Below are positions 1-59,023 of a stretch of DNA of 59,023 bases, piece after piece (within the stretch, counting starts at the first letter, position 1; every line of letters begins with the position of its first letter). Source of the stretch: Candidatus Zapsychrus exili. GTDB taxonomy: Bacteria; Omnitrophota; Gorgyraeia; Zapsychrales; Zapsychraceae. The stretch lies in contig JAVCCJ010000070.1 in the NCBI GenBank assembly GCA_030765585.1, forward strand, positions 1-59,023, in the 5' to 3' direction. A model generated the notes under the pieces. It was not told where the DNA came from. It made no database searches and saw only the letters and a program-made list of their open reading frames with translations. Both the position numbers and the translations under genes were made by a program.

Positions 1-128
1 TGCCCTTCTCGAATAGCATGATATTTGCGAACCTTACCTTCAACATATCCATCATAATAAATTTCATCAAATCGGGGAAGATTGATAAAAATATTCGAGT
101 TTTGAATCTCACCTTCAATTAAATTCAC
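1..128 (-). CDS. Partial hypothetical protein running off the left edge (VNLIEGEIQNSNIFINLPRFDEIYYDGYVEGKVRKYHAIREG...)
   Basis: Manually read open frame from GTG at 128 with AGGA 8 nt upstream; no stop before the window edge; family not recognised. Confidence 0.45.
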   Translation of the reverse strand, partial: MNLIEGEIQNSNIFINLPRFDEIYYDGYVEGKVRKYHAIREG

Positions 129-326
129 GACACCATTCCTTTTAATTGGGCTCTTTCTTGATTAAGTAGGATAAGAAAGAACCCGATTACAACGATTTAA
201 ACAACCTGCCAAAAACCTATTCCCCTTAAAATTTTTTATATATGCGTGAGAAATACTCAGTATATCCATACCCACTCCCATGGGTACCCCAAGCGGGTTT
301 GGGCGATAAGCGCCCTCAAAAGGGCA

Positions 327-393
327 AATTTGTGACCAAAATGTGACCACTCAAATAATAACATATATCAAAATGTATCAATTTGTGACCAAA
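327..393. repeat. TGTGACCA direct repeats x3, putative integrase arm-type sites
   Basis: TGTGACCA at 331, 342 and 384; AATTTGTGACCAAA occurs twice; about 90-150 bp beyond the tRNA-His 3' end. Confidence 0.55.
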
Positions 394-437
394 TAATAAG
401 CTTTTATGCAAGAGAGGAAAGTTATTATTTAATTAAT

Positions 438-470
438 AAAAAAGCCTGTTCTCGTCTAAGAAAACAGGCT
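438..470 (-). terminator. Intrinsic terminator after tRNA-His
   Basis: Stem AGCCTGTT (443-450)/AACAGGCT (463-470) followed by a T run on the minus strand. Confidence 0.7.
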
Positions 471-477
471 ATATTAA

Positions 478-554
478 TGGGGTGGCTAACCGGGTTCGAA
501 CCGGCGACCGCCTGCACCACAAGCAGGAGCTCTACCAACTGAGCTATAGCCACC
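478..554 (-). tRNA. tRNA-His (GTG)
   Basis: GGTGGCTATAGCTCAGTTGGTAGAGC...CCTGC-TTGTGGT-GCAGG...GGTTCGAACCC...CCA; G-1 and CCA encoded. Confidence 0.97.
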
Positions 555-635
555 ATCGTACTGCTTATCTTTTCAAATGAACAATTGCAATATTCTACCA
601 CAAAAATAATTCTTAACAACAAAAATACTACCGAC

Positions 636-1580
636 CTAGTCTACTATAATATTACCCTCAAAAGATACGTTTTTGACCTTAAAATCATACATATTTGTCT
701 TAAAAGAGAAATCTATACCAATGTCAGGGTTTTCTTGACCTTTAGGAAGCAACATCTTGCTAACAGAAAAAGTGTTGCCTTCTGGAGTGCCACCTAAATA
801 TGATAGAAACTTACCCATTTTAACATTGCCTGATACATTGACATCATCATTCTCTATAGTCATATTTGAAACTAATCCAATTTTTCCACTCGCATCTAAG
901 ACATCAACATCAGCGTATAGCTTTCTTTCAAATATATCTGTCACCCCGGAAACATTTACCCTGCTATTCGTAAAAGGAGATTCTTCTTTGACAAAAATAC
1001 CTTCAAAATAAAAAGGCACTTTAGACGAAACAATTGGAAATACAATATCCTTGAGTTTAAAATCTACTTTATCTATTCTAAACAAAACTTTTTGCTCTAC
1101 GCCTACACTAAGATATTTAATTACTCCATTTGCAACATTAAACCTTCTTACAATAACAGACGTTAAAGGCATCATTTTCTTCGTTATTTTTTTTATAGCT
1201 GAATCAACTTCTTGGCCCTGCATCTCAGAAGATTCTTTGTTCACTATCTCAGATACCCTTGTTTTCTCGTCTATAAAAATAACAGGGCTATCGACATCTA
1301 AATATGATAAAGAAGCCCGTCTCATTGCCAAAGAATGAAGATCGAACTGCATCCTCATATTTTTTACCTTTAAAACACGTCCTATCTCTACATTAACCAC
1401 TCTTAAACCAAAAGGAAATTGATATTGAATACTGCCTATTCTAACATCTTGTTTTATGGACTTATTAAGCATCACCTGTATAAGATTTTTTCCATAAAAC
1501 TTTATATAGAAAGATCCGCTAATAAACACGACAATTACAAGAATTATGATTATGATGGATATTTTTTTGAAGGATTTCAT
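636..1580 (-). CDS. AsmA/DUF748-like membrane-anchored periplasmic protein
   Basis: 314-aa ORF; N-terminal TM helix then beta-rich AsmA-like pattern (V.IGSI.Y.FP.GL.V). Confidence 0.65.
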   Translation of the reverse strand: MKSFKKISIIIIILVIVVFISGSFYIKFYGKNLIQVMLNKSIKQDVRIGSIQYQFPFGLRVVNVEIGRVLKVKNMRMQFDLHSLAMRRASLSYLDVDSPVIFIDEKTRVSEIVNKESSEMQGQEVDSAIKKITKKMMPLTSVIVRRFNVANGVIKYLSVGVEQKVLFRIDKVDFKLKDIVFPIVSSKVPFYFEGIFVKEESPFTNSRVNVSGVTDIFERKLYADVDVLDASGKIGLVSNMTIENDDVNVSGNVKMGKFLSYLGGTPEGNTFSVSKMLLPKGQENPDIGIDFSFKTNMYDFKVKNVSFEGNIIVD

Positions 1581-1615
1581 ATTAAAATATTTGGAAAGAA
1601 AATTAAGGAAAATTG

Positions 1616-1776
1616 AGGAAGGTTGTGATCGAACTACGTCCTCATCGTCATTTATTAAAAACGCGCCCAGGACGATTCCGCTTACGCGGGTCCCAACCCT
1701 CTCTAAACAAAAAAGGAAGGTTGTGATCGAACTACGTCCTCATCGTCATTTATTAAAAACGCGCCCAGGACGATTC
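1616..1776. repeat. 63-bp direct repeat (1616-1678, 1714-1776) that includes the tRNA-Arg 3' end
   Basis: AGGAAGGTTGTGATCG...CGCGCCCAGGACGATTC identical in both copies; period 98 bp. Confidence 0.9.
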
Positions 1777-1833
1777 GAACGTCCGACCCTCGCCTTAGAA
1801 GGGCGATGCTCTATCCAGCTGAGCTATAGGCGC
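1760..1833 (-). tRNA. tRNA-Arg (TCT)
   Basis: GCGCCTATAGCTCAGCTGGATAGAGC, anticodon arm TCGCC-CTTCTAA-GGCGA, GTTCGAATC T-loop; CCA not encoded. Confidence 0.96.
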
Positions 1834-1876
1834 AAAATTTATTTATTATTCTATTTGAAGCTCTTCAACTATTTAC

Positions 1877-1947
1877 GTCATTGCGAGCATTTTTGCGAAG
1901 CAATCTACAACAGATTGCCGCGTCGCTTAAAAGCTCCTCGCAATGAC
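1877..1947. repeat. Palindromic REP/RPE-like element
   Basis: Terminal IR GTCATTGCGAG/CTCGCAATGAC with inner GCAATCT/AGATTGC stem. Confidence 0.8.
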
Positions 1948-1970
1948 AATATGCTACAGGGACGTATACT

Positions 1971-2759
1971 TTACTTACTTTCTACTGTGTGCAAAGCTTC
2001 TTTTTTGTCTTCTTCTAAATCTAGCTTATAAAAATCTTCCGATTCTGGCAAAACAAGTGAAAATGCAAGCGTCTCGTCTATCTCAACCTTAATATCTTTC
2101 ATACTGCATTCAAGCAAATGTCCTCCAGCTTTTTTATCTTTTGTAATAAAGTGAAAATGATAACCTGGGACATTTACACCTTTTACAAATGCTGGGGCAC
2201 GAAATCCAATAATTGTTCCTTCTGCTTTTTCAAACTCAAATACTACCTGATCTTTTACAACTTCAATCAACTTTTTATAAGGCTTATCTTGCCTAGGAAC
2301 ACTTCTTGTTTTTATATAATCAAAAACACCTTCTATTTTAATGGCGTAAAATATATTATCAGTTGGCAAGAACTCATCAATGTATTGCTTAAGACTTGAA
2401 ATATTTGTCACATCATCTAAAAGAACAGTTTTGTCCAAATCAAAAAAAGTTACTACTGCAAAAGGTGTAATCGCCTCGTCATCTACAGGATAAGCTATAC
2501 CATCTGTTTTTATCTGATAAAACTTACCATCTACCCCTATCATTTCTCCATCTAGTGCATCAAAAGTACCTATGCCAAAATCTCCACGATTTTTTAAAGC
2601 AGCAAAAGTGATATCTCCATCATAAATTCCATCTAAAAGAGCATCTATTGTAGAATTCTGAAATATAACATCTCTATCTACCGATTGAGCTTGTGATAAG
2701 CCAATAGAGCTATTAAAAAGAAATACGACAAATATTAAGGTAAGCTTTTTTATATTCAT
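1971..2759 (-). CDS. budA: Alpha-acetolactate decarboxylase with signal peptide
   Basis: Motifs QNSTIDALLDGIYDG, GDFGIGTFDALDGEM, GYHFHFI...GGHLL; hydrophobic N-terminal leader. Confidence 0.93.
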   Translation of the reverse strand: MNIKKLTLIFVVFLFNSSIGLSQAQSVDRDVIFQNSTIDALLDGIYDGDITFAALKNRGDFGIGTFDALDGEMIGVDGKFYQIKTDGIAYPVDDEAITPFAVVTFFDLDKTVLLDDVTNISSLKQYIDEFLPTDNIFYAIKIEGVFDYIKTRSVPRQDKPYKKLIEVVKDQVVFEFEKAEGTIIGFRAPAFVKGVNVPGYHFHFITKDKKAGGHLLECSMKDIKVEIDETLAFSLVLPESEDFYKLDLEEDKKEALHTVESK

Positions 2760-2926
2760 TGGATTAAGAAATTAAATTGAACCGAAATTTTACATTAGAA
2801 GCATTTTCTCAAATAAACCAATAGAATAAATGTTTCTGCAAAATTGTTCGCTTCAACAAAAGTTTCAATAAAGAAAAGCGACGGTTGAAGTCAAATTACC
2901 TTTTCTAATGAAAAATTTGAGTTAAA

Positions 2927-3003
2927 TGGTCGGGGAGCCGGGATTCGAACCCGGGACCCCGTGCTCCCAAAGCACGTACGCTAGCCAGCTGCGCCACTCC
3001 CCG
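2927..3003 (-). tRNA. tRNA-Pro (TGG)
   Basis: CGGGGAGTGGCGCAGC, anticodon arm CGTGC-TTTGGGA-GCACG, GGTTCGAATCC, ACCA end. Confidence 0.97.
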
Positions 3004-3144
3004 AAAATTTAATATTATATCAAAAAAGCGAGTTACTATAACACACAATATTAAATTATGCAAATAATGTATTATTACTAATACTAGTTATTATTTAAAT
3101 CAAAATTTGCATTAGAATTCGATTTTTCTGTTATAATATTTGCC

Positions 3145-3702
3145 ATGAAGCCAATAAGAAAAAGAATACTGTTTATCATACTTGCATTCGTAATGCTTTT
3201 GACAATCGCTTATCTTTATATAAATAAAATTTTCCTACCTGTTAAGTTTAAAAGCATTGTCAAACAAAAGGGTTCAGAATTCCTTAATCGCCAGCTAGAT
3301 GTTGAAGAAATTACCTTTGACATAATAAAAGGAATTACAGCAAAAAATATAAGAGTATATCAAAAAGATAACAGTGGTGAAATATTTGCATCAATAGATA
3401 AGTTAACTTTTAGCTTCCTGCTTCCCCCTATCTTAAAAAGTAAAAAGATCATAATACCCTCAATCAAAGTTATAAATCCGTTTATTAATATAATTAAGAA
3501 AGACTCTGGAGAGTGGAACTTCTCTGATCTTATTAAGAACAAAAACAAATCTGAAAGTAAAAGTGCTTTTCAAATTTTAACAAGAAAAGTTGAACTAAAG
3601 AATGGACAAATCAATATAACAGACAAATCAAAAGAAGAAGCGTCCAGCGAACACATCTCTCCGGTAAACTTAGTAGCAGAGTTATCTTTACCAAAAACAT
3701 AA
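3145..3702 (+). CDS. AsmA/DUF748-like protein, N-terminal part (frameshifted into the next ORF)
   Basis: TM anchor plus G.WNFSDL AsmA motif; continues in the -1 frame at CCAAAAAC (3691-3698). Confidence 0.75.
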   Translation: MKPIRKRILFIILAFVMLLTIAYLYINKIFLPVKFKSIVKQKGSEFLNRQLDVEEITFDIIKGITAKNIRVYQKDNSGEIFASIDKLTFSFLLPPILKSKKIIIPSIKVINPFINIIKKDSGEWNFSDLIKNKNKSESKSAFQILTRKVELKNGQINITDKSKEEASSEHISPVNLVAELSLPKT

Positions 3703-3770
3703 ACTTTACCTTTGAGAGTTTTATACCTAAAAGCGGATCATCTGCAAAAATAGAAGGCTCTTATGACATT

Positions 3771-6437
3771 ATGACCAAATCTCTTTTGTCTACGACTTCT
3801 ATTGACAAACTTTATGTAAGCAAATATTTATCACTTTTAAACGTCAAACAAGCAAATGTTTTAAAAAATGGCAGCATATCTTCATCTGAAGCTCATATAT
3901 CATATAAAGATGGTCTAGTTAGTATGACAGGCGATCTTTCGTTAAATGAAATAGATATTAACGCTAATGAGAAACAAAAATTCAAGGGAAACGCAAAAGG
4001 ATCTAATCTCTCTCTTACTCTTTTAAACAAAGAACTAAATTTATCTGGAAACGTATCTTTAATATCTGAAGAAACATTTATCTTCCCTCATACTTATATT
4101 AAAGGAGAGTTATCTCTTAATATTGATAATTTATACATACAACAAAACAATGGTTTATTTAAAGGAAGCATAGCGCTTAAAAACGAGTCTCCAGGCTATC
4201 TTATAAAAATAAGCGACAAGCAAGAAGTTTTAGGGAATATAAACATAGATGATGCCTCTATTGCCTGGGGTGACAAAGGGATAAATATTAATGGCAAAAT
4301 ATCGACTAATCCAACAACTATCAATATCTCCCCTGACATAAAGATAAGTGGAAACATTACCTCTACAATCAATTCATTAACTTTTGCTCGCGACAAAAGC
4401 ATTTCTCTTCAAGGCAATATAAATATCGATCAGGCCAATATAAAAAATGGCGACAAACAAAACATATCCTCTAACATAGCACTCGACAATGCATCTGTAT
4501 CTGTAAAGGGTTCTGATGTACAACTTCATGGAAAATTTAATTTAAATAATACGAGCATAAGTCTTCAAGATAATAAAACAATAAAAGGAAACATCTCTAC
4601 AGTAAACACTAATATAAATTTTAAAAACAAAAAGCTAGATATACAAAGCGATCTAAAGATTAATAATACTGATATTTCGTTAGGAGAGAATAAAAGCATA
4701 AAAGGAAATGTGATATCAGAAAACACAACCCTCTCTTATGAAAACAAAAAGATACTTTTAAGGACATTATCTGCTTTTACTGAAACAGAAGTGCAATTTG
4801 ATGGTATTAATTTTAATGGCAGCCCTAATGTTGAATTCTCTGTCGCAATTGATCCTGGCCAAGAAACTAAATATTCCGGAAAGGTTGAACTAGCAGAGGC
4901 TTCTGTATCTGGTGTGCCAAAAGTTGGAGCGATAAATAATATAAAAGGAAACGTCTTATTAAACGAGAATAAAGTAGAAACCGAACTTATTGAATTTAAT
5001 ACAAATGATGTCGACGTCAAACTATCAGGCAACCTAGAAAACTTTTTAAATCCAGTTATCGACATAACAGCTTCATCAGATGAAGTCCTTTTAGAAAATA
5101 TATCTAAATTTATACCTGCCGCAAAGAACAAGGCTAAGATAAAAGCATCTGGCAAGGCATCTGTTACGGCAAGCTATAAAGGCTCTATCAAATCTACTGC
5201 AGACTCTCTAATTGATGCAACAGCAAAATTAGAAGGAGTCAAACTATCGACCCCTAAACTTGCAGAAGACATAACTAATGTGTCTGGAGAAATTAGATAT
5301 AAAAATGATTTAATAACCTGGAGTGGGCTTACAGGAACATTTAAAAATAAAGACTATAAGATAAGCGGTCAGTTGACAGACATTTCTCGACCTACGATAG
5401 CATCAAGAATATCATCTGAAGACCTTACGGTATCAACTCAGATAAAAATTCTTAGAAAAGCATTTCAAATACTCTTACTTAAAGGAAATTATTTAAATTC
5501 CTCTTTTGATCTCTTAGGAGACGTACACTTAACAGAAAATATGGGTCCTGATTTAGATATTAAAGGCACGCTTTCCATTAATCTAGAAGATTTAAATGCA
5601 ATACCAAATGAATTAGTTAAGAGCAAGCTAGCTAAACTAAAACCTCGCGGCATAATTTCTTTCGACGGCCTATTTAAAGGAAAAACAAAAGATTGGCGCA
5701 ATTGGGATGTGACGTTCAAGGCTCAATCTCCAAAACTATCACTGCTAAATTATTTTATCAATAATGTCTCTATTGCATTTTCGCAAAGAGATCAGACTGT
5801 AACCAATTTTGATATTTTATCTAACATATATAGTGGAGACTTAAACATCTCTTCTTCTGCAGACCTTAGAGATATTGATATACCAATAAAATTGGCTGCT
5901 GATATTAAAGGTTTGCAATTAAAACAACTTCTTAAGAGCGCTAACATAAAAAGAAACATGTCAGGTAATGTTGCTTTATCTCTTAATCTAAGAGGTCCAG
6001 TAAAAAATTATGACAAGATAAAAGACTCTGGTAGCTTTGCAATATCAGAAGGATATCTTGGTCGACTTATTCCAGCATTTAAAAATGCTGACTTTAGAAA
6101 CGCAAGGGCTGACTTCCTTGTTAGAAATCAGAAAGTCTTTACGGAAAATGCGCAAATAATAAGCGATACCGTTAAAGTAAGGGCTGAAGGTTGGGTAGAT
6201 ATAAAACAAAATATTGATTTTAATCTTATACCTTCTTTTTCTGAAACTCCTGTCTTAAACACTGAGGCTCTTAAGATTGATCCATCATCAATTCTTAGTC
6301 GTGCATTAAATATCAAAGTAACTGGAAAATTGACTAAACCTAGATTCCAAGTAGAAACCTCGCCTGTTAAGATATTAGAAAATACAACTGAAATTATAAG
6401 AGATGGAATAGGAAGTCTGCTGGAAGGGCTTTTTTAA
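3771..6437 (+). CDS. AsmA-like/YhdP-type beta-groove protein, C-terminal part
   Basis: 888-aa beta-rich ORF ending in an AsmA_2-like motif (IKVTGKLTKP); frame open back to 3693; no RBS at 3771. Confidence 0.75.
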   Translation: MTKSLLSTTSIDKLYVSKYLSLLNVKQANVLKNGSISSSEAHISYKDGLVSMTGDLSLNEIDINANEKQKFKGNAKGSNLSLTLLNKELNLSGNVSLISEETFIFPHTYIKGELSLNIDNLYIQQNNGLFKGSIALKNESPGYLIKISDKQEVLGNINIDDASIAWGDKGININGKISTNPTTINISPDIKISGNITSTINSLTFARDKSISLQGNINIDQANIKNGDKQNISSNIALDNASVSVKGSDVQLHGKFNLNNTSISLQDNKTIKGNISTVNTNINFKNKKLDIQSDLKINNTDISLGENKSIKGNVISENTTLSYENKKILLRTLSAFTETEVQFDGINFNGSPNVEFSVAIDPGQETKYSGKVELAEASVSGVPKVGAINNIKGNVLLNENKVETELIEFNTNDVDVKLSGNLENFLNPVIDITASSDEVLLENISKFIPAAKNKAKIKASGKASVTASYKGSIKSTADSLIDATAKLEGVKLSTPKLAEDITNVSGEIRYKNDLITWSGLTGTFKNKDYKISGQLTDISRPTIASRISSEDLTVSTQIKILRKAFQILLLKGNYLNSSFDLLGDVHLTENMGPDLDIKGTLSINLEDLNAIPNELVKSKLAKLKPRGIISFDGLFKGKTKDWRNWDVTFKAQSPKLSLLNYFINNVSIAFSQRDQTVTNFDILSNIYSGDLNISSSADLRDIDIPIKLAADIKGLQLKQLLKSANIKRNMSGNVALSLNLRGPVKNYDKIKDSGSFAISEGYLGRLIPAFKNADFRNARADFLVRNQKVFTENAQIISDTVKVRAEGWVDIKQNIDFNLIPSFSETPVLNTEALKIDPSSILSRALNIKVTGKLTKPRFQVETSPVKILENTTEIIRDGIGSLLEGLF

Positions 6438-6438
6438 T

Positions 6439-6478
6439 TTAGGGTCAGACCCTCTGATCTTAGAGGGTCTGACCCTAA
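6439..6478. repeat. Perfect 17-bp hairpin of the GGGTC(A/T)GACCC REP type; possible terminator between convergent genes
   Basis: TTAGGGTCAGACCCTCT-GATCTT-AGAGGGTCTGACCCTAA. Confidence 0.8.
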
Positions 6479-6537
6479 GCACTACAATATTATTCTAACT
6501 ATCATCCCGGACTTGATCCGGGATCCATTATTAGATC

Positions 6538-6762
6538 AGATCCCTGCCTTCGCAGGGATAAATTAAACTCTGTCATTCCAGTTTTTTGCAAAGCAAAAAT
6601 ACCGGAATCTCCTCAACTATTCACTTAATACTAACTAGATCCCTGCCTTCGCAGGGATAAATTAAACTCTGTCATTCCAGTTTTTTGCAAAGCAAAAATA
6701 CCGGAATCTCCTCAACTATTCACTTAATACTAACTAGATCCCTGCCTTCGCAGGGATAAATT
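6538..6762. repeat. 99-bp tandem repeat (about 2.3 copies) built from palindromic GTCATTCC/ATCCC-GGGAT units
   Basis: AGATCCCTGCCTTCGCAGGGATAAATT at 6538, 6637 and 6736 with identical intervening sequence. Confidence 0.9.
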
Positions 6763-6811
6763 CGGACTTCATTTTACGCTCCTTTTAGTCTCGTAAAATA
6801 TGTCCTCATTT
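6736..6811 (-). repeat. Two-hairpin dispersed element, copy 1
   Basis: Minus strand AAATGAGGAC...GTCCGAATTTATCCC...GGGATCT beginning in the rdgB stop codon. Confidence 0.75.
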
Positions 6812-7406
6812 ACTTTAAATAACTTTCAATAATCTTTTTTGTCTTCTTAAGCGCTCTAGCGCGATGAGAAATCTTTGCTTTAATGGAAGGATCAAGCTCT
6901 CCGAAAGTCTTATCATATTTAGGCAAGAAAAATAAAGGATCGTACCCAAACCCATTCTTACCAACTGATTTCTTAGCAATTAATCCACTACAGCTGCCGC
7001 TCGCCACATCAACTATTCTTTTAGCATCAACTATTGCCACAAAACATCTATAACGCGCTTCTCGTCTAGCTAAAGAAACTCCACGAAGCTCACGAAGCAA
7101 TTTTAGATTATTCTTTTTATCTGTAGCATTTTCACCAGAATATCTTGCCGAATAAATCCCAGGACGATTACCAAGCGCCTTTATTTGTATCCCAGAGTCT
7201 TCGCCTAAAGTAAGCTTTTTTGTATACATCGCAATTGTAACTGCTTTCTTTAAAGCGTTTTGAGCAAATGTTTTTCCATCCTCTATTATCTCTGGCGCAT
7301 CTGGATAATCACTTAAAGAGGTTATCTTTAAATCAAAATCAGCCAACAACTCTTTTATCTCTCTTAGCTTTCCTTTATTTTTTGTAGCTACAACAAGTTC
7401 TTTCAT
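6810..7406 (-). CDS. rdgB: dITP/XTP pyrophosphatase (Ham1 family)
   Basis: ATKNKGK, EDSG, PGIYSARY, GFGYDPLF, SHRARA motifs; start moved to MKELVVAT at 7406. Confidence 0.95.
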   Translation of the reverse strand: MKELVVATKNKGKLREIKELLADFDLKITSLSDYPDAPEIIEDGKTFAQNALKKAVTIAMYTKKLTLGEDSGIQIKALGNRPGIYSARYSGENATDKKNNLKLLRELRGVSLARREARYRCFVAIVDAKRIVDVASGSCSGLIAKKSVGKNGFGYDPLFFLPKYDKTFGELDPSIKAKISHRARALKKTKKIIESYLK

Positions 7407-7527
7407 AATAAACACAAGGTTTAAGGTGCAAGGTTTAAATAAAAGCAATAAACAGCGAAAAAACAATCAAAATATTACCAACTTATTGTATCCCTTTGTC
7501 CTTTATCCTTTATCCTCTATCCTTTCT

Positions 7528-8244
7528 TTAAAATTTTAATTGCCCTAAAACCTTTTTCTGAATCACAATCAGCTCAGAAATACCTTTTTTGGCTATATCA
7601 ACTAAATCATTCATTTGTTTTTTAGAAAAAGGTGCACCCTCTGCTGTACCTTGAATTTCCACAAACTTTCCGTTTCCTAACATTACAATATTCATATCCA
7701 TATCTGCGGTAGAATCTTCTTCATAATTTAAATCAAGAAGCAAATCGTTTCCCGAGGTGCCAACGCTTATTGCTGCCACGTAATTATTTAATGGGATTAC
7801 ATCCAATACACTTTTTTTCTTAAGATCCTTTAGAGCAAGTGCAAGAGCAATAAAACCTCCTGTTACCGAGGCTGTGCGTGTTCCTCCATCAGCCTGAATA
7901 ACATCGCAATCTATCTTTATAGTTCTTTCACCTAGCTGCTCAGTATTAACAACATTCCTTAAAGACCTTCCAATTAATCTTTGTATCTCTTGAGATCTGC
8001 CTGAAACATTATTTCTTCTTATTCTAGAATTACATGACCCTGGAAGCATTCCATATTCTGCTGTAACCCAGCCCTTGCCTGCATTTCTTAAAAATGGTGG
8101 GACACTTTCTTCAACAGTTGCCGTACAAATTACTCTTGTCTCTCCAAACTCTATTAAACAAGAACCTGCAGGATGTTTTATATAATTCTTTGTAACTTTA
8201 ATTTTTCTTAACTCATTATTCTTTCTTCCATCTATACGTTTCAT
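7528..8244 (-). CDS. rph: Ribonuclease PH
   Basis: GWVTAEYGMLP, EIQRLIGRSLR, DCDVIQADGGTRTAS. Confidence 0.97.
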   Translation of the reverse strand: MKRIDGRKNNELRKIKVTKNYIKHPAGSCLIEFGETRVICTATVEESVPPFLRNAGKGWVTAEYGMLPGSCNSRIRRNNVSGRSQEIQRLIGRSLRNVVNTEQLGERTIKIDCDVIQADGGTRTASVTGGFIALALALKDLKKKSVLDVIPLNNYVAAISVGTSGNDLLLDLNYEEDSTADMDMNIVMLGNGKFVEIQGTAEGAPFSKKQMNDLVDIAKKGISELIVIQKKVLGQLKF

Positions 8245-8260
8245 TTTTACCCTTTCTATT

Positions 8261-8668
8261 TTATATTACATCCTCAGAATCATATTCTGCAAAAACCGTT
8301 GTCTGAATACCGCCTCGTGAGCTAACAACCCCTTCTACATTAACCCATTTTGGTTTACAAGCTTTTACAATGTCATCTAGAATTCTATTTACAAGATGCT
8401 CATGAAATATTCCAACATTACGAAAAGCCACAATATAAAGCTTAAACGACTTAAGCTCTAGGCATGTTTCGTTTGGAGAATATTCAACATTTATAGTTAT
8501 AAAATCTGGCAACCCTGTCTTAGGACAGATACAAGTACATTCTGGAACGCTCAAGCTTATTATATACTCTCTGTCTTCATACTTATTGTCCCAAACTTCT
8601 ATCGAGGGTGTTTTTAGTTTACGAATATTATTTTGTAAATCTTCGTAAGTTGATTTTTTCTTTTTCAT
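8261..8668 (-). CDS. queF: PreQ0 reductase QueF (type I)
   Basis: CPKTGLPDF, ELKSFKLY, FHEH, RGGI motifs. Confidence 0.93.
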   Translation of the reverse strand: MKKKKSTYEDLQNNIRKLKTPSIEVWDNKYEDREYIISLSVPECTCICPKTGLPDFITINVEYSPNETCLELKSFKLYIVAFRNVGIFHEHLVNRILDDIVKACKPKWVNVEGVVSSRGGIQTTVFAEYDSEDVI

Positions 8669-8677
8669 ATCTTTCTC

Positions 8678-9361
8678 CTATCGTAATCCAAGTATTTTAT
8701 GCATTTGAGGAATAATTCTAACATCATTTAAACTTTTAATACAATAATCTTTAAATTCTACACACTTATCTATAGCGCCATCTTTCATTTGAAAATAATT
8801 GGGTTGTAGAATAAAAGTCAACCCAGAATCAACTTTCTTTATTATATCAACTGACTTTTCTATGTCTTCAATACTCGTCTCTTTTGATATAACTGCTTTT
8901 ATAAAGACTTGTTTTCTCGAGGCTATTTTTAAGAATTCTTTATGCTCGGACCAAAAATCTTTTGTCTTAGCTGAGCTAGGTAATTTAAAATCCATTGAGA
9001 TAATATCTAAATTATCAATTACACCTTGGAGCTCTTCACAAAGCGTACCGTTCGTCTCTAAATAAGACTTCATTTTAGCTAGCTTCATTTCAGCCAATAA
9101 GTCGCTTAAGAAATCTTTACAAAGCAATGGCTCTCCTCCGGTCAAGCTTACCGAGTGACAACCGTGCACTAAATTACTTATCTCTTTAAACGCTTCATTT
9201 GTTGAATATTCTTTTATATTTTCTTTAGATCCGCCCTTAGTGTCGCACCAAACACAATCAATATTACACGCATCAAATCTCACAAATACCTGCGTCACCC
9301 CTACATACTTGCCTTCGCCTTGAACTGATTTAAATATTTCGCTTATCTTTGCGTTTCTCAT
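8678..9361 (-). CDS. queE: 7-carboxy-7-deazaguanine synthase (radical SAM)
   Basis: EIFKSVQGEG, CxxxCxxCDT, TGGEP, ETNG, PQMHK. Confidence 0.94.
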   Translation of the reverse strand: MRNAKISEIFKSVQGEGKYVGVTQVFVRFDACNIDCVWCDTKGGSKENIKEYSTNEAFKEISNLVHGCHSVSLTGGEPLLCKDFLSDLLAEMKLAKMKSYLETNGTLCEELQGVIDNLDIISMDFKLPSSAKTKDFWSEHKEFLKIASRKQVFIKAVISKETSIEDIEKSVDIIKKVDSGLTFILQPNYFQMKDGAIDKCVEFKDYCIKSLNDVRIIPQMHKILGLR

Positions 9362-10029
9362 TATTTTCTCGTAGGGTCCTTAATCGCCGCTTCTTTAAAA
9401 CCCTTTTCTCTTAAAACACAACTATCACACTTACCACAAGGAGTCTTGCCTCCCTCATAGCACGACCAGGTTAATTTATACGGAACATTTAATTTTATCC
9501 CTAGTCGAATTATCTGAGACTTGGTCTTTCTGATTAAAGGTGTTTTAATCTGAATCGCTCTACCATTAACACCCGTTTTTAAACCTACTTTTAAAGTGTT
9601 TTGAAAAGATTTAATAAACTCTGGCCTACAATCAGGATAACCTGAATAATCAACTGCGTTTGCTCCAATAAAAATTGTTGAAGCCCCTATTGTCTCTGCA
9701 TAAGAGGCTGCAAAACTTAAGAAAATAATATTTCTAGCAGGAACATAAGTTGATGGTATTTCTTTAGGATCTATTTTCTTACTTTTACTTTGCGGAACAC
9801 TTACCTTTTTATCTAAAAGTGACGACCCTTTCTTCGGCAAAGATATCTTTATTATTTTATAATCACAATTTGCATGCTTTGCTATTTGCTTTGCTTTGTT
9901 TATTTCTTTACCATGCCTTTGCCCATACTCAAAAATAAGACAATAAGCCTTATAGCCTTGAGCTTTTGCATAATAAAGTGTGGTGGCAGAATCAAGTCCG
10001 CCTGATAATAAACAAACTGCTTTTTTCAT
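9361..10029 (-). CDS. queC: 7-cyano-7-deazaguanine synthase
   Basis: SGGLDS, YVPARN, YPDCR, SCY...CGKCDSC. Confidence 0.96.
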   Translation of the reverse strand: MKKAVCLLSGGLDSATTLYYAKAQGYKAYCLIFEYGQRHGKEINKAKQIAKHANCDYKIIKISLPKKGSSLLDKKVSVPQSKSKKIDPKEIPSTYVPARNIIFLSFAASYAETIGASTIFIGANAVDYSGYPDCRPEFIKSFQNTLKVGLKTGVNGRAIQIKTPLIRKTKSQIIRLGIKLNVPYKLTWSCYEGGKTPCGKCDSCVLREKGFKEAAIKDPTRK

Positions 10030-10031
10030 TT

Positions 10032-10394
10032 TTATTTGTAATAGGTTACGCTTGAGGTGTCAGATTCCCAAACTTGAACTTTTTTTACCTTTAAGGGGTC
10101 AATAAGTTTGCTATAACTGTCATAAACATATTTTGCAATTAATTCAGTCGTAGGATTGTTTTCTTTAAAGAATTCTAAATCATTAAGACATTTGTGATCT
10201 AGCTCTGATAAGAAATCTTTTAGCTTACTCTTAAGCTCTGTAAAATCGTGAACCATTCCAAGGCTACCTAACTCAGGCGACACTATTGTTATCTCTATTT
10301 GATAAGTGTGCCCATGCAATGCCTCACACTTGCCCTTATATTCTCTTAAATAATGTGCTGCAGCTATACTATCTTTTATTGAAAGTTCGTACAT
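10032..10394 (-). CDS. queD: 6-carboxytetrahydropterin synthase
   Basis: AAH, CEALHGH, LDH, PTTE, VWE motifs. Confidence 0.94.
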   Translation of the reverse strand: MYELSIKDSIAAAHYLREYKGKCEALHGHTYQIEITIVSPELGSLGMVHDFTELKSKLKDFLSELDHKCLNDLEFFKENNPTTELIAKYVYDSYSKLIDPLKVKKVQVWESDTSSVTYYK

Positions 10395-10413
10395 ACTATT
10401 CTCCTAATTGTTG

Positions 10414-10518
10414 AGATCCCGACATTCACTTTACGAAGTCGGGATACCTACCTGCCGATAGGCAGGAATTCGTACTTATGAGTTATGTCATTTCGCTCCA
10501 TAACTCATGTGCTCATTT
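10414..10518 (-). repeat. Two-hairpin dispersed element, copy 2, with a nested 20-bp palindrome
   Basis: AGATCCC..GGGATA[CCTACCTGCCGATAGGCAGG]AATTCG..CTCATTT; overlaps the murI stop codon. Confidence 0.75.
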
Positions 10519-11317
10519 AAATTAATTTTATTTTAATATCCCGTCCTAAAAATATTTTTGCTTGCTTCTGAAATTCTTGAGGTCTATCACTTATCAAAAA
10601 CTTGTGTTTAGGCTTGGTCTTTGAAATATTATTTTGATTGGTGCTATTTAACATCTCTTTAACTTGGCTTGCAACTTCAGTAGCTGAATCGACAAGAAAT
10701 ACATTACGACCCATTACCTTTCTTAAAACAGATTTAAGTAGAGGATAATGCGTACACCCTAAAACAAGCGTGTCTATTCTTTTAGACTTAAATATCTTTA
10801 AATATTGTTTAGCGACATCAATAGCTATTTGCTTATTAGTCCACCCCTCTTCAACTATTGGAACAAATAAAGAACATGCAGAAGATAAAACTTTTATATC
10901 AGAATCTTCTTTCTTAATCGCCTTTAAATACTCTTGACTCTTAATGGTAGCGGATGTTGCTATTACCCCAACTTTTTTATTCTGTGTCTTTAATGCAGCT
11001 TTCTTAGCGCCTGCAGATATAACTCCTACAATAGGCAATGAGAACTCTTTTTTTAATGAAGACAATGCATAACTCGACGATGAGTTACAAGCTACAATAA
11101 TCATCTTTACATTATTCTTTATAAGTACATTTACATTATCTTTTGAGAAGCGAATAATCGATTCTTTTGATTTCGTTCCATATGGCAGACGCGCTGTATC
11201 TCCATAATAGACTATATCCTCACCTGGAAGCTGACGCATAAGTTCTTTTACAACAGTCAATCCTCCTAAACCTGAATCAAAAACTCCAATTGGATTATTT
11301 CTTTTTTTATTTAACAT
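10517..11317 (-). CDS. murI: Glutamate racemase
   Basis: IGVFDSGLGG, PYG, ACNS, LGCTHYP; probable start ATG 11317. Confidence 0.96.
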   Translation of the reverse strand: MLNKKRNNPIGVFDSGLGGLTVVKELMRQLPGEDIVYYGDTARLPYGTKSKESIIRFSKDNVNVLIKNNVKMIIVACNSSSSYALSSLKKEFSLPIVGVISAGAKKAALKTQNKKVGVIATSATIKSQEYLKAIKKEDSDIKVLSSACSLFVPIVEEGWTNKQIAIDVAKQYLKIFKSKRIDTLVLGCTHYPLLKSVLRKVMGRNVFLVDSATEVASQVKEMLNSTNQNNISKTKPKHKFLISDRPQEFQKQAKIFLGRDIKIKLI

Positions 11318-11321
11318 AATA

Positions 11322-12839
11322 TTAATTTCCGCGAGCAACTATCTTTGGCGTTAAAAAAATGACAATCTCTGTTTTCTGTTCATCCGTTCTCTGTCCCCTA
11401 AAAGCAACACCTAACAACGGAATACTTCCTAGAAAAGGTACTTTTCTTAAAGATTCAGATTTGACATTCTGGAATAAGCCTCCAATTACAACAACAGAAT
11501 CATTCTTTGTGTCTATAGAAAAAAGTTGCTCTTCTATCTCTGAGGTATCTCTTTCTGATAAAATAAACTTTGGAATAATATCCAAAGACAACAGACCTTC
11601 TCCTTTTATGTGAGAAGCTAGCTGCATATTAAGTTCAAAGGTTTCTTCTTCTAAATCTTCATTCAATTTAGAAGACACAGAGTCTGTTATATTTAAAGCA
11701 ATTTTTGATAATTCATCTTTTATCATATCAATATTAGAATTAAAAATAGTTTTTATAACTCCTACAGTATCTAGCGCATCAGATAAAATAGCATAATCTT
11801 CAATTGAAACCGTTCCTACGCTTAATTTCTCCAAACTTCCGTTTAAAACCTGCTTTAGCGCAGTTAGATTTAAGTCTTTATAGTCAGATAAAATTGCTCT
11901 CCAGTCGACCCCAGCCTGATGTTCCTCGTTTAAAACGATTTGTATAATCTCTGCTTCTAATACGATTCTTCTGCCCTGATAATCTAGTCTCTTGATCAGA
12001 TTACTAATATTTTCAAACACGGACGGTATATCTGTTACCGTAATTTTATTCTCTTTTTCATCTATCTCAATCTTACCTACGTTCTCAGTCAAAAGGCTTT
12101 GACTCTCTTTTGCTACTTCCTTGCAATCTATATGCTCTAAAACAAAAACCTTAACTTCAACTTCAACATCAACTTGTTTTATAAAATCTACCATATCATT
12201 TAAATCTTCTAAGGAACCAATTAATGCTATTGTGTTTGTTTCGTTGTTTACAATAACTCTTCCAACATCACTTTTCATATTTTCTAAAATCAATGCCACT
12301 ACGGACGCTTCCGCATGTTCTAATTTAACAATCTTTGTCTGAATTTTATCGCGAAATGAAAATCCATGATGCAATTTAAAATCTTCATCCGTTATTACGT
12401 GCACAATATCTCCGATTTCTTCATAAGCTAAATCACTTGAATCTAGTATAATTCTAAGCACATCAAAGGCATTTATATATCTTAAATATATGCTAATCTC
12501 CTCGGGAAGATCCTCTTCCGTTATAATATTAAGTCCACTTTTTACATAAATTAGCTCCAATACATCTTTTATTGGCATATTAGTCACCTGAAGTTCATCA
12601 ATCATATATTTAACATATTCTTCAGGCTCTTCTAATTCAATTTCTTCTATAAACGTTTCATCAATACTTGTTCCCTGAATTTCTTCAATAGCGTCCAAAG
12701 TTTCTTCAACAATCAACTCTTTAACATTTTGACTAAAACAAAACTTAGGGGCAATAGCAGCAATACATAAACAAATGCAACCACATATAAAAAATCTACA
12801 AAATATCAAAATCAAATCTCTATTTATCATTATCTGCAT
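11322..12839 (-). CDS. Secretin (GspD/PilQ family), divergent copy
   Basis: STN/N-domain repeats and C-terminal IGGL...KVPFLGSIPLLG..F...TEIVIFLTPKI secretin signature. Confidence 0.85.
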   Translation of the reverse strand: MQIMINRDLILIFCRFFICGCICLCIAAIAPKFCFSQNVKELIVEETLDAIEEIQGTSIDETFIEEIELEEPEEYVKYMIDELQVTNMPIKDVLELIYVKSGLNIITEEDLPEEISIYLRYINAFDVLRIILDSSDLAYEEIGDIVHVITDEDFKLHHGFSFRDKIQTKIVKLEHAEASVVALILENMKSDVGRVIVNNETNTIALIGSLEDLNDMVDFIKQVDVEVEVKVFVLEHIDCKEVAKESQSLLTENVGKIEIDEKENKITVTDIPSVFENISNLIKRLDYQGRRIVLEAEIIQIVLNEEHQAGVDWRAILSDYKDLNLTALKQVLNGSLEKLSVGTVSIEDYAILSDALDTVGVIKTIFNSNIDMIKDELSKIALNITDSVSSKLNEDLEEETFELNMQLASHIKGEGLLSLDIIPKFILSERDTSEIEEQLFSIDTKNDSVVVIGGLFQNVKSESLRKVPFLGSIPLLGVAFRGQRTDEQKTEIVIFLTPKIVARGN

Positions 12840-13068
12840 TGCTTTCTTTATTAAGATGTTCTTGTATCTGCTTTAAAGACATCTTTTCTTTCTGAAGTTT
12901 ACGTATTTTCTTAAGATGTTCACATGAGCCATCATCAAAATAGCGGAAATTAGTCTCCGGACTTCTTCCTATTTCCTTCAAAAGCCCAAGACGTAGGTAA
13001 TATTTTAATGCATGCGTTGAATGACCGCTTATTTTTGCTAAATCTTTAAGTAAATATATGTTTTGCAT
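12820..13068 (-). CDS. Short MerR-family HTH protein
   Basis: LAKISGHSTHALKYYLRLGLL...RYFD...MSLKQIQ. Confidence 0.85.
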   Translation of the reverse strand: MQNIYLLKDLAKISGHSTHALKYYLRLGLLKEIGRSPETNFRYFDDGSCEHLKKIRKLQKEKMSLKQIQEHLNKESNADNDK

Positions 13069-13350
13069 GGAATTCTACTCTCTAAGTGGATAGTAAGGCT
13101 AGTATTCTTATATAATTGCTTTTCAGTGTCAAGGATTTTTATAGAGCTAACCTTAAATAGCTCTTAATATATGGCCAAACTCTTATCCTTATTATTTAAT
13201 CTAAATATTAATATTAATTTTTATACAAGAAGTCTTGAGAAAACATATTATATCTTTATAATAAGTAATATCTAATGCGTTTAAAAAGCATTTAATTTGC
13301 AAAATACAACACTGCTATCAACTCAACATAACCTAATAACAGGAGCATAT

Positions 13351-14688
13351 ATGCCACCACAAAAAAAGAAAAAGAAAATATTTGTGCTAGATACAAACGT
13401 TATTCTTCACGATAGTTCTTGTATATATCAATTTAAAGACTGCGACGTTGTAGTGCCAATAGCTGTTATAGAAGAGCTTGATCATTTCAAAAAAGGAAAT
13501 GAAATGCTCAACTATCATGCTCGTCTATTTTTACGATCTTTAGATGATCTTGAAGGAGATAAAATATTTAATGGTGGAGTACAAATAAAGCCTGGTTTAG
13601 GTAAACTTTCAATAAAGCTCGATGAAAAATTTAGCAAAAAACTTGCCTTAAGTTTCTTGCCAGGAAAACCTGATCATAAAATATTAAACATAGCCTATTG
13701 TCTTTCAAAGAAACACCTATCTAAGAAAATCGTTCTTGTTACAAAAGACGTTAATTTGAGAATGAAGGCCAAAGCCATAGGCCTAATATCTGAAGACTAT
13801 ACAACAGACCACGTAAAAGATATATCTGAGCTTTATAAAGGTTACAGATATGAAGAAAACTTTTCTGCAGAGCTAATAGATAAAATATACGATGATCCTG
13901 AAGGTATTGATCCAAAAGAAATAAAAGCAAAGAAAAAAATACTTCCCAATGAGTTCATTATAATGAGAGATGACAAAAAATCAGCAATAGGATACCTAGA
14001 TGCTGAAACATCAAAAATTAAAAGAGTGGAAAAAGAAACAGCATCTGGAATAAAACCAAGAAATGTTGAGCAAACATTCGCACTACATGCTCTTATGGAC
14101 AACAAAATAAGACTAGTAACAATGTCCGGAAAAGCAGGAACAGGAAAAACATTACTTGCGCTAGCATCGGCGCTTGAGTGCAGAGATACCTATCTTCAAA
14201 TATTCTTAGCAAGGCCTATAGTATCGTTAAGTAATAAAGATTTAGGATTCTTGCCTGGCAGCGTATTTGAAAAAATAAATCCTTATATGCAGCCGCTGTA
14301 TGACAACCTTGGAGTTATACAAAATAAAACTCTCACTGGGGAGAAAAAACCCAAGAAACTAGCTAAAATGTTAGAAGATGAAAAACTAACCATTGCTCCT
14401 TTAGCCTACATTAGAGGAAGAAGTTTAGTTCATACATACTTTATAGTAGATGAGGCTCAAAATTTAACTCCACACGAGGTAAAGACTATTATTACTCGAG
14501 CAGGAGAAAATACAAAAATGGTTTTCACTGGCGACATCTTCCAGATTGACCACCCTTATTTGGACACTTATTCTAATGGATTAAGTTATCTAATACAGAA
14601 AATGAAGGGTCAACATATCTATACTCACATAAACCTTGAAAAAGGTGAGCGTTCCGAGTTAGCTGAAATAGCAAGTAACATATTATAA
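13351..14688 (+). CDS. PIN domain-PhoH ATPase (PhoH2/YlaK type)
   Basis: VLDTNV and VTKD.NLR PIN motifs, GKAGTGKT Walker A, DEAQN, GDIFQID; AGGAG before ATG 13351. Confidence 0.93.
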   Translation: MPPQKKKKKIFVLDTNVILHDSSCIYQFKDCDVVVPIAVIEELDHFKKGNEMLNYHARLFLRSLDDLEGDKIFNGGVQIKPGLGKLSIKLDEKFSKKLALSFLPGKPDHKILNIAYCLSKKHLSKKIVLVTKDVNLRMKAKAIGLISEDYTTDHVKDISELYKGYRYEENFSAELIDKIYDDPEGIDPKEIKAKKKILPNEFIIMRDDKKSAIGYLDAETSKIKRVEKETASGIKPRNVEQTFALHALMDNKIRLVTMSGKAGTGKTLLALASALECRDTYLQIFLARPIVSLSNKDLGFLPGSVFEKINPYMQPLYDNLGVIQNKTLTGEKKPKKLAKMLEDEKLTIAPLAYIRGRSLVHTYFIVDEAQNLTPHEVKTIITRAGENTKMVFTGDIFQIDHPYLDTYSNGLSYLIQKMKGQHIYTHINLEKGERSELAEIASNIL

Positions 14689-14825
14689 AGAACAAACTCT
14701 AAATACTAAACTCGAAACAATATTAAAATTCTAATATAAAATATCACAAACATTTGTTTAGAATTTTTATATTTGTATTTTGGATTTGTTTAGGATTTCG
14801 GATTTAGTGCTTAGGATTTATAAAA

Positions 14826-15599
14826 TCAAAACTTTCTTACAAGTCCTACCATACTACTTACAACATAATTATCATCCACAATAGGACTATCGTAAATTTC
14901 ATTTGATAATCTCTCTATATTAAAATATGTCGCGATTACCCATTCCTGAGATATTCCCATATTAAAGTTTATACTAGCAAAACAATTTAAAGAAGCATCT
15001 GGCTCATATTCTGATCGTCCTGCAGCTACTTCGTTTGATCTTACTCCATAATAATAGTTAACTAAATCTTGGCTTTGCCATTTAACGCCTGCGCTAGGAG
15101 TGAATGTAAAATAATCATGTTTAAATTTCTTTAAAATCTTAAGCTCAATCTCTTTTCCCTTATGCTCTCCCAAAAGATCGGTTAAGAAATTTATATCCAC
15201 AGATACTCCATCATGCTCAACTAAATCCCAAGAAAAACCTACTCCTCCATCTAAAGACATCTTTCTCTCTTGCATACCTTCTAAATCTGTTGAATCTTCA
15301 TCATCATAGCCCATTAATCTAGGAACAAAGATAAAATCCAACTTCAAGTTGTCATATTCTATTAGCTGATATCCACCCTTATTCCCCTCAACATATGATT
15401 TTCCACCTTCTGAATGCCAATAAAGAATTGGTATTGGTACAGATTCTTTGCCTACCCCTTTATATGGACTATCTGTCATTAGATATCCCACTCCTGAATA
15501 ATTTGCAGGACGTTCTTGTTCTTGTTCTTGTTCCTCTGCATAAACAAAAGAAGCAAACAAAATGCATAGTAGCACAACTACAATTAATGACTTTTTCAT
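14826..15599 (-). CDS. MipA/OmpV family outer-membrane protein
   Basis: Signal peptide, SPYKG, DL.GM..R, YYYGV, I.DSPIVD, terminal Phe. Confidence 0.88.
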   Translation of the reverse strand: MKKSLIVVVLLCILFASFVYAEEQEQEQERPANYSGVGYLMTDSPYKGVGKESVPIPILYWHSEGGKSYVEGNKGGYQLIEYDNLKLDFIFVPRLMGYDDEDSTDLEGMQERKMSLDGGVGFSWDLVEHDGVSVDINFLTDLLGEHKGKEIELKILKKFKHDYFTFTPSAGVKWQSQDLVNYYYGVRSNEVAAGRSEYEPDASLNCFASINFNMGISQEWVIATYFNIERLSNEIYDSPIVDDNYVVSSMVGLVRKF

Positions 15600-15621
15600 T
15601 TTTTTATCTTTCTGGCTAAAA

Positions 15622-15789
15622 TTACTTTTTCTTATTTTTCTTTTTATCTATTCTATTAATCGCCTTAACCATTCTGTCATATGCTTGATTCTTGGTTAAT
15701 CCTTCGGTAATACAATCGCAACATAAAGCAGCGTACCCTTTTCTATTCGCCATCTTAAAAATCTTTACAGTCTTTTTTCCTATTTTCAT
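15622..15789 (-). CDS. Small basic hypothetical protein (55 aa) with a HicB-like pattern
   Basis: Manually read MKIGKKTVKIFKMANRKGYAALCCDCITEGLTKNQAYDRMVKAINRIDKKKNKKK; GGAGG RBS. Confidence 0.75.
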   Translation of the reverse strand: MKIGKKTVKIFKMANRKGYAALCCDCITEGLTKNQAYDRMVKAINRIDKKKNKKK

Positions 15790-15816
15790 AACAAACCTCC
15801 TATAGTTGTCATCTTA

Positions 15817-15896
15817 AGATCCCTCGCTTGAAAGCTCGGGATAAATTCGGGCTTCACTTTACACTTCCGTTGGTCGTGCAAACTATGCCCTTATTT
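15817..15896 (-). repeat. Two-hairpin dispersed element, copy 3
   Basis: AGATCCCTCGCTTGAAAGCTCGGGATAAATTCGGGC...GCCCTTATTT, downstream of the Rrf2 gene. Confidence 0.75.
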
Positions 15897-15899
15897 AAA

Positions 15900-16304
15900 T
15901 TAAGAGCAATCAAGTAAAGATGCAATAGATATTTTATTTAATTCTTTTATTAAGGAAGTTTCGATGCTTTTTAACTTCTTTCGTACGGGGCAAACTTTTA
16001 TATCTGGGCAAACTTCTTTCTTAAGAAAACATTCTGTAAGAGATACTCCTCCTTGAAATATTCCTATTAAATCAACTAAAAATATTGTCTTAGGATTAAC
16101 ATCCAAAATAAAACCACCCTTATTACCCTTAACAGATCTTAGAATACTTTCTTTCTGCAGTATTTGAAGAATCTTACGTAGAAAAGGTTTTGGAAGTCCT
16201 AAACTTTTTTGTATTTCAGATACAGCTACTATTTTTTCTTTAGATTTAGTAATATACATAAGAGCCCTTACGGCATAATCTGTATCTCTTGTCATCAGCT
16301 TCAT
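15900..16304 (-). CDS. Rrf2 family transcriptional regulator with three Cys
   Basis: TDYAVRAL, LRKILQ.L, S.KG.KGGF, C-x6-C-x5-C. Confidence 0.93.
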   Translation of the reverse strand: MKLMTRDTDYAVRALMYITKSKEKIVAVSEIQKSLGLPKPFLRKILQILQKESILRSVKGNKGGFILDVNPKTIFLVDLIGIFQGGVSLTECFLKKEVCPDIKVCPVRKKLKSIETSLIKELNKISIASLLDCS

Positions 16305-16948
16305 TTAAATATTTCTCCTGTCTCATTAGACCAAAACAATAAATCTAATTCATCCATAGGTATCTTTACTTTTTTAGAGAATTTTTTTAACTCATCCTCT
16401 AAATATAAATAAACTTTCTTGGTTAGACTTTTTGGTTTCTCTTTTATAATGTCGTACTTAATTAAGTTTTTAAAAATATGTACATCAAGTATTGCTAAGT
16501 CACGTCCAAAACCTATATTTCTTAAAAAATGGCTAGCTTCCTTTAATCCAATACCTAAAACATTATCAGCAAACCATTCTCGAGTTTCTAAGATATTATC
16601 AACATCAATTCTTTCTTTTATTTTAATACTCGCACCTTTTAGAAATTTCTTACGAGTCTCAAATATAAATCTTGCTTTATTATTAGGAAAGCGTACTCCA
16701 GCAAGGCCCTCTCTTATTTTTTTTAAGCTTCCTTTTAAAAGATTCCCATTCTTTTCTAAAAGCTTTATTGCCTTATCGCAATAAACCGCCTTAGACTGTG
16801 GAGTACATACACAAAAACAAAGCTCGCTAAATATTCTTTTCTCTGGCTGATCAAAAACCAGTCTAAACTCTTTTAATCTTTTCTTTATACTAGCTTTCTT
16901 ATTATTATATTCTGCAATAAGAACATTTACGCTGGTATCAGATAGCAT
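16301..16948 (-). CDS. 8-oxoguanine DNA glycosylase/AP lyase (OGG2 type)
   Basis: ELCFC..TPQS, RFPNNKA, GIGLKEASHFLRNIG, AILDVH, LDLLFW...G.IFK. Confidence 0.9.
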   Translation of the reverse strand: MLSDTSVNVLIAEYNNKKASIKKRLKEFRLVFDQPEKRIFSELCFCVCTPQSKAVYCDKAIKLLEKNGNLLKGSLKKIREGLAGVRFPNNKARFIFETRKKFLKGASIKIKERIDVDNILETREWFADNVLGIGLKEASHFLRNIGFGRDLAILDVHIFKNLIKYDIIKEKPKSLTKKVYLYLEDELKKFSKKVKIPMDELDLLFWSNETGEIFK

Positions 16949-17414
16949 CTTTTAGCTCTTCTAATTTTTTAAGATGTTCATACTCTTGAGCTATTAGCTT
17001 ATCAATCATTTGATGGTCTTGTTCTGAAACTAGCTTTTTTACGTTATCAAAAAATACAATTGAATCCTTCTCAAAACCTATCCCCAAATCAATAGCCTGA
17101 GCATAACCTTCAACTCCTAAGGCAATTTGTCGACCAGAACCCTTCTTAGTGAATGCATGCTCACTTGCCAAAGAATTCATATGAGCAAAATATTCCTCTG
17201 GATATGACTGAATAGGCTCGTACTTCTTAAAAAGATCTAATATTTTTTGAAAAACATATATATGGCTTTCTTCTTCAGAAGCTAGAAATTTAAAAACTTT
17301 CTTTGCCTCTTCGTCTTCAATGTTATCTACTAAAGTCTCGTAGAACTCTTTACCATTTATTTCAATTTGAATACCTATCTCTATTATTTCGCTTCCAGAG
17401 AATTGATCTGACAT
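16938..17414 (-). CDS. Ferritin-like (rubrerythrin-domain) protein
   Basis: E..G..FY, EE.SH, EKDS..FF, QE.EH diiron pattern. Confidence 0.85.
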   Translation of the reverse strand: MSDQFSGSEIIEIGIQIEINGKEFYETLVDNIEDEEAKKVFKFLASEEESHIYVFQKILDLFKKYEPIQSYPEEYFAHMNSLASEHAFTKKGSGRQIALGVEGYAQAIDLGIGFEKDSIVFFDNVKKLVSEQDHQMIDKLIAQEYEHLKKLEELKDAI

Positions 17415-17517
17415 GCTTGACTCCTCTTTTTTAATACTCGATACTCGATTCTAGATGCTAGATAGAAACAAAAACACTAATAACATTTATTTGATATCCA
17501 ATATCTAGGATCTACTG

Positions 17518-17895
17518 TTAAGCTTTCCAAAGTCCGTGTAAATTGCAATACTCGCGAACTTCGATTACGTCTTCTTTCTTAGCACAAAAACAAGCTTCTG
17601 GCTTTTGTCCTGGCTTTAATTCTGCCCTTAAAACTTTGCTTTCAGTTAAAACCTCAATAAAATTAATGTAATGCTCGTCTAACATTGGATGCTCAACGTC
17701 TCCAACTTTTACTTTAATTCCACATTCTGCCTCTTCTACTACAGGAACATGCTTCTCTGAACCAGTATCTTCTGCTTTAGCATCTAACTTTTGCATTTTT
17801 TCTGCGCAACAAACTGGCACAGGCATAGCTTCTTTTACAACTTCTACAACGCTTCCACAATGTACACATTTATAAATTTCTCTTAATGCTATCAT
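17518..17895 (-). CDS. dfx: Desulfoferrodoxin / superoxide reductase
   Basis: YKCxxC...CC, EKHVP, HPM..EHYI, YCNLHGLW. Confidence 0.95.
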   Translation of the reverse strand: MIALREIYKCVHCGSVVEVVKEAMPVPVCCAEKMQKLDAKAEDTGSEKHVPVVEEAECGIKVKVGDVEHPMLDEHYINFIEVLTESKVLRAELKPGQKPEACFCAKKEDVIEVREYCNLHGLWKA

Positions 17896-19058
17896 GATAT
17901 TTCTCCTTTGGATTTATCCTTTATTTCATTTATTTGATTTTCATCAGGCACATACTGAACTTTAATACTTTCTAACATTTCAAATCCGCATCCACTCAAT
18001 GTTGTTTCTATTTCTTTAATACTTTGTCCTCCCCAACCATAAGACCCAAAAGCCAAGCCAGTTCTTCCTTTTGGCGCAAGACCTTTCAAATAGCAAAGAA
18101 AAGCTGCAACAGCAGGTAACATTCCACTATTTAACGTAGGCGAACCAACACACAAATATTTAGCATCTAGCAAATATGTCATAACATCTGAAATATGCAT
18201 ATCCTGAAGACTTATTAGTCTAGACTGTATGCCCTTACCGTCAAAAGCATCTTGAATAGCTTGTGCTATAACAGCCGTTGAATCCCACATCGTGTCATAC
18301 ACAATTGCGGCTTTATCTTCCATCTTATTATTAGCCCATTTTGTGTAACTCTCTATTATCTTCCCTATATTCTCTCTCCATATAATTCCATGACTTGGAG
18401 CTATCATATTTATATCTAAACCAGATGCAGCTTCTAGCTCTTTAACAACTTGATTACCATAAGGAAGAACAATATTTGCATAATATTTAGCTGCTTCATA
18501 ATAAACAGTATCCCATTCAAGCTCGTCATCAAAGCGTTCATCTGATGCAATGTGCTGACCAAAAGAATCATTTGATAAAAGTAATTTATCTTCTGGGATA
18601 TAGGTTACCATTGAATCAGGCCAATGAACCATAGGAGTTAATACAAAATTTAAATTTCTTTTTCCTATGTTAAGAGAATCTCCTGTATTTATAACCTTAA
18701 ACTTCCAATCATTGCCTTTGTAATGAAGATTCAAACCTTTTTCTCCATTTGGACAAGTTACAATTTCTGCATTCTTGCAAACTTGCATAATATCTGGCAA
18801 TGCTCCAGAATGATCCATCTCAACATGATTACAAACTATATAATCTATTTTCTCTGGATCAATAATCTCTTTTATTCTTTCTAACATCTCATCATAAAAT
18901 TGATGCTTAACAGTATCTACCAAAGTGATTTTATCATCTACTATCAAATATGAATTATAAGTAGACCCTCTTTGAGTAAGATACCCATGAAAGCTTCTTA
19001 AATCCCAATCTATAGCACCTACCCAGTAAATGCCTTTTTTTATTTCAATAGATTTCAT
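17892..19058 (-). CDS. fprA: Flavodiiron protein (A-type flavoprotein)
   Basis: NHVEMDHSG, HWPDS, DSFGQH, PSHG, flavodoxin GSYGW. Confidence 0.95.
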   Translation of the reverse strand: MKSIEIKKGIYWVGAIDWDLRSFHGYLTQRGSTYNSYLIVDDKITLVDTVKHQFYDEMLERIKEIIDPEKIDYIVCNHVEMDHSGALPDIMQVCKNAEIVTCPNGEKGLNLHYKGNDWKFKVINTGDSLNIGKRNLNFVLTPMVHWPDSMVTYIPEDKLLLSNDSFGQHIASDERFDDELEWDTVYYEAAKYYANIVLPYGNQVVKELEAASGLDINMIAPSHGIIWRENIGKIIESYTKWANNKMEDKAAIVYDTMWDSTAVIAQAIQDAFDGKGIQSRLISLQDMHISDVMTYLLDAKYLCVGSPTLNSGMLPAVAAFLCYLKGLAPKGRTGLAFGSYGWGGQSIKEIETTLSGCGFEMLESIKVQYVPDENQINEIKDKSKGEIS

Positions 19059-19077
19059 ACTAACCTTTCAACACCCT

Positions 19078-19180
19078 TGTCATCCCTGCGAAGGCAGGGA
19101 TGACATTAATATATTTAACTGTTTTTTATCAATAAGAGATTCCGGTATTCTCGTCTTACGGCTCGAAACCGGAATGACAG
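19078..19180. repeat. Palindromic TGTCAT(C/T)CC...GG(G/A)ATGACA element
   Basis: Perfect hairpin 19078-19105 and AGATTCCGG...CCGGAATGACAG 19137-19180. Confidence 0.8.
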
Positions 19181-19223
19181 TGTTTTTACTTTATCCTTAA
19201 ACCTTAATCCTCAAACCTTGTTT

Positions 19224-19385
19224 TTACTCTACTACTTCAAAATCATCTTTACCAACGCCACATTCAGGACATACCCAATCATCTGATATATCTTCAAATG
19301 CAGTACCAGCTGCAACTCCATTATCAGAATCACCAACTTCAGGATCATAGATATACCCACATACTGTGCATTTATACTTTTTCAT
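19224..19385 (-). CDS. Rubredoxin (53 aa, absent from the ORF track)
   Basis: [19 protein letters not shown]...[17 protein letters not shown]; AGGAG RBS. Confidence 0.96.
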
Positions 19386-19403
19386 TTTTGCCGCTCCTCT
19401 CTT

Positions 19404-19483
19404 AGATCCCTCGCTTTAAAGCTCGGGATAAATTCGAACCTCAATTTACGCTCCCTTTGGTCTCGTAAATTATGCCCTCATTT
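19404..19483 (-). repeat. Two-hairpin dispersed element, copy 4
   Basis: AGATCCCTCGCTTTAAAGCTCGGGATAAATTCGAAC...GCCCTCATTT; overlaps the DUF2892 gene stop codon. Confidence 0.75.
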
Positions 19484-19667
19484 ATTTTAATCCTAACTTC
19501 TTTAATATAATTATCATCGGACACCAATTCGTAAACGCTGACTGCAACAAATTTAATCCAATAAAAACTGTTAATAAAATCCATAAAGGATTTACAAAAT
19601 ATGCAAGAGCAGCGCTTATTAGTACCATTACACCCGCTATTGCCCTTAATACTCTTTCTAATGTCAT
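19482..19667 (-). CDS. DUF2892 (YgaP-like) small membrane protein
   Basis: R.IAG...GLNLLQSAFTNWCPM. Confidence 0.9.
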   Translation of the reverse strand: MTLERVLRAIAGVMVLISAALAYFVNPLWILLTVFIGLNLLQSAFTNWCPMIIILKKLGLK

Positions 19668-19668
19668 T

Positions 19669-22600
19669 TTATCTCTCCAATATATTATTAAACCACTTAT
19701 CTCCTAAAAATTGATAAACTAAAACTGGAAAAACAACTAAAGTTAACACCGACGATAAAGATAGTCCAAAAACAATTGACCATGCAAGCCCTGACCAAAC
19801 TGGATCTGAAGCAATTACTAAAGAGCCTAGTATGGTTGTAATTGATGTTAGAAGTATCGGCCTTGCACGTGTAACGCCAGCATCTAATAATGTACTTTTT
19901 AACGAGCTGTGGTCACGAGCAGCTTGAATTACATACTCGATAAATATTATTGCATTATTAACTACAATACCTGCAAGAGCTATAACTCCTATCATTGATG
20001 TTGCCGAGAAATATACCCTGAAAACAATAAAAAGAATTGCAAACCCTGGCATAACCCCTATTAAAGCAAGTGGGATAGTTCCTAATATAAGCAAAGGCAG
20101 AACAAAAGAATTGAATTGTGCGACCAGTACAAGATAAATTAGGATTATCGCAACTGCAATCGCAAGCCCTAAATCCCTAAATACTTTGACTGTCAGATCC
20201 CATTCACCACCTATTTCTATTTTCACCACATCAGTCTCATTTACTAAATATTCTGCGCCGACCAAAGAAAATTTCGTCAATTCAGAATTATTAGCAAACA
20301 CCTTATAATTAGATAATTTCTTTAATAAATCTATGGCAGCGTACGTCACGCTTCGTTTGCCCATCTCTCCTGATATATAAATAACCTGCTCCCTGTTATC
20401 ATTTAAAATAATATCCTCTTGCAACTGAGACTCCACTTTAATGAACCTTGATACAGGTATATAATTTCCTAATTCATTTTGTATATTAATATTTTCAAGA
20501 TCTTTTATACTATCCCTTAGATCCCTGTCAAATTTAAGAACAATATATTCCTGCTCATAATTATAATCACTATGATATACCCCTATTATCTTTCCACTAA
20601 ATATAGTTTCAAGCTCATTTGAAATAGACTCAACACTTACTTTCAACTTAGCTGCCAGATCTTTATCTATTGATAAAACATGCTTCTTGTGTTCCTCTAA
20701 AGAAGATACATCAATATCTTTTACTCCCTCTATTTCCTTAGATATTTTCTCAATATCGCCTGCAACACTATAAAGCAACTTCTTATTTCTGCTTTTTACC
20801 TTAACATAAAATGTCGACTTTACAGGTGGTCCTGGAGGATCTTCTACAACCTTTATTCTCAAACTCTTATTTTCCTTAAAATTACCCTCTAATAGCTCTC
20901 TATATTCATAGGCTAACTCCTCTGATTTCAATACTCTTTTGTTCGGATGAGTTAGATTAAGTTTTAAAGTTATCTGATTTGTCTCTTTTCTCTCCTGAAC
21001 CCCTCTAAATAAACCATTAAAATCAAGAACTGGTGGTATTCCAACGAATGATTGTATACTTAAAATATCCTTCTCTTTTAATAACAGATTTGATGCCTCA
21101 TTTGATACAGCATTAGTGCTCTCTATGCTTATACCTCTGTCTAAGTCCATATATACATATATCTGTTCTCTATCCGCCTTAGGTAACATTCTAAATCTTA
21201 CCAATTTAATTACAGGGAATGTCAAAACTATTAAAAGAATAACAAATGCCCCCAACAAAAACCTAAATCTTTTTTTCTTATCATCAATTAATCCCGATAA
21301 TATGCTTTTATATCTTTCTAAAACAAATCTCATAATATTGCATATAACTCCACACTTCTGTTCTATGCTAGACTCTATTTTATCTTTGCAGAATACACCA
21401 GCCAACCACGGATTCATAGTATAGGCATATATTAATGATACAATAAGCGCTGCTGATACAAAAAACGGCAAAGGCCCCATATATGGGCCCATCATGCCTG
21501 TTACAAATGCCATAGGAATAAAAGCTAGAACAGTTGTCAAAGTAGACAAAAACAATCCTGTTCCCACCTCAGAAACTGACTGCGACACCAAAGAGATCTT
21601 ATCCAGCTCAGGAAATTTCTTTTTATTCTTAACGATATTCTCTATAACAACTGTTGCACTATCCACTAGAAGCCCTAAAGAAAGAATTAAAGCAAATAAT
21701 GTAATTCTGTTTATTGTATATCCAAAAAGATTTCCTAAAGCCAAAACTGTTAGCAAAGTCATCGGAATGCTAAACGCAACTATTAATGCAGCACGATGAT
21801 TTAAAAAACAAAACAATACAAAAAATACTATTGCAATGGCTTGAATAAGATTTTTAGTAAGACCTGATATCTCTTCTTTGGCTATACGTCCTTCATCTTT
21901 CACAATCTCAATATTTATACCTTTTAAATAATCTCTTCTTTTAACCAAGTCTGCTAACTTAGAGTCGATATCATTTGATACATTAATTATATTTTTGCCT
22001 TTTTGTTTTGAAATGGAAAGAAAAACTGCATTATCAAGATTTAATCCTTTTTTATAAAAATTGACATAATCTTCATACTCTTTTTCTTTTTCAATAACCG
22101 TAGCTACATCAGATACCTTTAAACTCTTTTCATAATTTGAAGCTATTATTATATTTTCTATATCCTTAACCCCAACAACCTGCTCCTGTGTCTCGACCTT
22201 AAAATACTTATCCTTTGTTTTAACAAGCCCTAAATCTTTCAATAAAGACGTATTATTTAAAGCCTGCATTATCTCTATTAAAGACGTTTGAGAAGTACTC
22301 ATTTTCAAAGGGTCAAGAACAATTTGAAATTCTCTTTTTCTTCCCCCGGCAACCTCTGCTAAAGATGTGCCCTTTACCTGCTTTAACTCATCACGTAACT
22401 GATATGCTATCTTCCTTAATGCTACAGGATCTTTGTCATTTGAATACAAGACAACAGTTTTAATAGGCAGATCTTCTGGGTCTATTGAATAAATATATGG
22501 ATCACTTACTCCTAAAGGAGATAAATTAAGTCTACTTGATATTTTCTGTCGAAGAATTATCATACTTTCTTCCAAATTCTCGCCTACAAAAAACTCAACA

Positions 22601-22890
22601 ATAACAGATGATTTTCCACCCTGAATTGACTTTGAATAAATATTTTCTATCGAAGGGATTTCGGCAAGAATATCTTCAAGCGGCTTAGTAACTATCTGAT
22701 ATACTTCATCAACAGTTGCTCCTTCAAATTCCACATCAACTGAGAATGCAGGAGCAACAATATCGGGATTATACTGTTTTGGCATAATGACAAAAGATAT
22801 GCTTCCCCATAGAATAATCCCTATAAAAATAAGGAATGAAAGCTTCTTATTCTTTAAAAAGTATTCTGATATTTTTCCGTATATATTCAT
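19669..22890 (-). CDS. RND efflux permease (AcrB/AcrD/AcrF family)
   Basis: 1073 aa; LGLLVD, GIVVNNAI, RARPILLTS RND motifs. Confidence 0.93.
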   Translation of the reverse strand: MNIYGKISEYFLKNKKLSFLIFIGIILWGSISFVIMPKQYNPDIVAPAFSVDVEFEGATVDEVYQIVTKPLEDILAEIPSIENIYSKSIQGGKSSVIVEFFVGENLEESMIILRQKISSRLNLSPLGVSDPYIYSIDPEDLPIKTVVLYSNDKDPVALRKIAYQLRDELKQVKGTSLAEVAGGRKREFQIVLDPLKMSTSQTSLIEIMQALNNTSLLKDLGLVKTKDKYFKVETQEQVVGVKDIENIIIASNYEKSLKVSDVATVIEKEKEYEDYVNFYKKGLNLDNAVFLSISKQKGKNIINVSNDIDSKLADLVKRRDYLKGINIEIVKDEGRIAKEEISGLTKNLIQAIAIVFFVLFCFLNHRAALIVAFSIPMTLLTVLALGNLFGYTINRITLFALILSLGLLVDSATVVIENIVKNKKKFPELDKISLVSQSVSEVGTGLFLSTLTTVLAFIPMAFVTGMMGPYMGPLPFFVSAALIVSLIYAYTMNPWLAGVFCKDKIESSIEQKCGVICNIMRFVLERYKSILSGLIDDKKKRFRFLLGAFVILLIVLTFPVIKLVRFRMLPKADREQIYVYMDLDRGISIESTNAVSNEASNLLLKEKDILSIQSFVGIPPVLDFNGLFRGVQERKETNQITLKLNLTHPNKRVLKSEELAYEYRELLEGNFKENKSLRIKVVEDPPGPPVKSTFYVKVKSRNKKLLYSVAGDIEKISKEIEGVKDIDVSSLEEHKKHVLSIDKDLAAKLKVSVESISNELETIFSGKIIGVYHSDYNYEQEYIVLKFDRDLRDSIKDLENINIQNELGNYIPVSRFIKVESQLQEDIILNDNREQVIYISGEMGKRSVTYAAIDLLKKLSNYKVFANNSELTKFSLVGAEYLVNETDVVKIEIGGEWDLTVKVFRDLGLAIAVAIILIYLVLVAQFNSFVLPLLILGTIPLALIGVMPGFAILFIVFRVYFSATSMIGVIALAGIVVNNAIIFIEYVIQAARDHSSLKSTLLDAGVTRARPILLTSITTILGSLVIASDPVWSGLAWSIVFGLSLSSVLTLVVFPVLVYQFLGDKWFNNILER

Positions 22891-22904
22891 AATGATAAAT
22901 GATA

Positions 22905-22960
22905 GGGGACAGACAGGAGATATGGGTATTTACCTGTTTCCATATCTCCTGTCTGTCCCC
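22905..22960. repeat. Perfect 21-bp inverted repeat, GGGGACAG-type REP-like hairpin
   Basis: GGGGACAGACAGGAGATATGG (22905-22925)/CCATATCTCCTGTCTGTCCCC (22940-22960). Confidence 0.85.
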
Positions 22961-22971
22961 ATTATTATTAA

Positions 22972-23547
22972 TTAATAATTCTCAGCCAATACTTCATAAA
23001 ACGCTTGTGGATGAATGCATGCAGGACAAACTTTAGGCGCTTCTTTGCTCTCATGAACATATCCGCAATTACGACATCTCCACTTTACCGTTGTATCTTT
23101 CTTAAAAACTGTGCCATCTTTTACATTTTTAAGCAAAGCTCTGTATCTTTTTTCATGCTCCTCTTCCACTTCTGATATTTCCTTAAAAATCTCTGCTATT
23201 TCTTTAAAACCTTCTTCTAATGCTGTCTCCGATGCTTCTTTGTAAAGAACACTCCACTCCATTTTTTCCCCGTCTGCAGAAGCTTCTAAATTTTCAGCAG
23301 TATCACCTATTGCTCCAGCAGGATAACTTGCAGTAATCTCTACTTCACCACCTTCTAGAAATTTAAAGAACTTTTTTGCATGTTCTTTTTCGTTTTCAGC
23401 TGTTTCTAGAAATATAGCTGCTATTTGTTCATATCCTGCTTTCTTAGCAACACTTGCAAAGTATGTATATCTATTCCTTGCTTGTGACTCGCCGGCAAAT
23501 GATGCTAATAAATTCTTCTCTGTCTTAGTTCCTTTTAATTTTGACAT
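22972..23547 (-). CDS. rbr: Rubrerythrin
   Basis: FAGESQARNRY, EKEHAK, C-terminal WRCRNCGY...CPAC.HP. Confidence 0.96.
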   Translation of the reverse strand: MSKLKGTKTEKNLLASFAGESQARNRYTYFASVAKKAGYEQIAAIFLETAENEKEHAKKFFKFLEGGEVEITASYPAGAIGDTAENLEASADGEKMEWSVLYKEASETALEEGFKEIAEIFKEISEVEEEHEKRYRALLKNVKDGTVFKKDTTVKWRCRNCGYVHESKEAPKVCPACIHPQAFYEVLAENY

Positions 23548-23565
23548 TTTTCTTTTCTCCTATTC

Positions 23566-24276
23566 TTAATAACCCATAAAATTCTCGGCCTTTATCATAT
23601 CTTCTGCACATCCAAGATTAGCGCAAACTTTCTTCATTGCCTCTACCATGACCGGAGGTCCTACTATAAATAAATTTCTTATCTTATAATCAATCATCTG
23701 TTTATTAATGAATTCTTCATTTATCATACCCTTTGAATATCCCATATCATTATCTGGGAGTTCTACAAGGCAATGCGATATATTGATTAAACCTTTTTCT
23801 TTGCTCCAATTATCCAATTCTTCTTTAAAAGCAATATCCTTAACTGTCCAATTTGAATATAAAAGATTGACATCTATATCCAAATTCTTATCCAATATAT
23901 ATTCTATTATAGAAATCGCAGGCGTTATGCCTATACCACCTGCAAGAAAACCTATTTTTTTATACTCTTCTTTTAAAACACAACTTCCCATAGGACCTTT
24001 GATCAAAATTTCATCACCTTCTTTTAAAAATTTTAAACGAGATGAGAATTCGCTATCTGATAATTTCTTTGTAAACTCAATATAATCCCGCTCAGGCGAG
24101 CAAGAAAACGATAAATACTTATTTACATTCTTATTCTGCATATTTTCTTTATCAAAAATGATCTGTGCAAATTGCCCAGGGATAAATGAAATCTTGCTTT
24201 CAGGAGAAAATCTAAAACTTGATACATTATCTGTTCTTTTAACGCTTCCTATAAATTTACACTTAAACTCCTGCAT
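23566..24276 (-). CDS. FAD/NAD(P)-binding oxidoreductase (FNR-like)
   Basis: F.PGQF, GPMG, AGGIGITP, GPPVMV; AGGAG before ATG 24276. Confidence 0.88.
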   Translation of the reverse strand: MQEFKCKFIGSVKRTDNVSSFRFSPESKISFIPGQFAQIIFDKENMQNKNVNKYLSFSCSPERDYIEFTKKLSDSEFSSRLKFLKEGDEILIKGPMGSCVLKEEYKKIGFLAGGIGITPAISIIEYILDKNLDIDVNLLYSNWTVKDIAFKEELDNWSKEKGLINISHCLVELPDNDMGYSKGMINEEFINKQMIDYKIRNLFIVGPPVMVEAMKKVCANLGCAEDMIKAENFMGY

Positions 24277-24289
24277 GTTTTCTCCTATG

Positions 24290-24754
24290 CTATTTTTTCT
24301 TGATCGGCGACAGATCAATCACCTTCTCAACATCTATCTCTATCAAATATTTAGGATGTTTAGGAAGATCCACTTCAAAATGTTTCCTTGATTTTACACT
24401 AGTCTGAACACTTTTTATTACCCTGCTTGAAATCCTTCTTATAATGCTGTTTTCCCACTTCTTTATTATATGATCTTCTATTTTTTCTCTTAAGACTATC
24501 TTTGCTTTTCCCTGTATAGTTACTCCTGAAAAACTATGTTCATCTATAGCATCAATGCTTACTGTAGAATTTCTAGCTAAATTCTTATAAGTATTCCCCT
24601 TGTACAAATCTATAATAAAAACTTTATCTTCTTCTATCCCAACTATTCCTTTGGCAGAACAATTTATTTTATTTCTAGAATCTAAAGTAGCGACCATAAC
24701 AAACCCTTGTCTTTGCAATAAATTCATCTGATCTCTAGATAATTTATCTTTCAT
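24290..24754 (-). CDS. Pyridoxamine 5'-phosphate oxidase-like FMN-binding protein
   Basis: VATLD...NCSAKG, T.KNL..N, G..IQGKA pattern. Confidence 0.75.
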   Translation of the reverse strand: MKDKLSRDQMNLLQRQGFVMVATLDSRNKINCSAKGIVGIEEDKVFIIDLYKGNTYKNLARNSTVSIDAIDEHSFSGVTIQGKAKIVLREKIEDHIIKKWENSIIRRISSRVIKSVQTSVKSRKHFEVDLPKHPKYLIEIDVEKVIDLSPIKKK

Positions 24755-25188
24755 TGTTGATATCCATTTTCAGCTATAAATTCCTTTATCTTTAACTGAA
24801 TTTCTTCTCTTACAACACGTGTAAAAGCTAACTTTTCTTCTGCAGAACCCTCAAAGGAAGAAGGATCAGAAAATCCCCATCTAATTTGCTTTTCATTTCC
24901 GGGGAAAATAGGGCACTTAGATGCATTTGCCTCATCACACACTTTTATTACATAATCATAGCTCTTACCACTGTTGATAAGCTCTGATACTGATTGCGTC
25001 TTTTTGCCCTCAATATTAATTCCTATTTCTCTAAGCACACTTACAGCAAAAGGATTTAAATTACCAGGCTCAATTCCAGCACTTTCAACATCAAACTTGT
25101 CCGGAGCTAATTTTCTTAATATTTCTTCTGCCATCTGACTTCTGGCAGAATTATGTATGCAAATAAAAAGAATACTTTTCTTCATCAT
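24751..25188 (-). CDS. arsC: LMW-PTP-type arsenate reductase
   Basis: CIHNSARSQMAE, SAG, CPIFP, W.F.DP. Confidence 0.88.
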   Translation of the reverse strand: MMKKSILFICIHNSARSQMAEEILRKLAPDKFDVESAGIEPGNLNPFAVSVLREIGINIEGKKTQSVSELINSGKSYDYVIKVCDEANASKCPIFPGNEKQIRWGFSDPSSFEGSAEEKLAFTRVVREEIQLKIKEFIAENGYQQ

Positions 25189-25376
25189 TAATTTATCTTT
25201 ATTGCATCAACTGAACAAACCCTTTCACAGCCTCGCAATTTATCACATTTTGTTTCATTAATAACTTTACATTTATTGATTTTACTATCAATATAAAGAA
25301 TATTCATTGGACACATATCAACGCAAAGCCCACATCCTATACATTTGTCTTCATCTATTAGTACTATTTTATTCAT
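25188..25376 (-). CDS. 2x[4Fe-4S] ferredoxin
   Basis: CIGCGLCVDMCP and CDKLRGCERVC. Confidence 0.9.
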   Translation of the reverse strand: MNKIVLIDEDKCIGCGLCVDMCPMNILYIDSKINKCKVINETKCDKLRGCERVCSVDAIKIN

Positions 25377-25402
25377 AATATTGATATAGTCTAGTATAAA
25401 CT

Positions 25403-27016
25403 TTAACTACCAGACAACATTGCTTCTATATCACTTTTTGCATCGCTAATTGGTTTTATGTCAAAATTCTCAACTAAAACCTTAACAACATTAGGTGACA
25501 AGAAAGCTGGCAAGGTTGGCCCTAAGCGTATTCCTTTGACTCCTAAAAAAAGAAGAGCTAAAAGAACAATGACTGCTTTTTGCTCATACCAAGCTATATC
25601 AAAAGCGATTGGTAATTTATTGATATCATCTAGTTCAAATACTTCTTTTAATTTTAAAGCTATAACAACCAACGAATAAGAATCATTACATTGCCCAGCA
25701 TCTAAAACTCTTGGTATGCCTCCAATATCCCCAAGATTAAGCTTATTATAACGATATTTAGCACAACCTGCTGTTAGTATTACTGTATCTTTGGGCAATT
25801 GTTCTGCGACCTCTGTAAAATAATTTCTTTCTTTATGCCTACCATCGCATCCTGCCATAACAACAAACTTACTTATAGCCCCAGACTTTACAGCCTCAAC
25901 TACCTTATCTACCAAAGAAAGCACTTGATTATGAGCAAATCCACCTACAATCTCGCCCTTTTCAATTTCTACTGGTGACTTACATGTTTTAGCTAAAATT
26001 ATAATACTAGAAAAATCTTTAGGACTACCATCTTCAATATGTCTAACTCCTGGATAACCTGCCATACCAGTTGTGAAAAATCTATCTTTATAAGAATCCT
26101 GAACAGGTGTTATGCAATTCGTGGTCATTAAAATAGGTCCATTAAATGACTCAAATTCTTTATTTTGTTTCCACCAGGAATTACCATAATTACCAACGAA
26201 ATGTTCATACTTCTTAAAGGCTGGATAATAATTGGCAGGCAACATTTCACTATGAGTGTAAACATCTACGCCTGTATTTTCTGTTTGTTTTAATAGCTCT
26301 TCCATGTCTTTTAAATCATGACCGGAAATCAAAATACCTGGCTTTGTTCCTACACCAATATTAACTTTTGTAATTTCAGGATTACCATAAGCTTTAGTAT
26401 TAGCCTCATCTAGAAGAGCCATAGTTGCAACTGCAACCTCGCCTGCTTTTAAAACAAGTGCTACCATTTCATCAACAGACAAATCTTCTGTTGTAGAAGC
26501 CAAGGCTTTAAAAATAAATGCATATACTTCATCTTTCTCTAAACCTAAAACAGCTGCATGAGAAGCGTAAGCAGATAAGCCCTTTAGCCCATAAACAAGC
26601 AACTCGCGAAGCGATCTAACATCTTCATTTTCTGTAGATAAAACTCCTACTTCAGAAGCCTTGCTATAGAATTCGTCTACATTATCTGAATACCAAATAG
26701 CAGAGTCGTGAAGATCGTCCTGAGATAATTGCGATTTCTTTTGAACTTCTGCTCGGACAACTAAAGCCTGCCTAATTAGTTCAACAAATCTATTATCATC
26801 AAAATTAGCATTAGTAATTGTTGCAAAAAGAGCATCTGCAACAAATAACCCAGCCTTCTTGTCTACCCCTTCTACCTTAGAAGAATAAATAGAAATACCT
26901 TTTAAAACATAAACCAGCAAATCTTGTAAATTAGCTGTTTGTTCTTTTTTTCCACAAGCTCCACCTTTTGTACAACCAGTATTGCCTATTGCTTCTTGAC
27001 ATTGATAACAAAACAT
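25403..27016 (-). CDS. hcp: Hybrid cluster protein (hydroxylamine reductase)
   Basis: [39 protein letters not shown]. Confidence 0.97.
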
Positions 27017-27070
27017 TTTGACCTCTCTTATTTTCTTTTTGTTTATAATACTTATCCTAAATCCAGACTA

Positions 27071-27099
27071 ATGATACTACTCTAGTATCTTTTGTCAAG
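27071..27099 (-). promoter_or_regulatory. sigma70 promoter of the hcp operon with an overlapping 7-3-7 palindromic operator
   Basis: TTGACA-16 nt-TATCAT on the minus strand; GATACTA-CTC-TAGTATC at 27073-27089. Confidence 0.7.
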
Positions 27100-27115
27100 T
27101 ATTTTTTTATAGAGA

Positions 27116-28168
27116 TTATTTTCTATTGTTGCTTAAAATATTAATAAGAATTCCTACTAACAAGACAATAGTAGATATAGCACTGACCCAAGCAGGAAGA
27201 ATTTGACTATGTGACATTATGTGGTGGGTTATATTTATATCAAAATACTGCCAAATAATATTTAATATGTAGCCTAAAAACAAGCTTGAGATAATTATAG
27301 AAGAAACAAAAATTGCAGCTGCTTTTACTCCAAGCTCTTTAGCTATAACTGTTAACGCAGCTGAATTTGTAGCAGGTCCACTTAAAAGAAAAACAAACGC
27401 TGCCCCTGGATTTAATCCTTTTAACATAAGCGCAGCAGCAATAGGAAGCGACCCTGATGAACAAACATACATTGGCATTCCAATTAAAAGCATTATAAAC
27501 ATAGACTTCCAAGTAGAACTTAAATAATTTGTTATAAAGGTATCTGGAATAAAATATGATATTACCCCAGCTACTAATATTCCTATTAATACCCACGGAC
27601 CTACATCTTTAAGAAGATCAACAAATGCGTACTTAAATACTCCTTTTATTTTGCTTGCGATAGATTCGATATTATGTTGATGTTCCTGATGATGGCTACA
27701 ACAAGCTTTAGGCTTGTTTAATATGGGAGCTGTCTCCGAAAGAGGGCTATCCTCCCCTTTAAAGAATATATTTGCGAGAACTCCAGCAAAAACACCTGCT
27801 ACAAATGATGCTATTATTCTATAAATAGTAAAAATACCACCTAAGATACCATACGTTGCGAATATTGAATCTATTCCTGTCGTCGGGGTTGATATCAAAA
27901 AGGATAGTATGGCTCCCTTGCTCGCCCCATCCCTTTTAAGAGATAAAGCAGCAGGAATTACTCCACACGAACAAAGTGGCAAAGGTATACCAAATAAAGA
28001 TGCCTTAATAACAGATGATAATTTATTTTTGCCTAAATGCTTTGCTATAGTTTCTGTTTTAAGAAATATATGAATAATTCCTGCGACCAGAAAACCAAAA
28101 AGCAAATAAACAGACATCTTGTTTAACAAAAAATACGATTCTCTTAAAATGTCTAATATAATATTCAT
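27116..28168 (-). CDS. SO_0444/ArsP-like (DUF318) metal permease
   Basis: PLPLCSCGVIP, STPTTG.DS, PMYVCS, GPATN; His-rich loop. Confidence 0.9.
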   Translation of the reverse strand: MNIILDILRESYFLLNKMSVYLLFGFLVAGIIHIFLKTETIAKHLGKNKLSSVIKASLFGIPLPLCSCGVIPAALSLKRDGASKGAILSFLISTPTTGIDSIFATYGILGGIFTIYRIIASFVAGVFAGVLANIFFKGEDSPLSETAPILNKPKACCSHHQEHQHNIESIASKIKGVFKYAFVDLLKDVGPWVLIGILVAGVISYFIPDTFITNYLSSTWKSMFIMLLIGMPMYVCSSGSLPIAAALMLKGLNPGAAFVFLLSGPATNSAALTVIAKELGVKAAAIFVSSIIISSLFLGYILNIIWQYFDINITHHIMSHSQILPAWVSAISTIVLLVGILINILSNNRK

Positions 28169-28191
28169 TCTTATACCTTACGCCTTAAACC

Positions 28192-28590
28192 TTATTCCTC
28201 AGCTTGCATTGACTCTTCTATAATCTTTACATATTTATCTGGATCTTCGTTAAATGCTTTTAAACATCCAAAACAACAAAGACTATAAATTTTACCATTA
28301 TACTCTGCCTTAGTTGCATATTCTTCTACAACTTCAGCTCCCATTACAGGACAAACTTTATTTCCGACGATAATAGACTCTTTGACTGCTACTTCACCTT
28401 CTACCGCCTCATCTAAAACAACTTCTTCTGCTTCTTCGACCATATGCATAGAATGATCCTGTTCCATAACTTCATCCATATGGTGTTCCATAGTTTCATC
28501 CATTTGATGCTCCATTGCGTCTTGCGCGAATACAAATGGAATTAAGAATAAAACTAAAACTACTGAAAAAATAATTGAATAACGTTTCAT
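28192..28590 (-). CDS. Exported Met/His-rich YHS-domain protein
   Basis: Signal peptide, MEH repeats, GNKVCPVMG...YNGKIYSLCCFGC...F..DP.KY; GGAGG RBS. Confidence 0.85.
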   Translation of the reverse strand: MKRYSIIFSVVLVLFLIPFVFAQDAMEHQMDETMEHHMDEVMEQDHSMHMVEEAEEVVLDEAVEGEVAVKESIIVGNKVCPVMGAEVVEEYATKAEYNGKIYSLCCFGCLKAFNEDPDKYVKIIEESMQAEE

Positions 28591-28621
28591 TTTTACTCCT
28601 CCTTTATTTTTGAAAAAATAT

Positions 28622-29353
28622 TTATCTGACTTTTTCTGTATAAATAACATTAAACACATTAGCAACAATCAAAGATGTTATAAAAATATCTACTTGGGGC
28701 ATAAATTTAAACATAATAAAACTAGTTAACCCAGCAATACTACCGAATAAAAATCCTTTCAACGTCCCAAATCCAGATGTTTTTGGTTCAATAAGCATAA
28801 TAAACAAAAAGAACCAACTAATCATATTAATAGGATTTACTCCTGAGAAATAAAATGTACTCGAAAACACAAGAAGAAACCCCAAAGCATGCGACCATTT
28901 CTTTAAAGATAAAACAAGATAAATCCCAGCAATAATTATTATGTAGATATTAGATTCAATGTTCCATGTAAGCGGTTGTTTAAACAGCGCCGCTACAAAA
29001 AGTGCAAAGTTAGCAGGATTGAATATATGTTTGTTCTTTATCCTTAAGATGAATTTTGAAATTATAGCAATTGACGAGAAAACTAATAGCAAATACCAAT
29101 CTGAACCATAATCCAAAACACCTGTAACAATAAAACCTGTAATAATAGCACTTTGTGCAGAGATTTTCTTCTTACGGAAAATCTTATTCAACAAGATATC
29201 CAACACAACGCATGTTAAAATGCCCCCAGCAATCCACAGAATAAATCTCACTCCGCCTTGAGGTATTTTTATTGCAAAAAGGATGCTAAGAAGCGAAATC
29301 ACCAAGTTTTTCTTATTTTTAATAAGTTTTTTTAACTTATTCATAATTTTCAA
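28622..29353 (-). CDS. Stand-alone RnfD/NqrB-family membrane protein
   Basis: SAIITG, SKF.....KHIFNPA, F.FIMLIEPKTS. Confidence 0.8.
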   Translation of the reverse strand: MKIMNKLKKLIKNKKNLVISLLSILFAIKIPQGGVRFILWIAGGILTCVVLDILLNKIFRKKKISAQSAIITGFIVTGVLDYGSDWYLLLVFSSIAIISKFILRIKNKHIFNPANFALFVAALFKQPLTWNIESNIYIIIIAGIYLVLSLKKWSHALGFLLVFSSTFYFSGVNPINMISWFFLFIMLIEPKTSGFGTLKGFLFGSIAGLTSFIMFKFMPQVDIFITSLIVANVFNVIYTEKVR

Positions 29354-29367
29354 GTCCTTTTTACTTA

Positions 29368-30129
29368 CTACTCCACAACAAGTTTCGATTTCATGCTATG
29401 ATGGCCTCGACCACAATAAACAGAACAAAGAATATCAAATTCTCCTGCTTTATCAGCAACGAACTCAATCTCCTTAACTTTTCCCTTCTCAACTTTTTCA
29501 CTAATTCCATACTCCTTAATAAAAATTCCATGAGGAACATCACGAGAAGTGGCAAGAATCTTCACTACCTCACCTTTTTTAACAACTACTCTCTCGGGTG
29601 AATATCCGTACTGATAAGCTTCTAAGTGAATTTCTTGAACTTCACCTTTTGCCTTCTTTTGGTCTTCAGAAACTTCACCTGAATGAGATTCTTTTTTACC
29701 ATGCATATCTTTTATCGCATGCGAATCCATTTCTCCCATCATATGTTTGCTGTGATCATGATCGAGATCTTCTCCATGTATTTTTTGCTGCTCCATTGAC
29801 TCTTCAATAATCTTTACATATTTCTCAGGATCGTCTTTGAATGTACTGAGGCATCCTGCACAGCATAAATTGTAAATCTTACCCTTATATTCATATTTTA
29901 CTGCAGGTCCCATTGCGCCAACCGTTTCTCCGCTTATAGGGCAAATTTTATTGCCCATTTCAACAGCTTCCGAAGCTTCTTCTTCCATATGCCCCGTCAT
30001 TGATCCTTTATGCTCCTGTTCCATCATAGAACCTTTATGCTCCTGATGACCATGTTCTTCAGCAGCTAATGCATAAGTTGCAATAGATGAAATAATAAAT
30101 GCTGTCATTAAAATTGTTTTTACTCTCAT
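29368..30129 (-). CDS. Exported YHS-cupredoxin fusion protein
   Basis: Signal peptide, YHS (CPISG...LCCAGC), C-terminal DVPHG...CSVYCGRGHHSM CuA-type motif. Confidence 0.85.
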   Translation of the reverse strand: MRVKTILMTAFIISSIATYALAAEEHGHQEHKGSMMEQEHKGSMTGHMEEEASEAVEMGNKICPISGETVGAMGPAVKYEYKGKIYNLCCAGCLSTFKDDPEKYVKIIEESMEQQKIHGEDLDHDHSKHMMGEMDSHAIKDMHGKKESHSGEVSEDQKKAKGEVQEIHLEAYQYGYSPERVVVKKGEVVKILATSRDVPHGIFIKEYGISEKVEKGKVKEIEFVADKAGEFDILCSVYCGRGHHSMKSKLVVE

Positions 30130-30138
30130 TTTGTCCTC

Positions 30139-30513
30139 CTATTCTTTATTAGACAGTTCTTCTGTTTGATTATTTTCCCTTGGAACAACATAAGATGCCT
30201 GAGCAATTCCGCCTTCCTTACAATACATTTTTACGTTTATAATTTCGTTAGCTTCGAGCTCAGTCGAAATACTTTTAGAGGCATCTTTGGTTTGGTTCTG
30301 TCGCATATAATATGAATCTTGCGATTCACCGTTTCCTTTAATGATTTCTATTCTCCTGATGTAATGCTTATTCCAATTATGTGAGACATGAACAAAATTA
30401 ATAGTTAACATTTTCTCCGCTTGATAATAATCAACATTGATCTCCATTGGCGGATGAGCAAATGCTGTTGATGCAAAACAAAAAGCTAAAAACAACATAA
30501 TAATTATTTTCAT
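30139..30513 (-). CDS. Exported His-rich hypothetical protein
   Basis: Signal peptide ending AFA, mature HPP..., VHVSH...HYI. Confidence 0.75.
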   Translation of the reverse strand: MKIIIMLFLAFCFASTAFAHPPMEINVDYYQAEKMLTINFVHVSHNWNKHYIRRIEIIKGNGESQDSYYMRQNQTKDASKSISTELEANEIINVKMYCKEGGIAQASYVVPRENNQTEELSNKE

Positions 30514-30555
30514 TTTACCCTTCTCTTTTATTCTATTCTTTACACAAAAAAGAAA

Positions 30556-30921
30556 TTACCCATGACAACTTTGAATCTCACCGCAAACATCATCCTGGGG
30601 TGGTTCCTGCATGCTTGCATCGATTTTCTCTATGTATTTCTTTGGATCTTTCTTAAATATGTCGATACAACCTGCACAACAAAGATTATACACTTTGCTT
30701 TCATGCTTAATTTTAACTGCATTTCCTTCACCAATTTTCTTGCCCATAACCGGACAATTCTTATTTCCGACTTCAACATCTGATGAGTTTATCTTACTCT
30801 CTTGACTCTCTATCTTGCGAGATCCACAACCGCAACTACCTCCACAAGCATAAGCAAGCGAATGTCCACTCAACATTAAAAGAACAACCAATAAAACAAT
30901 CAATAATTTATTTTGCATCAA
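30556..30921 (-). CDS. Exported YHS-domain protein
   Basis: CGGSCGCG, GNKNCPVMG...YNLCCAGC...F..DP.KY. Confidence 0.85.
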   Translation of the reverse strand: MMQNKLLIVLLVVLLMLSGHSLAYACGGSCGCGSRKIESQESKINSSDVEVGNKNCPVMGKKIGEGNAVKIKHESKVYNLCCAGCIDIFKKDPKKYIEKIDASMQEPPQDDVCGEIQSCHG

Positions 30922-30933
30922 TGCCTCTTTTTT

Positions 30934-33900
30934 TTAGACTGATTCTTTAACTTTTAATAATTCTCTTTCCTTCAACCAGCAATATCCTACTGGAACGATA
31001 AAGAGTGTAACCAAAGCTACCATCATTCCCCCGACGGATGGTAGAGCCATAGGAATCATGACATCTGCTCCGCGTCCCGCCGAAGTCAATATAGGCAGCA
31101 AAGCCAATATTGTTGTCGCTGTAGTCATAAGACATGGCCTGAGCCTTCTTTGACCAGCAAACAGCGTTGCTTCTCTTATATCTGAAACCTTTTTGGGCTT
31201 GCGTTCCCGAAAACTTTGATCCAAATAAGTGGCCATGACAACTCCATTATCACTAGCAATCCCAAATAACGCTAAGAATCCAACCCAAACGGCAACGCTT
31301 AAATTATAGGTTTGCATATTAAATAAATCTCTAAAATAATGCCCAAAGAAAGGAAGATGCATAAACCACTCTTGAGCATATAGCCATATCAAAATAAAAC
31401 CCCCACAAAAAGCCACAATGATACCGCTGAACACCAACAATGTTGTTGATATCAACTTAAATTGAAAATACAAAATTAGAAAAATAATAAACAAGCTTAG
31501 TGGAAGTACCAAAGCTAGCTTCTTTTCACTTCTAACCTGATTCTCATAACTTCCAGCAAACTTATAACTTGTCCCAGGAGGTAAAATTAATTCTCCTGAT
31601 TCAATCTTACTTTCTAAGTAGTTTTGTGCAGCAATAACAACATCAACTTCTGCCACATTTGGTTTTTTGTCAAAAAGAACATAACCAATCAAAAACGTAT
31701 CCTCACTTTTGACAACTTGTGGACCACGTGTAAATTTTAAAGTTGCGACTTGAGACAAAGGTATTTGCGCTCCGGTTTTTGTGGGTATCAAAACATCCTG
31801 GAGTTCTTCAATCGAATCTCTGAGCTCTCTTGGATACCTTACTCGCACAGGATATCTTTCACGCCCCTCGACCGTTGTTGTAAGAGTCATTCCTCCAATA
31901 GCAACTTCAACAACATTTTGAACATCACCAATATTTATACCATAACGAGCAATCTTTTCTCGGTCAATTTCAAATTCTATATAGGGTTTACCCACAATAC
32001 GATCAGCAATAACAGCGCTTGGCTCAACACCAGGAACTTCTTTTAAGAATTGTTCTATTTGAAACCCAACAGCCTCAAGTTCTTCTAAATTTTGGCCATA
32101 TACTTTAACTCCCATCGGAGCCCGCATACCTGACTGAAGCATGACAATACGTGCAGCAATTGGCTGCAACTTAGGAGCAGATGTTACCCCGGGAACTTCT
32201 CCTGCCTTAATAATTTCTTTCCATATATCATCTGGCGATTTAATGTGATCTCTCCAGATTCTTTCCCGTTTACCTGTCTTTGGGTCTTTTTCTCCGTACT
32301 CAGGTTTATAACTAATGGTTGTTTCAATCATCGAAATCGGTGCAGGATCTAAAGGTGAGTCCGCACGCCCAAGCTTGCCGACAACAGAATCAACTTCCGG
32401 TATTTGGCTTATGCGAATATTTTGCTTCTGTATAATATCTTGAGCCTCTCCTATTGAAGCATGAGGCATAGTTGTAGGCATGTAAAGAAAGGAGCCTTCA
32501 TCTAATGGCGGCATAAACTCTTTTCCTAATCCAGGAAAAGAATGATTTAATGCGCTCATCGGCCAAATCTTCAAAACAGAAGATTCCTTAATACCAATCT
32601 TGTTCAAAGGCTTTATCAGCGGAGAAATTACAGAAGCAAAACCCAACCAGATTACTATTCCGAAGACAAAAATAGAAAGAGGTATACTTAAAAACAACTT
32701 TTTACGACTTAAGAAATACATTAGAAATTTAGGATAATACTCAATAAATTTGAAAAAGAAAAATATGAGTGATAGCAACGTAGTCCCAACAAAAAGAAAA
32801 TTCAATATAAAACCTTTTCCAAAACCAAGAGGCATCCAATTCGATGTTAAAAATATCATGACAAGAAGGATAGCGATCCAATTAGAATATTTAAGGAAAA
32901 AAGATTTTAATGTACCTGGAATTTTATGTTCAAACAGAATATAGAGACCATATGAAAAGATTCCTGCCCCTAAAACTGTGCTGATTTTCCATGCCACAAT
33001 CGTTGCAACCCCAATAACAATAAATTTTAACTTTCGCTTCATCCCCTCAAGAAACTTCTTGCGCTTTACAAAAAATATGTGCGACAAAGCAGGAACCACT
33101 AACAAAGCTAAGACAACAGAAGCTAGCAATGCAAAAGTCTTCGTGAATGCTAAAGGTTTAAAAAGTTTCCCCTCGGCCCCTGTCATTGTAAAAACTGCCA
33201 AGAATGAAACAATTGTAGTAGATATCGCAGTAAGAATCGCGCCCCCTACCTCATTAGCAGCTTTATGAACAACCTTTAGCGGATTTTCTTGCGCTTGGTT
33301 TTCATCCAAATGTTTCAGAATGTTCTCGCACATAATAATCCCCATATCCACAATCGTCCCTATAGCAATTGCGATACCAGCTAAAGACATAATGTTGGCA
33401 TCCACCTTAAATATTTTCATCATAATAAACGCCATTAAAACAGCTAAAGGCAAAGTCATGGAGACAACTAAAGAACTTCTGAAATGCATCAAAAAAAGAA
33501 GAATAACAATAATAGTGATCAATATTTGTTGTGTTAAAGCTTCGCTCAGTGTGCCTAATGTTTCGTTAATGAGTCGAGTGCGGTCATAGAACGGAACAAT
33601 TTTTACTTTTGAAACAGTGCCATCCTCAAGTATTTTTGTGGGCAACCCCGGCTCAAGCTGTTTAATCTTCTCCTTGACTCTTTTAATAATAGCCATAGGA
33701 TTCCCACCGTAGCGGGAAACCACAACTCCGCCCACAACATCAGCGCCTTCTTTGTTAAGAACTCCTCGTCGTAATGCAGGCCCTAAGATTACTTGAGTTG
33801 CAATATTTTTAACATAGATCGGAACATTATCATTTACTTTGACAACAATGTTTTCAACATCTTCGAGACTTTTAATGAATCCAATACCACGCACAACATA

Positions 33901-34611
33901 TTCAACACGATTTGATTCTATTGTTTTTGCCCCGACATCAATATTCGCATTTTTAACAGCCATTATAATGTCTTTCAGGCCTACTTTATAAGCACGCATA
34001 GCATCTGGATCTACATCAATTTGATACTCTTTTACAAATCCACCTACAGAAGCAACCTCGCTAACTCCCTCAGTTGATTGCAAACCATATTTAACATACC
34101 AATCCTGGATAGAACGCAATTCGTCCAATCCAAAACCTTCACCTTCCAATGTATACCAAAATATCTGTCCTAAAGCAGTTGCGTCAGGACCAATAACGGG
34201 TATAAGGCCATCAGGTATATCTTTCTGCGCACTATTTAACCGCTCTAATACACGAGACCTAGACCAATAAAAATCAACATCATCCTTAAAGATAATATAA
34301 ATCGTGGAGAAGCCAAACGCTGAATAGCTGCGAATACTTTTAACACCAGGGATTCCTTGCAATGCAACAGCCAAAGGATAGGTAATCTGATCCTCCACAT
34401 CTTGTGGAGAACGCCCCATCCAGTCTGTAAAAACAATTTGCTGATTCTCTCCGATATCAGGAAAAGCATCAACAGGGACAGGGCTACGTGGAATCGCACT
34501 CTCCTTAATATCAAATGGCATAACAGATATTCCCCAAAGCAAAATTCCAACAACAAACAGAGTTGTCACCAACTTATTTTCAAGAAAGAATTTTATAAAT
34601 TTATTAATCAT
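30934..34611 (-). CDS. cusA: CusA/CzcA heavy-metal RND permease
   Basis: GRSPQDVEDQITYP, GPDATALGQ, EFMPPLDEG..LYMPTTMP, RLRPCLMT. Confidence 0.93.
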   Translation of the reverse strand: MINKFIKFFLENKLVTTLFVVGILLWGISVMPFDIKESAIPRSPVPVDAFPDIGENQQIVFTDWMGRSPQDVEDQITYPLAVALQGIPGVKSIRSYSAFGFSTIYIIFKDDVDFYWSRSRVLERLNSAQKDIPDGLIPVIGPDATALGQIFWYTLEGEGFGLDELRSIQDWYVKYGLQSTEGVSEVASVGGFVKEYQIDVDPDAMRAYKVGLKDIIMAVKNANIDVGAKTIESNRVEYVVRGIGFIKSLEDVENIVVKVNDNVPIYVKNIATQVILGPALRRGVLNKEGADVVGGVVVSRYGGNPMAIIKRVKEKIKQLEPGLPTKILEDGTVSKVKIVPFYDRTRLINETLGTLSEALTQQILITIIVILLFLMHFRSSLVVSMTLPLAVLMAFIMMKIFKVDANIMSLAGIAIAIGTIVDMGIIMCENILKHLDENQAQENPLKVVHKAANEVGGAILTAISTTIVSFLAVFTMTGAEGKLFKPLAFTKTFALLASVVLALLVVPALSHIFFVKRKKFLEGMKRKLKFIVIGVATIVAWKISTVLGAGIFSYGLYILFEHKIPGTLKSFFLKYSNWIAILLVMIFLTSNWMPLGFGKGFILNFLFVGTTLLSLIFFFFKFIEYYPKFLMYFLSRKKLFLSIPLSIFVFGIVIWLGFASVISPLIKPLNKIGIKESSVLKIWPMSALNHSFPGLGKEFMPPLDEGSFLYMPTTMPHASIGEAQDIIQKQNIRISQIPEVDSVVGKLGRADSPLDPAPISMIETTISYKPEYGEKDPKTGKRERIWRDHIKSPDDIWKEIIKAGEVPGVTSAPKLQPIAARIVMLQSGMRAPMGVKVYGQNLEELEAVGFQIEQFLKEVPGVEPSAVIADRIVGKPYIEFEIDREKIARYGINIGDVQNVVEVAIGGMTLTTTVEGRERYPVRVRYPRELRDSIEELQDVLIPTKTGAQIPLSQVATLKFTRGPQVVKSEDTFLIGYVLFDKKPNVAEVDVVIAAQNYLESKIESGELILPPGTSYKFAGSYENQVRSEKKLALVLPLSLFIIFLILYFQFKLISTTLLVFSGIIVAFCGGFILIWLYAQEWFMHLPFFGHYFRDLFNMQTYNLSVAVWVGFLALFGIASDNGVVMATYLDQSFRERKPKKVSDIREATLFAGQRRLRPCLMTTATTILALLPILTSAGRGADVMIPMALPSVGGMMVALVTLFIVPVGYCWLKERELLKVKESV

Positions 34612-34671
34612 GCTTTATTCTCCTAATTATGTACCTCGTATACTTAACAATATTTATATGTTCCAAGTTAA

Positions 34672-36702
34672 TTACATCTCATGCCCTGCATGGCCAGTCA
34701 TTGGCTTTGATTCTTTAATTTTTCTTCCATATTCTTCTTTGACTTCTCCGCATTCAAGCATTTCTGCTCCATAATATGGATTCCTAATCTGCTCAGTATC
34801 AGCAAGCCAATATGCCCCCTTGCCAAAAGCCATTGGACAAAAACTCAAATACAACTTTAAGTCTTCTTTATACTCGTATTTATCTAATACGCTTCTGAGT
34901 ATTTCAGAAACCTCAGAGAGTTGATTCCTTAAGGAGTCCAAGTCATGTTTAATTGTCTCTAATTTCTGGGCTAGCAAATTGATTTCCAAAGCAATACCTG
35001 TTTCTTTGCCTTTTAAAAAATTCACCTCTACTATTTTTGTTATTTGATCTCTAAATTTCTCAAGATTTTGACCAGCTTTATGCACATTATCCTCTGCAAG
35101 TGCTTTAGAAACTTCCAAATAATAAGGTAAAGCCGGAGTTAACAATGCTGCACTTTCAATGGTTGTGCTATAGTTTTTAGACATTACATTTTCACCTTCG
35201 CTATAATACCCTGCAGGATTCATCATGCTAGGTTTAGCCAGTATTTGAAGGGCACTATCTATCTTAAAATTCCCATTCGTAACAACCTTTTCGCCCGCTT
35301 TTAATCCCGAGAGTACAACATAGTTCTTGCCAGCGCGTGGGCCAAGCACAACTTCCCTGCCTTCATAGCGTTTAGTACTGCTTTTATTAGTTTCATTCTC
35401 GACATAAACAACTGCTCTTTTCCCTGTGATCAAAGGAGCTGTTTTAGGAATAGTAAGAACCTGCTTCTTATCTGTAGGTTTTTCAGCGAAACCAAATTCA
35501 CTTGTTTTTATTAAATCCATTCCACAAATATCACATGGTTCTTGGCTTACCTTAATAATATCTGGATGCATTGGGCAAATCCATTTACCCGCTAAATCCT
35601 CTTCAAATACCTTTCCTCCATCACCCAAAACAGCATTAATTATGGCTCTAACAAACATTCCAGGTTTAAGCTTCTCTCCCTTATTATTGACATTAACGCG
35701 CAGTTTAATTGTTCTTGTTTTTTCATCTACAAATGGATCGACAAAGGCAATTTTTCCTAGGAATATTTCTCCAGGATAACTTTCTGTTTCAATTTTTACA
35801 TCTTGTCCATAATGCAACCACTGAATGTCACTTTCATATGCTTCTAAAAATAACCAAACCTTGCTTAAATCAGCTATTGTGTAAATTTTGTCTCCTGTTT
35901 TTACATACATTCCCTCAAAACCATTCTTATGAATAACTGTTCCCTTAACAGGAGAATATATAGTCATATGCTCATCAGGTGTTCCGCGTTTAACGATTCC
36001 TTCAACCTGCTCTCCTTTGATTCCATATAACCTTAACTTTTCTTTAGCACTTTCTAACGTTGTTTTTGCTGTGTCCCGTATGACGCTTAAACTACTATCC
36101 TTTGTCTCTTTCAGATTTTTTATCGCTTGCAAATATTCTTCCTGTGTAGCTAATAATTCCGGGCTATAAAGCTTAATAAGATGATCACCTTCTCTTACTT
36201 TTGTTCCCGTAAAATCCACAAAGAGTCTATCTATACGACCAGACACCCATGCACTAATATAAGAAAGACTTGTCTCATCATAATCAACCTTACCAACTAA
36301 CCTAACTTCGTTAGAAACTTCCCTGTATTTAACTTCTGCTGTCTCTACTTCAGCTAACTTTTGACCAACTTCGTTAAGTGTCAAAGAAACTTCAGAACCC
36401 TCTTCATCATCCCCTACGCCTTCATAAACAGGAATAAGATCCATAGCGCATATAGGGCATTGACCTTCCTTGGGAAGCTTTATTTGAGGATGCATAGAAC
36501 ATGTCCAATACTTTAATTTCTTTTCTTGTGAACTTCCCGACATATTATGTCCAGTATGAGGATCGCCTCCTTTTGAAGAACGTCCGGAAAATACATTGGC
36601 GATGAGAAGACCAGCTACAACGCCAACTACAATGAGCTTCCAATGTCTTTTGCCCTCATTTAAAAGCTCATCTTTTAAGTTTTTAAAGAATTTATTAAGC
36701 AT
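34672..36702 (-). CDS. cusB: CusB-like periplasmic adaptor with two heavy-metal-binding motifs and a DUF3347-like C-terminus
   Basis: WTCSMHPQI..CPICAMDL, YSPEL, LKPGMF, CPMHP..CGMDL, CPMA...W...NPYYG..ML.CG. Confidence 0.9.
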   Translation of the reverse strand: MLNKFFKNLKDELLNEGKRHWKLIVVGVVAGLLIANVFSGRSSKGGDPHTGHNMSGSSQEKKLKYWTCSMHPQIKLPKEGQCPICAMDLIPVYEGVGDDEEGSEVSLTLNEVGQKLAEVETAEVKYREVSNEVRLVGKVDYDETSLSYISAWVSGRIDRLFVDFTGTKVREGDHLIKLYSPELLATQEEYLQAIKNLKETKDSSLSVIRDTAKTTLESAKEKLRLYGIKGEQVEGIVKRGTPDEHMTIYSPVKGTVIHKNGFEGMYVKTGDKIYTIADLSKVWLFLEAYESDIQWLHYGQDVKIETESYPGEIFLGKIAFVDPFVDEKTRTIKLRVNVNNKGEKLKPGMFVRAIINAVLGDGGKVFEEDLAGKWICPMHPDIIKVSQEPCDICGMDLIKTSEFGFAEKPTDKKQVLTIPKTAPLITGKRAVVYVENETNKSSTKRYEGREVVLGPRAGKNYVVLSGLKAGEKVVTNGNFKIDSALQILAKPSMMNPAGYYSEGENVMSKNYSTTIESAALLTPALPYYLEVSKALAEDNVHKAGQNLEKFRDQITKIVEVNFLKGKETGIALEINLLAQKLETIKHDLDSLRNQLSEVSEILRSVLDKYEYKEDLKLYLSFCPMAFGKGAYWLADTEQIRNPYYGAEMLECGEVKEEYGRKIKESKPMTGHAGHEM

Positions 36703-36741
36703 GACTTTTCTCCTTTTTATTTAAAAAAATATTCTTTGCTA

Positions 36742-38118
36742 TTACTCCCTGTCTTTCTGAATCTCTCCCAACAAACTTTGCAATTCAGATAGACGCTGAT
36801 AGAAATTTGCATTATGTCGATAATAAGATAATTGAAAACTAAGAAGAACTCTCTGAGCATCTATGAGAGAAAGAAACTCCACGTTCCCACCTTCATATCC
36901 AGATTGAGTCGCATTTAATGTCTGCGTTGCCTTAGGCAATAATGCATCTTTATATAACTCTGACTGTCTTAGCGCGTCACGTAACTTATAATGAACCATC
37001 GCTAATTTTGAGGACAATTCGTTCTCTTTATTCTCTAATAAATTTTCTGATGCCTTTAAAGATGCCTTTGCCTCCTGTACTCCTGCATTCAAACGATTAA
37101 CCCATATCGGCACATTCACCGAGAACATAACCATTTGCGCATCCTTGCCACTGTCGGCTAATGATGGATTAAGAGCGTCACCTGTGTCAATTTGAGTAAA
37201 TCCTACAGTCAAATCAGGAAAATATTCTCTTTTGGCAAGTTTCAGACTATCCTTAATCTTTTCAACTTGGCTGAAAAGTGCCAACAGCTCAGGATTATTT
37301 TCCTTTAGAATGTCATATAGATTTTCTATTTCATTATATTTGTCTTGCATCACAGAAACTTCAAGAGATTCGTTAGGCCACGGCAAAGAATTATTTTTAG
37401 GTAAGTTTAATAGTGCATTTAGTCGAGTTGCTAATGGCGCTCGCAAATCTTGCAAGCTATATAGATCGCTCTCAAGTTTACCAAGCTCTACTTGTACTTT
37501 TAATAAATCTTGATTTTTTACCAAAGCTGATTTATATCTTGCTTGCGCAACACTTTCAAAATTCTTCAAAAGTTTTATGTTTTCCTCCATTAAAAGTATT
37601 GCCTTATTGAGATATGCATATTCATAATAAACATCGGAGATCAAATAAATAAGATCAAGCTGTTTCTTTTCAAAATTATGATACGCTTCCTCAGAAGCTT
37701 TAAAAGCTTTGTTCTTACGAATCCAGAGCTTATCAGGAAGCGGCAATTTCTGTTTTATAGAGAAGGCTCTTTCTTGTGGGCCTACTCGAGTCTCCACTGA
37801 CTCGACATAATTTGTAAAAGTAAACTGAGGATCAGGAAGAGAAAATTCTTTCGAAATTTTCTTAAACGAAGATTTCCATTTATAGAATGCCACCCTAAGG
37901 CCAGGGTTATTCTTTAGCCCTACCTTAATATAATCATCTAAATTTGCGTCCTCATCTATTGTTGTAACTACACTCTTTTCATTTTCTCGCACAATACTCT
38001 CTTCTTTTATTAATTGTTTTCTTCTTTCCGAAATATTAACATCAGCATAGCTAAAATTTATTTGTGCGCACATCAATATTAAAACGACTAGACTAACTTT
38101 TAATTTATTTGATAACAT
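36742..38118 (-). CDS. TolC family outer-membrane efflux protein
   Basis: NNPGL, LPDP, YFPDL, FLSLIDAQR; AGGAGG before ATG 38118. Confidence 0.9.
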   Translation of the reverse strand: MLSNKLKVSLVVLILMCAQINFSYADVNISERRKQLIKEESIVRENEKSVVTTIDEDANLDDYIKVGLKNNPGLRVAFYKWKSSFKKISKEFSLPDPQFTFTNYVESVETRVGPQERAFSIKQKLPLPDKLWIRKNKAFKASEEAYHNFEKKQLDLIYLISDVYYEYAYLNKAILLMEENIKLLKNFESVAQARYKSALVKNQDLLKVQVELGKLESDLYSLQDLRAPLATRLNALLNLPKNNSLPWPNESLEVSVMQDKYNEIENLYDILKENNPELLALFSQVEKIKDSLKLAKREYFPDLTVGFTQIDTGDALNPSLADSGKDAQMVMFSVNVPIWVNRLNAGVQEAKASLKASENLLENKENELSSKLAMVHYKLRDALRQSELYKDALLPKATQTLNATQSGYEGGNVEFLSLIDAQRVLLSFQLSYYRHNANFYQRLSELQSLLGEIQKDRE

Positions 38119-38152
38119 GTGTTTCCTCCTTTTAAAATAAATTGCGTTGCCA

Positions 38153-38266
38153 TCATAACTCATTGGGAATACATGCCGTTAACAAGCCTACTTCTTCTAT
38201 ATATTCCATTCCGATATTAAAATTAGACAGATCTTCCATTAAAATATAAAAATATTTCTTATTCAT
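38153..38266 (-). CDS. Possible 37-aa small protein between csoR and tolC
   Basis: MNKKYFYILMEDLSNFNIGMEYIEEVGLLTACIPNEL; GGAGGT 7 nt upstream, inside the csoR 3' end. Confidence 0.4.
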   Translation of the reverse strand: MNKKYFYILMEDLSNFNIGMEYIEEVGLLTACIPNEL

Positions 38267-38267
38267 A

Positions 38268-38552
38268 TTAAATACCTCCACGGTATTTGCTTAGTAAACT
38301 AATAGCTTCATCAATTTTATTTTGCCTATCTGACTCCGACTTACCTTTTAAAGCATCCTTTACGCAAGTCTCTAAGTGTTTTTTAAAAACCTTCTCTTGA
38401 ACACTTACAATAGCTCTTGTAACTGACCTAAACTGAGTTAATATATCTACGCAATATCTTCCCTCTTCAATCATTTTTTGAATACCTCTGACTTGTCCTT
38501 CAATTCTTTTTAAGGCAATTATTTGATTCTTATGACATGGATGTTTTTTCAT
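38268..38552 (-). CDS. csoR: CsoR/RcnR metal-sensitive repressor
   Basis: LKRIEGQVRGIQKMIEEGRYCVDIL...HLETCV. Confidence 0.92.
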   Translation of the reverse strand: MKKHPCHKNQIIALKRIEGQVRGIQKMIEEGRYCVDILTQFRSVTRAIVSVQEKVFKKHLETCVKDALKGKSESDRQNKIDEAISLLSKYRGGI

Positions 38553-38574
38553 AACATTTTCTCCTTTCACCCAT

Positions 38575-38604
38575 AATATACCATACCCCCCCAGGGTATG
38601 TCAA
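38575..38604 (-). promoter_or_regulatory. Promoter with a CsoR-type G/C-tract operator
   Basis: TTGACA-18 nt-TATATT; CATACCC-CCCCA-GGGTATG palindrome at 38582-38600. Confidence 0.8.
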
Positions 38605-38678
38605 ATATAAAAAAATAATGAATTTAATTTGTCAAAAAACTTTTTAAGTTAAATAATGGTATGCCCAAAACAATCTTT

Positions 38679-38867
38679 TTATTTCTCACTTTTTCCTCTT
38701 AGCTCATCTATATAATACTGATGGCATTTCTTGCAAACGCCTTTTTCTTTTTCCCACTCAGGATGCTGCGTTCTTATATAATCCACTATATGCCCTTCAG
38801 TATGTTTTATATAAGCTAATGAATCGCCATTAACCTCTTCTTTGCAAATACTACAAACATATATCAT
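38679..38867 (-). CDS. Small Cys/His putative metal-binding protein
   Basis: 62 aa, CSIC...H...H...HPEW...CKKC; AGGAG RBS. Confidence 0.8.
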   Translation of the reverse strand: MIYVCSICKEEVNGDSLAYIKHTEGHIVDYIRTQHPEWEKEKGVCKKCHQYYIDELRGKSEK

Positions 38868-38896
38868 AGCTGACTCCTATATAATTTCTAATTCCT

Positions 38897-38977
38897 TGTC
38901 ATTCCTGCGAAGGCAGGAATCTCTTCTTTTAGCTAAAAGATTCCGGTATTTTTGCTTTGCAAAAAACCGGAATGACA
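38897..38977. repeat. Palindromic element TGTCATTCC...GGAATGACA
   Basis: Right half is the reverse complement (1 mismatch) of the 6570-6610 unit. Confidence 0.85.
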
Positions 38978-38981
38978 GTAT

Positions 38982-39812
38982 TTATATAATCTCTCCTGAT
39001 ATAGAAATTGTATAATCTTTAACTGTTATATTCTTACCCGACTGTTTTAAAGCATTTTCAACTAAAGCCAATGTTCCATAACAACAAGGCACTTCCATCC
39101 TAACAGAAGTAATAGATTTAATATTATTATTTGAAATTATAAAAGTTAGTTTTTCTAAGTAGGCATCCATCGTAGTATCCAGTTTTGGACAAAACATTAT
39201 AAGTATTTTACCTTTTAAAAACCTCTGATGGAAATTGGCAAAAGAAAATGCAACACAATCAGCAGCTATCAACAAATCAGCATCTTTAAAATATGGCGCA
39301 GCTGGATTTAAAAGTTGCAATTGTATTGGCCATTGACCTAGTTCAGATTTAAGAGATGCAGCTAGGACATCTTGCGTCTTAGGCGGCTCGGGTTCTTTTT
39401 TTCTTAAATCTTTCATCATAATCCCTGGACAACCACAAACAAGAGGCTCATTTTTCTTAGTCTCAGGCTCCTCTATGTCATTTTCTTTCATATATTCTAA
39501 AGCTTGCGCTAAGTATTCATCTTGATTATGATCTCTTAAATGCTTTAAATGTGCCCTTAAAGTCGCATCACCTGCTTTAACTATGTTTTCCATAACCTTT
39601 TTCTCTTGATATTCTTCTGCCTCTCTTGTCTCTACTTCAATAGCTCCTTCAGGACAATTCCCTATACAAGCGCCCAAACCATCACACAAAAGTTCTCCAA
39701 CCAATTTTGCTTTGCCATCAATAATTTGCAATGCCCCTTCTGGGCAATCAGGAACGCATAATCCACATCCAGTACATTTATCTTCATCGATTTTAATAAT
39801 TTGTCTCTTCAT
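38982..39812 (-). CDS. 4Fe-4S binding protein of the Hcp-associated FrdX type
   Basis: CTGCGLCVPDCPEGA, CDGLGACIGNCP, CGCPG, QWPIQL, AADC, CPKLD, MEVPCC. Confidence 0.88.
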   Translation of the reverse strand: MKRQIIKIDEDKCTGCGLCVPDCPEGALQIIDGKAKLVGELLCDGLGACIGNCPEGAIEVETREAEEYQEKKVMENIVKAGDATLRAHLKHLRDHNQDEYLAQALEYMKENDIEEPETKKNEPLVCGCPGIMMKDLRKKEPEPPKTQDVLAASLKSELGQWPIQLQLLNPAAPYFKDADLLIAADCVAFSFANFHQRFLKGKILIMFCPKLDTTMDAYLEKLTFIISNNNIKSITSVRMEVPCCYGTLALVENALKQSGKNITVKDYTISISGEII

Positions 39813-39949
39813 TTTTATCCTTTTGTAAAATGATCCCAGTGATTTCAAAAATGATTACAACGATTAAAGTATCTCTAACTTTTAAACTTTTCTAATCACT
39901 GTAATCTGCTTTTTAATCTCTGCAATCTTTTTCATTATTTATCAGGTAA

Positions 39950-39978
39950 ATGATACCACTTCTGTGTCATTTATCAAG
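39950..39978 (-). promoter_or_regulatory. Promoter/operator similar to the one upstream of hcp
   Basis: ATGATACCACTTCTGTGTCATTTATCAAG aligns ungapped with 27071-27099; TTGATA-16 nt-TATCAT. Confidence 0.55.
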
Positions 39979-40036
39979 AATAAAAAGGAACAAAAAGGCA
40001 TCTGGTTCTTTTTTAAAAATGTTGTATAATATTTTT

Positions 40037-40432
40037 ATGCATACTATTCAAATATCCACAAACAAAAGAGAACAGGTTGTTGACCTTACTCCATTAATTC
40101 AAAAATATATAACAAATTCTGGATTTGACTCAGGCATAATCACTATCTATTCTCCTCATACAACAGGAGCTATTACAGTTAATGAAAATGCTGACGATGA
40201 TGTGAAAAAAGATATCCATTCATTTCTAAAATCAACCATCCCTCAAGATTATGGGTTCTCTCACATGGAAGGAAATTCTGACTCGCACATAAAAGGGACT
40301 CTTACTGGTTTCTCACAGACCTTTATTGTAGAAAAAGGTCATCTTAGGCTCGGAACATGGCAAGGGATATTCTTTATGGAGTTTGATGGTCCAAGAACCC
40401 GCGAAGTATGGCTTAAATTCATATCTGGCTAG
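40037..40432 (+). CDS. yjbQ: YjbQ/UPF0047 family protein
   Basis: PHTTGAITVNENAD, H.EGNSDSHIK, LGTWQGIFF.EFDGPR; start set at ATG 40037. Confidence 0.92.
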   Translation: MHTIQISTNKREQVVDLTPLIQKYITNSGFDSGIITIYSPHTTGAITVNENADDDVKKDIHSFLKSTIPQDYGFSHMEGNSDSHIKGTLTGFSQTFIVEKGHLRLGTWQGIFFMEFDGPRTREVWLKFISG

Positions 40433-40433
40433 A

Positions 40434-41402
40434 CTATGATCTATTGCTCAATCCTGAAAGATGTTTAATACGTTTTAGCATATTAGGATGAGTACTCAAC
40501 ATCTCAAGCATTTTATCTCCCATACTTAAATTTATTTCTTTACTCTTAAGCAAAGCTAACTCATCGGGATCAATAGTGCCACTTCTGTCTATATCAATCT
40601 GACTTAACTCACGAATTTCATTCATTGCACGTGATGGATCGTTGACAAAGAATGCCTTTAAACCCTCTGTTTCTTTCAGAGATTCTTTATCCATTTTTGC
40701 CGAGCCATAAACTAATTTATAAAGTGCAGTTGCCATTGCCTCTGGCCTATTGCCTAAAGCAACTGAGCCTCTGTCTGCAAAATATTCTCTTATTCTTGAT
40801 GCATATAAAACAAGCAGATTAGTTATAAAATAAAAAACAAATGCAGCTAAGCCTATTAATGCAGTATTTGCTCCCCCTTGACTTCGTCTTCTTCCGCCAA
40901 AGAAAACAAAATGCCAAGCTATACGATACATTATCATAGGAATAACTGATAAAAGCGTAATAGTTAAAACATCTCTGTTTTTGATATGACTTATTTCGTG
41001 TCCTATTACAGCCTTTAGTTCTTCTTCGTTTAAAAGGCTTACTATTCCCTCAGTGACACATACGCGACCATCTTTTATTCCTCGTCCAAATGCAAATGCA
41101 TTTGGTATCGATATTTTAGATATACACACCCTTGGCATTGGAATCTGAGCTCTCATTGCTTGATTTTCAACCAATCCATATATATGAGGGTTATCTTCTC
41201 TTTTAATATATTTAACACGCATAGTCCACTCAACTATCTTTGGACCTATCATGTACTGAATAAACATCAATCCAAACGAAAAAATTAGATAAAAATTAAA
41301 ACTCCCCACTCCCATAGCAGTACCAATCATTACCGACGCTGCATAAAGGATTGCAAACATTACTCCTAATAACATATACATTCTCATTTGTAAAAACAGC
41401 AT
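40434..41402 (-). CDS. htpX: Zinc metalloprotease HtpX (M48)
   Basis: PNAFAFG, HEISH, SRIREYFAD, STHP. Confidence 0.93.
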   Translation of the reverse strand: MLFLQMRMYMLLGVMFAILYAASVMIGTAMGVGSFNFYLIFSFGLMFIQYMIGPKIVEWTMRVKYIKREDNPHIYGLVENQAMRAQIPMPRVCISKISIPNAFAFGRGIKDGRVCVTEGIVSLLNEEELKAVIGHEISHIKNRDVLTITLLSVIPMIMYRIAWHFVFFGGRRRSQGGANTALIGLAAFVFYFITNLLVLYASRIREYFADRGSVALGNRPEAMATALYKLVYGSAKMDKESLKETEGLKAFFVNDPSRAMNEIRELSQIDIDRSGTIDPDELALLKSKEINLSMGDKMLEMLSTHPNMLKRIKHLSGLSNRS

Positions 41403-41439
41403 ACTCTACTTACCTCCTATAATATTTACATAAATACTA

Positions 41440-41967
41440 TTAATCGTTCTTTTTTAATTGCACCTTAAAAAAACTATAAATTTCTAAAACTCCAAAGGCT
41501 AAGTAGCCCAGAAGAAGAATCCAAATTCCATATTGAATATTTACTTTCATAACTAATTTATCTAAGTCTGTTGTAAGTATAACAAAAGATGCGGCTGAAA
41601 ATATAACAACGCCAAACGCTCCAAGTGCAACATGAACCCACTTATTCTTTTGGAAATACGTACTTAAACCTAACATAGCCAAGGAAAATCCAGGAACTAG
41701 CCAAATCAAAAAACTCATTGCTCCAGCGTTTTTTACTCCAGGGGCAAAAATTCTAATAACGCTTATCATAAAACGAGATTCATCGCTATTAGCTAAAATA
41801 GGGACATCAAATCCACTAATAGAATCTATCAATGCTTGTTTCTTACCTGTTAACAATTTCGTTATACCTCCAACAGCTGCTGACTCAACATTTATCCAAG
41901 GCAAAAAGAATGCAATAAAAATAATTATAACTATAGCAATCATTAAAGCTTTCTTAATTGAAATCAT
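41440..41967 (-). CDS. Hypothetical membrane protein
   Basis: Four hydrophobic segments, FFLPW motif, AGGAGG RBS. Confidence 0.8.
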   Translation of the reverse strand: MISIKKALMIAIVIIIFIAFFLPWINVESAAVGGITKLLTGKKQALIDSISGFDVPILANSDESRFMISVIRIFAPGVKNAGAMSFLIWLVPGFSLAMLGLSTYFQKNKWVHVALGAFGVVIFSAASFVILTTDLDKLVMKVNIQYGIWILLLGYLAFGVLEIYSFFKVQLKKND

Positions 41968-42044
41968 TTCACTCCTCCTATATTTTTATGTTTTAATCTA
42001 TGTATTTGTAAGATATTGTATCAGAAAATGAAATAGGACGAAAC

Positions 42045-42079
42045 AAAAAAGGGATAGACCGAATACGGTCTATCCCTTT
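42045..42079 (-). terminator. Intrinsic terminator
   Basis: AAAGGGATAGACCG-AATA-CGGTCTATCCCTTT with a T run on the minus strand. Confidence 0.85.
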
Positions 42080-42092
42080 AATAACCTATATT

Positions 42093-42260
42093 TTATTGTT
42101 TCTTGCCAACCAAATGATAAGCAACTAAACCTACAGCTGGAAGAAGTACGATTATTGCAATCCAAAGTGCTTTTTTACCAGTAGTCTTGTTGCTTTTTAA
42201 ACAATCAAGAACAGCTAGAACATCTAAAACTAAAATAATTAAACCAATTAACTTGCCCAT
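42093..42260 (-). CDS. PLDc N-terminal domain small membrane protein (55 aa, absent from the ORF track)
   Basis: MGKLIGLIILVLDVLAVLDCLKSNKTTGKKALWIAIIVLLPAVGLVAYHLVGKKQ; GGAGGT RBS. Confidence 0.88.
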   Translation of the reverse strand: MGKLIGLIILVLDVLAVLDCLKSNKTTGKKALWIAIIVLLPAVGLVAYHLVGKKQ

Positions 42261-42305
42261 TATTACCTCCTGTTTAATTAATAAACTATTTCAAAGATTA
42301 TACCG

Positions 42306-42689
42306 TCAAATAGCATCTCTTAGCAACTCTTTTATTTTGTCTAACAATTCTGTTGGATCGAATGGTTTAGTCATATAACATTCAGCACCTATCACTTTTC
42401 CTACAATCCTGTCAGACTCTTGCGCTTTAGCTGTAAGCATAAGTACAGGAGTTGAGTTATCATCATTCTCTCGTTTTATTTTACGACAAACTTCATAACC
42501 GTTAAACGTAGGAATATTTATGTCCAAAACAATCAAATCAGGCGACTCTTTTAAATAAGTATCGTATGCACTCTCTCCGGTAGTTGCTGTAATAATATTG
42601 TATCCATTTGCCTCTAACCTAGTTCTAAGAAGCTCTAACATCTGAACTTCATCCTCCACTACTAATATAGTCTTTTTATTATCTTTCAT
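42306..42689 (-). CDS. Single-domain response regulator
   Basis: VVEDE, PDLIVLDI, MLTA, KPF. Confidence 0.92.
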   Translation of the reverse strand: MKDNKKTILVVEDEVQMLELLRTRLEANGYNIITATTGESAYDTYLKESPDLIVLDINIPTFNGYEVCRKIKRENDDNSTPVLMLTAKAQESDRIVGKVIGAECYMTKPFDPTELLDKIKELLRDAI

Positions 42690-43171
42690 TTTTCTATTAT
42701 AAGCTCAAAATCCTCTTGTCCATCATTTAAAATAACTTTATCATAATCAATACTAACAACAGTACTTGAGCCTATTACGTCCCCCTTTCCAAGAATTTCT
42801 TCATTAATTAATGCACAAGGCCTTTCTTTATTAAAAAATATCCCTTTTAATTCCAAACTTCTCATAGGCTTTTTATTAATTAAGGCTCTATTGATTCCAG
42901 CATCTTTTTCTATATCTTGAACTCTATTTTTATGAAATACCTCTTTCGAAAAAGGACATGCACTCCAACTCTCGTATGCACTCTTATTACTATCTATATC
43001 TATTCTAAATTTAGAAAGCTGATTAACTATATTACTATTCTCAACCAATAATTGATTAGACTCTTTGATATCTTTTAATTTCTTAAAATCAACAAAACTT
43101 GGAAACCAAACCAAAACAGAAACAGCCATTAAAATTGGTAAAACTATTTTAAATTTTTGTTCTTTTTTCAT
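42686..43171 (-). CDS. PilP/GspC-like accessory protein
   Basis: TM anchor, W...PF, LELKGI.....P.ALIN...L.KGD.I; position in the pilus operon. Confidence 0.65.
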   Translation of the reverse strand: MKKEQKFKIVLPILMAVSVLVWFPSFVDFKKLKDIKESNQLLVENSNIVNQLSKFRIDIDSNKSAYESWSACPFSKEVFHKNRVQDIEKDAGINRALINKKPMRSLELKGIFFNKERPCALINEEILGKGDVIGSSTVVSIDYDKVILNDGQEDFELIIEK

Positions 43172-43172
43172 A

Positions 43173-43691
43173 CTACTCTGCCTCTAAATAAATCTCTAAT
43201 GTTAATCTAGATATAACCAATGGCAATATATCCTCATCCCTTATAATCGAGAAACTTTTTACTCTCACTATACTTTGATCTAAATCTTTTAGAGAACCTA
43301 GAAATAATCCGAAATCTTGATAAGTAGATTCTATCTTCAAATCAAGTGGCATACAAAAACATAAAGGAGATTCGATTTTTATCTTCTCTTTTGGCCTTAT
43401 AGATATAAAATTTATATTATTTTTCTGACCAGATTTTATTATTTCATCTATACCTAACGATATCTCGCTAGACGACAATAACCTACCTTTTGATTTTAAA
43501 TAAGTCTTTGATTTTATTATATTTTCCGCAAGACTAAGCTCTCCCCTAATCTTTTCTTTTTTAATATTTAAATCATGTATATTCTTTACAGCTGGCAAAT
43601 GCATAAAAATAATTACTAAAAATACCACCGCAAGTAAAACAAATATCTTAACAGTGAATATATCTTTTAAATTTAATCTTATATTATTCAT
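43173..43691 (-). CDS. pilO: PilO-like alignment protein
   Basis: TM helix, coiled coil, P.DL.IE.TY..FG.FL..L; follows pilM/N. Confidence 0.75.
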   Translation of the reverse strand: MNNIRLNLKDIFTVKIFVLLAVVFLVIIFMHLPAVKNIHDLNIKKEKIRGELSLAENIIKSKTYLKSKGRLLSSSEISLGIDEIIKSGQKNNINFISIRPKEKIKIESPLCFCMPLDLKIESTYQDFGLFLGSLKDLDQSIVRVKSFSIIRDEDILPLVISRLTLEIYLEAE

Positions 43692-43711
43692 ATATTTAGT
43701 ACTCTTAAAAA

Positions 43712-45403
43712 TTAATCAACAAAACAATTAATTTCAAAATTAAGAATAGATGTAAATTCATCTTCTATTTTATTGGTTGAAACTAATCTGACATTCTTAA
43801 ACATACCCTCTTCTAGCCCTAACATAAAATCAGAAAGAGTTGTCTCTCCATCTCTTGCCTCTTGATTAATTGATCCTTTTATAGTTATTTTCTCTTTACC
43901 CATAGCAAACTTATCAAGAAACATATTATTAGGCGTAACATTGCTTACATCTTTTAAAATTTCTCCCCAATCATGCTGATCATTCTTTACTCTTAAGACC
44001 AACTGATCTTGATACAGCTGTTTTAAACCCGAAGTTAATCCTTTATACTTTTGTTTTATTTGATCATATTGATTTTTATACAAGACCTTTTTACCACTTA
44101 AAACAAACAAAGCCCCTGATAATAAAAATACCAATACCGCAACCACTGAATTAAAAATTATATTCTTAACAGACCTGCCAACTTTACCTTTCATTTCTTT
44201 AGGCAATAAATTTATGCCTTTCATACTACTTAAAGCCGCTCCAATAGATAATACTAGCCTTTGAGCATCTTCTTCGCTTTTAACCACTCCATCATACAAA
44301 AGATCAATATCTTCCAACGGATTACCTATACTCACCTCGATATCTAATTCTTTATTAATAAATTCTGGCAAACCACGAAGATTCGCGCCTCCACCAAAAA
44401 GTATTATCCTATCGATTTTCTTCCCTCTCATCTCTTCTCTATAAAAGTCAAAAGAACGCTCAACTTCATTTATTAAATGTTCCACCTTAGGGCGTATTAA
44501 AGACAGAATTTGATTCGTAGTTATTTTCTCATCTACTAACCTATTTTCTTCTATCTTTGGCATTCCTACTTCTCTTTTAATCTTCTCTGCTTCATCTATT
44601 GTAAGCTCAATTCTGCCTTTATCCGTTATGAGCGCCTGAGTTAAGCTTTTTGTAATGTCTTTACCTGAGAACGGAATCTTTCTTGAAAATTCCAATCGAG
44701 AATTCTTATAAATGTTTAATTCTGTTATATCTGTTCCCATTTCCATAGTCACCAAAGTTTCTTCTGTCTTACGCTTTGACTTCTCTATTATGTTCTCAAG
44801 CACAAGCGATAAAGGCAAAAGCGCAGAAACTTTTATTCCTAATGGATCTAAATCATCTTCACTCTTAAACTTTTTACTAATTGATCCTGAAAAAGGCTTG
44901 GGCTTAGACTTTATAAAAAACGATAACATCCTATCAATTGTCTCTTTAGGAGATATCGCCACATTAATACCTAATTTAGCAGCGCCCTGCATTTTAACTT
45001 CTTCAATAACATTAAAATCTAAAACAGCTTGATTTAAAGAAAAAGGAATGGAGCGTTTTATATCTAAACTAACAGCATTCTCTAGCTCTTCTTTAGGCAT
45101 ATAAGGAGTTACTACTTTTCTTACAAAAGTTTTAGGACAGCTTACAACACACACTATTTTTGCTTTTGTTGAATTAAATTTAAAAAAAGCCTCGGTGAGC
45201 ACTTTTAAAGTAGCTTGATCGCGATCTGCATTATTTCTTATATCTATATCAACTGTTTCTGTCTTTATTAGCGTTAGCTTTCCTTTGTACTTAGCAACTT
45301 GCGAAATGTTTACAGAGCTTGTACCTATATCAATACCAATAGTTGACTTTCCGCGAGAAAGCCTCTCTTGTAATTTATTCGCAAATTTAACTTTATGCTT
45401 CAT
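43712..45403 (-). CDS. pilM: PilM-PilN fusion protein
   Basis: IGIDIGTSS actin fold, LFGGGANL, then INLLP PilN motif and TM in the same ORF. Confidence 0.88.
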   Translation of the reverse strand: MKHKVKFANKLQERLSRGKSTIGIDIGTSSVNISQVAKYKGKLTLIKTETVDIDIRNNADRDQATLKVLTEAFFKFNSTKAKIVCVVSCPKTFVRKVVTPYMPKEELENAVSLDIKRSIPFSLNQAVLDFNVIEEVKMQGAAKLGINVAISPKETIDRMLSFFIKSKPKPFSGSISKKFKSEDDLDPLGIKVSALLPLSLVLENIIEKSKRKTEETLVTMEMGTDITELNIYKNSRLEFSRKIPFSGKDITKSLTQALITDKGRIELTIDEAEKIKREVGMPKIEENRLVDEKITTNQILSLIRPKVEHLINEVERSFDFYREEMRGKKIDRIILFGGGANLRGLPEFINKELDIEVSIGNPLEDIDLLYDGVVKSEEDAQRLVLSIGAALSSMKGINLLPKEMKGKVGRSVKNIIFNSVVAVLVFLLSGALFVLSGKKVLYKNQYDQIKQKYKGLTSGLKQLYQDQLVLRVKNDQHDWGEILKDVSNVTPNNMFLDKFAMGKEKITIKGSINQEARDGETTLSDFMLGLEEGMFKNVRLVSTNKIEDEFTSILNFEINCFVD

Positions 45404-46476
45404 TAAATTTCTCTCCAAGTATTTGCAACAGAACCTGCAGCATTTGCTCCTCCACCAGGATTAGTTATATATGGTGGTGGACTAGTCAAAATGCTTGGAT
45501 CAAATACAATTGTTAAATTATCTCCATTATTAAAATTTATATGCCCACCTGCAACAATAGACCCTGTTATAGTGCTATCTTCACTGTTATTTATAGTTAC
45601 GCTTCCAGTAGCATAAATAAGCCCCGTTATTTGAACACTTTTCACTTTATTACCTATAATGCTCCCATCAGTAACAATTGCTGGATTGGGAGAAGTAGCA
45701 GTTATAATAGCATTTGAGTCTTTATCAAAAATTATATTACCCATCGCAACTATTGTTCCATCTAACGTTACGTTGTCTTCAAATGTAGCTTTTCCATCCA
45801 CATAATAAATACCATTATATGTTTGACCTGATTGAAATGTAAAATTTCCATTAATAACATAATCTGCAGCTGCTTCATAAGCCGCAAAATCAACTTCAGG
45901 CAAACTTAAGCCAGAGCCTTCTGTTATAGTTCCATCTGAAGTCATATCTCCCTGAGTAAAACTTCCTCCAGTAGCTATGTCTCCTGTTATCGTCCCATTA
46001 GAATTCTGAAACTTTATATTAGATTCAGAAAAACTAACGTATTCAAATGCTTCTGGAACTCCAACATTAGATAGTGTTATTCTTTGTATTATAATTCTTT
46101 CTGCAGAACTAACTTCGCCCCTTGATGTAATTAAAATATCATCTACTGCTGTTTCAACCCACATTGTATAAGTCCCTTCTCCTAATTGTTCTTCTTGTGG
46201 ATCTGTCAATCCAGCGCCTGAAGCTACTGGATAGCTAGATGTCCGCCACGAACCATCTGTTGAACCATCAGGCGCTGTGTTTAACAAATACCAAACTGCC
46301 TTATTTAAACCTGCCTCCGCCAAATAAAAAGCTTTTTTATTGTTTATCTGACCCCCAACATTTTTAGTATCATAAGAAATTAAAGAAATATACGCTAAAG
46401 CTATACCCGCTAAAGCTATCATAAATATTAAAGCTAAAAGAAGAATACTGCCCTTTTTTTGTCGTATAGCGCACAT
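45403..46476 (-). CDS. PilX/GspK-like minor pilin with a beta-helix-like C-terminus
   Basis: KKG|SILLLAL leader, AFYLAEAG, terminal WRE. Confidence 0.8.
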   Translation of the reverse strand: MCAIRQKKGSILLLALIFMIALAGIALAYISLISYDTKNVGGQINNKKAFYLAEAGLNKAVWYLLNTAPDGSTDGSWRTSSYPVASGAGLTDPQEEQLGEGTYTMWVETAVDDILITSRGEVSSAERIIIQRITLSNVGVPEAFEYVSFSESNIKFQNSNGTITGDIATGGSFTQGDMTSDGTITEGSGLSLPEVDFAAYEAAADYVINGNFTFQSGQTYNGIYYVDGKATFEDNVTLDGTIVAMGNIIFDKDSNAIITATSPNPAIVTDGSIIGNKVKSVQITGLIYATGSVTINNSEDSTITGSIVAGGHINFNNGDNLTIVFDPSILTSPPPYITNPGGGANAAGSVANTWREI

Positions 46477-46482
46477 AGTAAG

Positions 46483-47007
46483 TTATAAATTCCTTGGTCT
46501 TACTTTAGTTGACATCCCTACGATCTGATCTCCTTCTTGAGCTTCTAAATCTATCGTTATAACATTATTACTTTGACTAAATACTACAGAAGTTGGCTGT
46601 AAAATATTTGTAGCTAATGTAGCTCCTAATCCATAGGTAATATCGTCAGACACCCAATACAAAAAATAAAATTCTTGCGTGTATGGTGGGTTTGGTTCTG
46701 CATCTGCTGAATTATAAAGATACACCCTATAAGATTGGTCTCCGTTACCTAAATCAGCTGTAAAAGTTATACTGCTTTCTGTCAAAGCATCAATACTTTT
46801 AGCCTGCCTTAAATTCTTACTTATCAATTCAAGAGACTGAGCAAGCTTTGTACGCATGCTGCTTCTTGAAAATCCAGAATTCCACAATCTTAATCCAGTA
46901 ATATAAGAACTAGAAATTACTCCCAAAATAATACTTAAAGCTAAAATAACTACTAAAAGCTCTACCATGGTAAAAGCATTATTTCTTTTAATAATCATAA
47001 TCTGCAA
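46483..47007 (-). CDS. Prepilin-type minor pilin (PilW/GspJ-like)
   Basis: NA|FTMVELLVV cleavage/methylation motif. Confidence 0.85.
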   Translation of the reverse strand: MQIMIIKRNNAFTMVELLVVILALSIILGVISSSYITGLRLWNSGFSRSSMRTKLAQSLELISKNLRQAKSIDALTESSITFTADLGNGDQSYRVYLYNSADAEPNPPYTQEFYFLYWVSDDITYGLGATLATNILQPTSVVFSQSNNVITIDLEAQEGDQIVGMSTKVRPRNL

Positions 47008-47353
47008 ATAGTGTTACAAGATTAATATTTAATTCGTCTGATTTATCGGACCAGTAAACAGTAGTGCTTACCTGTTTAGGATCACCTGAAACAACTACTT
47101 CTCTATCAAAGTCAGAAAAGTCGCCTCCAATGCTTACTCTATTAAAAGCAAAAGAGTCTATGTTGGCATATGAGAAGGCATCCTTTATCTCTTCTAACTT
47201 TTCTTGTGCTAAATAAAATGCGATTGTTTTTTTATCCACATCAATATCAGCACGCAAAGAAATACCAAGCATACTAATAAGCGAAACAATGCCAATAGCC
47301 AAAACAATAATGGCCAACATAACCTCTAATAGGGTAAAGGCTCTTGTATTCAT
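46988..47353 (-). CDS. Prepilin-type minor pilin (PilV/GspI-like)
   Basis: RA|FTLLEVMLA motif, LAQEKLEE. Confidence 0.85.
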   Translation of the reverse strand: MNTRAFTLLEVMLAIIVLAIGIVSLISMLGISLRADIDVDKKTIAFYLAQEKLEEIKDAFSYANIDSFAFNRVSIGGDFSDFDREVVVSGDPKQVSTTVYWSDKSDELNINLVTLFADYDY

Positions 47354-47373
47354 ATTTTACCTAACAAGCTAAA

Positions 47374-47820
47374 TTAGAATCCTGTTCCATTACTTACGTA
47401 AACATCGTCATCATCGACGCCTGTCAACGTACCTGTTGTACCAATACCTGTAATATCAGCAACTCCATCAACGCCAACTGAGAAAATTATATAATATTTA
47501 CCATTAGTTGATTTTATATAATTATATTCAGTTGCTGCTGCCAAGAATGGATCATAAAGTACATCTGATACAATTAAAGGTGATGCACTATTTAATGTAG
47601 TTGCACATATTGTTGTTGAAGAGTCTGGGTAAGAACTAGGCTTCTGGTTAATATAATAAGACTCTATAGCAGTCTGTATAGTTTTTGCTTCTGCTTCTGC
47701 TTTAACCCTATTTGCCTCATCCTGCATACCTTTGATTCTTGGCACAGCTATTCCAACAAGAATTGAAATAACTGCAATAACAACCAAAAGCTCGATAATT
47801 GTAAAACCTCTCTTTTTCAT
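47374..47820 (-). CDS. Major (pseudo)pilin, GspG-like
   Basis: KRG|FTIIELLVV, DPF...Y.Y...S.G.DG...DD. Confidence 0.88.
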   Translation of the reverse strand: MKKRGFTIIELLVVIAVISILVGIAVPRIKGMQDEANRVKAEAEAKTIQTAIESYYINQKPSSYPDSSTTICATTLNSASPLIVSDVLYDPFLAAATEYNYIKSTNGKYYIIFSVGVDGVADITGIGTTGTLTGVDDDDVYVSNGTGF

Positions 47821-47850
47821 TTTTTCTCCTTTCATAATTTAAAAATGTTT

Positions 47851-49074
47851 TTATCTACTTATTGTTTTTACCATGTCAAATAATGGTAGTATCATTGCTG
47901 CCATAATCACTCCAACAACGGCTCCCATAATAACTATAAATACCGGCTCTATAAGAACAGTTAATTTTCTGATAGCGTACCGAAGGCTCATATCATAAAA
48001 ATCAGCTATCTTATTTAGCATATGTGAAAGCTTACCTGTTTCTTCTCCTGCTGTTATCATCTGTATTACATCAGCAGGAAACTCTCCGCTTGCACGAAGA
48101 GGCTGATCTAGTCTTTCTCCGCGTTCAACGCTCTTTTTTGCATTATAAATTGCTTTTGCAAAAACTTCATTTCCAACAACATCTTTTACAATATCTAAAG
48201 ATTTAAGCATAGATACTCCACTTGCAATTAAAGTGGATAGCGTTCTTGCAAATCTTGATATCAAAGACTTTCTTATTATCGTACCAATAATAGGAATTCT
48301 TAATTTAATTCTATCTAATAAAACTCCACCATTTTGTGTACTTATATAAACTTTTAAGCCTAAAAAAGATAGGTATCCTCCTAATATAAATAAATACCAA
48401 AACTGCTTAATAGACATTCCAAAGCTATAAACAATTTGTGTTACTACAGGTAAAGGCACACCTGCTTTATTAAAAATATCAATAAACTTTGGTAAAACAA
48501 AAGTAACTATTATAAAAACAACAAGGAGGCCAACAATCATTAAAACCGCAGGATACATAAGAGCTCCTTTTATCTTTTGCTTCAACTCTTCCTGCTCTTC
48601 TATATAATTCGCAAGACTTACTAAAACTTTATCTAAATTTCCTCCAATTTCTCCTGCACGAACCAAGTTTATGTAAAGATCAGAAAAAACTCCCTTATGC
48701 ATTAAAAGTGCTTCTGAAAAAGAAGAGCCCGATGCTATTGCATGCGCAAGCTTATTTACAATATCTGCAAAATGTTTATTCTCTATTTGTTTTGTTATAA
48801 TGTTAAGACTATTTAAAAGAGTAATTCCAGCGTTAACCATACTAGCAAGCTGCATATTAAAAATAATCATGTCTTCTGCTGTTACTCTTTTAAATCTAGA
48901 AAAGAATCCAGCCTCTACAACCACTGTCTCTTTTAGTTCCGACTTAAAAATTTCAACAGGCATATATCCCATCTTACGTAGCTGATTTACAAGTTCTTCT
49001 TCTGATGCAGCACCAAGACTAGCCTGTACTAATTTTCCATTCTCATCTCTTGCCTTATAATTATAATTTGGCAC
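47851..49074 (-). CDS. GspF/PilC platform protein
   Basis: GEIGGNL, ALMYP, GEETGKL, IEP, ILPLF. Confidence 0.93.
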   Translation of the reverse strand: MPNYNYKARDENGKLVQASLGAASEEELVNQLRKMGYMPVEIFKSELKETVVVEAGFFSRFKRVTAEDMIIFNMQLASMVNAGITLLNSLNIITKQIENKHFADIVNKLAHAIASGSSFSEALLMHKGVFSDLYINLVRAGEIGGNLDKVLVSLANYIEEQEELKQKIKGALMYPAVLMIVGLLVVFIIVTFVLPKFIDIFNKAGVPLPVVTQIVYSFGMSIKQFWYLFILGGYLSFLGLKVYISTQNGGVLLDRIKLRIPIIGTIIRKSLISRFARTLSTLIASGVSMLKSLDIVKDVVGNEVFAKAIYNAKKSVERGERLDQPLRASGEFPADVIQMITAGEETGKLSHMLNKIADFYDMSLRYAIRKLTVLIEPVFIVIMGAVVGVIMAAMILPLFDMVKTISR

Positions 49075-49086
49075 AACTTACCACCC

Positions 49087-50706
49087 TTATTCATCTTGCG
49101 TAACGCGCAAAACTTCTTCTTTTCTAGTTACACCTTTTTCCACTTTATCCATTCCATCGTCTCTTAGTGATTTCATTCCAGAAGATACTGAAGCTTTGTA
49201 TATAGACTCCATCGAAGCGCGATCCATCATAAGCTGTTTTATTTCCTCATTAGGAACCATAAGTTCATATATCCCTATCCTACCCTTATATCCTGTTTCT
49301 AAACAACTCTTACAGCCTTCTCCTTTACATTCACAACAAATGGTTCTAATAAGACGTTGTGCAATAACACCTATAATAGAAGACGATAAAAGAAATGGCT
49401 CAACCCCTATATCAAGTAGTCGCGTTACAGCACCAGCTGAATTGTTTGTATGCAAAGTAGCAAAAACTAAATGACCTGTTAGAGCAGCTTGAATAGCAAT
49501 CTCAGCTGTTTCTAAATCTCTAATTTCACCAACCATAATCACATCCGGATCTTGCCTTAATATAGAACGCAGACCGTTTGCAAAAGTTAAATCAGCATGA
49601 TGATCTACTTGAATTTGCCTAATACCTGCAAGTCTATATTCAACAGGATCTTCAATTGTTACAATCCCTTTGTCTGAAGTATTTATAGTATTTAAGGATG
49701 CATATAAAGTTGTGGTCTTTCCAGACCCAGTAGGCCCTGTTACCAATATTATTCCATTTGGTTTATGGAGAAGGTCTCTATACGAATTCAAAATTTCTTC
49801 CCCAAAACCAATTTGATCTAAACCTAAAACTATGTTGCTGGTGTCCAATAGCCTTAGCACAACATTTTCTCCATTTACTGTAGGCACTGTTGAAACACGA
49901 ACATCAATTTGTCTGTTTTCCATTTTCATATGAAAACGTCCATCTTGGGGCTTACGCCTCTCTGATATATTCATATCAGCTAAAATTTTTAGACGAGATA
50001 TTATTGCCGCCTGAAAATGCTTAGGAGGAGATTCTCTTTTGTGTAATATACCGTCTATACGAAATCTTACCTTAAGACTATCCTCTTCCGGTTCAACATG
50101 AATATCAGACACTCCCTCTCTTATCGCCTGAGTTATCATTGTGTTAACTAGCTTGACCACCGGAGGCTCTTCTCCTATATCTTTAAGCTTAGCTAGATCA
50201 ATAACATCACCATCAGCAATTTCTAATTTTTCCTTATCTATAGAATTTATTATTTCAGCCATACTACCTTGGACAGTATAGTGATCATCCAATGCCTTTT
50301 TAATTTCTTGCTCAGTTGCTATTGCAGGCTCTATCATCAACCCTGTCTTCATTACAACTTCGTCTAAAGCGTAAATATTAAAAACATCTACCATGGCACA
50401 CGTCAAAGACTTGCCTATTTTTAATATTGGTATAAGCTGATGTTTTCTTGCAAGCTCTTCCGGAATGAGTTCAATGACTTTAGAGTCTATTAAATAATTT
50501 TCTAACTCTATGTGGGGAACATCCATCTGCTCAGAAATAAAATTTACTAAATCTTCCTCTGCTATAAAACCAAGTTTCAATATAATTTTACGTACAGGAT
50601 CGCCGGTCTTCTTTTCTTCTTCTTGAACTTCATTCCACTGAAGATTGCTTATAACTCCATTCTCCAACAGAAGTTCACCTAATGATTTCTTTGATTTCTT
50701 TGCCAT
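49087..50706 (-). CDS. GspE/PilB extension ATPase with an MshEN-like N-terminus
   Basis: SDIHVEP, GPTGSGKT, LRQDPD, GEIRD, TGH. Confidence 0.95.
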   Translation of the reverse strand: MAKKSKKSLGELLLENGVISNLQWNEVQEEEKKTGDPVRKIILKLGFIAEEDLVNFISEQMDVPHIELENYLIDSKVIELIPEELARKHQLIPILKIGKSLTCAMVDVFNIYALDEVVMKTGLMIEPAIATEQEIKKALDDHYTVQGSMAEIINSIDKEKLEIADGDVIDLAKLKDIGEEPPVVKLVNTMITQAIREGVSDIHVEPEEDSLKVRFRIDGILHKRESPPKHFQAAIISRLKILADMNISERRKPQDGRFHMKMENRQIDVRVSTVPTVNGENVVLRLLDTSNIVLGLDQIGFGEEILNSYRDLLHKPNGIILVTGPTGSGKTTTLYASLNTINTSDKGIVTIEDPVEYRLAGIRQIQVDHHADLTFANGLRSILRQDPDVIMVGEIRDLETAEIAIQAALTGHLVFATLHTNNSAGAVTRLLDIGVEPFLLSSSIIGVIAQRLIRTICCECKGEGCKSCLETGYKGRIGIYELMVPNEEIKQLMMDRASMESIYKASVSSGMKSLRDDGMDKVEKGVTRKEEVLRVTQDE

Positions 50707-50774
50707 GATAATTATTAATGTCTGGAAATTTTGAATAAAACTTTAGCAGGTCGGAATTGACAATTTACTCTAGA

Positions 50775-51143
50775 CTATTCTCCTATAAGATCTTTTAACG
50801 TTCCTAACAATTCTTCTGAATTAAATGGTTTATTTATGTAAGCATTAGCACCAACTTCTTCACTCATTTCTTGATCTTCTTGCTGAGCTTTAGCAGTAAA
50901 CATAACAATTGGAATGTTATGAAATCTTGTATCTGCTTTAAGCAATCCACATACTTTATAACCATCCATCTTAGGCATCATAACATCTAAAATTACAAGG
51001 TCAGGAAGCTCCTCTTTTGCCTTATCTAAACCTTCTTGACCATCACTTGCAGTAATAACTTCATACCCTGCTGCCTGAAGTCTAAGTTCTACCATTGAAA
51101 TAATCTCTGGCTCATCATCTACTATTAAAATTTTTTTAGCCAT
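50775..51143 (-). CDS. Single-domain response regulator
   Basis: ILIVDDE, LDVMMP, FTA, KPF. Confidence 0.93.
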   Translation of the reverse strand: MAKKILIVDDEPEIISMVELRLQAAGYEVITASDGQEGLDKAKEELPDLVILDVMMPKMDGYKVCGLLKADTRFHNIPIVMFTAKAQQEDQEMSEEVGANAYINKPFNSEELLGTLKDLIGE

Positions 51144-51199
51144 TTTACATCTCCTTCATTTCTTTAATATTGTCAAAAATATTTAATTAGTACTTATTT

Positions 51200-51250
51200 T
51201 GTGCAACCAAAACATAGGTTACACTTTAAACCGGATACATAGGTTACACA
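51200..51250. mobile_element. Orphan IS end, IS481-like
   Basis: TGT-N9 then ACATAGGTTACAC twice (51212, 51237); no transposase adjacent. Confidence 0.5.
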
Positions 51251-51257
51251 TTTTTGG

Positions 51258-51283
51258 AGATTCCTGCCTTCGCAGGAATGACA
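51258..51283. repeat. Half palindromic element AGATTCCTGCCTTCGCAGGAATGACA
   Basis: Reverse complement of the 38897-38922 hairpin. Confidence 0.8.
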
Positions 51284-51352
51284 AACCCGACGCTGTCATT
51301 TCTGGTGCAGAAAAAATCCACGAGCTACAAATCACAATCCACGAATCATGAA

Positions 51353-53044
51353 TCACTTATTTTCCATTGATATTAATTTTTTCTCTATTATTTTTTGTCT
51401 TTCTTTTTGCTTCTGTTCTGCTGCTTTAAGATATTTCTCGGCCTTGTCAGCATAGCTGCTATATGGAAATTCTATAATCAATTTCTTAAACGACTCTATA
51501 GACTTTCTATAATTTCTTAACCCGGAATACAATATCCCTATTTTATAAAGAGCGACATCTATATTGTTAGATTCAGGAAATTGATTTACTATCATCTTAT
51601 AAGTATTTAATATCGCAGAGTTTCTATCCTGTTGTGTCTTGTCCTTAGATTCGACAGTATCTTCTATTTCAAGATTACTAGCATGTTCCCATAACTTTGA
51701 TACAAGATTTGAGTTTCCAACAGCCTCTATATTTAGAAATATTTCTTCTTCTGCTGCACCCTTGCCTATCTTTTCCATTTCTTCTTTAGTCCTTATAATG
51801 TGCGGTGTAATAAATACTGTTAGCTCTGTTTCCTCTAAATCTGTACTCTTCTTTGAAAATAACTTTCCTATTACAGGTATAGACCTTAAACCAGGAATAC
51901 CACCTACAATGCGATCGTCTTTTTTATTTATAAGGCCACCTATAATAATGGTTTCCTTATCTCTTACTCGAATAGTTGCATCAGCCTCTCTTGTTGTAAT
52001 TCTTGGTCCAGCATCTAAAGCTGCAGAAATTGATGACACCTCTGGATGAACATTCATAGTAATCCATCCGTCTGGAGACACTAAAGGAGTCACTCTTAAT
52101 GTAGTACCGACATCAACAAACTTTGTTGTCTCTGTTGCAGTACCGCTTGAATCTCTCGTGGTTTCCAAATAAGGAAATCTCTCGCCTATAATAATACGAG
52201 ATTCTTTTCCATTTATTGTTGCAATAGAAGGACTGGCTAATATATGCGCTTTATGTTCTTGAACAAGCGCATCAATTGTAACACTAGCTGTTAAACTTTT
52301 TAACACTGTAGCTATTGTCAAGTCTCCTCCTGACAAAGTCGTAGAAGGCCCTTCTAGGGAAGTATCAAAATTGGCTGACTCATCAAAAGAAGTAGAGCGT
52401 CCAAATATTCCTCCTCCAGCATTTGCACCATTAGGATCATATGTTAAGCTCATTTTTGTTCCAAGATTCTCAAACGCCTTTGATTGAATATCTACAATTT
52501 TTGCTTCTATTAATACTTGAATAGGCTGTATATCAACTTCACTTAAAACCCGTCTTACTTTTCTTAAACGAGACGGATAATCTGTTACAACCAAACTATT
52601 CGTAGCTTCGTTTACCTGTATATCTCCTTGAATAGAAATTGTCTTAAAAAGTAACTGTTTTGCTTTCTCAGCAGTTAAATAACTCAAACGAATTGATGTT
52701 GTTTCTTGACCCATACCCTCTGTTCCTGGTCCAGGAATAATATAAATCAAATTTCCTTGTCTTGTATATGCATATCCATTAACTCTAAGTATTGCGTTTA
52801 AAGCTTCATCTATAGTTACGTTCTTTAAAGTAGCTGAAACAGTTCCGCTAATATCTTTTGTCATAACAATATTTAAATCATTAGAATATGCAATAGCCTT
52901 AAGAGCCATAGTAAGTTCTACATCTTTATAATCTACCGATATAAGCCCCTCTTCTGCGCAGACAGAACTAGCCAAAAAAACAGCTAAAACTGCTATCGCA
53001 ATGACAAAAAATCTCAAATTTTTAATTAACTTTTTCATTATCAT
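51353..53044 (-). CDS. Secretin (GspD/PilQ) with a C-terminal TPR domain
   Basis: QVLIEAKIV, IIIGERFP, DVG..L.VTP, IIGGL..IP.L.SIP.IG.LF...VFITPHI, then TPR-like helices. Confidence 0.9.
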   Translation of the reverse strand: MIMKKLIKNLRFFVIAIAVLAVFLASSVCAEEGLISVDYKDVELTMALKAIAYSNDLNIVMTKDISGTVSATLKNVTIDEALNAILRVNGYAYTRQGNLIYIIPGPGTEGMGQETTSIRLSYLTAEKAKQLLFKTISIQGDIQVNEATNSLVVTDYPSRLRKVRRVLSEVDIQPIQVLIEAKIVDIQSKAFENLGTKMSLTYDPNGANAGGGIFGRSTSFDESANFDTSLEGPSTTLSGGDLTIATVLKSLTASVTIDALVQEHKAHILASPSIATINGKESRIIIGERFPYLETTRDSSGTATETTKFVDVGTTLRVTPLVSPDGWITMNVHPEVSSISAALDAGPRITTREADATIRVRDKETIIIGGLINKKDDRIVGGIPGLRSIPVIGKLFSKKSTDLEETELTVFITPHIIRTKEEMEKIGKGAAEEEIFLNIEAVGNSNLVSKLWEHASNLEIEDTVESKDKTQQDRNSAILNTYKMIVNQFPESNNIDVALYKIGILYSGLRNYRKSIESFKKLIIEFPYSSYADKAEKYLKAAEQKQKERQKIIEKKLISMENK

Positions 53045-53286
53045 ATTATGCTGTTAAACTCTTCTGATTGAGCAAACTCTCTCTGTATTAATCTTAATGT
53101 ATAGCCAACATTCATCATGTCTCTTATCTTTTCAATACGTTTAGACACGTCTTCCACATCATATAAGCGCTTATTCTTTTTCTTCTGATGCACATTAATA
53201 AGGCCTATATTCGTGTAATAATTGACAGTGGCTTTTGAAACATTAAACTTCACAGCCACTTCTTCTATGTTAATTAATTCTCTCAT
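53041..53286 (-). CDS. Short MerR-family HTH protein
   Basis: EVAVKFNVSKATVNYYTNIGLI...RLYD...GYTLRLI. Confidence 0.85.
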   Translation of the reverse strand: MRELINIEEVAVKFNVSKATVNYYTNIGLINVHQKKKNKRLYDVEDVSKRIEKIRDMMNVGYTLRLIQREFAQSEEFNSII

Positions 53287-53499
53287 AAAACGATTTTACT
53301 CTTTTTTACCTTAGAAGTTGTTAATACTTATTATCAAGCACTAAGTTCTAATACCTTTTGATATTATATGATGATATTACTTAATATATGGTAATAAATG
53401 TTAACAGTCAAGGAATTCTACACATTTCTTTAACAATTAATAATATTCTTATATATAAATAATATACACTTCTATAGGAAAGTATCCACTACGGTCGGA

Positions 53500-53886
53500 C
53501 TAGTCTTCGTTAAGCAATTCTCTTATCTTCTTTAATAGCTCTTCGGGTGAGAAAGGTTTCGCTATAGCAGGATAATAAACGTCATGAACATTTATAGGAC
53601 AATCGCTCGCCTGATCTTCTCTTGTTATAGCAGATGTAAGAAAGAGTACTGGTATGTTTTCTGTTGATGGATTCTCTTTAAGTCTACGAGCGGCTTCAAC
53701 TCCATCCATATTAGGCATCATTATGTCCATTACTATTAAGTCTGGTGAACATTCTTCAACTTTAATAAGACATTCTGAACCATCTTGTGCAACTATTACA
53801 TCATAATTGTTAGCTATTAATCTTGCTCTTATAAGTTTAAGTAAGTCTTCTTCGTCGTCTACAATTAATATTTTTCTTCCAGTCAT
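53500..53886 (-). CDS. Single-domain response regulator
   Basis: ILIVDDE, MDIMMP, FLTS, KPF. Confidence 0.92.
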   Translation of the reverse strand: MTGRKILIVDDEEDLLKLIRARLIANNYDVIVAQDGSECLIKVEECSPDLIVMDIMMPNMDGVEAARRLKENPSTENIPVLFLTSAITREDQASDCPINVHDVYYPAIAKPFSPEELLKKIRELLNED

Positions 53887-53929
53887 TTTAAAATTATTTT
53901 TCTTTATAAATTGTCCATTTACATTGTTT

Positions 53930-54316
53930 TTATTTAAGAAGGTCAGCTATTTTTCCTAACAATTCCTCTGTATCAAAAGGTTTTGTCATATATGCAGCAA
54001 CACCTTCGACTTGAAATATTTCTTCCATGTCTTGCTTAGCTGTTAACATAATAATTGGGATAGGATTTATGTTATCTATTGTTTTTAGCTCCTGCAAAAA
54101 TGTATACCCATCCATACCAGGCATCATAATATCTAAAACAATTAAATCAGGTTTTTCTTCCTGCCATACCTTTAAACCTTCGGCTCCGTTCTCAGCAGTT
54201 ACTGTTTCATATCCATTAGCTCTAAAACGAGTAGCAAGTACATCTAAAAGATCTCTCTCATCGTCAACTATTAATATTTTCTTACCCCGCACCTTTTTAT
54301 TAGTTTCTAATTCCAT
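53930..54316 (-). CDS. Single-domain response regulator whose start was replaced by the inserted element
   Basis: KKILIVDDE, LDIMMP, KPF; the MELETNKKVRG N-terminus comes from the element; AGGAG at 54325-54329. Confidence 0.9.
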   Translation of the reverse strand: MELETNKKVRGKKILIVDDERDLLDVLATRFRANGYETVTAENGAEGLKVWQEEKPDLIVLDIMMPGMDGYTFLQELKTIDNINPIPIIMLTAKQDMEEIFQVEGVAAYMTKPFDTEELLGKIADLLK

Positions 54317-54579
54317 TTTTTAATCTCCTTTTTAGTTCGCTCATTCCTTTACCATGATGTTTTAAAGCTTTCTCACGATTACGAGCATCTTTTTCTGAAT
54401 TAAATGCTTCACAATATATTAAACCCCATGAAGCATATGCTTTTGAAGATATGCACTTCTTATCGTTATGCTCTTTTAATCTTCTCTTTAGATCATTAGT
54501 CGAACCCAAATAGAACTTGTCTATTTTTTCCTTACTTTGCAATAGATACACATAATACATTGCAAAAAAGGTGCGGGGT
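54284..54579 (-). mobile_element. TIR-bounded 296-bp element carrying only a GIY-YIG nuclease gene
   Basis: 15-bp perfect IR ACCCCGCACCTTTTT (54284-54298)/AAAAAGGTGCGGGGT (54565-54579); TT(A) duplicated on both sides; removal restores ATG ACT AAG AAA ATA. Confidence 0.8.
54300..54560 (-). CDS. GIY-YIG nuclease (UPF0213-like)
   Basis: YYVYLLQS...FYLGST.DL.RRL.EHN...A..REK.LK; also in frame with the host ATG at 54587. Confidence 0.9.
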   Translation of the reverse strand: MYYVYLLQSKEKIDKFYLGSTNDLKRRLKEHNDKKCISSKAYASWGLIYCEAFNSEKDARNREKALKHHGKGMSELKRRLKNGIRN

Positions 54580-54620
54580 TTAGTCATGTTATCCCCTTTT
54601 TTAATTTTTATATTATAGAC

Positions 54621-55028
54621 TTAAGATTCTAAATCTTTTCTAAACTGCTTTTCCCCTTCTTCTAACAATATACACTTTAAAACATCGCGACGACTAACAA
54701 CTCCAACAAGACGCTTGCCATCTACTACAGGAACTCTCTTTATGTTCCTTTGAACAAACAATCTACTTATTTCCTCAATTGGCGTATCTTCGTTCGCACT
54801 TATTATATCTCTACAAACAAAATCAGAAATAGCTACTTTTGTAGTTCCTAAAAAGTCATAAGCTACGATTAAATCTTTTTCTGTTACAACGCCCAGTACA
54901 TCATTATTGTCATCTAAGACAATCAATCCACTTATTTGAATTTCAATAAGCATATTTATTGCATCTTTTATAGTAGTGTCAGATTTAACTGTTATAACGC
55001 TTGTTGTCATTATATCTTTAGCGAACAT
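54621..55028 (-). CDS. CBS-domain pair protein
   Basis: AKDIMT..VITV, GVVTEKD, RVPVVD...VGVVSRRD. Confidence 0.92.
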   Translation of the reverse strand: MFAKDIMTTSVITVKSDTTIKDAINMLIEIQISGLIVLDDNNDVLGVVTEKDLIVAYDFLGTTKVAISDFVCRDIISANEDTPIEEISRLFVQRNIKRVPVVDGKRLVGVVSRRDVLKCILLEEGEKQFRKDLES

Positions 55029-55048
55029 CTTAATTCCCCCTATAAATA

Positions 55049-58000
55049 TTATATCATTTCTATTATTAAATTGACTAAGCTCTCAAAGCCACCTGTTTTC
55101 TGCAAAACAGGAGTATCACCTAGCTTGCTATATTCACTTCTAACATCGCTAATATTTTTTGCAGTTAATATTATAACTGGAATAAAAGCCGTGCTAGGAT
55201 TTTCCTTCAATCTACCCAAAACTTCATATCCGTTCATATTCGGCATAACAATATCTAAAACTATAATATCGGGTGGATCTTTTTCAATAACTCTTAAAGC
55301 TTCTTCTCCGTCGAACGCCACAGACATTTCTATATTTCTCGACTTAAGTCTTGGCTTTAATATTCTCCCAATCTGAGGATGATCATCTACGACTAACAAT
55401 CTCTTTTGTCTAGTTTTCTCTTTGAAAGCAAATTCTATTAAATCGTCCTTATTATTACCATTATCTGGATAAACCGCTAATCCATAATTAATCTCTAGCT
55501 CAGACTTATCTTTTAGGCCAAAAGACTCTCTAGAAAAAGCATTCTTAATATTAGCAAGAACGTTGACTCCTCCACGTCTATCTGTTTCTGGAAGCGCTAT
55601 ATATATTGTCTCAGTGCTATATAGTATTATCTTGTCCAAAGGACGAGACACAACCCTAGATAATGTCTCTAGCACCTTATTAGTTACGTCTATTGATTTT
55701 TCTGTGCCATGTTTACTCTTTATACCTCCAATTGTAGACAGCTGAAGAACAGCAAGACTTGTTTTTATATTTTGACCCCTAGTATTATAAATAATTTCTT
55801 CAATATACCTATCAAATGACGCTTTTGATGTTTGATAGCTAGGCAAAGCTATAAAAAATGTTGTGCCTTCTCCAACATTACTTTCTGCCCAAATTCTACC
55901 TTCATGAACCTCAATAAGAGCTTTACAAATAGCAAGCCCAAGACCAGTTCCTTTTATGCCAGGTCCAGAAGTCCTGTCAAATTGAGTAAATTTCGTAAAA
56001 AGTTTTGGCATATCTTCTTCTGATATTCCGACTCCATTATCTTTAACACCACATATAACTTCTTCCCCCTCAACTTTCACAAATAATTCTATTTCGCCTT
56101 CGTCAGCAGTAAATTTATGAGCATTATTTAAGAAATTTGTAATAACTTGTATCATTTTATCTGAATCAACAAAGGCAATGATTTCATCAAACTCAAATTT
56201 CACATTAAGTATCTGTTTTTTAGTATCTAATACTTTTTTATATGCCTCAGCTAATTGAGATAACACATCTTTTAAATTAACTAATCCGCGCTTAAGCGTT
56301 ATCTTTCCAGATTCAATCTTAGAAATATCAAGTAAATCATTTATAATAGTATTTAAACGTACTAAATTATTTTTAGAAGTTTTAAGTAGGTCTTTTTGCT
56401 TATCTGTAATATCTCCTACTATACCATCTAATATAAGATTAATTCCTTCTGTCGAAATCGCAAGAGGTGTTCTAAGCTCATGAGATACAGTAGACACAAA
56501 GTCTGACTTAAGCTGATCGAGTTTCTGAAGCTCTGAATTTTTTGCTTCAAGGTCTTTATATAAAGACTTTATAGCTTGATTAGTTTTTTGAAGCCCCCAA
56601 GCTTGATTTTCTAATTCTTCTTTTGTTTTTTGAAGCTCCTCTTCATATTGTTTTCTTTCAGTAATATCTTCTGCTACCTTTAAATAATGAGTGATATCTC
56701 CATGTACATCACGAATAGCAGAAAGTGCCGCTATCTCCCAATAAAGATCTCCATTCTTCTTTTTATTATGAAACTCAATAGTAACTGATTCCCCTTTTGA
56801 TATTTTATCCCACATATCTTTATATACTTCTGTAGGCTGTTCTCCAGATTTTAAAACACGTGGATTTTGACCCCTAACTTCATCTAAAGTATAACCATTT
56901 AGTTCTGTAAATTTTGGATTAACATACTCCAAATTTCCATCTAAATCTGTAATTGCAACGACACTTGGGCTTTGCTCAATTGCGCTTGATAACTTACGCA
57001 TCTGGTCTTCGGCAATTTTTCTCTCAGTTACATCTTCAAAGCTTTCTATACCTCCTATAATATTTCCCTCTTGATCTTTCAAATAATCTACATTCTTAGA
57101 AATAGATCTAAACTGTCCATCTTTTGTCTTAATACGACATTCTCCCCCTGTAATAGGCTTATCTATTTCCTTGCTAAACAAGCTACATTTATCTCCACAT
57201 GGATGATCTGCGAATATAATGCAATTCTTACCAATAATATCCTCATATGAATACCCTGTAATCTCTTCAGCTTTTTTATTCCATGAAGTAACTTTTTTAT
57301 CTTTATCGACTGTAAAGATAGCACTCGGAATAACTTTGAAAATAAGCTCAGCATAATCTTTTGCCTCTTGAATTAATCCTGTTGATTTATCTTTTAGTCT
57401 AAATGCTAACGAAAATCCTAAAATTAAAATAACTAAAAAGAAAGTTACTGCAATGCCTACCAATCTATATATAAAAACTCTGTCCATACCGGTCAAAAGG
57501 ACCACAGACCATCCCTTTAAACCAATATGTTCTCTTGATACAAAAAACTTACTGCCCTGAAACTTAATAATATATTTACCTTTAAATCTATCATCAAATA
57601 TTGACTCAAAAGGCTTTATGCCAAACTGCTTTGTTTCTATTATTTCTTCCTGCTTTTTCTTGTCTAATTTCCACAAACTCTTATAAAGAAACTCAGGATT
57701 ACTTGCTATAAAAACTATTCCATTCTTATCAACAAAAAAGAATTTTGTATGCTTTGTTAAATTCTCTCCCACCTCTTCAATATTCCTCTTAATAACTGCC
57801 ACTCCAATAGTGTTACCCTGATGATCCTTAACTGCCGTACCTGAATAAAAACCTCTTTTTTGGGATGTTATTCCCAAAGCAAAATAATTACCTGATCCAC
57901 TTTCTATAGATTCCTTAAAATAAGATCTAAATTTATAATTCTTACCTAAAAAACTTGCCTTATCATCTCTGTTGGAAGACACTATAACTTCTCCATCTAA

Positions 58001-58333
58001 ATTCATTAAATAACAAATGGAATTATCTAAATATTTACTATGTCTATCTACAGATTTATTAACATTCTTTATGTTTTCAGATGAATTATCAATTAAAACT
58101 GCAAGTATCTCAGGAGATTCTGAAAGAAGACGGCTGACTGTTTCAGCTTCATCAAAAGTTTCTTTAAATAATCTTGAAAGAAATGTTACAGAAGACTCTG
58201 CCTCTTCAAAAACTTCTCTTTTAGCATGTTCTCCTAAATACTTAGTTGCAACGCTTCCTAGAAAAATAATTGCCAACAGAACAGTTACAACACATAACCA
58301 CCCGCATTTAAATATACTTTTTTTCATATCCAT
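55049..58333 (-). CDS. Hybrid sensor kinase: Cache, two PAS, HisKA, HATPase, degenerate GGDEF-like, REC
   Basis: FRSYF Cache motif, two PAS/PAC domains, SHELRTPL, NAHKFT, DNG.G, GTGLGL, GLAVYP, C-terminal receiver. Confidence 0.92.
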   Translation of the reverse strand: MDMKKSIFKCGWLCVVTVLLAIIFLGSVATKYLGEHAKREVFEEAESSVTFLSRLFKETFDEAETVSRLLSESPEILAVLIDNSSENIKNVNKSVDRHSKYLDNSICYLMNLDGEVIVSSNRDDKASFLGKNYKFRSYFKESIESGSGNYFALGITSQKRGFYSGTAVKDHQGNTIGVAVIKRNIEEVGENLTKHTKFFFVDKNGIVFIASNPEFLYKSLWKLDKKKQEEIIETKQFGIKPFESIFDDRFKGKYIIKFQGSKFFVSREHIGLKGWSVVLLTGMDRVFIYRLVGIAVTFFLVILILGFSLAFRLKDKSTGLIQEAKDYAELIFKVIPSAIFTVDKDKKVTSWNKKAEEITGYSYEDIIGKNCIIFADHPCGDKCSLFSKEIDKPITGGECRIKTKDGQFRSISKNVDYLKDQEGNIIGGIESFEDVTERKIAEDQMRKLSSAIEQSPSVVAITDLDGNLEYVNPKFTELNGYTLDEVRGQNPRVLKSGEQPTEVYKDMWDKISKGESVTIEFHNKKKNGDLYWEIAALSAIRDVHGDITHYLKVAEDITERKQYEEELQKTKEELENQAWGLQKTNQAIKSLYKDLEAKNSELQKLDQLKSDFVSTVSHELRTPLAISTEGINLILDGIVGDITDKQKDLLKTSKNNLVRLNTIINDLLDISKIESGKITLKRGLVNLKDVLSQLAEAYKKVLDTKKQILNVKFEFDEIIAFVDSDKMIQVITNFLNNAHKFTADEGEIELFVKVEGEEVICGVKDNGVGISEEDMPKLFTKFTQFDRTSGPGIKGTGLGLAICKALIEVHEGRIWAESNVGEGTTFFIALPSYQTSKASFDRYIEEIIYNTRGQNIKTSLAVLQLSTIGGIKSKHGTEKSIDVTNKVLETLSRVVSRPLDKIILYSTETIYIALPETDRRGGVNVLANIKNAFSRESFGLKDKSELEINYGLAVYPDNGNNKDDLIEFAFKEKTRQKRLLVVDDHPQIGRILKPRLKSRNIEMSVAFDGEEALRVIEKDPPDIIVLDIVMPNMNGYEVLGRLKENPSTAFIPVIILTAKNISDVRSEYSKLGDTPVLQKTGGFESLVNLIIEMI

Positions 58334-58444
58334 TTTAGAAACCTAATTATTTTCTATAATATTTAGTCCATATAAAAACAGTTTAACTTACAATATATAT
58401 CTTATTTTATTATACATTTTATTCAATTAATAAATCTATTAATA

Positions 58445-58630
58445 TTAATTAAATAAATATAGATACTCAAAATATCCTTTGAGCTCTAAATTCTCTTTTG
58501 AAATAAAACAAAGTGCTGCGGAGTTGATGCAATAACGAAGGCCTGTCGAATCCTTTAGCCCATCATTAAATACATGACCTAGGTGTGAATCAGCGTTTTT
58601 ACTTCTTACTTCCGTACACTCGGCAAACAA
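58445..58630 (-). pseudogene. msrB: C-terminal remnant of methionine sulfoxide reductase B
   Basis: [16 protein letters not shown]...[12 protein letters not shown]; in-frame TAA at 58640-58642 just upstream; N-terminal half absent. Confidence 0.8.
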
Positions 58631-58674
58631 AATGAAAAATTATACCAAGTGTAATCTTCTCCATAGAAATGCCT

Positions 58675-58917
58675 TTACTTTAAATTGATTATATTTCTTT
58701 TTTCTTCTGAAGTTAATCTCTTTATTTCAGCTTCTCTTTTAAGCGTGGATGGTCTGTCAGGATGTTCTTCTTTATAGAGAAGCTCTTTAAAACCAAAAGC
58801 GCGAGTAAACTTAGCTCCAACACTATTTTTATGCTCGAGCATTCTTCTTTCTATATCTTTAGTAATGCCAGTGTAGGGCGTATTTTTTTCTGTTTCTATT
58901 ATATATACGTACCACAT
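58675..58917 (-). CDS. GIY-YIG nuclease (UPF0213/YazA-like)
   Basis: WYVYII...YTGIT.D.ERR..EH...GAKFTR...KREAEIK. Confidence 0.88.
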   Translation of the reverse strand: MWYVYIIETEKNTPYTGITKDIERRMLEHKNSVGAKFTRAFGFKELLYKEEHPDRPSTLKREAEIKRLTSEEKRNIINLK

Positions 58918-59008
58918 CTGCGTATTATAACAAAGAAATAGGGACAGTTGTTAATGCTCACTAATTCGGTAACTCTTTTGGTATAATAATACAGCTAAAG
59001 GAGATCTA

Positions 59009-59023
59009 ATGGTTTACAATCAA
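59009..59023 (+). CDS. Start of a gene running off the right edge (MVYNQ...)
   Basis: AAGGAG RBS, with TG-G-TATAAT extended -10 at 58979-58987. Confidence 0.4.

Follow-up and report, generated by a model that had tools for sequence, protein, structure and literature searches.

The window analyzed here is a 59,023-nt stretch of DNA from Candidatus Zapsychrus exili. On its minus strand, downstream of a CBS-domain gene, lies a gene for a single-domain response regulator, or receiver, that is very likely interrupted by a compact cassette (Table 1). The cassette is bounded by an inverted repeat whose 15-nt arms are 100% complementary and lie 266 nt apart, and these arms are the top-ranking inverted pair within 54100-54800. 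Its only ORF encodes a GIY-YIG nuclease, and only 35 of its bases are noncoding. When read from the upstream ATG at 54585-54587, the nuclease ORF is 95 aa long (54300-54587), and the PRTF encoded by the upstream arm is also present in the N-termini of homologues P0003 and P0013. The downstream ORF (53930-54316) matched the receiver domain PF00072 in Pfam (E 2.7e-28). The arm-end 10-mer occurs twice in the window, where 0.35 occurrences are expected and 3 of 100 shuffles reach two, and four times across the 2.04-Mb genome. This excess is only moderate evidence on its own; the family-level control described below is decisive.

Table 1. Features of the cassette and its neighbors in the window (strand "." where none applies)
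Feature	Coordinates	Strand	Comment
Whole cassette, arm to arm	54284..54579	-	296 bp
Cassette, alternative ends CCCC...GGGG	54285-54578	-	294 bp
Upstream arm (gene orientation)	54565..54579	-	Minus strand reads ACCCCGCACCTTTTT; PRTFF in host frame
Downstream arm (gene orientation)	54284..54298	-	KKVRG when read through by the re-started receiver ORF
GIY-YIG nuclease ORF	54300..54560	-	86 aa from its own ATG, MYYVYLLQS...; has all 14 family-invariant residues
In-frame leader MTKPRTFFA	54561..54587	-	Runs from the original receiver start codon (54585-54587) into the nuclease ORF
Shine-Dalgarno-like GGGGA of the original receiver start	54592..54596	-	4 nt before the ATG
Flanking repeat copy, host-start side	54580..54581	.	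Plus strand TT; in the 4-nt model, 54579-54582 = TTTA
Flanking repeat copy, receiver-body side	54282..54283	.	Plus strand TT; 54281-54284 = CTTA
Predicted new receiver translation start within the cassette	54314..54330	-	AAGGAG 54325-54330, 8-nt spacer, ATG 54314-54316
Interrupted single-domain response regulator (receiver) body	53930..54283	-	Intact, open
CBS-domain gene, upstream	54621..55028	-	Synteny anchor in the empty-site comparison

We deleted the 296 bases plus one AA in silico and recovered GGGGA, a 4-nt spacer, an ATG, and a 119-aa receiver starting with MTKKILIVDD. Two receiver paralogues within the window start with MAKKILIVDD (50775-51143) and MTGRKILIVDD (53500-53886). Among 13 loci of relatives that carry the CBS homologue, four have a receiver no more than 146 nt further on, with a short native start (MKKILIIDD, VEKKKKILIVDD, MSRKKILIIDD, and MSGKKILIIDD) and without a nuclease gene. 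At the DNA level, a search of 41 relatives yielded only pieces of 67-69% identity. The in silico restoration and the four syntenic relatives together make it very likely that the cassette was inserted into the third codon of the receiver gene. An initial annotation, made from the sequence alone, had claimed perfect 15-bp inverted repeats around an 86-aa GIY-YIG ORF, a TT or TTA duplicated at 54282 and 54580, restoration of a paralogue-like MTKKILIVDD on removal of the element with one copy, and insertion in codon 3. The first three claims held, and the fourth is supported as above. The duplication is present in the sequence, but the window's own flanking 4-mers, CTTA (54281-54284) and TTTA (54579-54582), agree at only three of four positions; a shifted boundary gives TTA at 54282-54284 and 54580-54582.

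The alternative that nothing here is mobile holds that the nuclease is an ordinary small gene, that the repeat arose by chance or is regulatory (a terminator or attenuator), and that the receiver natively starts with MELETNKKVRG. In its favor, the cassette is single-copy in its own genome, a lone, terminator-like hairpin with the same stem motif and a following T-run lies at C51:13544, and public sequencing runs show the filled form only. These runs were three DNA runs from salt-lake metagenomes, available as Logan contigs at a depth of about 3-5; no RNA run with this stretch turned up. The check for excised or circular junctions suggested by the initial annotation found only the filled form across both junctions and no joint in these low-depth contigs, a result that is neutral on excision. 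Against this alternative, the bracketing repeat is family-wide (see below), the deletion brings back a canonical receiver start preceded by a ribosome-binding site of its own, and the syntenic relatives lack the nuclease gene. We regard it as all but excluded. Two outcomes that would have refuted the initial annotation, orthologues natively starting with MELETNKKVRG and the absence of any empty site, were not met: the relatives have short native starts, and empty-site-like loci exist.

How the host gene may tolerate the cassette can be inferred from the junctions. Entry would have occurred 8 nt past the receiver ATG, at a TAAG/TAAA-like site, and the nuclease ORF would have been joined in frame to the ribosome-binding site and start codon that belong to the receiver gene. 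The receiver would then restart at the inner ATG, which has a good AAGGAG site, and translate the downstream arm in frame, so that its N-terminus gains a net nine residues (128 aa versus the restored 119 aa). In this model, the host gene survives because the nuclease ORF is fused to the host start and the receiver has an inner restart. The new start overlaps the final codons of the nuclease ORF; its ATG arises from Asn-Gly codons, and at least 90% of relatives have Ser in place of the Gly. Actual translation from either the host ATG or the inner ATG remains an inference.

The nuclease matched the Pfam GIY-YIG model PF01541 with 48.9 bits (cut-off 22.6; E 8.5e-13) and thus belongs to the superfamily. 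An alignment of 39 sequences, the window protein included, shows no variation at Y5, Y17, G19, R27, H31, and E63; by analogy with the residues mutated in PMC11893778, Y5, Y17, and E63 may be catalytic. The top sequence matches in the PDB were the UPF0213 protein BH0048 (1zg2, E 1.5e-11), the structure-specific endonuclease SLX1 (9.1e-8), and 1ywl (1.1e-6), and I-TevI gave only a weak match in the same search (E 0.009). The protein consists of the catalytic core alone, without any further Pfam domain and without a DNA-binding domain. It is, in short, a minimal stand-alone GIY-YIG nuclease, nearest the UPF0213/Slx1 type, and on its lone core it meets the criterion for that clade. The UvrC/homing-endonuclease lineage typically has a C-terminal Asn (Dunin-Horkawicz 2006). 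In the window family, Asn is frequent toward the C-terminus (consensus ...RLxNS...), and its equivalence to the Asn of that lineage cannot be judged without a structure. The proteins nearest to the window nuclease, P0002-P0014, are 75-64% identical to it, and a metagenome scan returned no protein above 58% identity. The window has another GIY-YIG ORF at 58675-58917, and the genome has further small ones; all of these belong to different subfamilies and lack CCCC-type arms, and we rejected them as copies of the cassette.

Genome and metagenome collections yielded 153 usable homologue loci, whose flanks we scored for inverted repeats (threshold score at least 12). A locus-specific bracketing repeat was found in 93 of the 153, compared with four when left and right flanks were mismatched and one when flanks were shuffled. 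These 93 repeat-bounded loci, which come from several phyla, all carry the same small nuclease as cargo. The repeats share an outer end, (A)CCCC[G/C/A]CAC...GTG[C/G/T]GGGG(T), and vary in the inner arm; across the family, the nuclease-bearing elements are about 270-365 bp long. In 78 elements the arms are 96% Watson-Crick paired over 1450 positions. Sense-strand G:T mismatches (24) were not in excess of A:C mismatches (17; p = 0.35), and there is therefore no signal for a strand-specific hairpin. Direct repeats of at least 4 nt flank 17 of 76 nonredundant nuclease-bearing elements, where 2.2 are expected; they vary in length from 0 to 9 nt across the set and are absent from 33 of the 76, including all copies at the RNase P P3 position. 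Phages are not a main home of the family, a relative being encoded in only 7 of 79 candidate stretches from viral contigs, one of them near full length.

Copies lie at many different sites, structured-RNA genes among them. Rfam placed copies in or adjoining 23S rRNA (L066 and L070), 16S rRNA (L035, L044, and L048), and RNase P RNA (L019, L026, L030, and L041), with two more in or adjoining tRNA (L082 and L089). In L026, a 293-nt element interrupts the loop of a small RNase P RNA helix. The rRNA and RNase P RNA copies occupy hairpin positions, where the arms replace or lengthen the native stem, and one RNase P RNA position, directly before the conserved AGGAAAGTCC, is occupied in 10 nonidentical loci without flanking duplication. 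We built a tree of 136 proteins after removing duplicates at the protein level and ORFs that contained stops or fell outside 70-120 aa. Proteins from the RNase P site were scattered rather than forming one clade, their common ancestor spanning 100 tips, and those of 23S site A (five copies) and of one unidentified site (six copies) were each monophyletic. The tree is weak, and these 86-aa proteins are too short for firm conclusions.

These sites bear on a homing explanation, in which a free-standing homing endonuclease cuts empty alleles and repair copies the cassette in. The inverted repeat would then be mainly a transcript stem that keeps host RNAs functional, as in rRNA intervening sequences cut by RNase III. 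The repeatedly occupied RNase P RNA position and the hairpin placement of the RNA-gene copies speak for it, as does the folded window RNA, which closes the terminal stem with a minimum free energy of -71.3 kcal/mol (z = -4.07 versus shuffles). GIY-YIG is, moreover, a classic homing-endonuclease fold, and GIY-YIG ORFs have been described in nonintron rRNA insertions (PMC11270868). However, the protein is a bare catalytic core that lacks a DNA-binding domain, dozens of ORF-less copies with TNNA duplications sit at unrelated sites, the RNase P-site proteins do not form one clade in our (weak) tree, and the arms show no sense-strand wobble bias. Tsurumaki et al. (PMC11270868) themselves placed the GIY-YIG insertions outside spread by homing. 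No group I or group II intron family matched 53800-55100 even at E up to 1. We consider homing unlikely, more so than the passive-cargo alternative discussed below. The only match in the same interval was to LhrC (E 0.11), well under the gathering score.

The family is multi-copy and decaying. Five small candidate-phyla genomes (0.4-1.7 Mb) contained 12, 5, 6, 4, and 3 nuclease matches, several of which have stop codons yet intact arms, and 98 of 121 sampled genomes of one class contained 1-16 matches. Two of the five genomes (G041 and G042) also hold dozens of ORF-less elements with family ends, the end motif occurring 75 and 90 times, respectively, against 16 and 21 for a backwards control. 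The ORF-less copies that we fetched are 64-303 bp long with perfect arms of 9-21 nt, and their arms match those of nuclease elements in the same genome over about 20 nt. An identical TNNA stands on both sides of 13 of 23 fetched copies, where 1.6 were expected and the maximum in 2000 permutations was 7. All six genomes with a strong motif excess have a nuclease homologue; because 98 of the 121 sampled genomes do so anyway, this association does not discriminate.

Passive cargo is the second alternative. Here, the inverted-repeat elements are nonautonomous and moved in trans by another enzyme, most plausibly an IS200/IS605-type or REP-associated Y1 (HUH) transposase acting on hairpins, or an unseen DDE enzyme, and the GIY-YIG gene merely travels along, perhaps as an addiction or anti-excision factor. 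Y1_Tnp matches were present in four of five element-bearing genomes, with three in the window's own genome, and in G042 (contig C4) an IS200-like tnpA of 158 aa lies between two short hairpins whose 8-bp stems, CCCCGCAC/GTGCGGGG, repeat the terminal motif of the elements. A 4-bp duplication at a TNNA-type site is, furthermore, typical of dimeric transposases. Given the CCCCGCAC hairpins of G042 and the Y1_Tnp homologues, a different enzyme acting in trans is not excluded.

Several observations argue against passive cargo. The same small nuclease recurs in all the repeat-bounded loci of several phyla, and G043 has six nuclease matches and no Y1_Tnp match. The terminal motif is missing from the flanks of eight of nine Y1_Tnp loci (five of six fetched and all three in the window's genome), G042:C4 being the exception. 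The ORF-less arms resemble the nuclease element over about 20 nt and share only 8 nt with the IS200 hairpins of G042, and IS200/IS605 elements make no target duplication. DDE_Tnp_1 (PF01609), DDE_Tnp_4 (PF13359), and DDE_3 (PF13358) were not found in the element-bearing genomes G041-G045, nor was DDE_Tnp_1 (PF01609) in the window's own genome, G000; rve matches were confined to G041 and G042, and the analysis did not extend to the ends of those loci. The cassette itself has room for just 86 aa and encodes no DDE transposase. On this evidence, we judge passive cargo unlikely.

The initial annotation had further proposed a minimal mobile element tied to the GIY-YIG nuclease, and this is supported by the family-wide repeats, the flanking duplications, and the decayed and ORF-less copies. 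Its remaining refuting outcomes were a repeat unlinked to GIY-YIG genes and a repeat that matches the ends of a DDE insertion sequence; neither was met, the repeat being associated with GIY-YIG genes and no such DDE element being present where we searched. Two points limit this support. No result shows the nuclease itself doing the moving, and the description of the element as undescribed is only partly true, since the Ssn nucleases (PMC11893778) and the CPR rRNA insertions (PMC11270868) had already been reported.

Chenal et al. 2025 (PMC11893778) described the Ssn nucleases, single-domain GIY-YIG proteins that cut single-stranded DNA next to cognate hairpin repeats; these repeats flank the Ssn genes in an IS-like arrangement. 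The window family resembles this system in protein size, in its Tyr, Tyr, and Glu at nearly the same positions (Y5, Y17, and E63 here; Y6, Y17, and E64 were mutated in the Ssn work), in cognate repeats that bracket the gene in an IS-like manner, and in the dispersal of the cognate repeat in many copies in some genomes. The Ssn feature of cognate repeats on both sides of the gene is present in the 93 bracketed loci, albeit as arms of one repeat. There are also clear differences. The flanks of the window family are two arms of one long-range repeat, whereas Ssn genes lie between two hairpins that are each self-contained; the end motif and the NTS motif are unrelated; and the family has 4-bp flanking duplications and MITE-type ORF-less derivatives. 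NTS are reported to lie rarely inside genes, whereas copies of the window family lie in a receiver start, rRNA, and RNase P RNA. Membership of the window protein in the Ssn family (cd10448) and its cleavage of single-stranded DNA would be inferences by analogy. The window's genome also contains about 40 SRM-like hairpins, compared with one in a control, and a distant GIY-YIG homologue (C22:13358-13750) lies between two of them; the similarity of the window nuclease to this homologue is only distant (23.7 bits).

Tsurumaki et al. 2024 (PMC11270868) reported GIY-YIG ORFs in nonintron insertions of CPR rRNA genes. These insertions contain a comparable ORF, do not belong to the group I or group II introns, and sit at the tops or bases of stem-loops; the rRNA copies L035, L044, L048, L066, and L070 are of the same kind. 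The main text of that paper does not contain the term "inverted repeat" and, in a difference from our family, describes neither terminal motifs nor duplications, and mentions no derivatives without an ORF and no copies in genes other than rRNA. REP/REPIN-RAYT and IS200/IS605 systems likewise have a small nuclease gene between cognate palindromic repeats, dispersed short hairpin nonautonomous copies, and probable action on single-stranded hairpins. However, the enzyme of the window family is a GIY-YIG hydrolase rather than an HUH tyrosine enzyme, target duplications are present, and with no HUH Y1 transposase encoded, the cassette does not qualify as a member of either system. RAYTs are single-copy and domesticated; by contrast, the nuclease gene of the window family is multi-copy and decaying. 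The family resembles DDE insertion sequences and MITEs in its terminal inverted repeats, in having miniature as well as autonomous copies, and, in part, in a short duplication at a preferred target, which varies in length and is lacking in 33 of 76 nuclease-bearing copies. The element has no DDE transposase, however, and the search of five host genomes for the three DDE families gave no match. Intervening sequences of the 23S_rRNA_IVP type share an ORF within a stem-bounded rRNA insert, and I-TevI-type homing endonucleases share the GIY-YIG catalytic fold. Unlike these, the element has no intron ribozyme or DNA-binding extension, and the family extends far beyond rRNA; the window copy, which sits in a protein-coding gene, is not an rRNA intervening sequence. 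In the literature that we searched, we found no description of a GIY-YIG element from bacteria that has both terminal inverted repeats and target duplications, although the supplementary data of PMC11893778 and PMC11270868 were not covered.

The explanation that we favor, with moderate confidence, is that 54284-54579 is one copy of a widespread transposon-like GIY-YIG family, inserted in a receiver gene. Our data show the repeat, an insertion when the locus is compared with relatives, an architecture and conserved ends common to the family, flanking duplications, and multi-copy, decayed, and ORF-less copies. The unit would be a selfish element with one gene, for a single-domain GIY-YIG nuclease of about 85 aa (UPF0213/Slx1/Ssn-like), between terminal inverted repeats. 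The nuclease would recognize its cognate ends, most likely in the form of a stem that both arms make in single-stranded DNA, a step modeled on the Ssn enzymes and their hairpin repeats, and its breaks would free or copy the element. Insertion at TNNA would yield the 4-bp duplication after host repair and ligation, and ORF-less derivatives with family ends would be mobilized in trans. The role of the GIY-YIG protein as mobilizing enzyme, the single-strand substrate, and the insertion chemistry are all inferred, and direct evidence that the element moves is lacking. GIY-YIG enzymes act as hydrolytic nucleases without any known strand-transfer activity; host functions must therefore be assumed.

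A bolder reading, which on present evidence could equally well stand or fall, makes the family a new superfamily of prokaryotic DNA transposons whose sole protein and "transposase" is a GIY-YIG hydrolase of about 85 aa. This reading further holds that the CCCC...GGGG ends are read as a stem, that insertion at TNNA creates a 4-bp duplication, and that the element drives MITE-like derivatives and colonizes gene starts and, at hairpin positions, structured-RNA genes while the host gene is kept working. In the window, the element would borrow the start codon of its host and return a new one.

The enzymes of all accepted classes of prokaryotic transposons are of the DDE, DEDD, HUH, serine, tyrosine, or Cas1 type. 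If the proposal is true, an 86-residue GIY-YIG hydrolase acting as sole protein of an element that has terminal repeats, target duplications, and miniature derivatives would add a class to this list, and the element would be near the smallest autonomous mobile elements known. Small sequence-specific nucleases with short cognate sites would also be of practical interest as DNA tools. The pairs of Ssn nuclease and repeat would gain a mobile-element origin, and the nonintron GIY-YIG rRNA insertions of candidate-phyla bacteria would be explained and extended to RNase P RNA, tRNA, and protein-coding genes. The window copy, for its part, would illustrate low-cost residence in a gene through in-frame capture of the host start and a built-in restart of the host protein.

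The initial annotation had described a GIY-YIG ORF bracketed by inverted repeats at the start of a response-regulator gene, and this observation held in every detail. A perfect 15-nt inverted repeat lies at both ends of the cassette, whose sole ORF encodes 86 aa with a Pfam GIY-YIG match. On the minus strand, the outer ATG is followed by ACT AA and then by the cassette, after which come AAG AAA ATA TTA ATA GTT GAC GAT and the rest of the receiver domain, ending at 53930. The ORF listing gave two overlapping frames across the cassette: a 95-aa ORF running from the outer ATG through the upstream arm of the repeat (translated PRTFF) into the nuclease, and a 128-aa receiver ORF running from an ATG inside the cassette through the downstream arm (translated KKVRG). 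Situated within the final codons of the nuclease ORF, 8 nt past AAGGAG, this inner ATG is formed by Asn-Gly codons, where at least 90% of aligned relatives have Ser. When the cassette and one AA were deleted in silico by script, a 119-aa receiver starting MTKKILIVDD was obtained, with its own ribosome-binding site ahead. Judged from ORF translations, the surroundings (49087–58333) resemble a cluster regulating type IV pili or secretion, with a PilB-like ATPase, a secretin-like protein, a small MerR-like protein, three single-domain receivers, a CBS protein, and a large hybrid sensor kinase; of these, the receivers and the CBS protein alone were checked against Pfam.

Coordinates of the cassette, its neighbors, and related loci (G000, the genome of the window; G041 and G042, element-bearing genomes; C, contig; L, homologue locus)
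Feature	Position or locus	Strand	Details
CBS-domain gene	54621–55028	minus	first in minus-strand order
Spacer after CBS gene		minus	33 nt; contains GGGGA, 4 nt, outer ATG (54585–54587)
Cassette	54579 down to 54284	minus	296 bp
Second small GIY-YIG ORF	58675–58917	minus	80 aa; PF01541, E 5.1e-16; different subfamily
GTCATTCC...GGAATC hairpins	6572, 6671, 19138, 38898, 38939, 51259		six window copies
Copies in 23S rRNA	L066, L070		Rfam placement
Copies in 16S rRNA	L035, L044, L048		Rfam placement
Copies in RNase P RNA	L019, L026, L030, L041		Rfam placement
Copies adjoining tRNA genes	L082, L089		Rfam placement
Locus of distant small GIY-YIG gene	G000:C22:13308–13750		between two GTCATTCC...GGAATC hairpins, inverted orientation
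GIY-YIG genes immediately upstream of tRNA genes	G000:C54:7406–7666; C26:1–219 and 4988–5161; C24:3942–4208		three further small genes
Lone hairpin	G000:C51:13544–13569		between two genes; each arm has the end motif (one G:T mismatch); T-run follows
ORF-less element L235	G041:C2:7156–7458		303 bp, same ends, TAAA duplication; GC-rich non-coding interior, no nuclease ORF
IS200-like Y1 gene L236	G042:C4:92500–93800		short hairpin each side; stem 8-mer identical to ends of GIY-YIG and ORF-less elements of G042

We compared the locus with relatives, all of which belong to other genera (DNA identity of at most ~69%) and include no strict empty allele. Public runs containing this stretch yielded only the filled form, in low-depth contigs. 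At the protein level, the CBS homologue was found at 13 loci. A same-strand receiver follows within 146 nt at four of these, with no nuclease gene between, and starts MKKILIIDD, VEKKKKILIVDD, MSRKKILIIDD, or MSGKKILIIDD; a fifth locus has its receiver 676 nt away, and at the other eight none was found within 700 nt. The insertion would have been refuted by orthologues natively beginning MELETNKKVRG, and no receiver of the relatives has such a start. With high confidence, the cassette is an insertion that belongs to a mobile family.

A protein search with the window nuclease returned 1119 relatives of ~85 aa, and in two of them the gene call begins with the translated arm (...PRTF...), upstream of the nuclease. 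Loci were fetched from species genomes (80) and metagenome contigs (80); 153 of 161, window included, had enough flank to be tested for a bracketing repeat, defined as an ungapped complementary pair scoring ≥12 with one arm no more than 80 nt ahead of the start and its partner around the stop. This criterion was met at 93 of the 153 loci, compared with 4 when left and right flanks came from different loci and 1 when flanks were shuffled. The bracketing repeat is a family trait whose two arms co-vary; the arm sequence varies by locus after a conserved beginning, (A)CCC[C/A][C/G][C/A]C, and elements span 265–365 bp.

Signs of movement were found at several levels. Flanking direct repeats of ≥4 nt occur in 17 of the 76 non-redundant repeat-bounded elements (2.2 expected), those of ≥3 nt occur in 22 (6.0 expected), and 33 elements have none; the most frequent repeats are TTGA, TGAA, and TAAA, adjoining CCCC...GGGG. 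Five genomes of 0.4–1.7 Mb contain 12, 5, 6, 4, and 3 nuclease matches, and several of these copies have stop codons but retain their arms, the arm sequence being individual to each copy. In the class of one of the five, G042, 98 of 121 sampled genomes have 1–16 matches (E ≤1e-10). The 9-mer end motif occurs 75 times in G041 and 90 times in G042 (16 and 21 in the backwards control), often in plus/minus pairs spaced 40–300 nt apart. Fetching 21 paired-motif regions gave 23 ORF-less elements of 64–303 bp with perfect arms of 9–21 nt, and over ~20 nt these arms match those of the nuclease-bearing element in the respective genome. An identical TNNA 4-mer stands on both sides of 13 of the 23 (1.6 expected; maximum of 7 in 2000 permutations). 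The pattern is that of an autonomous element accompanied by miniature derivatives, and the copy in the window fits it, its flanks in gene orientation being TAAA vs. TAAG (three of four positions matching) or, alternatively, a perfect AA or TAA. Separately, at L112, L113, L120, and L160, the full element is directly preceded by a short palindrome in which its two arms enclose a 3-nt loop, resembling an ORF-less copy inserted in tandem. The lone hairpin on contig C51 could be either a collapsed element remnant or an ordinary terminator.

In addition to the copies placed by Rfam, others, judged by their flanks, lie just ahead of the conserved AGGAAAGTCC of RNase P RNA (10 non-identical loci) or occupy a recurrent 23S site. 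At L026, a 293-nt cassette sits in the loop of a small RNase P RNA helix, which in the alignment is made up of the CCC...GGG ends of the cassette. Beside tRNA genes (L089, L124, and L126), a duplicate of the first 9–11 bases of the tRNA is present on the other side of the element. Remaining copies are within or between protein-coding genes, as in the window. In many Saccharibacteria-type genomes, GIY-YIG cassettes are located at the P3 position in RNase P RNA (L015, L019, L023, L030, L038, L041, L091, L096, and L097), and the arms of RNase P RNA copies may act as the P3 helix; the literature that we searched reports neither P3 occupation nor tRNA 5′-end duplicates. The terminal stem is closed in the predicted fold of the window transcript, and the positions of copies in structured RNAs suggest that the stem is tolerated there or is of use. 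When the arms were tested for sense-strand wobble bias, the outcome was negative, and no intron model matches the window element. Homing combined with tolerance at the RNA level is a minority explanation that we consider unlikely; it may well describe the old RNase P RNA copies, which lack duplications.

We favor transposon-like insertion of a GIY-YIG element with the nuclease as its mobilizing enzyme, an explanation that as a whole we consider more likely than not. The window protein consists of the catalytic core alone; the closest relatives with solved structures are UPF0213 BH0048 (1zg2), the SLX1 structure-specific endonucleases, and EF2693 (1ywl), and the search of solved structures gave only marginal matches to I-TevI and UvrC. 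Dunin-Horkawicz et al. (2006) regarded this Slx1-like group of prokaryotes as housekeeping, with selfish GIY-YIG enzymes in the other lineage, and also recorded a GIY-YIG domain recently inserted into an HsdR gene. In the work of Chenal et al. (2025; PMC11893778), single-domain GIY-YIG Ssn proteins were shown to bind the hairpin repeats on either side of the genes encoding them and to cleave single-stranded DNA next to these repeats; the authors likened the layout to an insertion sequence. Because of this analogy, we propose that the nuclease would recognize the stem made by its two arms and would supply the breaks; host functions would then complete insertion. On balance, we lean toward the GIY-YIG protein moving the element. 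The initial inference of a minimal mobile element tied to a small GIY-YIG nuclease is supported, with the mobilizing role of the enzyme unproven.

Searches of the five element-bearing genomes found no DDE_Tnp_1, DDE_Tnp_4, or DDE_3, which argues against a DDE helper. A Y1 transposase acting in trans remains a serious rival that is not excluded: Y1_Tnp genes occur in four of these genomes and in that of the window, and in G042 the element's motif recurs in the 8-bp stems of the hairpins on either side of one IS200-like copy. However, the motif is absent from the other eight Y1 loci examined, another of the five genomes, G043, has nuclease copies and no Y1 hit, and IS200-type elements leave no duplication.

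In the genome of the window, repeats of the GTCATTCC...GGAATC hairpin type number ~40, compared with 1 in the backwards control; one lies between a receiver gene (50775–51143) and a secretin-like gene (51353–53044). The layout of the contig C22 gene is that published for Ssn nucleases and SRM repeats. The second small GIY-YIG ORF of the window lacks CCCC-type arms, with only a 10-nt AT-rich inverted pair nearby. At the three GIY-YIG loci upstream of tRNA genes, GC-rich hairpins lie between gene and tRNA, the 3′ arm overlapping the first tRNA bases; contig C26 has a 44-nt palindrome there, flanked by 8 nt that repeat the 5′ end of the tRNA. This 5.2-kb contig is possibly circular or a repeat because the same GIY-YIG ORF is truncated at both of its ends.

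Tsurumaki et al. (2024; PMC11270868) reported that rRNA genes of CPR bacteria have non-intron insertions containing GIY-YIG ORFs, and the term "inverted repeat" is absent from their main text. In the literature searched, which did not extend to supplementary data, no bacterial GIY-YIG element having both terminal repeats and duplications was described. The element behaves like an insertion sequence accompanied by MITEs but fails the defining test of a DDE element. It is similar to Ssn/repeat pairs and could belong to the Ssn family; however, it has one long-range repeat where Ssn has two hairpins, its motif is different, and target duplications and residence inside genes are features of the element. 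There is a real prospect, short of a firm conclusion, that it represents a new class of transposon.
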